NCBI GenBank assembly: GCA_030704615.1
Contig: CM060734.1
Coordinates: 48,546,001-48,610,000, forward strand
DNA from: Takakia lepidozioides
Taxonomy: Eukaryota; Plantae; Bryophyta
DNA length: 64,000 nt
Direction: 5' to 3'
Shown here: one piece after another, positions 1 to 64,000 of the stretch
How positions within the stretch are numbered: the stretch's first letter is position 1
Layout of the letters: each line of letters begins with the position of its first letter
Made by a program: the position numbers and the translations under genes
Notes under the pieces: model-generated
What the model saw: the letters and a program-made list of their open reading frames with translations, nothing else
Told to the model about the DNA's origin: nothing
The model's database searches: none

Positions 1-29
1 ATTACTGTGAGCAAACCTTGGCTAGGGCT

Positions 30-119
30 GCCTTGATGGCTTCACCCCTTCCTGTATCATCATCTGATCGAAGATCTCTAAAGCCCTCCTTATGACACCC
101 ATGTTGAGCATATCCTGCG
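30..119 (-). pseudogene. PPR motif fragment (downstream part of the disrupted PLS-class PPR gene)
   Basis: Minus strand reads AGYAQHGCHKE/(frameshift)ALEIFDQMMIQEGVKPS, the same motif type as 9412-10812. Confidence 0.7.
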
Positions 120-1036
120 ACCGATTCACTCCACGAACTATTTTGTCAAACACATGACGGGCATCCTTCTCCCGTCCCCAAACATCACCGAAAGCAGAAG
201 CTGGCAGCCCCCTTCAAAGCCTACCCACTGCACTACCCAGCACATGTCAAAATATAACAAGAACAAGAACAACAGTCAGTCACTCCTCACAAATCGTCTA
301 AGTGATTGTGAACTAAAAAGCAAGAACCCTAAAATTTGAACTTGAATACTTTATATTTCAACTAAATAATATTACTATTATTTTGGAAATTGCTGCCGTG
401 GAAAGAGAATAGAGAACTAAACCACTCCGGAGCAGCCACGTGTCTTTTCCAAGGTCCTTTACTGAGGGGTGCTAGTGAGCTTCAGTATGCAATATGTCAC
501 CATAGGATCCATTGGCCTGCCGCTATGACCTCCACATTTTGCCTTTCTTCTTGACTAACCGGAGCATCCCCTCGATCGCCACCCTGTTAGGCTCTCCGAG
601 TGGGAAGAAGAGTGGGGGCGTTCTTGAAAAGTACCGAATGACATAGGTGGATGAAATCATCCAAATCCTTGTATGTAATGAAATCATCCATCAATGGATT
701 TTCATAAGAGTCATGCAAATGACCTTATCTTGGTCAAAAGGAGTTGATTACACCAATCTAAAAATTTAGAGTCATCTGCATTATTATTTAGAGTCATGTG
801 CGTGACCCATGATCACGACTCTAGTCCAGTGAAACGACGTTGACCGGGATAGAGGCATATACACGACCCTTTTTGGTCATTTTCGGTCATACCCACCACA
901 TTTTCGGTCATACCAGTCACTAAAATGCATGGTGAGTGTCACTAAATCTGTGAACAAGTGGAATAAAGGGGACCTGGGTAGCTATGACTTGATCCATTGG
1001 CGTAAGAGTGGTCCTTTCTGAACTGGCAGAGTTACA

Positions 1037-1855
1037 TTACACGAGTAAAGCGGCAAAATTATCAGCAACTTGTGTAGAGAAGAGGTCTCGAAGTCGTGAA
1101 GAACCGGTGGAGCACTCGTAGAAAATTCGAGCAATGTCGACCATCTCCAATTCTTGCGGTTGCACCATTGCCTTCCAGATAGAACCAGCTATGTGGAAAT
1201 CCATTCCACTATTTTTGTAGGGCACCACCCATGCAGTTGCAGGGTAAAATTGACCGGATTTTAGCATGCTCAGTAACACAAACGACAAATTATCGGCGAG
1301 CTGCCTGCGCATTTTGTATTTGCTCCACATTTGTGCACACTCCAATACATTCTGGTGTGTGAGGCATACATGGTTCTTTGTCGAGGACGCACCGTATCTG
1401 GATATACAAATCTAGACCTTCCTGCATCTGGTTGGCACTTACATTTCTATGGACAAATATGAAACCTGGTTTATTGGCATTTTTTAGACAATAACCAACC
1501 ATGCCCGTAAAAGTATGAAGCCCTTTACCACAAAGTGCTTTATAGTGGACAAGATGTCCGGGTGGTGCAAGCCTCGGGGTATCCCACCCAAGAGACTTTT
1601 TGATAAGCTTGTTTAACATAATTAAACTTGATACATACAATCTACAGACCATTTGCAAATGCAAATGGAACAAACTGTCACCTCTTTCAAGCGCACATAA
1701 GCTAGAAATGCAGCGGGTAGCAATAAACTCTTCCATTTTCTGTAAGGATGTGACGTCGATATCTGCTCCACCCACGCCGATAATAACACTTGAACTTCTG
1801 CACCCTCCGCCACCTTGTCTTTCCCTCTTGCAGCCACTTTGATCCTACCTGCCAT
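1037..1855 (-). mobile_element. Replitron-type HUH (Y1) endonuclease/transposase, frameshifted pseudogene
   Basis: Motif order SVIIGVGGADID ... LERGDSLFHLHLQ (HUH) ... LHTFTGMVGYCLK (single catalytic Tyr, YxxK), then a C-terminal part in another frame (1037-1345, MLKSGQFYPATAWV). No helicase follows. Probable start MAGRIK at 1855, with frameshifts near 1790 and 1390. Confidence 0.85.
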
Positions 1856-2317
1856 ACTTGGCCCGACCCCCAACATAGCAAACAACTACTCACGCTGGCT
1901 CCGGCTCTCAAACCACTAATGAGACACGCTACTAGTGCATGTGCCAGCATGTTGAAGACACAAGTTACAAGCAACTAGTCAATTGCTTGTCACCGGACCG
2001 ACATATTAGTAGAAGTATCTAGAAACTGGAACTATGTAGAAAGTCAGCTAGAACTAGAACTATCTAGAAAGCCCACGCTAGAAAGTCAATCCTTAATTTT
2101 TGGACCCTTCATTTCATTAAATAATACAAGTGGCCTTAATACATTGGCCCCCTCTTTTAACTCCTGGACCACTCTAGAATTAACCAGGCCGAATGAAATT
2201 GCTCTACATATTTGAACCTTAACGACATTGAGTCATGGTTTGAGTCATGAAAACCATGACTCTCCAAAAAAAGAGTAAAACAAACCATGATTTGGCGTAG
2301 CGGTTCCCAAACCTTTC

Positions 2318-2409
2318 CATGATAGATCTCAAAAGTCTCCCTACCAGATCCATGCTAAGCATATCCTGCAATCAGGGTGTTCCATGAGACCACATCTCGT
2401 TCAACCATA
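2318..2409 (-). pseudogene. PPR motif fragment continuing the reading interrupted at 9412
   Basis: Reads MVERDVVSWNTLIAGYA*HGSGRETFEIYH, the natural continuation of ...KDACQVF(N) that breaks off at the TTAA at 9408-9411. Confidence 0.85.
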
Positions 2410-3555
2410 TGAACCCTAAACCCTAAACCCTTAAGCGCCCACCAGGCCCGTTTTGGGCCTTGCTTTTTGGTTTTTTGTCCTTGGATTTCTCAGATGTCAA
2501 TCAATTGAGCCCTTTTTTTTTTCCAGCGGATGCCGTCCACTTGTCGGACATGAATCCAATGAGCGATTGATGGGATTTTTTGGTTAGGGTTAGGATTTTT
2601 GGTAGCCAAGGCGGTGGGGTCTGCTTTGCGGCGTGAGAGCAGCTCTCCCGCGCTTTTTGGGCTCTTTTACCTTGCGTGTTTGTCTTCTTGGCCTCACTGT
2701 GCTCGTGTTTCGGGAGCTCCGCTGTGGTGTGTGTATGCAGGTGGCCGTTGCGTGGTGGCAGGGGGGCCGTTGCCCATAGTGTCGTTGAGATTCCTACATT
2801 GTGGTTTTGCTTCATTACAACTCAATGGTGGGTCAATGGTGTGTGGGAAGTCTATGGTCACTTCCTAATGCGCAGGTGTATGTCTTGGCTGGTGCAGCAC
2901 TCCGAGATCTGGTTGTGGGTGCAGCCAGCTCATGTGTGGTAGTTTTGTGATATGCCAATTTTGCGTGCAGGCTTTTGAGTGTCCTAGGCTGTAGTGGCAG
3001 TTGTGCTTGGATTTTTGGTGACTGATCAGTTCGTAGCTAGTACTGCTGCAACAGAACATAACCAGCTCTGGTAGTATGATGCCAGTTTAGTCCTTGCCAT
3101 AGTGTAGTGTGGAGGAGGCATAGTTGCATGTTCAGGTCTTGCTACAGGCATTTACTATGAAAAGACTAAGTTGCCTTCATGTTCAGCGGGCGTATGTGGT
3201 AGAGCAGGTTAGTGGTTAGTCGCCTTGTCAAGTGGGGGTGAACACAAGGGGGGGATCCTCCCCCTTGTGTTCATGTGCGAGCTGCCAGTTGGGGCAGGTT
3301 ACTGGGTTCAATTCCCACTCACACAATTGTAGGGCTCTGTGCTTGGATGGGTGGGATTGTGGAATCTGTTTTATGCTCGATGTTGCACTTTGCTCAAGCC
3401 TGCTGTAGCAATCACACACGGGGACTTGCTGTATGTAATCCATGAATGGTTGGGTTGTACACCCTCAAGTACAAAGCACCTCTCAAAATGTGGTGGACAG
3501 CCTTTTCAATTCAGTAATCAGTGCTGTTTTGGGTAGCCCTCTTGCTCTAGTACTG

Positions 3556-3649
3556 TGGTCATTTTATGTGTGAAGGTCTACAGCCCTATTGGTCATGGTT
3601 GATGGTCATTTTATGTGTGGAGGTCTACAGCCCTGTTGGTCATGGTTGA
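3556..3649 (+). repeat. 47-bp tandem duplication (2 copies)
   Basis: TGGTCATTTTATGTGTG(A/G)AGGTCTACAGCCCT(A/G)TTGGTCATGGTTGA occurs twice in succession. Confidence 0.85.
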
Positions 3650-4039
3650 AGGGTGCTCCAGCAAACATACACCAAACAAACACCATGGCATGATTCAGGA
3701 AACAAAGGGAGCTACATGCAGGACTATGTCATTTTTCCAGCACCCCAAATTCTCAAAATCTGACCCCCTCACGTTTGACCAAGTGTCAACACCATGATTT
3801 TTGTCCAAATCACTTTTTTCTTTTTGGGCTGGGTGGAAGGACCCACCAGGATGAACATGGAGCAGTTTCAGCCCATTTGGCTTTCATCTTGTCATTCAAT
3901 TTTGCACTGGCGTAGAAAGTAAATGTAATTTTCTTGGGTGGGGTCCAAAAATGGACCCCACATTCAACTGTGGCGTTTCGGCGATCTCCCTCTGATTGGC
4001 CTCACATTTGGTGTGTCCCTGCACGAGGTAGGTACACAC

Positions 4040-4538
4040 CAGTGTTGTTCTGGTATCAGTGTTAGGACATACCAGACCGGTCCTGGTACCAGACGTATCA
4101 CAAAAAAATTATACCAATCTGGTCTATATAATGGTGGATGTATAATTCTCTACATACTATGAGTATGAGTATCATGACCACAATATCAGCTGGTACGAGA
4201 TATCAATTCTGGTATCATTCCAAAGCCATCTTGAATTAGAAGTTTATCACTAGCAAGTATCAAGTGAAAACAAATACAATATAAATAAAGAAATAAATAT
4301 ACATAAGTACAAGTATGTAGGCATATATACACATAAATTAATATAGTATACATACCAGAGTAAATGAGGAAGACGGCGGGGAAGTACTGGTATTGAGGCT
4401 GGTATGAAAAAACTGATACTAGCCTGGTCTGGTATATGACCCAGTATTCTCCCAAATGATACCAGACTTGGTCTGGTATCTAATACCAGTGCATATACCA
4501 GTATTTTATACCAGTCCTTCACCTATATACCAGACCAG
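4040..4538. mobile_element. Probable hAT-like MITE nested in element A
   Basis: Starts CAGTGTT, is packed with ATACCAG/CTGGTAT motifs, and is flanked by the direct repeat GTACACAC (4032-4039 and 4539-4546). The right TIR is poorly conserved. Confidence 0.5.
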
Positions 4539-4664
4539 GTACACACCTAAAGTGCGGTCAAAATCTTAATTTTTTTTGTTTTCAAGATTTTCTGAGGTTT
4601 TCCTTGCGCAAGGGTCTTGTTTTTGAAAAAAATCAAACTTTGTCACTAGGCGCTTAAGGGTTAA

Positions 4665-7600
4665 CCCCTACTGGACGAGTCGACCTGATTCGGGTCGGTT
4701 GGATATTTCGACCGTCGGTGGGCCCCTTGGATGAATTTGGATGAAGATGGGCCCTGAACGAAAGTTGTAGCCCACGTCACCGATTGACACAGAAAACTCG
4801 GGGGGACCCCAAAAATCGACACCAAAAAAGGGCCCGGGAACGCCCGACGTTTCGGCGTTCCACCCAACAGGCAACTGAAAAACTAACAACTACCAACCGT
4901 CACGAATGTGGCCCATCTGTGTTCAAGCTCCCCGTGAGCTCCTGCTTTTCCTTTGAATGCAACGAACCCAAACCACACACCACCCTGAAGACATGATCCA
5001 TGAACTGGGGGGGAGTTGAACCCCCCGATCTGCCCAGTGTGCAGACAGTCCCCCCCCCCAAGCAGCAAGCAGCACCCCCAAAACCACAACCAGCAAGCAT
5101 GACTGCTGCCCCCCCCCTCCCCCCAAAAAAAAAAAACTGTGAAACCACCCAAACACAACGTACACACGCCAACACTGAAGGACCCCCATCACCTCCACAG
5201 CCCCTCAACCAGCAGCAGCAGATCCCCATCACCCCCACAGCTTGTGAACCATCACTAGCCCTTCCCCCATCACCAAAACAGCCCACAATGAGCAAGCAGT
5301 AGACCCCCATAACCCCCCCACTCCCAAAACTGCCCATCAACCAGCAGCAGCATGACCCCCACACCCCTCCACTGCCATTGAACCGTCACCACCAGCCCCC
5401 CATGACCCCCACTGCCCATCAACCAACATGGACACACACACAACCCCCCAACCTGAGAAGAACCCATACCCACCACAGATCAGAGATACCCACACCCCAC
5501 GCCCCACGCACACACGCCATCCACAGCCTCCAGCATACCTGCATGTAGTCCCACACCCTGGTGAACCCCCACCCACACAAACATATGCACACACAAAGAA
5601 AGAAGACAGTGCAACAAGCCAGAATTCAGTCACCTCAAGGCATGCCGGTGTGCCTCATTCCAACACCGCCCAAGGTACAAGTGGTTGCCATCGCAGCCAG
5701 GGCAGTAATGGTGAGTACGAACATGGCACATGACACACACTCGCCGCCGTGTGGTGTGAAGGCACTGATGCACAAACGTGCATTTTGAATCCTCCGTGGT
5801 GTCAATGTTGTCAGTGCAGCAACCCCCTATCAAACCATATGCCATAGCCAGATTGAATTGTAGATGGGTCATGGCCCGACGCCCCTTCCTTCTCTCCATT
5901 ATAGAATGCAACATATACGCATTCACTAGCGTGGTATCCATAAGAAAAAAAAATAGACGATGCCACCACTTCTTTGTGCGCAGCTACAAGCTGTACGCAC
6001 CCCTAAGCTGGTCCTGCACATCCACCCCTCGCATGTACGTTTGGTATTGAACATGTGCAGGTACGGATGGCACAGACACTCTCTGGTTTCCCACAAAACG
6101 GCGTATAGTCACAGGAGAGGAAGGGCTGCAAGCTGGCCTAGCTGCAGATGACAGTAAGAATACACCCTTCTTGTCCCACCACAACACAGCAGCCACCTCC
6201 CTGGACTCATGCATCCTGTACCATGACTGCCCTTACTTGGCAGTCTTGGATTTTTTCATTTTTCAGCAAAGAGGGAGGGAGACCCTTTCTACCGTGCCAG
6301 TGGCCCAAGTGCCAAGTTTGGCCATGTCATATAGAAGCTGGATCCCTGTAAAGTAATTATCAGTCACAATGACATGGCCCAAACCATGCAGCCCGTCGGC
6401 CAGCCGGGTGACCACATCATAACCTTCTCCTTTCCCACTTTTCTGGCCCTCCTGCATTCTTACCAGCATACATTGAAAAGTCGTAGACATATGAAGTCTC
6501 CGAGTCAGCCAAGGCCCACACCTTGATGCCCCATTTGCATGGTTTCTTAGGCATATACATCCTAATTGGGGAGTACCTCTCCTTGTAACGGATCATCACC
6601 TCGTCGACAGTCACCATTTTGTTCAGATTCCAGAGACTTTTACACCTATCCACAATCTCCTCACACACCCACCTACGCTTTCTGAGCTTATCATAATTCC
6701 GACTCTTACGATCTGCCACCAACGTGGCGTTGTCAACAAGATGCAAACAACGGAGTATGGCCTCATACCTATCTCGAGTCATCACTTTGCGGATGACAGG
6801 ACAAGAGAAGAATGTCTCCGAGTGTTGCCAGTAAAATCGTGTTCGGGGCAACTTTTTCATGCCCATGAAGACACAGACTCCAATCCAAGCCCTGAGCTCA
6901 GGAACAGTGAGCTCTTTCCACCGAGGCCCCCCATGAGTGCCCGTACCAAAAGGTTCAACAGCATAACGATTGGACTCCCTACATATTCACCCAAGCACTT
7001 GTCGCCTCCAAAACAAACCAAAAAACCAAATCGGAGTGAGCCCTTCATCTCAGGCAGACAGGGACCAGGTTGAGGGCCAAAAATGCAGTTCTATCACTCA
7101 CAAAGTCAGAGCCTGCGTTGGTTTCCCACGTCTTCGCCTTGAACATCTCCACAAAATCGGCCGAGATTTCCTCATCACACTCCATATCAACCACCTCGTT
7201 TTCCCAGTCTGCTTCGTCAGCAGAGTCGCCCATGTACCCATCGTCACCCTCAAAATCCTCGTCCATGTCGGAGAAGGCCTCATTGTGGCCCAAAACAGGA
7301 TTAGAAGACTTCTCACCAAAAGGAACCAGTGCACCAGTGTTGGGATGCATGTCCCCCAAAGCAGCCCGACCGACGGCAAGCATGCTCCCAGTACCCAGAG
7401 GCCTGCCAACACATCCCACAACACCCGAATTCACCACTCCCTTATTTTTTTTTCCTCACCACACCTTTGAGAGGTGCTGTCACACTTGCAGGAACCGACC
7501 TCTTTGCACGAGCCAACTCCTTCAGACGCCTGACTGTCGACATCGGGCCAGACATCATCTCTCAAAACAGAATTCACAACGTCACTGAACCCCTCCTTAT

Positions 7601-9407
7601 CACCTTCCTCTCTTCTCTCTCTCCAACCAAGAACTAGAGCCACCTGGCGTCTAAACAGAAAGCGAAAATTGTGAGGACGAGGATGGCGAGGCCAACGACT
7701 GGCAAACGGCGGTGGAGGCAAACTACAGAGGAAGGCAGGAGACAGACACCCCAATATTACCTTGCACTGCTCGGGAGTGCAGTGCTGCTCCTCAAGCGCC
7801 CACTCCCTTATAACCTCCGCGGCAGCTGCAAGCTCGGGTGGGGGTGACGGTGGCTCAGGCACAGGAGCGTCCTTCCTCTTTGGTGCCATACGAATCCCTG
7901 AGACCGACAGAGATCACATGAAATGAATGCAAGCCCTCATGATGAATCAATGCAGATGGCCCATCTTCCCCAATTGCCCCAAAGAAGGATGTACCTCGGC
8001 GAATTTCGCAAACTCTCCAAAACCAGCTGCAAAATGAAACCCCAACACACCACACTCCCTTGCAACCATCCCCTACCACACAAAACACAGAGCCCAAATG
8101 CATAAAAGCATTTCACAAAACGACATGCAAGAAAAAATGACAACTTGCTTATTAATGAAAATTCGGCAGGGCACAAGAATCTAAACGCCAAACACTCAGC
8201 CCTAACAGCTGCGTTAATGCAATCACACCCCGAGCTGTAATGTCTAGAACACACAGCAGGAAACGGAACAGCTCCCGCCGCTTCGAGCTTGGGAGAGGTA
8301 AGTCGCCATGACCTGAAAATGAAGCCCAGAAATACACCCCCTTACGAAGCGAATGCGGGCAATCCACGGAGGATCAAGCAAAACATGCACACAAAAGCGC
8401 CAAGGAAATGCGAGAGGGGCCACGATTTGCAAGCTCCAGGAACCTAAAAGCTGTGTCATGTCTATGAAGAAGCTTCGAAGTTCTTCAAAGGAAAGCCTCA
8501 TATGAGCGTGCCCACATGATATTGGAAGGAGACGACAGATTCATCCAAATCTTACTTGTCTGCTGACATCACTCTCGAAGATTATGTGTGGGACTTGTTA
8601 CTTCTGCCCTCTCATCTTCTCTTTACTCATTTTGGGTCGCATGCGCCATCTATGGGCCGAACAAAATGGTGTGGACCCAAAGGGGGTTGTACGGTGGAAG
8701 TATAGGCGCGCACTTGGTAATGGACAAAGGAGGAATACAAGAAAGTGATAGCCACCATAAGTGCTGTCCGAACACCTTTTGTAGCCGGAATTGTCTACCG
8801 GCTCAGGCAATACATGGCCTGAGCTGGGATTCAAGTAGAACTACACCTACTTAGAAATCTCTGCCTGCATTTTGGTTAGAATTCAAAAATTCTTTTTGGA
8901 GGTAGTAGGAAATCATATGAAGAACAATTCCACCGTTGGAATTCTGGTTCCAATGAAAATTTCGACCCCTATGGCTGAATTACAGGTCAATTGAAGCAAA
9001 TAGTGCTTTTTGACCCCCCCTGTTTTCCCATACAAAAGAACCCTATGCAGATTTTGGAATTCTGCTTTGCAAATTTGGGGCAAGTTGCTTTAGGTGCCTG
9101 AGAATTGGAATGTGGTTGGGGTCTTGCAAGGAAAAAATATTTTTTCGGTCCAACTGCCTGGTCAAACCAATTTTTCCCTCTAAAATTGGAATACACTACA
9201 GATTTAGAGCTTACCATTTTGTTATAATCTTCCTAATGACACGGTGAAATGGGCTGAAAGTCTTACAGCAGGTGCATGAGGTAGGTAGCGTCCTTTTCAT
9301 ATGGTTCATCCCTGTGGATGTTTCTTAGCTGGGAGATATACCCTCATCCGTGAGGGTATGTGCTGTTTTGGAGTGGGCCCACCAAAAACAGCCTCGTCCA
9401 TTAGGGG
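4665..9407 (-). mobile_element. piggyBac DNA transposon B (full-length ends, decayed transposase)
   Basis: TTAA (4661-4664) + CCCCTACTGGACGAG ... CTCGTCCATTAGGGG + TTAA (9408-9411). The TIR matches at 14 of 15 positions and encloses the transposase. Confidence 0.92.
5630..7889 (-). pseudogene. piggyBac transposase (DDE_Tnp_1_7-type) with several frameshifts
   Basis: Acidic N-terminal region, RESNRYA, ELRAWIGICVFMG, MTRDRYEAILRCLH, catalytic motifs VDEVMI / KPCKWGIK / TDNYFT / GVDVQDQ, then TTLVNAYML and a C-terminal Cys-rich domain (CVMC...CPGC...CWNEAH). Probable start MAPKRK at 7889. Confidence 0.92.
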
Positions 9408-9411
9408 TTAA

Positions 9412-10946
9412 ACACTTGACATGCATCCTTCGTGTTCCCACATTTGGCACAACAAGGGCAGTCTCCAGGACACTATCCGGCACAATTCCAGCTTTGCTGA
9501 TGTCAGCATGGACCTCTTTCCCCTTTTCCAGGGCTCTAAGGGTAGCACTTGCATTTAGAACACAAGTAAATGTGACCCTGTCAGGCATGACTCCATACTG
9601 TTGCATGCGCTCATAGATTTCCAAAACCTCACTGCCACATGCATGTTGAGCATATCCTGCAATCAACACACACCATGAGACCACATTTCGCTGAGCCATG
9701 TTATCGAACACTTGACGTGCATCCTTCATGCTTCCACATTTTGCATACATGTCAACAAGGGCATTATCCAAATTCAAGTATGACGCAATCCCAGCTTTGA
9801 TAATGTCAGCATGGACCTCTTTGCCCTTTTCCAGGGCTTCTTAATTCCCACACGCATTGAGCATACAAATGAATGTGACCCTGTCAGGTGTCAACCCTTC
9901 CCGTTGCATTTGCTGATATATTCTGAAAGCCTCGATAGCACATCCACGCTGTGCATATCCTGTGATTATCGTGTTCCATGAGACCAGATCTCGTTTAGTC
10001 ATACTATCAAAAACTTGACGCGCATCCTGCATACTTCCACATTTGGCATACATGTCGGCAAGGGCAGTCTCCAAATTCATATATGACGGAATTCCAGTTT
10101 TAATGATGTCGGCATGGACCTGTTTGCCCTTTTCCAGGTCTCCTAGGCTGGCACATGCTTGCAGAACACAAATGAAGGTAACCCTGTCTGGCATCATCCC
10201 TTCCTGTGTCATCTTCTCATAGATGTCCAGAGCCTCCCTACCACACCCATGCTGAGCATATCCAGCAATAATGGTGTTACATGAGACCACATTTTTTTCA
10301 GCCATACTCTCGAACACTTGGTGTGCATCCTTCATACTCCCACACTTCCCATACATGTCGACAAGGGCATTCTCTAAGTTAATATATGGCAGAAGTCCAG
10401 CTTTCATCATGTGAGCATGAACCACTTTGCCCCTTTCCAGTTCTCCTAGGCTGGCACATGCCTTGAGAATGCAAATGAATGTGACACTGTTAGGTGCCAT
10501 CTCTTCTTGTTGCATTCCCTCATAGATCTTGAAGGCCTCCCTACCACACCCATGCTTGGCATATCCAGCAGTCATTATAGTCCATGTAAACACATCTCGT
10601 TGAGGCATTTTGTCAAAACGTCCCTCCACCAAGCTCCCACAATTGGCATCCATTTTGACCAGGGTGTTGAGGAGAAAAATGGTTGGCTTGAATCCACTTT
10701 GGACAATGTGGGCATGGACCTGCTTCCCCTCCACCAGGCCTTTCGTGTTGATGCACTCCTCCAAAACACAGACATAAGTATCAGAGTCTGCCTGAATGCT
10801 TTGTTGGTTCAAAATGTGCAGTGCCTGTTTGAGACGACCTGCCTTACAGAGTGTCTGTACATCCCTGCCAGTGGCAGAAGATTTCTTCCTTATTCCCTCT
10901 CTGAGGCCCTCTTCAATGGCAGTGATGAGGTACGCCCTTCGCGAGT
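9412..10946 (-). pseudogene. PLS-class pentatricopeptide repeat protein (organellar RNA-editing factor type), disrupted
   Basis: Repeated P-L-S motifs (NALVDMYGKCGSMKDAHQVFESM / NVVSCNTIIAGYAQHG / PDRVTFICVLQACASLG). In-frame stop at 9841-9843, frameshift near 9445, and interrupted by piggyBac at 9411. The 5' end is uncertain. Confidence 0.9.
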
Positions 10947-11737
10947 CTTATGCTCAACAATAAACTTTGCCGAATCTGTGCCGTACATCCTGCATAGCTG
11001 AACACTCTTAGATACAAGCCTTTGCAGTGAAACTCGCTATGTCTCAACCTCCTAGATACTGAAAGAAAATCTCTTCAGTAAAAGTTTCAGGAACTCTCCT
11101 GTTTGTAAGTGTCCCCAAATTGCTGCCCAACCTCCTCTACATTCCCTGGTGTAATCTGAATGTGATGTACAGGTAAGGACGAGTAGGTCTGTATATTTTA
11201 AACGCCATTTTATCCGCTTTCAATAGAATATTGTTCAAGTAATCTTGATCCCTCTATATTTGAGGAATGATGAGATGTATGAAGAGGAAAATCTTTGACA
11301 TGTGATCTGCTGTGCTTGGCTACGCTGCAATCAGGTTTGCATCCTGTGACGGTAATGGAAATTGAGAAGTATTGGCGATAAAGACGGTTCCAAGCCAGCC
11401 AATGGATGACTGACTCTCAGGCTGAAGGGCAGTTGATCGATTAATTGGAAGATGGGGGTAATATACGAGACTTCTAAGGAGGTAAGTGGTGCTCAGCTGT
11501 TAGGGGCATTGACATAACATCTTCATAGCCTGCAGTCATATGAACCCTAAACAGGAATTGCAGCTTCGCCATTTCCATACGGCTCCCAGTTCTAAGACTG
11601 ATCAGGGATTTCATACACACATCAAACCCTCGTAGGAGCAGACCGAGGGCAGCATACTTTCTGCAGACAACTTAGTACCAAAGCTTACATCATCTGCTTG
11701 CCAACCTGATGGAAAGGTCCCAACTTCCAGTAATAGA

Positions 11738-11900
11738 TGCCAGCATTAGCCCAGTGGTAATGGGCACATACCACGTTGGATGTGGTTGTGGGTTCAAACA
11801 CGGTCTGGTGTGTCATGAAGGTGTCCACCTTTCAGCTGGAAGGCAGTAGCCCTTTGGGGTGAAGAGACACCATAAGTTACATTTCCTTAGGAAGGTCATA
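11738..11900 (+). mobile_element. tRNA-derived SINE, copy 1
   Basis: A-box-like TAGCCCAGTGG (11747-11757) and B-box GGTTCAAAC (11791-11799), followed by a ~95-bp body homologous to 46620-46793. Confidence 0.75.
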
Positions 11901-12226
11901 CTCTCTCTCTATGCCAGGAAAGCCCACTTTCTTATTTTTTGTGAATTTCCAGCGACCAAAAGTACTTGAAATTCGATCTCCCACACCGCAGGTCCAAAAA
12001 TCATGAGACCAAGCCCGTGCACCTCTCCTCACCGAGGGCTTTCCAATGGTACCAAGCACCAAGGCTGGCCCCGCGGTCTGGGACATCTTAACGTGACAAA
12101 ACAAAACAAACGTCTCGCAATATTACCCAGGCAACATATGTGGAAATGGAGGCAGAAATAGTGGGCGAAATTAGCTTATGTATTGTGGCAAACTCGCTAT
12201 CATGAAAAATTCAAGGTAGCACTTCG

Positions 12227-12402
12227 GGCACCATTGCCCAATTTCACAGAGCAAATTGGCACCACTGATTCAAATGAAACAACAGAGTCTTACGTACCAT
12301 AGCCCAATTTCAGATAGCAAATTGACACTACTACTATCGTAAGATAGAAAACGAAGGAGGCAGGCACCATAGCCCACTTAAATCACGCATTCTGGCACTA
12401 GT
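12227..12402. repeat. Three degenerate ~40-bp repeats with 26-30 bp unrelated spacers
   Basis: GGCACCATWGCCCAATTTCA...GCAAATTGGCAC units start at 12227, 12293 and 12363, with an internal CAATTT/AAATTG inverted pair in the first two. Confidence 0.6.
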
Positions 12403-12749
12403 CAAATAAGTCCAAAATGCATCATAGCCACCATGGCATGAAGAGTGGACAAATCCGAATGTCCTATGTAAACCGAGGGAATCTCACTACACTTGCGGAA
12501 ATGATGGTCCAAACAAAGGGAGAGGTCAGCTAAAGCAAATTAAAAGTTCTCAGATGCACTAGAAGACGCCAGTGTTAGCATACAAAAAGCAATTATATTC
12601 AAAGCTCTAAGTCCCCGGCCGAATGTTGCAGGCCCCCCTCCCTTTAAATGAGTAAGTCATTACAAGATCACAAGAATGATAGCAGAAAGCTGAAGTGAAG
12701 GGGCTGGTAAGTATCACCTGAGCACTTGCTCCTAATTTAAAAAAAAATA

Positions 12750-13295
12750 TGTGCGACCTCTAAAATTCGACGATCATTTATTTTGAAAAAATACGTACAA
12801 CCGCCGAAATTTGGCGATCGCATATAAATGTTTTCTGACAAATAAGTACGACTACCAAAATTCAACGGTCGTTTGTAATTTATTTTTAAAAAAATTAGTG
12901 CGATCGCAAATTCAGGCAGTCGCACATATTAGAAAGATAAAAATTACATGTGACCGCCAAGATTGGCGGTCGCATCAATTTTTGAAAAAGAAAAAAAATA
13001 ATTTTTTTTTTGTTTTTTTGTTTTTTTAAAATAGATTCGACCAACAACTGTCGGTCGCACTTATTTAAAAAATACAAATTATATGTGACCGCCAGCCCGC
13101 GGTCACACCTATAAATAAAAATTTATTTGCAAACACTAGCCTTCGCGATCGCACACATTTTTCAAAAAATAAAATAATTAAGGTTTTTCTTAAATAGTTA
13201 AGGTTTTTCGAAATTGGACACGACCGTCAATTATGGCGATCGAACCTATTAAAAAACACAAATACAATGTGACCATCACCCTTGGCAGTCGCAGT
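12750..13295. repeat. Array of ~10 palindromic GACCGC...GCGGTC units with AT-rich spacers (probable DNA-transposon subterminal repeats)
   Basis: Examples: TGTGACCGCCAAGATTGGCGGTCGCA (~12949-12974) and TGTGACCGCCAGCCCGCGGTCACA (13084-13107). Period is about 45-50 bp. Confidence 0.65.
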
Positions 13296-15181
13296 AACGT
13301 TTGTTGGCCATAACAGTTGCAAAGAAATTTTACCTAGGCTCCAAAATGTGGCTTTGTGCAGCCACGTATCAAAAACATGGTCACTGAACTCTTGAGCTTT
13401 GGAACCAGGCTCTTTCGGACTGCGAGGAAACATATTCAGGTCTTTAACAGGATCGGAGTTTTAAATTTCCAACTCGTCTACGGGTCCACCATGGAAATCA
13501 AGCCCGTGTAGTTTCTTTTGGGTCATTTCTACCTTGGCGTGTTTGTCACAGTGCGCTTTGATATGACCAAAGAAGTCATTCCCCAAAATCAGATCTGCAA
13601 TACGCACCTGCTTTATGAACCCTAAAAAAAATTCTTCCGCTGAGCATCTCATTCCCTTATTATAGCAAACTCCACGCCCTTTGCTGTCATCTCCTCCTCC
13701 GGTATAGTGGCGTAATATTCAGCCTTCATCATATCTCCGACCTCAGCGATTTCTTGCTGCACACTAAAAGACATTGGTTATCAATTGTACTGACATTGGT
13801 TGACTACCAATCATGGCACAATAGTATGAGAAACACAAAATAATTAGAGTCTCACCATGTACATCTATTCAAGGAAAGCCTCATGGTAAGTGAATACCAA
13901 GTGCCAGAGGCTTTCACACTCTCGCACTTCTTCATAATCTTCGGTGGAAGAACCAACTTGAACTCGTTTAGTTTCATAGTCCCGATTCGTTGCATCCAAA
14001 AAAAGATGTGGACCAGGTTAGTAGTGACGTGCCAGGTCTCTGTGGATCTGAAGAAAAAAAAGTATTGAAATGAGTTTGATTTCCATACTGATATTATGCA
14101 CTTGTGAATGATAAACCACGTGAAAGGAGAGAAACTCACTTATTTATGTCATGCATTACAGCCAGGTCAACAAACCATACTACCCGGGACCGGACACATT
14201 GGATAGGGTGAAAGAAGTGGTGGTGGATTATTTCAAGGGTAAAGACATGATGAGGCTAGAGAGTGCTTATGTCAGGCATGGATGGGAGGGTTTCAGATTT
14301 TCCAGCACAATATGGAGAGGAAAATGATGAACGTTTTGGCGGGGATTAAGTGAACGGCGGACAAGGACAAGCCGAAGTTCAATCGGTGAATCCAAAACAG
14401 GGCGAAAGATGCCACGTGGAATTTAAGGCAACTAATGAAGATGGAGAGGTAGAACAACCGAAGGTCGAGTGCCTTCTGCCGAAGCTGAGGTAATGTGGCG
14501 TGTCGAGTATTGGGTTTGCTCGACAAGTCAGAATTCACATTGCCGGATTAGGGTGGTCCCTTGGAAGGCGGGGTCGTCGGGCGGGGGGGGCACAACTGGT
14601 CTTTATTACCTGAACTCTAGTGCGAAGGTGGTAGAGATTGGCCCTCACAAAGCTACCCCAACCTCCAAACTTCCCAACCTGGTTCCGCAAGAATGTTAGG
14701 GTCACTATATATGTCCCAACACAAGTGGCAACTTCAGAGCGTCATGTGATCCGATCTCTTGCGTGGATGCATGCGACCTCTCCTCTCTCTGATATTCAAA
14801 CACGTCTGTCATCCAAAATGCTTAGGAGTCCAGCACCAATGCCTCCCTCATGTATCTTTTGAATAAGACATTTTTGGCTACCAATGTCAGTAGGTGGACA
14901 TAGGTGAGAAGATTTTATTTTATGTGCAAATGACATACCCTGCATCCCTTGACCCCACTCCTGTTGGTTAATGTCTCAGTATATAACCATAGCTATGACA
15001 TAGCTATAATATATCAAAAGCTATGATATATCACTGATTGATAGGATGACATATGATATAGCTATGTTATATCACAAGCACAGTTGTACAAGTCATTTTA
15101 CCACTGATACCGTAGTGATCATTGAATTTTACATGTATGTTTGAATAGGAGCAAAACTTATCCCTAAAATGGTGGATTCTA

Positions 15182-16645
15182 TCATAAGACGTTGTTTGCC
15201 GTAGCCTTGTGGCCATTGACCCCGCGCCCAGTTTGAGCGGGAACAAAAAGGACAAAACCTAGCTGTGTCAGGGGCTGACGTTGGTAGTAAGACTTACATT
15301 CATATATAGAATTATTCCGGGTTTTCCATATATCCTCTAGAAATCCCTTCACACAAGCATCAATCTGTTGTGTGTGATTTGCCCGAAAACTAGGCCTCAG
15401 GAGGGCCTGGGCTTTTGGCTCTGCCTCGAGACTTTCAAAGTTGGTAAACAGGGGTACATGCACAATTCCCTTGATAGATTTGAAGAGAGCGTCTCTTTGG
15501 TGAGAGAAACCCGGACAGTGCATCAGAAAATGAATACTGTCTTCAGATTGCCCACACAACGGGCAATTGCACTCTCCCTTTCCTCTCTGCTTCTGTTTGC
15601 TGTTCAAAGGTAGGCTTCCTACCCTGAGTTTAAATTTCAGTCTAGTGCCGAGAGTGGGTAGACCCTTGAGGTCATCCAAGATGTCCTCCGCCATGTCACT
15701 CACTGGAAACAAGTTCAGGGAAGTTTTCTGCCTAACTTCATTTTCATCAGACAATCTCATGGCAACATACATGGCTTTGGACATTACAGCCTCTAAGTCA
15801 GATTTATCCAACAAGGTCAAGACTTGCGGATCCAGGTCCAGGTCCTTGAGAATCTTTTCTACTCTCTTCTGCCAGGACTTAGCCTGTTTGACAGGGCAGT
15901 CCTGTTTCCAAGATATAGAGTCGATTAACTTAGGATATCTGATTTACATATGGTGCAGCTAACCCCACCATCTGACCTTGAATTCATCTCGTCGGGAGCT
16001 TAAGGACTGAATGCCAAACTCCCCCCAAACAGCCACATTGGCTGTTTTGGAGCATGCTGACATACACTCCTTAAGCACCCCCACTTGAATGGATTCTAGA
16101 GACTTAGCCTGGTTGGAGTTATCAACCCATATTGCAGATCCGTACTCCAAGGCAGGTCTAATAACACGACAAAGCATGGTTTTCTTAACCTCAGAGTTGA
16201 CCCCTCTGCAGTGGAAAAATTTAGTGAACCCCAGAGCTTTGCCCTTGCCAGTTTGAACAACTTTTCGGATATATGCATCCCAATTACAATTGGAGGAAAA
16301 TTCAACGCCCAGGTAAGTGTAGGAAGGGAGGCCGGGATCTCTTGGCTACCCCACTGCCACTTAAGATCACTTCCTCCCTCTCCTCTGTCGTTGAATGCTA
16401 CCATTGCACATTTGCTGACATTAGCCTCTAGCCCCCAAAGATCAAAGTATCTCTTCGCGCAATCAATCAACTCCTGGAGATTGGTTGGAGTCTCCCTTAT
16501 GCCTGCGAAGTCATCCGCAAGCATAAGGCTGGTATGGTGGTATCACCCACCCTTAACCCAAATCCCTCACTTTCCACATCCTCGAGGAGTTTATTGATGA
16601 AAACATTGAAGAGCATAGGGGAGAGAGTACGTCCTTGAGCTACAT
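15182..16645 (-). mobile_element. 5'-truncated non-LTR retrotransposon (LINE): RT plus C-terminal CCHC finger, degenerate
   Basis: VAQGRTLSPMLFNVFIN, MLADDFAG (YADD-like), LEANVSKC, IRPALEYGSAIW, KFKLRVGSLPL and CPLCGQSEDSIHFLMHCP, spread over frameshifted ORFs. Confidence 0.9.
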
Positions 16646-17412
16646 GACATGAGTTCATTTGTGATTCATTGCAGAGACATGTCAGGCTGATGGTACAGAC
16701 ATATCACCCTGTATCAAAACTTAACAATTGCAAACGACACTACTAATAGCTCCCAAAAAGAAGCAAAGGTAGACCCTTTCGGGAGAAAACAAATCACCCT
16801 GCCTTTATGAAAGGGAAGGGAAGGGAAATGATCCATAGAAACGATCCCCTGCACTCTTCAAGAAAGAACACAAGAACACGACATTCTCTGTCTGCCAGAT
16901 TGTGGGACGAGAGGGCCTCCCCCTCTAGAGATGCGTATCCTTCCGTCTCTGGCACATGCAAGAAAGGTTACTGCAAGACTTCTGATGTTGTGTACATGGA
17001 GACCTTAAATCCCCTTGATGAGGGGCATTTGCTACAAGACAGAGACAAGAGGCACCCCTAACAGCATTTAGCAATGGAGTAGATTATTGACCAAAAACTA
17101 GGCCTGTGTAGTCCAAAGACCAATGGACTATGCCTTCCTAGATATTTCTGCTTTCTTCTTACTATTTGTCCAACATTTGGCTTTCAGTGCTGAATCCCCT
17201 GAATGGAAGGGGATTTTGAAGGCAGGGCTAGCCAACTTTTTGTTGGCCACTAAATTCGTTTTCTCAAGAGTAGCTTATTCCAGAAAAGAGAATTTCCCAT
17301 GAGGCATGGACAGACACTGTGAATAACTTTATCAATATCCCTATGTTACAACTCCTTTGATATGCGGCATAGCTTTCTCATCTGGCCGCCTCGCCCCTGT
17401 GCACCAAATGAG

Positions 17413-20400
17413 CTACAAGTTCAGTTTTGCATATGTTGACGGATACCGTCGGGCCAGGAACTTCGCAACAGGGCCGTCTACCACCACCTGGAATTCCTCC
17501 CCCACAAATAAATCAGGCTTTCTCATAAGGTGATGTAACATTCTATGGGCTCGATCTATCTGGCCAATGATACCATTATAATTTTCCAATTTGTTGAGAA
17601 ATGTGTTGGAGAAGAATTAGCCATGTAATTCAAAAGCCGGAACGAAGCGATCATATCAGGATGGACCAATCTGGGATGAGCAGATTAGGTTCATATTTTT
17701 GGATATTCAACTTGACTGCCTAGACATTCTGTGAGACCTGATCTGTTGTGAGTTTACCACAGCCTGTGCCAAGCCCTAGGGAAATCCCTTAATGGGTCAC
17801 GAATTGTTCCACAAATTGCAATTTTAAGAACAAGCACATCCATAAACATAGTGACAAAACATCAGACTGATGAAAGCGAACCAGTCTACTAGACACAAAC
17901 CATGTGAGTGTGAAGAAAGAGGCGGTACACACTGACCTTTTGCCACAAAGCAATGGCAGCTAGATTAGCAAGAATGAGAATCCAAAGATGCAGCCGGAAG
18001 CTAAATGGCATCCCGGGGCTTGGTGCCCCTCCTTGAGCCTAGTGATCAAAACGAGGGACATCAGTTAGGTGATGCCAGAATTACACACCACTCAGACCAC
18101 CACTGGAGAGAAGAAATGGAGAGAAGAAACAAAGAGTATTACATCCAGTGGAAGAAATGGAGATCTAGAAAAATAAAATAAAATTTGTAATGACCGCAGG
18201 ACCATGGTACAAACCAGAAAAACAATAAAAGAAAAGAAAAAGCAAGGTGCATACTAATCTCCTCTGTATCTTTCAATTTTATCATGAGCCTCGGATGCTC
18301 TATTTTCTTGATTAACAAGAGTGGTGCCCCATGGAGATATCCTCCCTTGTCCCATCTCAACACACATTGAATGAAGTCAATCAAAGTACAGAAACACAGA
18401 CATGAGAGAGGCAAAGCTCTCTGGAGGAAAATAACAGTAAAATCTCACCTGGTAAGCCACCCATACAGGCGATTTGGAATTGAGGCTATTGAATGGCTCA
18501 CTGGCGACATGCCAGAGATGTGTGAAGCTACTGTGGGGCAGTAGTAGCACTACTGACATCAGAGTAAGTATGCCAACCCATGCACCCTGAGCACAGAAAC
18601 ATCAGGGAGTGTTATCAGCAAAGTGGAACAGTCTCCTTCAAGAGCCTCAGGTACGAGATTAGAGAATAGTGCGGATAACGGGAAAAGATAGAAAGCCCTA
18701 CGGGTCTAAAAGGTGGAAAGAGTTTCTTTCTTAAGGAAGGTATATATAAAATCAACGTCACCAACATTTCTAGACCTTTTTCCCTGTAGCATAGAGTGTA
18801 CCAAAAGAAACTAATGACGTGTTGAAAATAAAGTGAACGAACTTAGTAGATGCACTTACGAGCAGATAGTAGTTGAAAATGACAGGTCGGCGAAATGAGG
18901 CTCCGAAGGTGAAGATAAAAGCAGAGGAGATGAACTGAAAGTAAATGGTGAAAAATATGACTGTCGACTCCCAGTTGTCACCAAGCACCCACCATGAAGA
19001 ACCATGAGAGAGTCTGCCATACCAGGGAGCAGAAGCGTGTTAATAGGAGGAGACACCAGCAGAGAAAGAAATTTCCAGACAGAGATATGGAGTTTTGTAC
19101 CTTCCCTACCACATGACGTCATGAGGCCTCATATGATCAGCTTCACAGGCATTCCAAAAACAGGAGAAAATAAGATACAGCAAATCCACTGCTCTACATT
19201 GAGTCAGCATTGACAGTCAAAAGAAAGGAAAGCCATGTAATTGCCCTGATCACCATAGCTACACAATGAGAAGTGAATAGTAAAGATATGTGACGGACCA
19301 TGTAGATGAGGCTAGAGATCTGTCAGTGCAGCTGAGTCTACTGCATCCATCAAAGGGATTAACAGAGGCACATCAGACTCTGAAGTTACCACAAGAGTTG
19401 GCATACTGATAAGAAAAAGAGGCTGGGCCCGGAAGGAACATACTTGGCAGGCCACTTGACATAGTCGGATTGGGCAGTCATGAAGGAGAGAGCAGCCAAC
19501 ACAAATACAAGGTTGATGATCCAAACCCCAAGTACCGAGGCCACATTCTGTGGTCCTAGCAGACTGGAGGTTGGTCGCACCTGCCATGATCAACCATCTC
19601 ATCAGTCTGAGCAGTTTATTGTGCCCAATTTTGATGATTGTTGATGCCAGCAAAGCTATGACACGAGTGTGTGAAAAAACAGAAAAACCAACAAGGAGAA
19701 CCTTAGATTTCAGTCTCATGGAGATAGCCAGCTAAGCATTTCTACTACTTCCCATGATGAGTAACCTCCAACAGTCGCACCTCTCTCAAACCTTTTAGTA
19801 CACGCAGTGAAGAAGGAATAGAGATGATGTTCTATCTCCACTTCCTGCATGTGGTGCAATGGACAAATCCTATCCTCATCAGGTATGACGACCCATCTAC
19901 GCGTCTTGATCTGGAAGCTGTGTCAACCGACTCAGAAATTTACCAAAGCCCTGGTGATAGATGTGCAGAACGTGGCCGACAAGTAGACATGAGATACAAA
20001 TTTCTTGGTAGGTACGGAGTTTCGGGATGAGCCAGTGCCCCTCCAACCCATGTTCATTGTACATGAAAAGAGCATTTAATGACATGCAAGGAGAAGAAGA
20101 AGGAAAGAAAGGAAAAAAGAAAGAAATGATACTTTATAACGTCTGCAGAAAGCTCAAAGAATTTATGACAAGAGAAACCATGAAACAAGAAAGAGAGAGG
20201 GGCCCTCCACGACCACCCAAAAACGACCATTGCTCAAGGGATTGTCTAAGAGACAACGCCTCATGCAGAGATGTTGCTAACCTTCTCTGATGGAAGACCA
20301 CTGTCAGAGATTGGCTATCTCGGAATAGGCAATAGGAGCTCCACAGATCTCATAGTAGAAAGGACAGTGAAAGAAGAAATGTTATTCATTTTTTTTGGGC

Positions 20401-23400
20401 GCAAGCGGGGCACAGGCAATACTGTTGCTGCAGGTTGTCCACCTACTAGTCTCAACCTAACATCCCAAGTGGCCTCAAAAGAGAGGGGGATAGAGCTGCA
20501 GACAGGTAATTGGGCCGCAAGATTCTAGGTCATGGAGGACCAATAATGTCGTTTCATAGAACTGTAGTTTTGTTGTATTCGCTGGTTTCCAGGTTCGCCT
20601 GACATGAAGTGCTATAAGAGCTGAAATGAAATGGTACTTTATAACCTCCGACAAAGCTCAAAGAGGTACAGGGACAAGAGAAAGCAAGAAACAAGAAAGA
20701 GATGAACTTTAGAGGGAGACAGAGCACGAGCAAATTCGAAACCTGACTTCCCAAACAGATTTCAGAGCAGAGAAACCAATGAAATGAAATGGTACTTTAT
20801 AACGTCCGCGGAAAGCTCATAGAGCTTATGGGACAAAGATGGGTAAAGACATGAGAGAGGAAACAAAACCAGAGCCAAAAATAAAACTATTGCTCGAAGG
20901 ATTGTCTGAGGGTGACGGCCTCGTGCAGGTATGCGAAGGATTTCTGATCCTCATAGTGGAAGACCTCAGTGAGAGAAAGAGAGAAAATATTCTTTATGGG
21001 AGATCCAAAGGACGCAAGGGACATAGAACAGACCATAGAACTATGATGGCAAGGCGACAGAACAGGACCAAGAACTACACTTACGTGACCCGAAGGCGGA
21101 GTGTAGGAGGCAAGGCACTTCTGAGAGGGAAAGATATACAGAGTTCATACTTCATATAGAGTAAGTGTGGCTTCAAACCTTGCTGAGTTTCTTTGCAGGA
21201 TTACTGAGGGTCATGGAGTAGCCCAAGCTCAGCACAGCAACACCATCAATGAAGAGGTAGTCCATTTGGCATGGAATGACTCCATACCTGCTCTCAGTCA
21301 CAGTTAGGGCATGCTTCAGACTGTGATCCAAGCCCCACCTTAGTATGGGTTGCATTCAGATCTAACTGATGTACGACATTGCCTGGATGATTATGAAGAT
21401 AACTCTTGCTCTGATGTGAGGAAAAGCCAAAGTCAATTGACCACAATGCTTTGCTACTCTGTGAACTGGGGAAGGAGCATACCAATTTGCAGAGAGTTTG
21501 AAAATTGAAAAGCTCAAGCCATAGATGATGAGGAACTTATAACACGCAAATGATGTATGTAGAGCCCCGCGGCCTTCCCTCAATAATTCAACAACAGATG
21601 CGATCTGTTCAACAATCGCCTTCAATTATATGCCACCATCCTTAAAATTTCTGTTTCTAAATTTGGCTAGTGCAAGCTTTTCAACGTTGAGAGCTTGGAA
21701 TTCAAGTTAAGGTGTCCACTCGTTGAGCCATGAGTACTGCTAATCAAAGGCTTACTTGGCACCTGTGGCAGTGCAAAAACTATAAACCTCTACCCTCAGA
21801 TATCTATGCTAAATCTGGAATGGTGACACCTCTTGAATATAGAATGTACTCATCAGACGTTGTCTGCTGCAGCCTTGAGGCCATACACCCCCTTATTGAA
21901 TATCGAGAAGGCCAATGACAAATTTAGTGACAAACAAAGAGTTGAGGTGAACAAAAATCATGAGAAGGGGGGAAAGTCTTAGAACAAACCGTTTTGTCCT
22001 TGGAGGTGAAAGGAGACACAACAGAGGCCTCTGCCTCGCTGAGGGCAATACCAGCATGGGCTGAGCGAAGAGCACCACAATCGTTGCCACCATCCCACAA
22101 CATGCCCACCACAAGGCCACGGTCCCTGTGCATGTCCACTACCTTCACCTGAGCCCACAATTCCATGTTACTGCATGTTATGGGTTTCAACAAAGGACGA
22201 CCTGCTGTTGTCTCTCTTTTTCTGTTTTTCTATAAGCTCTTTGAGATTTCCACAGATGTTATAAAGTCCCATTTCATTTCATTTCATTTCTTGCTTTCTT
22301 TTAAAAGCCCAACATCAAGACTCATTAGGCAAGAGCTGAAGGACCATGTCAAGCAGACCAGGAGATCGGTGACACACCTCACAACTAGGTTATAATTCTA
22401 ATGACACACCTTTCGTGTCATCCTGAGGAAAGTATCTTACAGCCCAATCACTTATTTGCTCTCTCCATCTCTTCTCCAGGCATTGGGAGGATTGAGGGTG
22501 GCTCATAGAACCTGAGGATAGAGACTGGCAGATAGAATAAGCTTTAGGTTGAAGATTGAGACTGAAGAACATCTCTTCTTTCACTCTCCTCTCTACTGTT
22601 AAATCCTGGGCCGCTACAGTCAACACCTGACAGAGGTGTTCCATTATGAGGATCCAGATGCCTTGCAGCATATACATAAGGCTCTTCACTTAGAGAATCT
22701 CTTGAACTAGAATTCTAGTTTTCTGGTTGTGGTGACTGGTTATTGGGGGCCCTTCTTTTTCCAGAGCCCAGTCGTGGTTTCACGGCCCAGTCCTGGCCAG
22801 GACCCCGGCTACTCTCATCCTGAGAAATAAACACCCATTATCCACACCGTTGGGTTGGGGCGTGGAGTAACGATGGAAAACAAACCAACCTCATGTCTTG
22901 GGGAAATTGATCAAATTTGAAGTCTTCTATGTCCCTTAAACTCTATTCCCACCATGCCATAAACAGCATCTTACCTTATCTGCAGGGGTGAAGCGTGCAA
23001 AAATGCGAGTGAAGAACAGAAGACTGTCCATTCTGCCTGTCTTGCATAGCACGTTGAAGGCCTTCCCTGTGACAGCCAGCTCAGTGAGGCCCCCCTCCAG
23101 GCCTTTGCCATGAACCCTCAACATCTCATCTGTGCTCGATGCATGGCTAGTTCCATCACTGGTGGTGACCATGGGCTGCCATGTTACGCTGGTCAACAAA
23201 AGGGGCATTGAACACAGCTAATGAGAAGAAATGAAATGAAATGAAATGGTGCTTTATAACGTCCGCGGAAAGCTCATAGAGCTTACAGGACAAAATGGAA
23301 GAAAACATGATTGAGGAAACAAAACCAGAGCCAAGAATAAAAACTATTGCTCGAGTGATTGTTTAAGGGTACCTGCACGAGAAAGAGAGGGGTTCAATTC

Positions 23401-26400
23401 TTACTTATCCAACCCTACGTAGGTAATTCAATCTCCTGCAGAGCAGAGAACAGTCAAAGCATATCATGCCACAGTAGGCATGAAAGCCAAATTCCCGTGA
23501 CAAGTGAGAGGATAAGTCCCCTTGAACTGGCTTGAAACAAGATAGAAAGCCAGGACGAAAGAAAAAAGAAAAATGAACTTTTTCATGTCCACAGAGGGTC
23601 ATGGGGTCCCATGGGACAGGGAACAAACCAAGACTACTTTAGGAAGATATCATCCTGGGCTGGCCTGGCTGCCAGTATGTGATATAACAATAATAGTATT
23701 CCTCCTGGTTGTGGTGCACTTTTTGCAATTACTTAGCAGAAGCAATCATTGCCTCCCACCACTGCATTGGAAGGGGCTAAGATATGAGTCTTCATTACCT
23801 GCCTGCCGCATCAAGGTCAGCTAACAGGACTTGGACATGTTGAGTGACCATGGCACACTCCTTGGCAATGTAAAACCCACATTGCGCATTATCACCAGTC
23901 ACCATCAATGATCGCACCTGGTAAGTACTCCCAAAATTTAGACACACTACATAATTTCAAAGTGGAAAGTAACTGTTACGCCAAGCACAATGCTGGTTAA
24001 CGTGCATACTATTATAGTTGAGGTTATAAGCAGGTTCTAAGCCATTGTTGCAAAATTCTCATAAACGTACATTCAAAGTAGGACAAAGTCATCATAGATG
24101 ACAACGTCCTCAATTTAACTGCCATAAATAAGCTACCTCAATCATGCCCCAGTACTTCCAGCAGTGCAAGTTCTGACAAGTGCCACAATGTCATGTGACA
24201 AGAAAGAGGACACACTTCTTACACAACACATCAGCAAGTCCGCATTGACTGATGACATAGCTTAAAGGTCTGCTACTAGAAAGCCTGGGCACTTACCTCA
24301 CCCTTGCGGAGAGCCTCAATCGCACCCCGAGTGTCTTGTTTGAGTTCATTGCGAAACAGAAGAAGGGCAACAAAGGTAAGGTTGGATTCAAGCTCATCAC
24401 GGGACAACGACTTCACTTTGTCCAAGGGCATCATAGTGCCTAGGCTCCTGGTACTCACAATGACCACTCATGTTACTGTTTGCCAATTGGACATAGCTTG
24501 CAATCACAAGTCCTTCAAAAACCAGGCTAAAAGGTGTTCACACGTGGAGTACAGAGACCATAGAAACGTGAGAGCAAATAGATGGACAACAAAAGAGATA
24601 ATAGGGGGAGGAAGAGACTTGTAACTTAAGCCCAACACGTAGCAGCCGTCAAGAGCATGATCCTTAGCAGTCTGCAGGTACTCCGTGGGAATTCTACCTG
24701 CAGTGCTTAATTCCTGAACCCTTTCAAAAGACCCCTGCATAGATGCATGAACCATAAGCACTCAATATCCCAAAAACCGTTTCAAGCCAGTTCAAGGGGA
24801 CTTATCCTCTCACTTGTCCTCGGAATTTGGTTTTCACGCCTACTGTGGCATGACATGCTTTGACTATTCTCTGCTCTGCAGGAGATTGAATTACCTACGT
24901 AGGGTTGGATAAGTTAGAATTGAACACCTCTCTTTCTCGTGCAGGTACCCTTAGACAATCACTCGAGCAATAGTTTTTATTCTTGGCTCTGGTTTTGTTT
25001 CCTCTCTCATGTTTTCTTCCATTTTGTCCCATAAGATCTATGAGCTTTCCGCGGACGTTATAAAGCACCATTTCATTTCATTTCGTTGCTCTCTTTAACT
25101 TTATACGTTATAAAATTTCATTTCATTTCATTTCATTTCTATTTAACTTTTCCTTCCCATGGGTAGTTTCTCTTGGTCCCATAATAGATATCCTTCTCTA
25201 AGGCCTTTGAAATGTCTCCTATATCACAAAACTAGGATTTGTCCAGGTTGAAGAGTACAGAACATACACCACTTCTTTCTTTCTCCTATCAAATATAGAT
25301 GGGGAAGATGTGACATAAAGTTTTAGTATGTTTGTCAGAGACTGCTCTTCCTTGAGAGGCCTTGGTTTTGAAGGCTGGAACTCATTCAGTCAGTCTGTCG
25401 GTCTGTCTGTCTTTCTTGCTTTCTTTAAGGTTTGAAAGCAGACATAGAGCCCACCCCTGGAAGGGGGCAGTAGCTGCAAGGCAAAGTGGCTGTTAGTTAC
25501 ACCGGCTTCAGCCAGAGTCCTCTTCTTGAAGGCAGACTTGCACTCATCTTAAAATGAAATGGTACTCATCTTAAAGAAAGGGGCATTGGCACTCACTTTG
25601 CAATAGACATGAAGCTCTCCAGCACCATCTTGGATGACCACACTCATGGTGGCACGGGCATGCTCAAACTCATTCCGTCTCACAATTGTGTACTTTTTTC
25701 CCTCTCTGCTGGAAATAATAGGATATTCCTGTGCAGTGGTGCCTCCTTCCAACAAGTCCCAGCGAACTGCAGAAAACATTTTCACCTACATTGAAAATGT
25801 GTTATTAGACCTTCTACTCTTTAGGGTTTGAGAAGGGGAGAGAGGGGTGACATCATAGAGATAGAGGTGGGGAGAAGCACTTACAAGATGCAGATACAAG
25901 ACTTCTCAAGCAAGCAGAATAAACATCTCGCACCATGGGAATGGACAAATACAACCTACCTCGACTTCATTCCCCACAAACTGCTCCCCAAACTTGGTGA
26001 CTGCGTGACAGGTAGCCAGTCCCTTGATAGTGATGTTATCAATTGCTTCCATATTTTGGGGTGACAAAACAGGGCCAAATGACGGATGCTTATCACCATC
26101 ATGGAGAACACTTTGAATGCCTATGAAATCCAGGCCATTGTTTGTTAGGGTCCCAGTCTTGTCGAAGCAAAACACCCGGATCTTTCCAGCAATTGCAATT
26201 CGCTTTGGATTCACACAAAAAATTCCTCGCTTCTGCACCGGATATAAAAGTTTAGAAAGGCAACATTTACTTATTGCTCAGACGACAGATTCAATTACAG
26301 GTTGGATGTTGGACAGAGAGAGGAAGACAAATTGAGAGAAGGTGATCAGAAAGGATGGGTTGGGAGTTCTGCCCTTTTTCCTCCCAAAATAAGAAATGCA

Positions 26401-29400
26401 ATGACATGAAATGGTGCTTTATAATGTCCGCGGAAAGCTCATAGAGCTTATGGGACAAAATGGAAGAAAACATGAGAGAGGAAAGAAAACCAAAAGCCAA
26501 GAATAAGAGAAACTCTGTCTTTGTAAGCCGTAGTCTTGAGGCCATAAACCCTTGCAACCTGGTAGAGCTGAAAAAGGGGAAGAGGGGGAAGGATAGAAAG
26601 ACAGAGTAAAGGAAGGGAAAGGAACTTTACAAGGTCCATGGGAAGCTCAAAGGAAAACATACGGACACTAGCATCAGTGAAGTCTCGGTCCATGAAGAGG
26701 AAAGGGAAGAAGAAATGAATGAAATGGACCTTTATAACGTCCGCAGAAAAGGAGAGCAAGAAACAAGAAAGAATAAAAGACAGAGCGAAGCCAGAAGCAG
26801 CCCAAATGCAACTACTACTCTAGTGATTGTCTAAGAAAGAAAGCCAGAGAGAAATTTTATAAATCCACGGGTGCCCATGGGACAAAGTAGAACAACAAGA
26901 AAGGGAGGAAGAAGGACATAAAATTCCATCCACGGGAAATGAAATGAAATGGTAGTTTCTGATGTCCACAGTAAGCTCAAAGAGCTTATGGGACAAAATG
27001 GTAAAAGACAACAAAACCAGAGCCAAAAAGAAAGAAAGAATCTCTAAACAGCAGTGCAACAAACTTCATCACTTGAAAACATCCTACGTATAAGGAGCAG
27101 TGTACCCTAAAGCTAAGGATGACAATACAATTATCAACGTTAAACCATCTTCTCTATGAAATCAGAAAGGATGTATTGAAGGGATACAAGTGGGATGTAC
27201 CTTGAGGCGTCCAGCAGCATAGATCTGTCCAATCTCAAGTGCGACAGGAAGCAGAGGAGAAAGAATTTGACTCATAATGGCTATGCAGTAGGTCCACTTG
27301 GTAACCCAGATGCTTATTTGCCCCGTACGATACTGTCCAAGAGTTTTTGAAAGAATGAGAAAGGACGATTACAAGGAACCCCACCACGACCCCAGATGTG
27401 GACACACAATTTGGGTAATTTTATTATCGAGTGACAGGCTATGTGAATGCTGAGACCAAGCAGAGCATCCTACTCTTCTAAGATGCTTCATTTGAAATAA
27501 TGCAGGGTGATGGCAAAATATTCATTCAGAACCAACTGAGACTTGTTAAGTCCATAACAAGGTACACTGACCTGGAATGTTAGAGAGAGTGCGCAGCAAA
27601 CAGCTGCATATGCCAAAAGAAGCATCACCACTATTGGAAGTTCCTCGTCATACTTGAAAACCATTCGCTCAGGATAGAGTATGGTGGACAACAACTTGCC
27701 TTTCGACGTACTCATTCCTAATAACACATCGACCCAAACATAGAGTTTAGCACTACAAATCAAAAGGCTTAGAGGCATTTGAAATAGTCTGCTGAAGAAT
27801 TGGCTTCCATGCCCTTGTCCTTGTCTACTGGCTAAGTCCACTTCTCTTGAATTCACTTCAGTTCACATAAACCTAAACCAGGTTCACATGCACTCGGCAA
27901 CAGCTGAAGTTGAGGATACCCTTTGCATCAAAGTCTTTTCTAAAGCGAAGTTCGACTTATTGCAATCAGTCTAGAGGAAAAAGAACATAGCCATGCTAAA
28001 GTATGACACCTATATCTCAAGCCGAGGTGAGCATTGCTGAGTTCTCCACCAAGCAACAGTTAGGATTGCCCCACACTGCTGTGTTTTCCAATCAACATTG
28101 GGTCAAAAGGGACTGTGTCACAGTAATCCATTCCTTCCTTATATGAAAGCAGAACTGAATTACTCACTATAGCAATTTGCATATTGTAAGGTGACCACTT
28201 AGCTAGGTCAGGGTCAACCAAGAGGGAATTACTGGTAACCTGTGGAAGTGACAATTGCGAACACTTGTTCAATGCCTCCACTCCCTGCCTGCAGCACCTC
28301 TGTGCCAGAGCAGAGTGTGTGTCGGGCACCCCCAGGACCTTCAGGCTCATAAAAACTTGAGTTGCTGGGAGCCTGGTACTTTTGCACAGGCATTGCCTCC
28401 CCTGTAAGGTTACTCTCATTGCAGACACAGACCCCTGGATAAAACAGCAAATACCTTAATATGCAACATTGTACCAACATAAAAAATGAAATGAAATGAA
28501 ATGGAACTTTATGACGTCCGCAGAAAGCCTTGATACTTCATGCCAAACTGAATCTGGGGCCAGTGATTGATAACTGCTAACGTTGTGAGCATTGATGATT
28601 TTTGCTGGCAGAGCTTGTATTATGGATCAACAAATCAAGTTCATCTGTGGAAGGTTATGCAAGACCCCACCACCGGGTGTTCACCTCGACCTGTGAGCCA
28701 ATGTCCCTCATCCGTGTCTTTGTCAACTTGTCCTTACAGTCATTTAGATGTGATTCCTCAGTAGGTATACAGTTTTAAAGCATGCAAGTGTGCACAATGG
28801 TGTTCTGGATATAGACCAACACCACTACCTAGGACCAGTTTTGGATTCCAAGACACGATATGACATGCGTGGCTTGTCAGTACTCTCTGCACATACATGT
28901 ATGTGCTTGCTAGAAACGTGCAAAATTGCAAAGGTGATTATGGATGAATACATGAGTCTGCCCCTCTCTTCCCCTCGCTTTTGGAGGGTGATGTTGAGAT
29001 TCAAGTACCTTGGACAATCAAAAGGTCACAGGGAAGATTCCAATTGCTTCTCACTTTGACCAGATCACCGGGGACAAGCATGCGAAAGTCTAGTTTCATC
29101 CATGTCCCATTGCGTTTCACATCCACGTCACTTGCATACTCAGTAAGCTACAGACACATACAAGGTTGACGTCCATGATTAGCCTGTTACTCAAATGATA
29201 CACAAAACTTTGATGGCATTCACAGGGAATCCACTTGACAGAATTTTCTTCCATTTCATGTTGGATATGAAGATTATTCTGGCACCCTAGACCCATTGTT
29301 GAGTGATTACCAGCAGGATGGTAGGTTTTTATCCCTATTTCTAAATCTCTTGATTTACTCGATCATATGGAACGCCTCCTTTCCTCCTCCAGAGGCCAGA

Positions 29401-32400
29401 GGGAGGGGCTTGAAGGGAAGAACAGTACAGCAAATTAGTTATAGCCACTGGGTAAATCACCTAGTAATTGATTTTGCAGGATTCACAGGTTAGCACACCT
29501 TGGCAATGGCAAACTGGGACCGGCGGCGATTGAAGATGGTGATGGCAGCCGAGAGTAGCACAATAGAGAAGAGAAGGGCCCCCACAAATAAGTAGCTGAA
29601 CCATAGCCAGATTGCATAAATAATAAACTGGTACACTTTAAATAGGGTGAACATCTCCTCTGCAATGGATACCAACATGGGCTCAGGCTTGAACGGGATC
29701 TCATTAGGGCCAAGTCGCTCATGTCTATCTTCAGCAACCATTGTAGAGAGTCCCAGTGATACCTGAATACAACACATAACAAGACAAGTGTTGGATCTTG
29801 GTGACAAGTTACAGCACTTTCAGGTCATTACAGATCTGGACTGTTGCCAAGTTACACTGCGTTCACTCTTTCTTTGCTTTGGTGAGCAAACGTTTGACCA
29901 AGAGGAAGGACTTTCTCTTCATGACAATGAGAACATTTGCCTCAGGCAGTTTGAGAGCTGTTTTTTATGGGAAGTGCTATAAATTTGCAAGATGAATGAA
30001 CCCCTACAGCAAAACTGTCTAGGGTACTGAAAGAAGGCGTACAGCAAAACTGTCTAGGGTACTGAAAGAAGGCATACCTGATGGAAGTTTGCTTGATTCA
30101 CAGAAGCCCCCTCTATGAGATAACGCTGCCCTTGAAACAGAAAATAGAGCTCACCGGACTTGGTTCTACGAATTGGTATGGTCTCAGAGTGGCCCCGTTG
30201 CGCAGGGCGAGTCAGTTTATCCTGGAAAAAGAAATAAAGCATGAATCTATGGAGGTCCTATACCTTAAGATATGAGAAGAACACTGATTCACTAGTTGTC
30301 TCATATCTTTCTGTTTTGATTGTTTGAAAACATATTTGTCTGTGAGGGACAGATTTTGGTGCAAGTTCTCAACATGGAACTGCAAACCCAGGGAAAATTT
30401 AGTGTCAAAAGAGTCCAAGCCTAAAGCTACAGCAAGCAGAAACCATTATCTGACCAACCAAAGCCTCAGCATTGTGCTTGCACTGGAGTTTGGAGGAAGG
30501 GAGGGGTTGGAAAAGGTTGGGTGGGGGACAGGTAGGCGCTTCATCTCCTTGTCAAGTTTCTGTACATTCAGGTCTGCCTCACCTCAAACAAATCCATACC
30601 CCTGACGTTGAGTTTGCAAAGTAACATCAGGAGCTGAATACAGAGCAACCAGGGAGAGGAGCTAGATATGCGCACCTTCACTTTGCGGACAAAGTGTACG
30701 AGGGCAGTCACATTGACAGACAAAATCTCCTGCTGATCCCAGGCCCACACATGCACCACCTCTGCACGTGATAGAGGGCATGGCAAGCGAAACCAGTTGT
30801 GCACTACTCGTTTGTTCAATACCCACGTTGTGAACCAAACAACTGAGAAACACCAGAGACTAAAAAACACCTGGACATCCAACAACAGAAGGTGAGCCTC
30901 CTGAAATAATGGAAAGATAAATTTACAGGATAGTCATACAAATTGCCATGAGGTTTTGGATTTAATGTGTGCTTTCATATGAAGTGTTAGATCAAAGCAT
31001 AAAGAGGCTCGGAGTTGCTCTTTCTAACTCTAGTTTTCTCTCACCTGCCCAGCCCTCCAAGAAAGGGGATGAAAGGGTATGGAGAAAGAACTGACCGTGC
31101 CATTCCGTTTATAAGTCCCAAAAATGAAATAGGTCCCATAAAAGCACAAGTTGTCAATGCCAGTCACTTGGCATCTATCATATGTGTCTATCAGCACCAC
31201 CAAGTAAAGGCAAAACCATTGGATGGACATAAGGATACACAACCCGAAGCAAGTCTCTCCAAATGGAGTTGCCTTATAGCCTGTAAACTGCAGAAGCTGA
31301 CAACCTTGTCCTTCCACATCAATGACCATCTGTGTCCCACCTTTGTCCCCTTTAGATAACTTGCCCTGTGAATCAGACTTGCCCATGTTCTCCTGATTTC
31401 CAGTCTTCACTCCCATTATGAGGGGTTTCACAGGCCATTTCTTAACATGCCATGCCTTGACGATACTGAAGCTAGTGCAGGCAATGAACACTAAGCCCCA
31501 GAAAGCAAACACCGTGATCGGGCCTCGATGCAGCATATCAGGAACTCGGACCTGGCATGTGGGGTCATCAGAGCTTCCACAAATGGGAGGCCCTGTGGGG
31601 TATCCCATTTTGCCAGCCAGATGCTCTAGAAAATTCCAAAAGACCTTTGGACTTTCAAAGTCAGCCTCTGAAATGAGAACCTGCGACAACACGACAATGG
31701 TGTGCATTAATAAGATTTGAAGTATATATATGCTGCAGACTCTTACCACAACAGTGGCAGTAATTGTATAACAGTTGCTGACGGAAAATCAAGGGCCACA
31801 AAAGCCACAATCTGTTGGGGATTGATTCTCAGCTGTGCACACAAACAATTATGCACTTTCAATCCACAAACCTCTAAATTGTCTTGACACCACGAGCATT
31901 CCAGTAGTTACAATACAGTTTAATTTTTTAGAGGACAGGTCGAGTCGGAGCATGAAGGAAGTTCGAGCGACCTAGGGCATCAAATCTAGGTCAAGTGCAG
32001 GCTGGCCAAGCACATTGCAGCAAAAGGCTACACCTCTTTGGGGACCCTGATGTGCATATTTTTTGGGAAATTGAAGATCTCTGCATACTTGGAAATTCGT
32101 ATCGCAAAGGCATATCCATGCAACTGGCTATATCATGTGCAATGAATGCTCGCATGAGTCTTGAGTGAGTAGAGTTTCCAGCCAAAGAATGGCCCAAGGG
32201 CTGGCAATCCGATGGCACTCTCAGCAAACCTCCTACAGAAGGTGGGTGGAGTTCCATGACATGCTCTTTGCCAAAATAGTCTTCTAGCTTGTTATGTTGG
32301 GCACAGCTTTGCAACCTAGGACATCATGATTATTTGCCTGTCCCATTGTCTACTATTTTGTACCAAGGGTGATCAGTGGAAGGACCAAACCTGTTCCCAA

Positions 32401-33397
32401 TTGACAAGGAATGTTTTAAAATTGCTAGCGTATGGGTTGCACAATGACACTATCACAGGCAATCTGCCTGAAAAGCTGATTGTCTTCAAAATACTTCTAA
32501 GGGCATGAAGGAGATGGCAATATGGGACTGAATTAAACGCCATGTTAAGTGTCAATTAGCTCATCTTTAACTCGGACCTTGCTGCTTGAGATCCAAACAT
32601 ATCACTCTCAAGGGGGAAACCCGGTTTATGTTAAAGGACAGAATTTTGCAAGCTTGTCCTCACATACTTCAAAACAAAATAGAAGGGTCAGTTCCAGTCT
32701 ACTCTAATCCGTCAGCTTCAGAGATCTATGGCTTTCATTGTACTCTAGATCATGAAACTTACATGGCAGCACAAAAGATGAATCCAATATGCAATTAGGA
32801 GGTGCATTTGAAATGGATGACCCAGTCAGTATACTTGTGTGGCTGTACGTACATAAGGAGTGCCTTATACATGGTACACTCAGCTGTTGGCATTTTGCTT
32901 GGGAACTGGTGCACTGATGTGTTGGTATTCGTCCAAACCATTCCGAAAATGTGTTAGTGATTCCAGCTCAATGATGGACAAGATATAACACCTGATAGTG
33001 AGAAGTCATGAACACCTGAAGTGGTTGAAGGGACAAAGATCATGAAATAGAAATACAGTACTACGTACTAGTTTGACTTCACAATCATTTATCCTATCTT
33101 CAGTGGACTCTTCATCTAAAAGTCCTCCAGCGTCTTACTGGTCTACGCCACGATTATCTTTTTTTGCTATACAAATGGCACTGGCTTTAGAAGACTCTAG
33201 TCGACATTGTGATGTGCTATGTAACAAGTGATCACCTTACCCCAATCAGTCACATATGCTTCATCTAATTTCCAGTAGAACCTTCTAAGACAGTCCCTCG
33301 CATAACCTTGATTGCACTCGAAACTGATAGTTCCGGCTGCAATCTGACTCTGACTTGCGGCAAGGATTTGCTGGTGAGCTGTGTTACCCACCAAACC
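17413..33397 (-). CDS. P5-type (P5B/ATP13A-like) P-type ATPase, about 20 or more exons; 5' exons uncertain
   Basis: Exons spliced at GT-AG give [18 protein letters not shown], the M4 exon 27201-27332 ([15 protein letters not shown]), CFDKTGTLT (Asp at 26161-26163), K|[28 protein letters not shown]...[27 protein letters not shown] and C-terminal TM exons. The last exon 17413-17487 ends in TAG. Confidence 0.88.
20122..20540 (-). mobile_element. 5'-truncated LINE 3' end with (CATTT)n-type tail, intronic
   Basis: Minus strand VETSRW...YCLCPAC...[14 protein letters not shown] (LINE C-terminal zinc finger), followed by the family 3' end TTATAAAGTATCATTTC. Confidence 0.7.
22420..22700 (+). mobile_element. 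LINE C-terminal remnant, intronic
   Basis: Reads LRIETGR...[19 protein letters not shown] and is similar to 20280-20530. Confidence 0.65.
23232..23538 (-). repeat. (CATTT)n-tailed retroposon copy; left arm of a long inverted repeat
   Basis: Reverse complement of 24779-25084 with few mismatches. Confidence 0.9.
24779..25084 (+). repeat. (CATTT)n-tailed retroposon copy; right arm of a long inverted repeat
   Basis: Ends GCGGACGTTATAAAGCACCATTTCATTTCATTTC and matches 23232-23538 in inverted orientation. Confidence 0.9.
30005..30074. repeat. 35-bp tandem duplication inside a short ATPase intron
   Basis: TACAGCAAAACTGTCTAGGGTACTGAAAGAAGGC(G/A) x2, next to the splice donor at 30076-30077. Confidence 0.9.
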
Positions 33398-34476
33398 TGC
33401 AACTGTCAGCTCTCAGAAGCGGTTTACTTTTGGGGCCATCACTCCCTCATTGATATGAGTCTGTCTACGCGGGTGCGCATTTCATGAAATCATGCTGAAT
33501 TTCTTTCCTCCCAATCACTTCGCCTCCCGTAAGTAGACAAATTCAAGACTGTTGATGATTACCACATTCGTATCTCAAGATTCCCAACGAGCTGGTGTGA
33601 AGTGACCAGGCAAACGAACTGGAAACTTAGAGTTAATGTTTTTTAAGTTCTTAAGTTTTTCTGGGAGGGGGCAATAGGGGGAAGACAGAGAGAGATGTAA
33701 TAACAGTTCACAATGTCCTACGGAATCTCGCCGTAACAGCCCTCACCAAGGTGACACCAGCGGTCTCTGTGGATGTTATACTTCGAGCCACAACCAATGC
33801 AATTCAGAAATAGGAAATACCAAGAGGCAAAGGGAGAGAACTCCAACAAGTGCGACAGGGGGGTGAAAAAACCACGAGAATGAGTATTCACAAAGGAGAA
33901 GGAAGGAAGAGGGCCTGTGGGGAAGAGTGGAGGAGATTAGTCTTCTCGACGAACCAGGACAGAATCAGGGATGAATCTCGCAGACAGAAGAGGCGCAGCT
34001 CTTGTGCAGAGACAGACTGTCACAATGAGCACTTATATGGAAACAAAATATGCAACGACACATCGTGACATTGCAAAGGTCTCAGCTCCCACAGTTTCAA
34101 GACAGAGAGATACACACGTATACGTATCTCTAGACGACTCACGTGTACAGGTAGCCCGCCAGCTAACCAAACAAGCAATCGGACAAGCGAGAAACAATCA
34201 CACGCATAAGTAGACACACACCCACGGATACACAAAGCTCTCGAGAAGCAATCGTCGTCTGTGTTTACTACGTATGCGCTCACTCCCCTCGTCGGTGACG
34301 GCGACGTCTCTGTCAGCAGAGCTGTCTGACGGAGACATCCATCCGTGGACATCGACCGAAGAATGGTTTCCCGAAGAACCCCATAAAATGGAAAACTCTC
34401 ATCCGTCAACGGAGAAGAAATCGGGTCTTCGGCCGTGGTTTACGGACTAGGTAGCATTCCAGAGGAGCCCCTGCTG

Positions 34477-34666
34477 CCGGATATAGCATGGAGCCAGGAC
34501 CTACCGAGCCGCGTTAGCGGCGAGGTGTCATGGTGACCTGCTGTCCGATAGCAGGGGCTTCTCTCGAGCGCTACCGGACATAAACGGTTTTTAGGGCAGC
34601 GAGCCAGTCCTGTACATACCTACCGCCACCGGATATAGCAGGGAGCCAGGACCTACCGAGCCGCGT
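34477..34666. repeat. ~38-bp direct repeat pair in a GC-rich segment upstream of the ATPase
   Basis: CCGGATATAGCA(T/G)GGAGCCAGGACCTACCGAGCCGCGT at 34477 and 34629. Confidence 0.8.
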
Positions 34667-37600
34667 AGGTAGTTAGAATCTAGCAGATCGTAGTATACCA
34701 CATATAGCACCCCTCCTCAAATCCAGTAGAAACACGCCACGTCAGCGAGTCAGCTCTAACATCGGTTATGGGGCTGACCGACCTCTGACCCGGAGGTTGG
34801 CGCCACGTATTAATGAAAGGACGTTTCTGTGGATGAAAGCTACGTACTTATCTTGTTGCTATAGAAGTAGGACCAGTGTCCTAAACCTGATACCAGACCG
34901 CTGCATGTTGGGGCCCGGGCGACTTCTAAGCAAAAATATCCCTTGAAAACATTTATTTATTTATTTATTTATATTTATAATAAGAATAACAGATAAAAAA
35001 CTAATTCTGTCTGAGTGCGACGATCCTGCATGGGGGAGCTAGTATGATGCTTTTCATTTTTGGGTCATTGTTTTCCGCCCAGAGTCCCTTGCTTTACACA
35101 GACCCTACACAAACTCATGTATCCAACACCCAAAACGCAATCTCCCCCTTTTTGTAGTGCTATTTCCCCCCTGTGTAGAATGTGTTGCTCGACTTCTGTA
35201 CCGAGCCTTACAGTGGTGGTTTATGTTTCACCACATTTTATTTATAAAGTTGATTGGAGTTTTGTCTCCTTTCAACAACAACAACAACAAAAATGTGACC
35301 TTCGTTAGTGCATATTTGGTCTCCATTCCCTATTTTCAGAAAAAGGCGACCATTGCATAATTATGATGGCCAACTTGAAGGCGTGCCGTGTGAGAAGGTT
35401 CAAGTTGTGAATCTTTGACCCTCACTTTGAGGTTGGGTAGCGCCATACACTCTCACAGTACAGTCCATGCTGGGGGGTTGGTATAGTGTGAGCATGACAT
35501 GAGTACAACTAGTCTCATGGGGGTTTTATGTTTTTTAACCTCTGTCATAGGAGTTATACATTTTCCCTTAAACCTTGCTTAACCCTTAACTTCTTACAAG
35601 GTAATTTTTTTCACTCCCAAAAATCACTATCCCTTGGAACTAAGGGGGGGACTAACCACCTACCAGCATTCATCCACAAAAATTGACTGTACACATACAT
35701 GCCTACATGGCCTTTACACCATCTCCCCAAATTTTGGGAATTTTCACTATTGAGTTTGAGAGATTATATTGTTTTTTTGGGAAAGTTTTTTTTTTCTTTT
35801 AGTTTAAAAAAAAAAACCTTTATTTGCTTTGACCAAGCATGTTGAGGGGCTTTTTGAATTTTCCAAATGGGCTACCCCAAATTCTCATAATGTATATTAC
35901 AAATGCAAAGTGCATGCCAAATTTCACATCAAACCAACATTTTACTGCATATGTTGCTTTATATGTGTTTTGGTGAGGGTTGACATGTCGATCCCTAGAA
36001 AGCACTTTCAAGCCTTAAGCTTACCTCCAGACCATGTCATCCCAAAAACCATAATTACACAAATCCCTCTAGCGAGGGGCTGTCTTACAATATCCATAAG
36101 CATCGAGAAAATTTTCAAGAGAATCCATTGGTGAAAACCAAAATTCCAATAGCTCGAGTAGCATCGAACCATTTGGGCCTGCACTGCAAGCACAGCATGC
36201 AACTCATCAGTGGCAATTCTAGTCAACTCCCTTCCACCCAATAAATTTTTGACCCATGTCCCTTTAGAAAAATATGGAGGTCGCATGCTTGCTCCAAATG
36301 GCATGCAAGAAATTGGAGGGTGGTCCAGGAATTAGGAAGCGGGGGTTATAGTATGCTACACCTAGAGTTGAATTAATAACTGCCATGTGAGGGGGTAAAA
36401 AAAAAAAGATAGGAAAGTGAGACCTATTAAATAGGGGATGGTTAACGCGCCATGGGGGAAGCAAGTGTCACCTAGGGGTGACATGTGTCCCAAGGCAACC
36501 TTCTAGAAGTGTCCCACCGCCCTATGAGGGTATGTATATAAAGAGAGCCGGGCTCTCTTCCCCTGCATATGGCATACCGGCAAACAAGAATTGCAATGCA
36601 CACATGTGATATGTGACGGTAATCCAAGTCCTTGATACAATAGGGCAAACCTCATTATATGTGAACTCTAGATCTTCGAATTTTGATGACCCAGTACTGA
36701 TAACAAATTGCCAAGAAATGACAACAATCCTGCCCGCAATGTGGCGCTACCCGTCCAACCTAAAAATGAAGTGACATAGGGTGGGCCGCCGCATGTAGCC
36801 TCAACCTAAGTCGGGACTACAGCCGGTTTAGTGCTTTGTACCTGCCACCTGTCCAGTCAACTCAAAGAAGCGCAGCTCGTTTTGGGCAATGCTAACGGGC
36901 CAAAATTTGCCCATGCCATTTTTTATTTTTTTGAGGAGAGGCTTCCTAAGAGGTAGATCTACATTTCTCGTTTAGACCTCATTCCCATCCGAGAGCATCT
37001 TATGATGTTGCGGAGAATCTCCCGCGAATCTCCCCAAGCAAGCGACCCGATTCGCTTGAGAGATTCAGGGTTAACTATCTCCTTCAACTTTTATTGGCCC
37101 TGCCTTTACTCAGAGAAAGAAGAGTGGTGGCTCTAGTGGTAAAGGTAGAAACTCCTAGATGGCGAAAGGTAGAGTTGCGCAGTCGGCCGGCTAGCTCCTT
37201 GGCAAGGGTCTAGACCCCCAACTGGCCCCTCTAGGCTGGAGATCGTCCCCTAGGCAGAACCTGGCGCCTCGGGGGAGGATGAGCAGCAAGTCCTTTATCT
37301 GAATATGGACTGTGTCAAGTCACAGTCCCGAAACATGTCACAGTATGGTAACTTGGTCCACGTCCCGGGGAGAGTGCATGAAAGACAATGGATCAGGCTT
37401 TTATAAGGTGTTTTGCAAAACACATCATCAACATAGTGATCTTTCAAAATCATCAATCATTGTGCAAGTCACACAGTCACACAGACAGCACTCTCTTTGT
37501 CAAAGGTTTCATCAAACTGGGTGCCAAATCTACAACCATGAGGCTATCACAACAAGATATGATAGTTCTACCTCAGCAAGACTTCCATTTCGACAAGCAC

Positions 37601-38388
37601 ATGCTGACTAGAGGTAACTCTTGGTTTGAAAACTACTCCCATATAGGCCCAAGGCACCACCAGAATACCAGTAATAAGATATATTGCTAGGAAAAGCAAG
37701 GTATCACCTAGGTACTTGGCTACCTTGGACTTTATAGAGAGGTATGCAGTACGTCATTCCTTTTCCTGTAGAGACAATGTCTTTTTAGTTGCCAGATTAC
37801 TAACTAGTTTCTCAACAAGTTCAAGTATTTTATCATTTTGAATCCTCAAACTTTTCATGGCTTATACAGGTGATCTACCTCTAGGTACTCACAAGTGCAG
37901 ATCAAGTTTGTTGTTATCCAACTCTATCAACCTGGAATGTAGCATCTCTCTGTTCATCTGCAGTTACCCAACCTGGACGCAACATGATTAATTCAGAATT
38001 GTGAACTCCCCATCCTGAGATACAAACCTACATCCCTAGTCATGTCAGAGTCATAATAAATCATGTCAGTGAAGGACTTCTCACAGATAATGTATGCTTT
38101 TATATTGAAGAACTGTCGAAGAATTGACTTGTTTATGGTATGTGGTGTGAGTTTATCTTAGTGTAGGTCGTGGCAGTGGTTGTGGTGGTCATTCTCATAT
38201 CCCTTAGTATCAGGCAGTTGTGCATGAATGGTTCTAAAAATGAGAAGAATGATTTTCTTTTCAGAGACTGATTGGTTGATATAACCAGATTTAGACTGGG
38301 GTGGGTGGAAGAATGGGAAATGGAAGGGGATGAAACAGTTTCAACATTCCCCTGCAGAATTCCATGTGATATTTGGTCAGAATTATGT

Positions 38389-38665
38389 TGTTGAATTTCA
38401 TTGTGTATACGATGAATGATTCGCTGGACACATAGATGAATTAGTATGCCAGATCATAGGATTCAAACTGTTTCCCGCCCAAGTGTGTTCCCGCCTAACT
38501 GGCTATGGCATCTCTCTGATCTGGTGTAGTTAGATATATGCTTGTGTGTACTCTCTATCTTGTAACCTTGTATGAGCATCTTTTGAGCATGTCGTTGCTC
38601 CGTTTCTTACAACTGGTCTATTGTTCTTCCTTTCTATTCTAGTGAGTATTCATTTACGTTCAACA
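38389..38665 (+). repeat. 5' LTR
   Basis: TGTTGAA...TTCAACA, direct repeat of 42806-43082. Confidence 0.97.
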
Positions 38666-41600
38666 GGTTATGGGCCCACACACGGTACTTTGACAAGTGA
38701 TCCATTGAAAGGAACATAGATTTCTACAAACAGTCTGAAAGGATAGTAGTTTATTTTTTAGGAATAAACTAAGCAGGCGTTGAGGCTGGTCGTGCGACTG
38801 AGCTACAGATTTAGTGTTGAGTTTTCGTTTTACTGAGCATAGTAAGAGTCTCAACAGTGTAGATGATGTAGATTTTTTTTATTTCTCGTACTTTCTTGGT
38901 TTTCAAAGGAATATTGATTGAGGTTGTTTCAGATTCTTGCAACATCGTGTAGACATCTTAAAGTTATAGATGCTGTAGAACTAGACAACTCAACATGAAT
39001 AACAAGGAAGAGGTGAAGGAAATCGCCGCTGTGGAGAAATTCAATGGAGAAAATTATCATCTGTGGAAATTCCACATGCAGTTCATCTTCCAGGCCAGAG
39101 AGCTATGGTCAATCGTGGAAGGGACATAGACGTTGAATGCAGCAACCGACAAAGCTGCATGGCAGAAGCGTGATAAAGTGGCTACGATAAGCATCGTGCA
39201 GTCCATCGACAGAGTTCATATGGTGCAGCTTATTAATTGTACTACAGCTGCTGATATGTGGGGAACTCTAAGCATGATACACAACCAGACGGCAGAAGAG
39301 AACATTACACACTGCAAGAGCAATTTTACAAGTGCCATATGCAAGAGCAGGATAGCATTGCTTCGTACACTAGTACCATCTCCGCTCTAAGAAGAAAGTT
39401 AAACGACCTAGGAGAGAGCATTAGTGAGAGACAATTGCTTACCAAGATTAAGGTCAGATTACCACCCAGTTATGATCCATTGTTGCTAGCCTGGGACAGT
39501 GTACCTGTTGCAGAGCAAACACTGAAATCATTTCTTGCTAGACTTCTAAAGAGAGAGATAACAATCAAGAGCAGAGCAGATGATCAGTCATTCTTTGACC
39601 AAGAGAGAGACGAGGCATTCTTTGCTGGGAAATATGGTGGTAGTGGAAAACAGAACCAGAAGAAAAACCTCACACCAAAGCAACGCAATGAGAGAGCACA
39701 AAGAATCACTGAGCTGAAGAAGAAAACAACCTGTCATGGTTGTGGTGAGGAAGGACATTGGTACAAAGAATGTCCACATTCTAAGAAGAATGAGAGAGGT
39801 CAGAGTAGCAGAAGTCATAGATGGCCAACTCTGGAGAATGCAGTTCAAGGTCGATGTACCCGAAGGACAAGCCAATGCAATCACCAGTGCAACTACTGAC
39901 ACTAGAAGAGGTACTATCAAAAGATGGCATGAACGTTTGGGTCATGTCCATTTTGATATGATTAAGAAAATGGAGAGGGAGGGTTTGATTACTGGTTTGA
40001 AGTTTACAGACCAAGACTCCGATGATCTTTTCTGTGTTGGATGTGCACATGGGAAGAACCATAGGCAATCTTTTCCTATAACTCATGAGCGACAGAGAGC
40101 TGAGAAGCCAGGACAATTCTATCACATAGATGTGTGCGGTCCCATGAGTGTAGCTTTGGTAGGAGGAGCCTTATACTTTGTGTTGTTCAAGGATGACTAT
40201 AGTGGATACACGTTGGTGTACTGTATTAAAAAAAAATCTGAGGTTCTTTCTTGTCTCAAGAAGATGATAGCTGAGTCAATGAGGGAAACAGACAACAAGC
40301 TTCTCAAACTAAGGAGTGATAGAGGAGGAGAGTACACTGGAAATGTGGTAAAATCTTTCCTCGACCAAGAAGGCGTTAAACATGAACTTACTTCACCTTA
40401 TACTCCCGAGCAAAATGGAGTAGCAGAGAGAGAGAATATGACACTTATTGAGAGTGTTAGGTGCATGATTCATGGTCGAAACATTTCTTTGAAATTTTGG
40501 GGAGAGGCTGTTCAGACTGCAGTTTATGTTCTTAACCGAACTGGCTCACGAACCCTAGAGGGGATAACTCCGTTACAAGCATGGTGCAACCGAAAGCCTG
40601 ATGTAGCACACATGCGTGTTTTTGGAAGTGATGCTTATGTGCACATTCCAAAGCAGCTTCGAAGCAAATTGGACTTTAAGAGCAGCCAATGTATTTTTCT
40701 TGGATACAGTGCTGAAAGTAAAGCGTACCGCCTCTGGGACAGAGTGAAGAAGAAGGTTATTATTAGCAGGGATGTTATCTTTCATGAGGACACACATGTC
40801 CATACAGAAGCTGCAGTATCACAACAGCAGCCAATGCAAATTTTACATCTCATTGAAGATGTACCCCATCAAGTTGAGGGGTCAGCACAATAAGTATTGC
40901 AAGGACCTACGGTGCCTACACCCGACTTTGTTTCACAGGCAACCGAGACATCCATCGAGTTGGTTGTTGATCTCGGAATCGCTCAAGAGCATGTTGATGC
41001 AGACAGTGGGAGCAGTGGAAGTTCTTCTATTTTTTATCAAGAGGAGAATAGTCATCATGAGCATGAAAAGATCGATACTGAGGTACCTAGAAAACGGTCA
41101 CGTGGACCCCCAAATCGTTTTGTGACTGGGTAGCCCAACCAGGGACATATACTTCCATTGGATGTGCAGTACAACAATTAATAGAGGAACCTCAGAACTA
41201 TGACCAAGCTATTGCTTCTGACCACAGAGAAGAGTGGGATAAGGCAATGACAGATGAGTATCAATCCCTGATAAAGAATGCTACATGGGAATTATGTGAG
41301 TTGCCCAAAGGAAGAAAGGCTGTGAAGAGCAAATGGATATATAAAGTGAAATGTAAATCTGATGGAAGCATTGACCGCTTCAAGGCTCGGGTGGTTGCTA
41401 AAGGATATTCTCATGAATATGGGATTTGACTATGAGCAAACTTTTTCACCTGTTGCCAAGTTTGACTCCATCAGGACACTCTTATCTATAGCTGCAGTGA
41501 AAGATATGAACTGCTACAGTTCGATGTGAAAACAATTTTTTTGCATGGGGATTTGGAGGAAGAAATTTATATGGAACAGCCACGGGGTTTTGAGGACAAA

Positions 41601-42805
41601 AAGAACCCAGGCTTAGTGTATCGACTGCTCAAAAGTATCTATGGGCTGAAGCAAGCAAGTTGTGCCTGGAACACCAAGTTCAATGAGTTTCTTATCCAGT
41701 ATGACCTGCAGCCTACGACAACAGATCATTGTGTGTACATCAATAACAAGAAGCCCCCTGTGCTTGCAATTGCCATCTTTGTGGATGATGGGCTTGGAGG
41801 TTGCAAAGATAAACAGAGGCTGGATTATGTGGTTGATCATCTCAACAAGGTTTTTGAGGTTACAACAGGAGCAGCGGATTGTTATGTTGGGCTGCATATC
41901 ACCCGAAACCGTGAGCAGAGGATGATCTTCATTGATCAAACTCATTATATTTTGCGCATACTTGTGAAATATGATTTTGATACAGCCAACACTGCTTCTA
42001 CACCCATGGATTCCAATGTGCAATTGAACTTGGATGCTCATCTTCAAAATGAAGAACTAGATTTTCCATTTTCTGATATTGTTGGGAGCATCAGGTTTGC
42101 AATGCTAGGGAGTCATCATGATATCACATTTGTTGTGGGAACAGTTGCAAAATTTTGTACCAAGCCGAAGCATGTACATTGCAATACTGTCAGAAGGATC
42201 ATGAAGTATGTACGAGGTACATCCCATTTCAAGTTATGTTATGCTGCTGGGGATGAGGAGAACACTTTGATGGCATACGCAGATGCTGATTTTGCAGGAG
42301 ATGTCGATGACAGGAAGTCAAGAAGTGGGTGTCTTGTTTTTGAACGGAGCACCAGTTACTTGGATTAGCCGTAAGCAGGCATGTGTAGCTGGATCGACTA
42401 CCGAAGCAGAATATGTCGCTGCATCACTGACATCAAAGGAAGTTGTGTGGCTGAGGAGACTGTTGGAGAACATTGGGTTTCCACAGACTGCTCCTACCAT
42501 GATTTTTGGTGATAACCAGAGTGCTATAAGGCTTGTGTACAACCCCGAGTACCATCGTTAAACCAAGCATATCGATATACGATATCACATGATTCGTGAT
42601 TTTCAGATCCGTCGCTTGGTTCAACTGTGGTACATTGGCACTCATGACCAGATCGCATATATCCTTACAAAAGCTCTACCAGCAGACAAGTTCAATCGTT
42701 TTCATTTTCTGCTTGGGCTTACCTGCGATCAATGAGTGGAAGGTTCACGTTACATTGATCAGTTTTTCTTTGATCATGAGTTGGTGCATCCACAATGAGT
42801 GGAAG

Positions 42806-43082
42806 TGTTGAATGTCATTGTGTATACGATGAATGATTCGCTGGACACATAGATGAATTAGTATATCAGATCATAGGATTCAAACTGTTTCCCGCCAAAA
42901 TGTGTTCTCGCCTAACTGGCTATGGCATCTCTCTGATCTGGTGTAGTTAGATATATGCTCGTGTGTACTCTCTATCTTGTAATCTTGTATGAGCATCTTT
43001 TGAGCATGTCGTTGCTCCGTTTCTTACAACTGGTCTATTGTTCTTCCTTTCTATTCTAGTGAGTATTCATTTACGTTCAACA
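42806..43082 (+). repeat. 3' LTR
   Basis: TGTTGAA...TTCAACA, direct repeat of 38389-38665. Confidence 0.97.
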
Positions 43083-43469
43083 TATGTTACCAATCCTGGG
43101 AAACAATGCACATCATATCAAAGAACTGTCAAGGAATTGGCTTTCTTATAGTAAGCGGTGTGAGTTTGTTTCAGTGTATGTAGTGACAGTGATTGTTGTG
43201 GTCATTAATATATCCCTTTCTGTTCAGAGGTTGTGCGTGAATGGTTCTAAAAATGAGAAACGTGAATTCATTTCTTTCCAGAGAGTCTGCAATATTCCAT
43301 GCGATCTTTGGTGTGTTTGCATTCAAGGTGAGTTGTGACTGCCTATACTTATCTTTTGCGTAGCACATTAGCTGCCCTGTAGCGGGTTTGTTGCCTCCCT
43401 ATATCTCTCTCTCTCTCTAGCTCTTTATATTGCCATATATTGGGAGGAAACTAATTGTCTGCGGTAGAG

Positions 43470-44300
43470 CTGTTAATTTGGTGGACCAATGAGATTAAAC
43501 TCAAGATAGCTGAGAGACAAGCCCTCTATAAAGAGTGCTGCAATTTGAAAACCAACAGAGAATTGTGGGCGAGGTATTACCAGCTCCGTAAAGATATCAA
43601 TCAGCTTGTTAGGTCTCAGAAGAAATTATATTGGGACAAATTATACAGTGAAATAAACTCAAACCACCATGGTGGTAATGACAAGAATTAATTCTGGTTG
43701 GCCCTTCAACGTTTGTACAAGCCCAAAAACGGTCAGCAAGTACAAGCGCTGAAGCTATTAAAGGTGCAGTGGTGACTTCATCGGTTGACATTGTCAAAAC
43801 CTTTGAAACTCATTACAGTATCATTGGCAGAACTTCTAGGTCTAATAGTGAGGGGTCTTCTGCTGAATGGAGGGACACAGTTGGAAAAACCTTTCATATG
43901 ATTCAAAACAACACTAAAAAACTGGAGTATATTTCAATGGCTTATAACGCTCCCATTAGTTCTTCTGAGATTGTGGAAGCAATTGAACATTTAAATGGAT
44001 ATATAAAGCTGGTGGACCTAATGGTATTGTCAACGAGCTTATCAAGCACAATGACGATCCCATGATAGAGGCCCTAGTTCTCCTCTTTCACCTTATCTGG
44101 AAGACTGAAATGATCCCCTTTCGCTGTTGACAGGGGGTCATTGTCAATCTATACAAGAAGGGTGACAGAGAAGAACCGGGGAACTACCGTGGCATCACGC
44201 TCCTCAATGCTGTTGGCACTTGAGACATTCTGCAGAGTTATAAGTACTCGTCTCGAGGCTGATCTGGAGTCTAGAGGTTGTTTCCACGAAAGACAATGTT
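43470..44300 (+). mobile_element. LINE ORF2 remnant (region before and at the start of RT)
   Basis: WWTNEIKLKIAERQ, PISSSEIVEAI, KAGGPNGIVNELIKH and GVIVNLYKKGDREEPGNYRGITLLN across frameshifts. Confidence 0.85.
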
Positions 44301-44538
44301 CACAAGAAGCTCAAAAAGCTTATATGCATGGATGAATGAGGCAGAGAGAGAGAGGGAGAATTCTACGTTAACAACCGCATGTCTTCCTCCGCTTAAAAGC
44401 TTCTATACAACCAACAAAACAGGGAGGAACGGGGGCAGTCACTACCATCCCCTTAAGAGCTCTAGGATTGAGAATGTCGTGCGGTAGAAAGGATTGCACA
44501 GAAACAGACAGACAGGTCAGTTGTAGGTGGGAAAAAAA

Positions 44539-45233
44539 TCTACTCCCCTAAAAGTCTCAAAACGTTCATTATAGTAGTTGTCATCCCTCTACTTGAGAGG
44601 AGCAAGAGCAGAAGTAGTACCTGGGCGACGGTGAGGGTAGATAAGAAGGTGAGGGACGCTGCGCACGGTGGCAGAATTGAGGCCAGTAGTGCTGATTGCC
44701 ATCCGTCGCCGTCGTTGCGTCTACATTTCAAATTTGTACAACCATGTCAACAATGTTACATAGTAATTATGTTTTTCCACGACAATAGGCCCTTTATCTG
44801 CCATCCTCGCCTATAGGGCCTACTTATCCACAAGCTTTGGTTGCGCTCACGCTTGTTCAAGCGCGAGCTCAACTCCTAGGCTCATGAGGGCTGGGCTCAC
44901 GTCGTAGCTACGCTGCGAAATCTGAACTGCTTATGGGTGGAAAGACTATGGGGTTGGTTGAATCACAGGTGGGGGAAAGCTGAGGCAGTGCCATGTGAAG
45001 GCCTTGAGAGACAATTGCCAGCTTTAAGTGGCTGGTCACCTGTCAAGGAGGTCAATGGTTCATAAAAGTCACATGTACATGAAGAAAGAAGTATTGTTCT
45101 GGCAGGGACAAGCAGGGAAGAAAACGAGTGGGGAAGATGGTCTGGAGAACGTTAGATAGAACTATGTGCAAGAATTAGTGCACGGCGTGGTGGCTGGGTC
45201 GACCGGAAGTGGTATCCGGTGCTGTGCATCTAG
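44539..45233 (+). mobile_element. Possible non-autonomous Helitron
   Basis: A|TCTACT start, hairpin ACCGGA-N7-TCCGGT (45202-45220), then CTAG|T at 45230-45234. Confidence 0.35.
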
Positions 45234-45703
45234 TGCTAGTTGAATCAGAGCTCACTGCTGACTTTTGTAGGTGCTAGAGACAAGGTAGTTCTTCCTTTGT
45301 AAAGAAAACCTGTGAATATGCTTCCATCAAGGACAGGTTGAAACGTTACTGGACTGAAATGGTTCTTGTCACAATCTGAGTTTTGAAAGAGTTGTTATAA
45401 GTGGTTCAACACCACACCCACTTTGGGGGCCGGCCTCATCCCCCCAAAAACTTGAGGGACCTGAATGTCAAGAGGTCCCTATTGATCCAAAAAGAAAATT
45501 GTTTCTTGTTTATATATATATATATGTATGTATGATGCGAATTGAGCTAGTGTAAATAAGAACCTCTTCCCTTTGTGGATACGGCCTCATTTCTAAGGTG
45601 GACTCGGAACCAATTAGGCAAATTGGCCACTTTCAATTTTTCTTTTATTTAGGATTAAGGCTGTAAGTGATGTGATGACTGTGAAGTGCATGATACGTAG
45701 GAG

Positions 45704-46330
45704 CAGTGTTTTTAATTCTGGCAGAATTTTGCACTTTTTCGACCTAAAAAAAAACGAACATTTTGTTGTAAAAACCCTATTTTCTCATGGATGAAATCGC
45801 CAAACTTCTCCAAAAAATATATAAATCTTGGATGAATTCGCCTAATATGGATGATTCACATGGATAAAAGTACAAAGAAGGATGATTCTGTCCAAAATTC
45901 AGTGGATGAATAGAAAATATGGCTATTTTCTGCAAAACCCAGTAGCCACTCCTATTTTTTTTGTTTTTTTGTTTTTTTTTAATGAAAGGGGACAGAAGCC
46001 CTGTTATTTTCCAAATTTGAAAACAAAAACATTGTGTAGGAGAGGGCTCAAAGGCAGTGTTTTGTTTTGGCGAAAAATCGCCAAATGGCAACCTCAAAAA
46101 AGTAAAATGGAATATTCTGTCGTAAATTCCTAATTTTTTCATGGATGAAATCGTCAAACTTCTACAAAGAAATAATAATAATGGATGAATTTGCTAGATA
46201 TGGATGATATAAATGGATGAAAGTATATAGGAGGATGATTATATCCAAATTTCAATGGATGAACAGAATATATAGCTATTTCTTGCAAAACATAATAGCC
46301 ACTCGTGCTATTTTTCAAATTTAAAAAAAA
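45704..46330. repeat. Two related CAGTGTT-initiated, ATGGATGA-rich repeat units (MITE-like)
   Basis: CATGGATGAAATCG(C/T)CAAACTTCT...TAGCCACTC blocks at ~45786-45951 and ~46140-46304, each preceded by GCAGTGTTTT. Confidence 0.6.
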
Positions 46331-46619
46331 AATCGCTCAAAGGGCCAATATTCCATCCATGTTGACGGAGGGCTAAACCGAGAGATTCATAGTATTCATG
46401 TTTATACATAATCGATTGGTCAGGATATCTATCATGATAAAATATGAATTATATTATATGAATGTGAGGGAGGGGCGTGGTCATGTTGGTACTGTTGACG
46501 AAATAGGGAGTCCATGGACAAGTAAAATATCATGGCATAAAGTTACTAGGTAGCGAGACATATAGAAGATAGGAGCCATGGAGGTATTGGCTGGATGAAT
46601 CATAATACTACTAATATAT

Positions 46620-46793
46620 TATGCCTTCCGAAGAAACGTAAATTATGGTGTCTCTTGACCCGGAAGGATTACTACCTTACAGCAGGAAGGTGGACGCTGT
46701 TGACAATGGACACCTTTGTGACACCAAGGGTGGATTGAACCCACAACCACTTCCAAGGTGGCATATGCCCATTACGAATGGGCTACAACTTGG
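46620..46793 (-). mobile_element. tRNA-derived SINE, copy 2
   Basis: Minus strand TAGCCCATTCGTAATGGGCA...GTGGGTTCAATCC...AAGAGACACCATAATTTACGTTTCTTCGGAAGGCATA aligns along its length with 11738-11900. Confidence 0.75.
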
Positions 46794-47136
46794 TTGTCCA
46801 CTGGATGAATAATTAGGCTGACGTGCCCAAAGTGTTTTGACAGATTGTGGGTCGTGGGCACAGCTGAGCCTCCGTTTGTTGTTGGGTTGCTGTCAGTTTG
46901 GTGTTTGCATCACGATTGCTTAACGGCATCAGCAAAAACGTGAAGGGACTTGTGGGAACGAAGGCAGCTGTTACTTACATCTCTCTGTCGCCGTCACCGT
47001 GGACTCCACTGTGCAGGCGTAACTTAGAGTCCTCCTTTGTGTGTGGCTGGGTCTCCTGTTAAATCAATTCTGCTTGCGTCCTTGTCTTGTATAAGCTTGC
47101 ATCTTGTGGCCCTGCCCAAAGGAGCTGCGTGTAGCT

Positions 47137-50100
47137 ATGGGAAAGCTAGCAGTTTCATTTGTGGAGGTGGCGCCCGAATCCCACTTCTCGTTGCAGAATC
47201 TTCCATATGGGATTTTCAAGCCGAGTGTAGACCAGGAGGCCAGGCCTGGTGTGGCGATTGGGGAGTACGTCTTGGACTTGAGCATTCTTGCCCGCCATGG
47301 ATTGTTCAATGGGCCTTCGCTGTCCCAATCTGATGCTTTCTATCAGGTACTGTAGCCTTCTATGATTGTTTAAAGCTGGAAATTTGCAGAGTTTGAGAAT
47401 GAACTTGCGCAGGACGTTGAGAAGTAAGTGCAATTGGGAATTTTGGAATGATTCCGCTACTCTACCCTCCCATGAGTTTGCATGCGGGAAATTGGTTGGT
47501 GAGTAAAGAATTTCGAATCCTTGAGCTTATGATAGCAAATGCTCCCCGGACGTGCTCAGAAAACGGCAATCTGTGGTTGTCCTCTCACCCTTCTAGGGCA
47601 GTGGCTTTCCACAAAGATGCTACCTTTCAGCTGCCCAAATGCACTAGTCGCATTCTGCGCTATTTCCCATGTTGTAAGTGCAAATTTGCAGTGATCGACA
47701 TCATAAGACATTTGAGATTTTCTTGAAACCAATCAATTGGTGAGATATGCTTGTGGCGGCTAATAATAAGATGTCTGGTTTGATGTAGAAATCCCTCAAT
47801 TCATTCATGGCATTGGGAAGGCCAGCATGGAAGGAGGCCCGGACCACTATTCAAAAACTTCTCTCTGGTATGGGCTGTGCCAGTCCTACAAAATCTTGGG
47901 GTAGAGGGTCGAGAATTGTCCCTTTCCCAATCAGATATGGTTGTGTGACAGGGGATATCTCAGCTGTTACTGTTCTTAAATAGTGCAATGGGTAGACTGC
48001 TGTAAGTTGGATCAGACGAACATTGCTTTGGCAGAGAGGAGCTCCAGGATGTAGTCACCTGATTTGCATAGACCAGCATTTGCATAGCCATTCCATCTTT
48101 GGGGACTACTGGGGAAATTTGAAGCATTAAAGGTCAATGGCAAAATGTGATGATCACTTGCTTGTTTCAATGTGCAGCCGATGAGCCCACACTGCGTGAT
48201 GATGCAGTTCTCAGGTCCAAGGCCTTCTTCCCTTTGGTAGGCTTGTCTACAAGGCTCAACAGAGAAGCTAACCAAGCTATTCCTTTAGTATGGTGCAATT
48301 CACTTGTATCATTTGTCAAGAAGTTACGTGCATGACTGCTGCACCTGTCTTCTGGCAGTCCCTACTAAGGGTAATATTGTACTTGTCATGCACCAGCACC
48401 AGACAATGTATGTCGGTGGTATCGAGTTCATGATGGTTACTGGGTTATGGGGAATAGAGCCAAGTGAAGATGGAGTTGCCAGCACTTATAGGTGACTACA
48501 CTGACTTCTTCTCATCAAAAGAGCATGCCATCAATACTGGAACCATCTTCCGGGGCAAAGAAAATGCCCTTCCTGCTCACTGGTACTCTCTTGCTTCTAC
48601 CTTGCACTCGCTAATTTTTCTTGCTCAAGTCTAGGGCTGGATTGTGCCACCTTTTGCACACCTTCCTTCCATTTTGGGCTTTGCAGTCAGAGGTGCAGGG
48701 GCTTGGTGAAAGATCAGGTTTGTTCAGAACTAGAACCCTCGAAATTCCTCTGCTGTCACTGGGTCAATGATAGGTCTTGAAGTTCTGAAATGAGAGAACT
48801 TAATGCTTTGGGTTCGTTTTTTCACAATGAAAAAAATCCCCTGGGCAAGTTGGGGCTCTTTGAAGTCTGTATGCATGCTATCACCGTTTGAATCCTTTCT
48901 TAGTGGGATGCTACATCTTGGTCACAATCAATGAAAGCATCATTCCTGTGGTGCTATGGCAACAGGTTGCAACTACCGATTGCATATCATGGACGAGCGT
49001 CCTCAGTGGTGGTCTCAGGATCTAACATTGTGCGGCCAAGGTACTGGTACTCACTATTTCTCGCTTTACCTGTGTGTGTTTGTAGTTGCATCACATGAGT
49101 AGCATGGAAAGAATGGCTGTGGTTGGATGAACCTGTATTCAGGCAGGCTCCCAACAATTTCCCACCAAGTCAAATGTGACAAGCTCGCAAGCTAGTTTCT
49201 GAAATCAAGAAATGACTGTAACAAGGTTGTAAAACTTTCACTCATCTGGTGAATCAGGCCTAGTAAGTTTTTCTCCAATGTGCTCAAGGTCTAGGAAGCT
49301 CTGGACTGGAACTTCTCCGCAACAACTTTGATTGTAACTAACATTTGGCAAGGACCGAGTTATGAAATGAACGGAGGGTGTTTTGCACTCTGGCTACTCC
49401 TTGGTTTGCGATAGTACTCGTTGGAAATCTGACTTGTGAAACTTGTAATTGGAAGCAGACATAAGATTTAACATGCTTTTTGGATGGGCTGCAGAGGTCA
49501 AACTGTACCACCAGAAGGGGAGTCAACACCAATATTCAAGCCTTCAGCACTCATGGATTTTGAGCTTGAGATGGTGGGTGGTCTGGCCCTACACTGTAAT
49601 TTTTGAGCATGATGTGTGCTGTTAGAAAGGGCAACTGTCACTTGGCTCGGGACCAAATCCCATCTGAATCAGCAAGGTCTTGTGGTCTGTATCCACCAGA
49701 GATGTGTAGTTTCAGATGAGGTAAGGGAGAAAGGAACTCTGCAGGAAGCTCAAGGAGCTTATCAGACAAAGAAGACAGGAAACATCTGGGGAGGCTTGTT
49801 TCCCCAATAGAAAGTTGCATCTCCAGACAGAATGAGACCACAACCTCCAATTTAGCCGAGTTGTTGTTGCCCTGAGGATGGGCTTCTGGGTATAGATACA
49901 CGACGAGCAAATATGGATTAAAGGCTACAATGGAATGCAGGCTGTGTTTGTGGGTCCCGGGAATGAGCTGGGCAGCCCTGTGAGTGTGGATGCAGCCCTG
50001 GACCACATATTTGGGTTTGTTCTGATGAACGACTGGAGTGGTATGTGTTTCTCATCCAAGATTCAAAACCACTACAAAGAAAAGCCTTGGCTCTGGGATC

Positions 50101-52598
50101 ATCATTAGAACACTTATCCTGTGATGCGGCGCTGCTGGATGTTCACTGACCTCGGAGTCTTCCTGGTTGACTGGAGGACACCCCTGAGAAAATCTTGATG
50201 TCCTTTATTTTCCTATGCTAATCCTGTCCAGATTTTGTTGTAGTGTCCCACATACACAAAGCATTGGATTCCCCTCATCTCCTTTGAACAGACCCTCAGG
50301 TCTTTGCCTTCCAAATGCGATCAGAGACCTTCACTGGTGGGAGTCTTTTTTTGTTCCACTGTTACTTGAAGTACCATATTCCTGACACACATGTTTGTGG
50401 ACTGTCTGTTTAAATCATGATCGATGAAGTAATAGTTCTTCTGATGCTGTCCATTGTGGTCATTGGAGTGCCCAGCAAGAGATGTACAGAAGTGGGAGGG
50501 GGTTCCTCTCGGTCCGTTCCTTGGAAAGAACTTCGGTGCGTATACTTCGGTTTCCCAAGCAGGATGTTAGGAGTACTAGACAGCTAGGGTCAGAGAGTCA
50601 CATTTGCAGTGTTTGGCAAGCATATGCTGGTACTCCCACTGGGCCTTTACTTGCAACTCGATTGCATGGCTATGTCTGTGAATCAATGCCATATATTGCT
50701 CTCATTTTATGCCATTCATGGAAATCCATGTCTGGGGTTAATCATAGGCAATCCTGTCCATGTCCTAATACCTGAAGACTTTATCTCACCTAACTTGAGC
50801 TAACTGTGTTGACTGCAGGGACCACGATTTCGCCATGGATTGTGACAATGGAAGCACTGGAGCCGTTCCTTGTTGAAGCACCAGTGCAGGTCAGTCAATT
50901 CACATAGGTGGCAGGGTTGGTTATGGCTTTCATAAAGTGTTAATAGAGGCAGTATCGCTTTGTGATTGGAACCATAAGGAAGTTTGGCAGCAATATGAAC
51001 CTTATTCAACCATTCCATCAATGGATGACATGAAAGATAAACTGCCATTATTTTTTATGACTGCCTTGTTTGCCATGCCAGCTAGCCTGCAAATGCAAGC
51101 TAATCTGCTCTGAGACTACGGAGACTGTGGTCTACTAAATTAATGTCAATGAGGACATTTCTCATGAAATGCAGAATCCAGCTCCCTTGTCGTACTTACG
51201 GGAGACCAACCGGACGACATTTGACATTCCTTTGCAGGTTCTTCGTACTGTATCCAATCACCGATTTTTTCATCTTATGTACCTCCGCTTTTCTTGCTTG
51301 CAATTCCCTGTGCACTTTGATACAAGTCTTGAGGGTTTTGAATTGAAGGTGAGCTTGAGGAATGTCACGTCTTGAGCCTGGCAGCATCTCAGAGTGACAT
51401 GTTGAAATTTATGAACTGGAGGATCCAATTGCTTGTGATATTACAGCACCAGAAGAGACATCTTGGCAAGAGTTGCAATCAGCTTCGGATGTCAATGTCT
51501 TTCGCTTTCCTCCAAGAGAATATCTGAAGGTGTGCATGCATATAATTTTTGCGGTGAGGACAAATGGGTGCAGGTAGCAATAAGGCCAGAAGGGGAAACA
51601 CATGCCTCGGTTGTTTGCCAAAGCAACTTCAAGTACCTGTAAGTGTTTCTGCTAATGCCGACTGACAGTCGATTCCAACCAGGGTTTATGGTTCTGAACA
51701 TTGTTTCTATGCTGACGGTCTGGCAAGAAATGCTTTATCACATGAGGATGGCAGAATATTTCAGTGAATACAATCAACCTGGTTGGTGACTGGTGGGAAT
51801 TTGATAGTAAGCACGACATACTGTCCCCGTTAGACCTCCTTTTTAGTAGAGATGGATCAATAGAAGGAAAGCAAATGATAAGCGTGATGACTGAGTGATG
51901 TGCAGGTATTGGACAGTAAGTCAACAGCTAGCACACCACACTTCAAATGGCTGTAACCTATGTCCCGGTGACCTGTTCGCGTCAGGAACAATAAGTGGGC
52001 CAGTAAGTTTATTTCCATGTCATTGCCTCTGCATCTTTCATCCATCTCGTATACTACAGTGCTCGGGACAAGTCTGCTGTTATGGCACCACTTGCAACTC
52101 TATCGCCAGTCTAAGTGTTCAAGGTAATGAGGGTGACAGCTGCTGAGAACATTAAACAAGCTTTTTTCCTGCAGAATCCAGGTAGTCTTGGGTCTTTGTT
52201 GGAGCAGTCATGGGCAGGGACAAAAGACATACTGTTGGAACATGGAGGGACCCGCAAGTTTCTGAAAGATGGCGATGAGGTGATCATGACTGGTTTGTGT
52301 AAGGTGAGTGCTATTTGTTTTATTCCTGGTTTGTATCTTTGTTTTCCCCTTTCTTGTAAGATGTGTCTAACATAGTTTTCTTGTATGACTTCCCTGGAGC
52401 TGGCATTCATGTACCTCCAGTTTCATTTCGATTTCCAGAAAGGAAGTTGAATGAGTCACATCTTGGGTGCCCAGTTTCTGCAGCAGGTAAAAAATTACAA
52501 TAATCAATCATAATTTCTCTCGCTTTCAATTGCAGGGGGACGGGTTTGTCGTGGGCTTTGGCGAGTGTAGTGGTAAAGTTCTACCATCGAAACTGTAG
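47137..52598 (+). CDS. FAH: Fumarylacetoacetase (tyrosine catabolism), about 14 exons
   Basis: [11 protein letters not shown]...[110 protein letters not shown] and TAG at 52596-52598; GT-AG introns. Confidence 0.95.
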
Positions 52599-54430
52599 AG
52601 TACTCCAATTCAGAAGATTCCTGATTTGCCCAGAGATCCATGAACGGGTGGCAAGAGAGGCTTGATAAGCGCTCCCTGCGCTTCACTTGAACAATTACCC
52701 AACTAGACACTCTTGTGTTGCCTGCTGAAAGCTGAAGCTGGAATTTGTTCAGTGTGCTGTGCTAGTTGTACTTCATGGATATTTTCAATGTACTGATGCC
52801 CAGAAAAATGAAAGAAAAGAAGGTCCAGAAGTATATAAGCATATTCCAGTAGTCAAGCCATGTTTTTCTCTTTCTCTTTATTGTTTACTGATTTGGTTGT
52901 TGGTCTAAACTCTGACTGTAGACCAACTTTGACTGGACGTTAAACAAACTTTACTTTACTTTACTTTACTTTACCAACTCTAGTAAAAACAAGTGGAAAC
53001 TACGGCTTTCCGGACTGTCTGGAGTCAAAACTAAGTTACACTAGTGAGCTCATGGACAAAAGCCTCACTGTGCCAGGCTACAGTCAGAGCCTGGGCTCAA
53101 TCCTTCACAGTCTGAATACATTAACGAAATTGTGTACCTATGCAGCCCCGGACAACTAAAAAGATAATTAATGGAGACCCAAACTACTACTCAACCTGAT
53201 TTTTAATTTTTGATTTTTAATTTTTTTAATTTTGAAAAGGAATCACATTACAAATCCTCACTTGGACTCCTCTAGCTTTACTGCTTGTTGGATTATTGTC
53301 ACGATTCTCCGCGCGTTGGGCCCTTATGCAAACCTTCAATTGCTGAATAAACACTTCTCACTGCATGCCGGAATCGTCGACCAAATGAGAGTCCATGGCG
53401 GCCTTCGGGCCTAACAAGGGTTTTAATCTTTTTCCCTTCAATAATTTCAATAAAGCTCTCAAGGGCTTCCTCCCGAGTCCCCTTTCTCTAAGCTACCATA
53501 CGGTAATGTGAAATTATGTTATCATCTTATTGCTCCGCACTGCTACCCACGACTTCAACAAACAATATCCAAGAAAAGTGTGATGGATTCAAAAAAGAGG
53601 CTCCGCAATACCGCTGGTGCACGATGATAGGCACTTATTTTACCCTCAAATTACTTTAGGTAGATAAACTCTTTTGAAAATTGTTCCAACCACAAAAGAT
53701 AGGCCACATACAGAGCTTTCCAATGATATCTTTACCGACAGGAGTGAACCTAGATCGGTTCACATAGGGTCAGGTTGGTGGGACAAATGCAATATCTCCA
53801 TTTAAAATTGAAAATAAAAAAACATTTTTTAATTTATTTTCGCAAGAAAAGAGGACATAGACCTTGATAAAACTTTATTAAAATCCATTTTAGGGTCAGA
53901 AAATAATGAGAACTGGACGGTATTGCCAACTAGACAAATGTAGCCTATTTGAAGGGCTATCTACTGATGTGTTGAATGGTGGTAACTTAAGGGTAACAGT
54001 AACTGGAATTTATTGTCAATCAACTGCTTTGGTACGTCATGATGGTCTAGTTTCTACCCTACTGCTGGTCAAAATGGTAGTGTGATGATTTCTTGAGCTT
54101 TTGGCCTACACCGATCTTTCTGTCAGCCCTCACTGTCCTATCGGAAGCTCTGTTCTTTCTGTGTTCCTTCTCGCCACTTGGGTCTTTTTATAAAGCTATG
54201 CAGGATCTTCTCATCTGCGAAGGTCCCAAGCACTGAAATTGGGTTGTGGGAATGTCGGTAACAACCCTAAGATCGAAAACCGGATTGTGGGCAGTAGTGT
54301 TGAAGCGCTCAACTCCGCAACTGTCCGGAATTCGAGGGTACTGTTGCATTCTTTGAAGAGGAGAGGTGCAATTGAGTTATGGAAGGATCAAGTGGTTGTA
54401 TGGGCAGCAACCACACTACTGGGCGATCTC

Positions 54431-57400
54431 ATGGATGGCAGGATGGATTGTAAGCGACAATCCAGAGCACAAGATCGGAGGCGGCAACGCCGCAGTAACA
54501 AGCAATGGCAACCAACTGGAGTGCATTCTTCAGAGGGCGACCGAGCAATTGAACAACCGTCTGGAAGAGATGAAAGACAAAGAGATGAGAGCTCATGGCG
54601 TCCCAGTGGAAGTGATGGTGAGGAGGAAATTGTATGGAGTGGGAGGGACAAAACAGAAACTGCAGATTCTGGCAGGACCTCAAACGCCACGGGTCCTCCC
54701 TTCCCACATGAAAATAGTAGAGTAAAGTTCTCAAGCCCAAAGGATGCTGCCAGAAAAGGTCCTTTACCTTCAGTGTCGTCTCAAGAGAGTCGAGATGGGA
54801 CGAATGCTACTTCTCCTGACCAGCAGTATGAGCTACTCGAGCAAGTATTTGCACAACCAAGCTCTGCGGTCAAGAGAGTGCCCAAAGGAAGTGGCGCTTC
54901 AACCCGGGGAGATGACCTTCGTAAGACTAGACCACTTGACTCCAAAGGTCCTAGCAATCCATATGGTGGGAGAAAGATTGGTGCAAATGTTAAAAATGGA
55001 GTTAGAAGTTTCGGAGTTCATTCATGGGACCCGCATAGGAACTCCTATCGAGAGGCCTCACAAAACCAACTTCAGCCTTCCAGTGGAGCAAATGGATTCC
55101 TTTCTGATGAGTATTATTCACTAAGTGGTCCAGTCTCAACTCCTTACTCTAGCGGTGGTGGTGAAGGTGCAACTCCTTCGCTTGGACCGAAAGCATACCA
55201 TTCTCTCTCTCAAGATGAAAGGCGCCACACAGCGAGAGAGGGCAGGCCATTTCCAGACAACATTAGGGTTCAGAGGGGTAACCATGGAAATGTGCTTCCT
55301 ATCCATTCACCACACCACCATCTTCCTGGGCCTCCTCCACATACCAATGTATGTGAAGATGGTAAGAGCGCAGGCTTGCATAGGTCTGCCTTGAGTCAGG
55401 GTATACCACCCAATTTCTTTCGTGATGGTCATAATCATGGAAGCCAGCGTGGTGGTTGGGGTAGTAGTAAGCAGGGTCACCAGTCTCATGATAGCAGTCA
55501 AGTTCCTCAGGATGGGGACCAGAAGCTTCTGGGAAGAGAGCCGACATGTAAACAGGGGGGCCTACCTAGAAGTCAGGGGGAGCCAAGAACAACTGCAGAT
55601 CAACCGGGAGTGTCCGGGGGTGGAAAAGGGAAATTGGAGGGAGGCATGGCAAATCTGAATAAAGAGATAGACAGTGAGTTTGCATTGGATGGAATGACAG
55701 ATGGAGAAAGGGACAAAGCAACCAGGTATAAGCAACTTTCTGCATTGAGGAGAGACCGACTTTGGAGGGCTTCACAAGAGGCAAGTGGGGACATCTTTGT
55801 TTCACAACCTTTTCCTCCCAATCATGAGCGGCCCCAAACAATTAGCGTGGGAGCAAAAGAAGCAGCCTCAATTTCAATTGTTAATAATGGAACAGACCAC
55901 GTGAAGTTACTGGCTGTGAGGATGCTTTTTGTGAATCCGCAGGATACTTTCAGTCTCTCTTTAGCTTCACCCTCTCAAGCACCACCAGTTGCTGGAAGAT
56001 CTCCACCTACCTCTGACGTTTCGTGCTCCACGTCAAAAGGTCCAGGTGTAGCTCTGTCTGGGGGCCCATGGGTGATCAGCCCTGGCTCGCACCTCACAGT
56101 GAAGCTTACATGTGTTGCATCGTCTATGGGCTTGCATAAAGCAGTATTGCTCATCGATTTTGGCACACAAAAAATTGTCAAATATATTTCTCTAATTTGC
56201 GAAGATGAGATTGCCAAGACATTAGCACCTAGTGTGCCTTATGTGCGGTTGCCACAGCCAAGAATTCGGAGCTTTGTCAAGTTTGTCCGTGGAGTACCCC
56301 CTCCCTTGCCTCTCTTTAGAAAGAGGCTGGACTTTTACTCGATTCCACAGAATATCAAGGATGCGATTTTGCGGAAGGAGACCTTGCCAGTCCTCTTGGA
56401 GGGGTTGCGGACAGAAAACTACTGCGCTTACTATTCCACTCTTGAGTTTGCCGAGGAGATTCAGATGGAGGTTGGTTGCCTGGGTCTTCTCTGTAGTTCA
56501 CCATATGGAATATACTTGTCATGATTCTGCTCTTTTTCCTTCTTTTCACTTGCAAGGGACTTGCTATCATTCACCTATGATTTTTCTGGTTTCCAGCTTG
56601 TTTTCTCTAGTTGATTGTGAGGGAACAAACAGGTGGACATCCGTGCCTATGATCTGCAAAATGTCACGATGCGCAAAGTTGGGGTTGAGTATTTGGCACT
56701 CATGGTACCTGGGCTGTCAGAGAGACGTCCTTCTGTTATTTTTAGGGACAAGATCTATGTGAGGCCTTCTGGAAGCACAGCACGAGAGTTTCAGGTGAGT
56801 CTTGAGTCTCCCGTCATGAAGTCTTAAAGATTCAAGTTGTTCTCTCAAACTGAAATTACTTGTCTTTATGATGCTGACAAGGGTGTTTCACAGGCTCATG
56901 ATGTATAATTGGATATACATAATGTTTTGCACTCCAACTTGTCATGGTTTCTGATGTAGGATCATGAGTAGCTATTGACGGAACAGAGCTTCCCCTTTAT
57001 TGTGAATAGAAGCAACTCAGTATTTACTTGTACGGTGTGGGTGATTGTCAGTCTTGTATTCAGTTTGAATACAGCTTTACATGATTCTCAGCAGTTTCTA
57101 GAAGGATATTATGTATTCTTTGCAGTTTTTTAGTGAAGTTTTGCTTGACATCTTGAGTCATTGGCGGTGCGGATCAGGGTTACGTTCACAAGGTGCAAGC
57201 AGATGAAGTTCACCTCAAGTTTAGTGACACTCTTCATGGGATCTTCATCCCTAAATCCCGCTTTGATGTCCGGTTCTCTTTTGGTAGAGTGAACATAAGG
57301 CGCGCCCATCAAGCAATCAATGCAGCAAGACACTTGGTTGACTCTTTTATATTTCCAACTCCACCTGGTCGAACCGAGACAAGTCCTGCAGAGGTGAAGA

Positions 57401-59372
57401 AGATTGTGCCATTCAACAGGGCTCTCAATGTTGAACAAATGAATGCCGTCGCAGAAATCCTCAAGTGCAAAGGGGCCCCTCCATATTTGATTTTTGGGCC
57501 ACCGGGGACAGGAAAAACTGTGACAGTGGTAGAAGCCATTCTTCAGCTGAGAAAAAGTAACCCACAGTCTCGAATTCTTGCTTGTGCCCCTTCTAACAGC
57601 GCTTCAGATTTGCTGTTAGAGCGTCTCATTGGTGCAATTGAAAAGCGTGAGATTCTTCGCCTCAATGCCTACACCCGGAGTCTAGATGATGTCCCCCCTA
57701 ACCTACTACCATATTGTTTGTGTAACGATTCCCTCTTCTGTACCCCTGATCAAGCAGCACTGCTCCAATATAAGGTGGTTGTTTCAACATACTGGAGTGC
57801 TGCCATGTTGGATGCCCAGGAGATAATTGCTGGACACTTTACCCATATTTTCTTGGATGAAGCTGGACAAGGAAAGGAGCCTGAAGCTATGGTTCCCATT
57901 GCCAATCTTGCAAATGCAAGCACAGTTGTGGTGCTAGCAGGGGACCACCAGCAATTGGGGCCTGTGGTTCGGTCTCAGCTTGCACAAAAGTTTGGTCTCG
58001 ACAAGTCCTACTTGGAGCGGATCTCAAACCTGCCCCTCTATTCGCCTGCCTCTCACACTACACCTGGAGAATCTGGCTACAACAAATGTCTGGTGACTAA
58101 GCTACTGAGAAACTACCGCTCACATCCAGCAATTTTAGACCTCCCCTCACGACTCTTTTACAATGGAGATCTAATTGCATGTGCTGACGAGAGCTGCAAC
58201 TCTCTCTCTGATTGGGAGGAACTGTCAAATAAGCGATTCCCTCTTCTCTTTGTAGGAATTGAAGGCCGGGATGAAAGAGAAGGGAGTAGTCCTTCGTGGT
58301 TCAATGCACAAGAGGCCAGCAAGGTGGTGGAGATTGTCAAGAAAGTAAAGGATTATCGACGAAGTAGGGTTAGTGCCAAGGACATTGGCATCATATCACC
58401 ATACAATCAGCAGGTTAACAAGCTTAAGAAAGCATTGGCCGCTCAGAACTTGGGAGAAGTCAAGGTGGGAAGTGTTGAATCATTCCAAGGGCAAGAGAAA
58501 CGTGTGATCATCATCTCAACTGTTCGATCCAGCAAGGAACATGTGGAGTTTGATAAGCAGCACAACCTCGGATTCCTAACCAATCCAAAGAGGTTCAATG
58601 TGGCTATTACACGAGCAAAAGCCCTTCTGATCATTGTGGGTAATCCACATGTCCTCAGTCAGGTAACTCTCTCTCTTCTATTTCCTCCACTTCTGTGAAA
58701 GGGCTACGGCCATTAGACTGCAGCAAGTACAGTTGATGAGTATACGACACTGGATATGCATGTAGCGGCAAATGGGTTGGTGCTGCTTTGAGTTTAGGAT
58801 AACAGTTTGCATTTTGTTATGGAGTTGTAGAAGGGAGTAGGTTAGAGATTTATGATGTAGGAGTACAGTGTCATGCTTATAGTGCGAACTTTGCAATTGT
58901 TAAGGTCTTCTTCAGGGGCCCTGGAGGGATCGAGATCTTCACAGTGCAACGATTTATCCCTTCATTAGAGGGGAGTAAGGTTCCCCTTTTAAGCACCTTA
59001 AGAACCCCATCAGCAGAATTAATTACAAACATTAACAGGATCCAGTATCCCTTGGCTCATCCGTGGTCTACTTTTTCAGATTTTAAGACAGCTATCCTGC
59101 ACTGCACTGATCTCAGAATACTATCAGGAAGTTGAATCAATAAATCTTACTAAGTTGAACGTGACTAACAGGATCGATGCTGGAATGAGCTGCTGCGCTA
59201 CTGTGAGGCCAACCAGTCCTACAAGGGTTGCTCTTCCCCCTCGGAAGAAAAGAGCACCAAAGACAAGGAGATCTATGATAAGTGGTTTGAGGAGGTGGGA
59301 GCCAGTGATGGGCTGAAGACATCAGTGAAGGTGGCAGCTGAGGAACCAGAATGGCCCGATGGTACTCGTTAG
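54431..59372 (+). CDS. SDE3: SDE3/MOV10/Armitage-like UPF1-family (SF1B) RNA helicase, 4 exons (~54431-56470, 56634-56795, 57178-58662, 59173-59372)
   Basis: VPGLSERRPSV, GPPGTGKT, CAPSNSASD, DEAGQ, GDHQQLGP, NYRSHP, SPSWFN, GSVESFQGQE, RFNVAITRAK; last exon DRCWNELLRYC...EPEWPDGTR*. Confidence 0.9.
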
Positions 59373-60298
59373 TCATTGACTGGTAGCTGCATTGAAGTAA
59401 TGTAAAAGCCTTTGTTGTCGAGGTTTGATGTGTCCTTTACTGAACCTCTTGATCAACATTATCTCAATCTGACAGCAATCCGTAAGGCTAAAGAAAAAAC
59501 TGTGTAACCTCATTGAGGATTGCTCTTTAATGCCCACTGTATTAGACAGGTAGAATTTTCTGGCGCGGCATCTGGTGTGCAATAGTCCTCTGCCATTTTT
59601 GGAATCGAAGGGTTTGGAACTGCCAGTCTGATATAAAATGAAAGAGAAAATAGACGAGTCAACCAGAAGATCTGGAAGTTAGCTGTTGTGGGACATCTAT
59701 TTCATTTTCACAGGAGTTAGGATACCCAGCCAGATTCAGGGATAGAATGGTCCTCATTTGATTCATTTTGTTGGGCTCGGCGACAGTATGGTGTAAGACT
59801 GCATTGAGTTGTTGAGTCACATGAGAATTAAGTGATACCCCATTTACACTGGTTCAAGTGAAAGCTGCAGCAGGTGCCAAACTGCAGTTTAGGACACGGG
59901 ATGGGCATCAATCGAATGTTTACCCAGACACTTGAACCTGCTAATATTTTCCAGCAGCTACCCGGATGCAAACTGGACCCATGTTCGTATACCTGGACAC
60001 GACCCCGGAACTGGATTTTCAGAAATAGTTGAAGATGGGAAGGAAATGAAGTTGAAAGTCTGATAGAGATTCTACACGCACAACCCAAAAGCCAATGGCC
60101 AGCTTGATAGCTTGCAAACAACCACGCGTATTCATATCTTGATAGGTAGTAATATGTCCGTAGAGCTTTATTGAGTAATTAATAACTTCATAGTACATAT
60201 AGTGTTCTAAACGTCCACAGATGCTGATCCCCTGCGACCAGACGTGTTATGTACAAGCAAGCCTGTGGTTCCTATGCACAGAAACTTATCAATTGGAA

Positions 60299-62378
60299 TT
60301 ACAAGGTGTTACATTGCACAGCAGCGAATCCGACCTGCTTGTTTACAACATCATACACGAACTGGTGATCTTGCTGCAGGACGTTACCGATGACGCTAAA
60401 GTCCTGACTGGGCAACATAGCCAGGCAGATGATTGTCTTGGCGTTGTCCATAAACAGGAATGTGTTCTCAGGGGGGGAAGTGTAATCGACGTTGGCGAAG
60501 TGCACAACCACAGTTGGGAAGGTAGGCTTGGACACTTGAGCAACATCATAGCATAAGTCCAGTGCGTAGGAAGATCCATCAATAGTCGGGTAGGTGATTG
60601 CACCCTGGAAGGCCTGAAGACATAACAACAGTGATACACATTTGTCAGTTCATTAAGACGATAAGACTTGGATGTGATTGTCGAATATCGTAAGAAACAA
60701 GGCACCGCGAGATATCGTTTACTGACTAGTTACGAAAGCTAAAGCATTGTCCACATTTCCAAATATTGTGCACATCTCAAGCTGAGCTGACATTGTATTG
60801 ATCTTAGAAAGTGTTTGACAAGACTAACCTGCTTCACAAGGTCATAAGCGTTTGGGGCCAAGAAGGTGAGTGTGGTTCCAGAATCAAGAATAACGCCTCC
60901 ATTTCCCGAAGAATTGATGTCAAAGGTGCCCGCTGGGATACTCAAATCTTGCCCTCCTACACTAATGCCGTTCACCGCCACGTAGTAAAATGATGGATTG
61001 TTACGATTAGAGATCAAAGGGGTGTACAGGATGCCTGATGAAGGTGTCACATCTCCGAAGAATATGGGACTGGTTGTCGTTGTGGCGCCGGTCGAGCTAA
61101 CCAAACAGTAAGAGAAAATGTTTTTAATGCCTGAGCTTGAGCTCAGCTGGGAGGGGAGAGAAATAGGGCCCCGTCCTAGACCCACAAGTCCTCCAACGCC
61201 TGCAAAAGTCCCATGGTTGTCATGCCCACACCCGAAGGCAACCTTGGGGATTCCCGGGCCGCCCAGGGTGACCGTCTCATAGGCAAAGTCCCCAGCAGTG
61301 CTGGAGAAGTCTCCATATTGATACGTGTACTCGCAGGAGGATCCACATCCTGGAGAAGGAAGGTCCTGGAGACAATCACATGGCATTTGAGTGGCATTTC
61401 CAGATGTTTAATATAGGGCTGAGCTAAAAGTCTTAAAGTTTTTGTTTTAGAGTTATTGGAAATCGCATTTGGTTTATTAACTACCATGCATCCCCACCTC
61501 TCTGTGGAGCCCACATTGCATATTGGCGCTGGAACAACAAGCACTTGACACTCAAAGCAAGACCTTTTTCCAGACATTCAAGACCTTTTTTTTGGAAAGC
61601 CAAATACAATAAGTAGCTATTACCTGGCATAGGCTGTCGTTGCAACCCACTCCTTTGTATGTTTTTGATTTCTTAGGCTCAAACTTTGGGCCAGTTTGTT
61701 GGTAACACGATGTGCAAGGCAAACACTGAACCCACACCAGATCACTTCCAGTATCTACAATTGCAGAAAACTTCTGTGGAGGGGTACCGATTGAGATCTC
61801 CATGACATACTCGTTGTTACCAGCTGATACCGGACTTTGCAGACCTGTTACAGTGGCCTTGATGTTGCGTGCAATGTTGTCCCTGCGCTCCAAACTTCTC
61901 TTCACAGCGTCAGCAATCCTTTCTGAAAATGGTTTGGGTGTTGAGGGGCTAAGTGGCGACGATGGATGATCTCTGTGGATCAGCTCACCTCGAATGACCT
62001 GAAAAATTAACAGAGCATGTTGGAAGGCGAGAATATGAGTTGCAATATTAAACTGATCTGACCTTGACATGCATCCAGCAAGGTTCTTACGAAATTGGGT
62101 CCACTAGCCAGCAAGTTGACCAAGAATTGTTAGCGATAAGAATTTATCTTGATAAAGCTTCTAACAGGTGAGATCTCGTTCTTTTCCCCAACTTACTCAC
62201 TTACAGTGGTGTTGTCGACTTTGTTGTTGGTATGCTTTACGTAATTATCTCCCTCGTGAAGTAGGCCTCTCCTTGAAAGGTCGATAGGCATTGCTCCCAT
62301 TTCAAGCGCAACATAACATTGAGCAGTCACTAAACATGCAAGGAGCGCCGTGAACAAAGTTCCAGTAAGCGACGCCAT
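60299..62378 (-). CDS. Secreted A1 aspartic protease, nepenthesin/CDR1-like, 4 exons (62205-62378, ~61624-61998, ~60830-61366, 60299-~60613)
   Basis: Signal peptide MASLTGTLFTALLACLVTA, ELIHRDHPSSP, EYVMEISIGTP, catalytic VDTGSDL and LDSGTT, Cys-rich insert, IGNVLQQD. Confidence 0.93.
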
Positions 62379-64000
62379 GCTGTTCTTCCTCCGTTGGGTT
62401 TCTTGGATCAAGTGCACGGAGAAAAGAAATTTCTAGGAACCAAGACGCTCTGGAAGAGTAGTATTGAATTTTAACTCTTTGGACCGTGTCTCTCGCTATC
62501 ACGCCCCTTTAGTCTTATACATCAGTGACCCTCGCAAAGAAAGCAAATGCGAGACTAGATTACTTCCCACGCTCAAGAAACTGGATCTAAGCTCGATCTA
62601 AGTAACTCAAACTGCCAGGCTGCAGTGACTAGGATGTGAAATGAGAATCTGAGGCCCCAATTTATGCGATCTGATCATAGATCCGTTTCCAGATTCTGCG
62701 AAGTGTGTTGAGAGAGTCCATGTTGTCGCCTCCTTGCCGAAGCCACACTTCAGGGAATTGTGTTGTGGTGTGAAATGACAGCTCCGAGAGACAGCGTGAT
62801 CTGCTCCACAGCTACGCCGCCCAATGTCGCTACAAGTTTGCTTTGTCGCCCACCACCCGCATATCCTGTTACCAGTAAACCTGCTAGTCACGTTGATAAT
62901 AAGAATTTTTTCTAGTATTGTTACTTTCTTTACTATGTAGTGACTGATTTTATAAGTTCTGCGGTGATACTATTGTATTTTTCTTCCAGGGCAATAGTGG
63001 GGTAAAAAACATGAATTCGAGGGTGCCCAACATCGCCAACGTTGCTGAGGCTACAGTTGCACATACCATGCCTGACTAGTGCTGCCTAAGTTGCGTGCTC
63101 CTTGCTCTTGTTTTAGAACCAGCTCCAAAACGTCCAGAAGATTTGCAGCCATGAGACAAGTTTTTCAAGCCTTACTCGCGAAAAAATCAGAGGACAAAAA
63201 CCCGCTGTTTAAGTGCTACTTCAAAATGGCCCCATGAATCAAACACATCCGTTTGTTTTTTTCTTTCTGACTTTGCCAAGTTCGAAATCATCCCATGGGG
63301 GTAACGAAGTTTCAGAGACTAGGACATCTTCACATGTCACTTGCAAGCCCTCTGGATGTGATATCAATTGTGTATTCGTCAACGGATAAGACAGTTTGTT
63401 TTCTCTGCAAAGTGAAATTCAACAATCTGACTTGACCTGGCTCAACACCGGGTGCATTTACAGTCTTTGTACTCGACCCCTTTTGGAATTAATTGGAGGA
63501 GTCCTTGGACCGAGCCGTTGTGGACGGCGTGCAATGGAGTCCTGCCGAGGTGATCTTGGAGTTGGAAAGAAAGTGCTGCACAAGAGAAGGTTCAGCTAGC
63601 ACTCTTTACCATGTCGACTAGCTATACTCCGCCTAATAGTCACAGATTCTCTTGGAACGAAGCTGTACTTGTACATGCACCACAACTGCATTTTCAACAA
63701 TCTCACTTGACCAGTTAGCATTTTCTCGGGGGTTATCCAGCTGAGGGAGGACGCTCTTTCATGATGGTTTGAGAAGGTGATTACTTTGACTGCAGAGATT
63801 ATTAAGAGCAATCTCAATTGATGCTGCTGCTGCAAATATTGTCCGGGTGACAGCAGCACTCGTAGCCCCAGCCTCTTTCGTGGGGCCATTGCTTGACCAG
63901 TTATGAATCCGACGTGATGTCCTTGGCTCACGAAAATCTCTCAGCACTTGATCGAATCTTGTGATAGTTTGTCATTTTACTTTGCCGTGGTATGTATCAT

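Follow-up and report, generated by a model that had tools for sequence, protein, structure and literature searches.

Transposons of the piggyBac superfamily are mobilized by a DDD transposase that binds CCC..GGG inverted repeats and cuts at the flanking TTAA via hairpin intermediates; reinsertion takes place at a TTAA, which is duplicated. The piggyBac of T. ni is approximately 2.5 kb long; the element described here is about twice that and, unlike T. ni piggyBac and piggyBat, possesses a 1.5-kb 5' region that holds two leader introns. The superfamily was long believed to be absent from plants, and well-documented plant copies therefore help to fix its true host range.

The solved members from T. 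ni (piggyBac, structure 6X67) and Myotis lucifugus (piggyBat, 9C0F) belong to the same superfamily as the element in the window (the whole 64-kb stretch of DNA that was analysed): all three catalytic aspartates align and the TTAA target and CCC..GGG ends are held in common, whereas the sequences are distant and the pattern of the Cys-rich domain is unlike that of the window. A single publication on piggyBac in plants was found, a 2025 survey (PMC13461360), whose Group 4 of land-plant, fungal and algal elements resembles this one in combining a DDD core with a Cys-rich domain in the genome of a land plant; the survey retained intact candidates only, whereas the copy in the window is dead. We conclude with high confidence that positions 4665-9407 constitute a decayed DNA transposon of the piggyBac superfamily, autonomous in type and resident in the nuclear genome of a land plant.

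Ends and target site

The element and its termini are as follows.

4665 to 9407, minus strand (that of the transposase): whole piggyBac-type element, 4,743 bp
4661 to 4664, no strand: left TTAA target-site duplication, which also borders the neighbour E2 on its right
9408 to 9411, no strand: right TTAA target-site duplication, adjoining PPR coding sequence (..CQVF)
4665 to 4679, plus strand: CCCCTACTGGACGAG, the 15-bp inverted repeat that terminates the element on the 3' side of the transposase
9393 to 9407, minus strand: CCCCTAATGGACGAG, the 15-bp inverted repeat that terminates the element on the 5' side of the transposase

A TTAA stands directly outside each of the CCCC-initiated inverted ends, which match at 14 of 15 positions (18 of 19, or 95%, counting the TTAA), so that the element has both the TTAA duplication and the short 5'-CCC..GGG-3' inverted ends of piggyBac. 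Allowing up to two mismatches, the 15-mer end occurs at just two sites in 64 kb, namely the two ends of the element, against a chance expectation of 0.06. A search for subterminal repeats within the element yielded one 9-bp inverted motif (GGTGGGCCC), which is within chance.

Transposase core and C-terminal domain

The remains of the transposase gene lie on the minus strand.

5630 to 7889, minus strand: transposase gene remnant, from ATG at 7889 to the stop at 5630-5632
6420 to 6986, minus strand: longest open piece, 189 aa, in which the DDE_Tnp_1_7 core begins and the first catalytic Asp (TVDEV) lies
6266 to 6433, minus strand: core piece that carries catalytic Asp number two, in VTDNYF
5987 to 6232, minus strand: core piece that carries catalytic Asp number three, in RGVDVQDQ
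5633 to 5749, minus strand: C-terminal Cys-rich domain, CxxC-x7-CxxC...C-x4-H, from alignment to relatives

Every transposase piece was searched separately, with exons left unjoined and stops not read through. The Pfam profile DDE_Tnp_1_7, proposed as a check in the preliminary description, matches two pieces, at 6417-6866 (E 7.8e-29) and 6263-6490 (E 6.8e-09), and the last piece is matched by the same profile (PF13843) with E 0.011; the RNase H-like core of the piggyBac superfamily is present, and relatives at E<=1e-3 number 12,026. Among solved structures, the 189-aa piece is best matched by 9C0F (E 1.6e-16) and 6X67 (E 9.2e-14). The first catalytic Asp, in TVDEV, lies opposite D268 of the T. 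ni piggyBac structure; the second, in VTDNYF, lies opposite D346 in a column that is invariant among the relatives; and the third, in RGVDVQDQ, lies opposite the GVDxxDQ motif of piggyBat and corresponds to D447. Alignment of the Cys-rich domain to the C-termini of relatives spans the whole domain (E 4e-22 with P0175), and the window copy has Tyr at the fifth conserved Cys; the Pfam zf-Tnp_2 model does not match the domain. Together with the ends, these alignments uphold the preliminary description: the land-plant nuclear contig contains a piggyBac-superfamily element that is complete at both ends, flanked by TTAA and equipped with 14/15-bp CCC-initiated TIRs, a DDD triad and a C-terminal Cys-rich domain.

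The reading frame is broken by at least four frameshifts (near 7450 in an A run, near 7085 in a T run, at 7035 and near 6435) and at least four in-frame stops (6987-6989, 6263-6265, 6233-6235 and 5984-5986); at 7035 other copies have an extra T, confirming a 1-nt deletion. Owing to these frameshifts and stop codons, the window copy can no longer make transposase; it is dead and incapable of activity. The uninterrupted transposase frame of an autonomous element is lacking, and the locus is not a domesticated PGBD-type host gene with an intact ORF and no transposon ends: it retains ends and a target-site duplication, and its ORF is disrupted. For 7050-7100 a small intron was considered and dropped in favour of the frameshift in the T run, because the relatives are collinear through this region (..NF.GPPPG.., ..TPI.FF.LFW..).

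Leader introns and other internal features

The 5' region and the tract downstream of the transposase contain the following.

8073 to 8345, minus strand: 5' leader intron, GT..AG, skipped in a contig of run X7
7898 to 7994, minus strand: second leader intron, GT..AG, ending 8 nt before the ATG at 7889, from the same run X7 contig
7559 to 7760, minus strand: putative third intron, AAG/GTAATA ... TTTTGAGAG/ATG
5183 to 5449, no strand: approximately six C-rich repeats of 40-51 nt (G-rich on the transposase strand), downstream of the transposase
8634 to 8776, no strand: 143-bp stretch in the 5' region, also part of a much higher-copy genome repeat

Record 29 of run X7 joins 8439-8345, 8071-7994 and 7896-7814, and after a shift of 1 nt both gaps are canonical GT..AG introns on the minus strand. 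At least one copy of the family thus seems to give rise to a transcript from the strand of the transposase whose leader is spliced twice; run X7 is only guessed to be RNA, and a DNA copy that had been processed could look spliced in the same way. The putative intron at 7559-7760 would connect the ORF MAPKRK..EQCK to the remaining N-terminal region. A conserved upstream accessory gene was rejected, as no alignment is obtained between the N-terminal ORFs in the window and those of the relatives.

The units of the C-rich tract have no significant fold, none being better than shuffled sequences; a 'tRNA-Pro' called by ARAGORN in a C-rich tract was rejected for a fold no better than shuffles, and an Rfam search downstream of the transposase gave no RNA match. 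The CpG value of the element (0.52) is close to those of the whole window (0.46) and a host exon (0.40), so that nothing specific to the element can be learned from it.

The target: a PPR pseudogene and a second element

The element lies in a composite interruption of a PPR sequence.

9412 to 10812, minus strand: PLS-type PPR pseudogene, upstream part, with a 303-nt repeat period and a frameshift near 9450
2428 to 4660, no strand: neighbour E2, a 2.2-kb non-coding element with perfect 12-bp ends CCCTTAAGCGCC / GGCGCTTAAGGG
2253 to 2412, minus strand: further part of the interrupted PPR repeat unit (MVERDVVSWNTLIAGYA*HG), which has a stop in frame

Beyond the insert the PPR repeat picks up again at 2412, and deleting 2413-9407 would bring back the 6-nt spacer that three paralogous units display. 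The interruption is composite: E2, then a common TTAA, then the piggyBac element. E2 has CCCTTAA ends, the right one adjoining the TTAA that it has in common with piggyBac; the target-site duplication expected at its left is absent and a 15-nt telomere-like stretch (ACCCTAAACCCTAAA) occupies 2413-2427 instead, so that the history of the insertion is not clean. Two TTAA-type elements are stacked at a single target site.

The preliminary description placed the element within a PLS-PPR reading frame. It does interrupt PPR sequence at a TTAA, with PPR at its right flank, but its left flank is E2, and the PPR is a pseudogene with one stop and one frameshift rather than a reading frame. As we infer its history and age, the element would have landed at a TTAA within a PLS-PPR repeat unit (..CAA GTG TTT AA..); because the same TTAA borders the non-coding E2 with its CCCTTAA ends, either insertion could be the earlier. 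Decay after insertion would have consisted mostly of C>T and G>A changes, with frameshifts and stop codons in addition. Since both ends are still good (14/15), an intact member of the family could in principle mobilize the window copy in trans.

Relatives

The closest relatives of the transposase are metagenome sequences of 44-52% identity. In the tree, the window piece joins a 9-member sister group (SH-aLRT 91 for the join) inside a 34-member clade (100). Of the 30 proteins or clusters that were looked up from the best 150 matches, those of the top clade have only metagenomes as their sources, and the next tier consists of animals. The nearest named proteins are animal PGBD4-like (Coilia, Actinostola, Leptopilina, Homalodisca, Lineus and Lingula; 36-44% core identity), and these fall outside the fully supported 34-member clade.

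An element on JGI metagenome contigs (loci L001-L003; protein P0001), a member of the 9-member sister group, is among the closest known relatives: it is 4,565 bp long versus 4,743 bp; it too has TTAA on both sides; its perfect 13-bp TIR (CCCCTAAAGGACC) agrees with the right TIR of the window at 11 of 13 positions (9393..9407; locus L002); and its transposase core is 49% identical in amino acids and collinear across all four pieces, whereas the N-terminal regions cannot be aligned. Like the window copy it is broken, with the break after the core. Metagenomes scanned with the end motif gave mostly chance matches, as well as one family of short repeats that ends alike (CCCCTAAAGGACCGGGGG...), and no match had a transposase; because TTAA was built into the pattern, the scan is no independent test of target choice.

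Residence in the plant genome

Runs from four studies of the same organism yield contigs that map on the element, and the family is multi-copy, with a divergence of approximately 1-3% between copies; it is also present in a plant metagenome. The preliminary description held that the lineage hosts or hosted an active piggyBac family, of which the resident multi-copy family stands, whereas the window copy cannot be active. Differences between copies are mostly of the kind in which the window has T where others have C or A where others have G (77, versus 27 of the reverse kind; X1); the best DNA run may be the very sample from which the window was assembled. The same contig carries plant host genes, namely an SDE3-like helicase, PPR, Ty1/copia and an aspartic protease; among named proteins, the helicase is closest to those of Ginkgo (62%), Adiantum (57%) and Selaginella (56%), which places the host no more narrowly than among land plants.

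These observations bear on whether the element is foreign to the plant genome, either as part of a contaminant contig or through chimeric misassembly of foreign and plant DNA. Consistent with a foreign source, the named relatives closest to the element are PGBD4-like proteins of animals, and no contig bridging the junctions at 4661 and 9411 is displayed among the short Logan contigs. Yet plant-type sequence lies at both ends with a TTAA at each, the PPR repeat spacing is recovered when the insert is removed, the family recurs in several studies of the organism and in the plant metagenome, 143 bp of a very high-copy genome repeat lie inside the element, the leader is spliced at GT..AG introns, and the C>T and G>A changes are on the side of the window, as would be expected if methylated cytosines had been deaminated in a resident repeat. 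Contamination is thus very unlikely, and a chimeric origin scarcely credible; the argument against contamination in the preliminary description, then founded on the PPR context, is strengthened by the multi-copy status, the spliced-leader contig and the direction of the changes.

Origin of the family

That land plants carry piggyBac is already on record in the 2025 survey (PMC13461360), and the novelty that the preliminary description had attached to a plant piggyBac is not supported: such elements are known, and the window copy adds little beyond that report. For the resident family, the preliminary description proposed either retention from algae or horizontal acquisition. The distribution of the superfamily among plants is patchy: a 2017 survey found no piggyBac in plants (PMC5381638); in a 2025 screen of 1007 plant genomes, piggyBac is not among the seven superfamilies of recently active TIR elements (PMC12973397); and RepeatMasker counts 0 PiggyBac in a liverwort assembly. 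The copies of the family are only approximately 1-3% apart, its nearest relatives are environmental sequences of 44-52% identity with the same end sequence, and the 2025 survey describes widespread horizontal transfer of piggyBac and a group common to fungi, land plants and algae (PMC13461360). All this favours acquisition from a different eukaryote (a fungus, alga, protist or animal) by horizontal transfer, followed by amplification, as opposed to inheritance from an algal ancestor; this origin is tentative, its chances being slightly short of even, as the members looked up from the 34-sequence clade (metagenomes only) include no donor lineage, the plant-type leader introns suggest long residence or adaptation, and identity to the closest relative reaches just 52%, which leaves no recent transfer partner at hand.

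The placement of land-plant and algal piggyBacs in one group in the survey (PMC13461360) could reflect old vertical inheritance in the green lineage, with loss in seed plants and retention here with bursts of activity, and RepeatMasker lists 1,230 PiggyBac fragments, an unverified count, in a fern assembly (PMC6890710). Such descent is doubtful: it requires many independent losses, RepeatMasker counts of this kind are unverified, and no named plant or algal relative was encountered in the 30 clusters looked up from the best 150 matches.

Conclusions

The window copy contributes a clean anatomy (ends, target-site duplication, catalytic triad and Cys-rich domain) together with evidence for a spliced 5' leader, a tie to an environmental clade with the same end sequence, and an example of two stacked TTAA-type elements. 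It is rather improbable that the family represents a distinct lineage (TIR CCCCTAA.GGAC, 34-sequence clade) native to plants or their close associates, with active, spliced and expressed members in this genome; were that the case, plants would have a natural piggyBac system of their own that excises precisely at TTAA. An active member, should there be one, could be put to use as a native tool for inserting and excising DNA in plants without a footprint.

Ends and transposase of the element

The presence of a piggyBac-type transposon in the window is confirmed. Its ends are complete, as had been claimed: TTAA stands on both sides; the inverted ends are identical at 14 of 15 positions, or at 18 of 19 (95%) with TTAA included; and a scan of the 64 kb for the 15-mer end with at most 2 mismatches returned 2 sites, both of them element ends, versus 0.06 expected by chance.

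Piggybac-type element and its first catalytic piece
4665-9407: whole element, 4,743 bp, delimited by TTAA and inverted ends
4661-4664 and 9408-9411: TTAA, directly outside the element ends
4665-4679: left end, CCCCTACTGGACGAG
9393-9407: right end, 15-mer, reverse complement CCCCTAATGGACGAG
6420-6986, minus strand: open piece of 189 aa with the first catalytic Asp

The transposase gene lies on the minus strand, and its pieces were searched one by one, with none joined and stops left in place. The proposed profile check was positive: two of the unjoined pieces match Pfam DDE_Tnp_1_7 (6417-6866, E 7.8e-29; 6263-6490, E 6.8e-09), and the start of the last piece weakly matches the end of that model. 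The 189-aa piece also matches the solved transposases of Myotis lucifugus (piggyBat, 9C0F; E 1.6e-16) and Trichoplusia ni (piggyBac, 6X67; E 9.2e-14), with which the window transposase shares its catalytic Asp positions. The DDD triad of the preliminary description holds at all three positions: TVDEV of the 189-aa piece lies opposite TIDEQ, the site of D268; the Asp of VTDNYF, invariant in a profile of the next piece and nine relatives, lies opposite D346 of 6X67; and RGVDVQDQ of the third piece lies opposite KGVDRADQ of piggyBat, equivalent to D447. The Cys-rich C-terminus is present as well: its alignment with the C-termini of relatives covers all of the last 117 residues (E 4e-22 against the relative protein P0175), and the clade pattern CxxC-x7-CxxC-x5-C-x3-C-x4-H is kept except at the fifth Cys, which is Tyr in the window copy. 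The Pfam zf-Tnp_2 model does not match this domain.

Lesions and gene structure

Collinear comparison with relatives, together with a stop-to-stop map, located the following lesions.

Lesions of the transposase gene
Near 7450 (A run), near 7085 (T run), 7035 and near 6435: frameshifts
6987-6989, 6263-6265, 6233-6235 and 5984-5986: in-frame stops

The window copy is dead. Other copies of the family have an extra T after 7035, so the lesion there is specific to the window copy.

One contig of run X7, which may be RNA at a guess, joins 8439-8345, 8071-7994 and 7896-7814; after an equally fitting 1-nt shift the two gaps, 8345..8073 and 7994..7898, both have GT..AG borders when read on the minus strand. 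Because the second of these leader introns ends 8 nt upstream of the ATG at 7889, the ORF beginning MAPKRK is most likely the start of the transposase gene. A putative third intron, read from good splice motifs (donor AAG/GTAATA, 7760; acceptor TTTTGAGAG/ATG, 7559), would bring this ORF and the acidic N-terminal region into one reading frame. Within the 5' region, a 143-bp stretch (8634-8776) has about 30x the depth of its surroundings, and its other copies run on into different, consistent flanks on both sides; it is therefore a fragment shared with a genomic repeat of far higher copy number. On the 3' side of the transposase stop, about six repeats of 40-51 nt form an array at 5183-5449; they are G-rich when read on the strand of the transposase, and in the window copy they fold no better than shuffled sequences.

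Insertion site

The element was described as sitting in a PPR reading frame. This holds for the right flank, which is PPR (..AKCGNTKDACQVF, then TTAA), but not for the left, which is E2, a non-coding 2.2-kb element (2428-4660) with perfect 12-bp ends (CCCTTAAGCGCC / GGCGCTTAAGGG) whose right end adjoins the TTAA at 4661-4664, common to E2 and piggyBac. The PPR repeat picks up again at 2412 on the minus strand (MVERDVVSWNTLIAGYA*HG); no further PPR similarity was found below 2253. Three paralogous PPR units have 6 nt between the ..CCAT. block and AACACTTG, and taking out 2413-9407 leaves exactly 6 nt (..CCATATGA TTAA ACACTTG..), so the composite insert occupies a single TTAA within PPR coding sequence. 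The left target site duplication expected for E2 is absent, with telomere-like ACCCTAAACCCTAAA (2413-2427) in its place; telomere-type AACCCTA x2.9, at 2412-2431, exactly fills the gap from the PPR sequence to the left end of E2. The PPR is a pseudogene that carries a stop in frame and, near 9450, a frameshift.

Part of E2 (4200-4581) has about 10-20x the read depth of piggyBac, so E2 contains a high-copy repeat or is one itself. At 4040-4560, short repeats, inverted and direct, cluster inside E2; they are built on the motif ATACCAG/CTGGTAT and may be a nested MITE.

Relatives

An exhaustive protein search returned 12,026 matches at E<=1e-3, of which 37 reach E<=1e-30. A tree built from 133 core segments places the window piece within a 34-sequence clade (SH-aLRT 100). 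Every clade member checked for its source is an unnamed sequence, and outside the clade lie six animal PGBD4-like proteins that do carry a name. One member is a complete element of 4,565 bp that several JGI metagenomes carry at the same locus. It has TTAA on both sides and perfect 13-bp inverted ends (CCCCTAAAGGACC), which agree with the right end of the window element in 11 of the 13 bases, and its transposase shares 49% identity with that of the window element. Ends and transposase are thus conserved together, which independently supports the end calls in the window.

Many short metagenome contigs (L012, L043, L046, L055, L068, L100, L101, L114, L118, L121), several from one JGI metagenome, carry TTAA followed by CCCCTAAAGGACCGGGGGTGTTTTAGC.. 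in differing flanks and look like a non-autonomous family using the end of the JGI relative.

Residence in a land-plant genome

Contigs matching the element come from four studies, three of the same organism label and one plant metagenome; among those displayed on the window, none bridges either element junction. The listed contig pieces are about 1-3% divergent from the window (for example, 45 differences in 1,389 bases). In run X1, 77 differences are window-T/others-C or window-A/others-G versus 27 of the reverse kind, indicating that C>T/G>A changes arose on the side of the window copy. The 64-kb contig also holds an aspartic protease, PPR repeats and the following.

Neighbouring genes
54239-58698: SDE3/MOV10-like RNA helicase gene with large exons
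39258-42368, plus strand: Ty1/copia retrotransposon whose gag, integrase and RT ORFs are long

Of the named proteins, those of Ginkgo (62% identity), Adiantum (57%) and Selaginella (56%) are most similar to the helicase, with angiosperms at <=54%; its best match without a name is 77% identical. These affinities and the neighbouring genes indicate that the host is a land plant.

In a 2017 survey piggyBac turned up across eukaryotes 'except in plants' (PMC5381638), and a 2025 screen that included piggyBac in its search of 1007 plant genomes recorded recent activity only for TIR elements of seven other superfamilies (PMC12973397). By RepeatMasker tables, a fern has 1,230 PiggyBac fragments and a liverwort has none. 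The first interpretation was right about the kind of element, erred on two details (the left flank, which is not PPR, and the state of this copy, which is dead) and overstated its novelty in land plants, where piggyBac had already been reported by another 2025 survey (PMC13461360).
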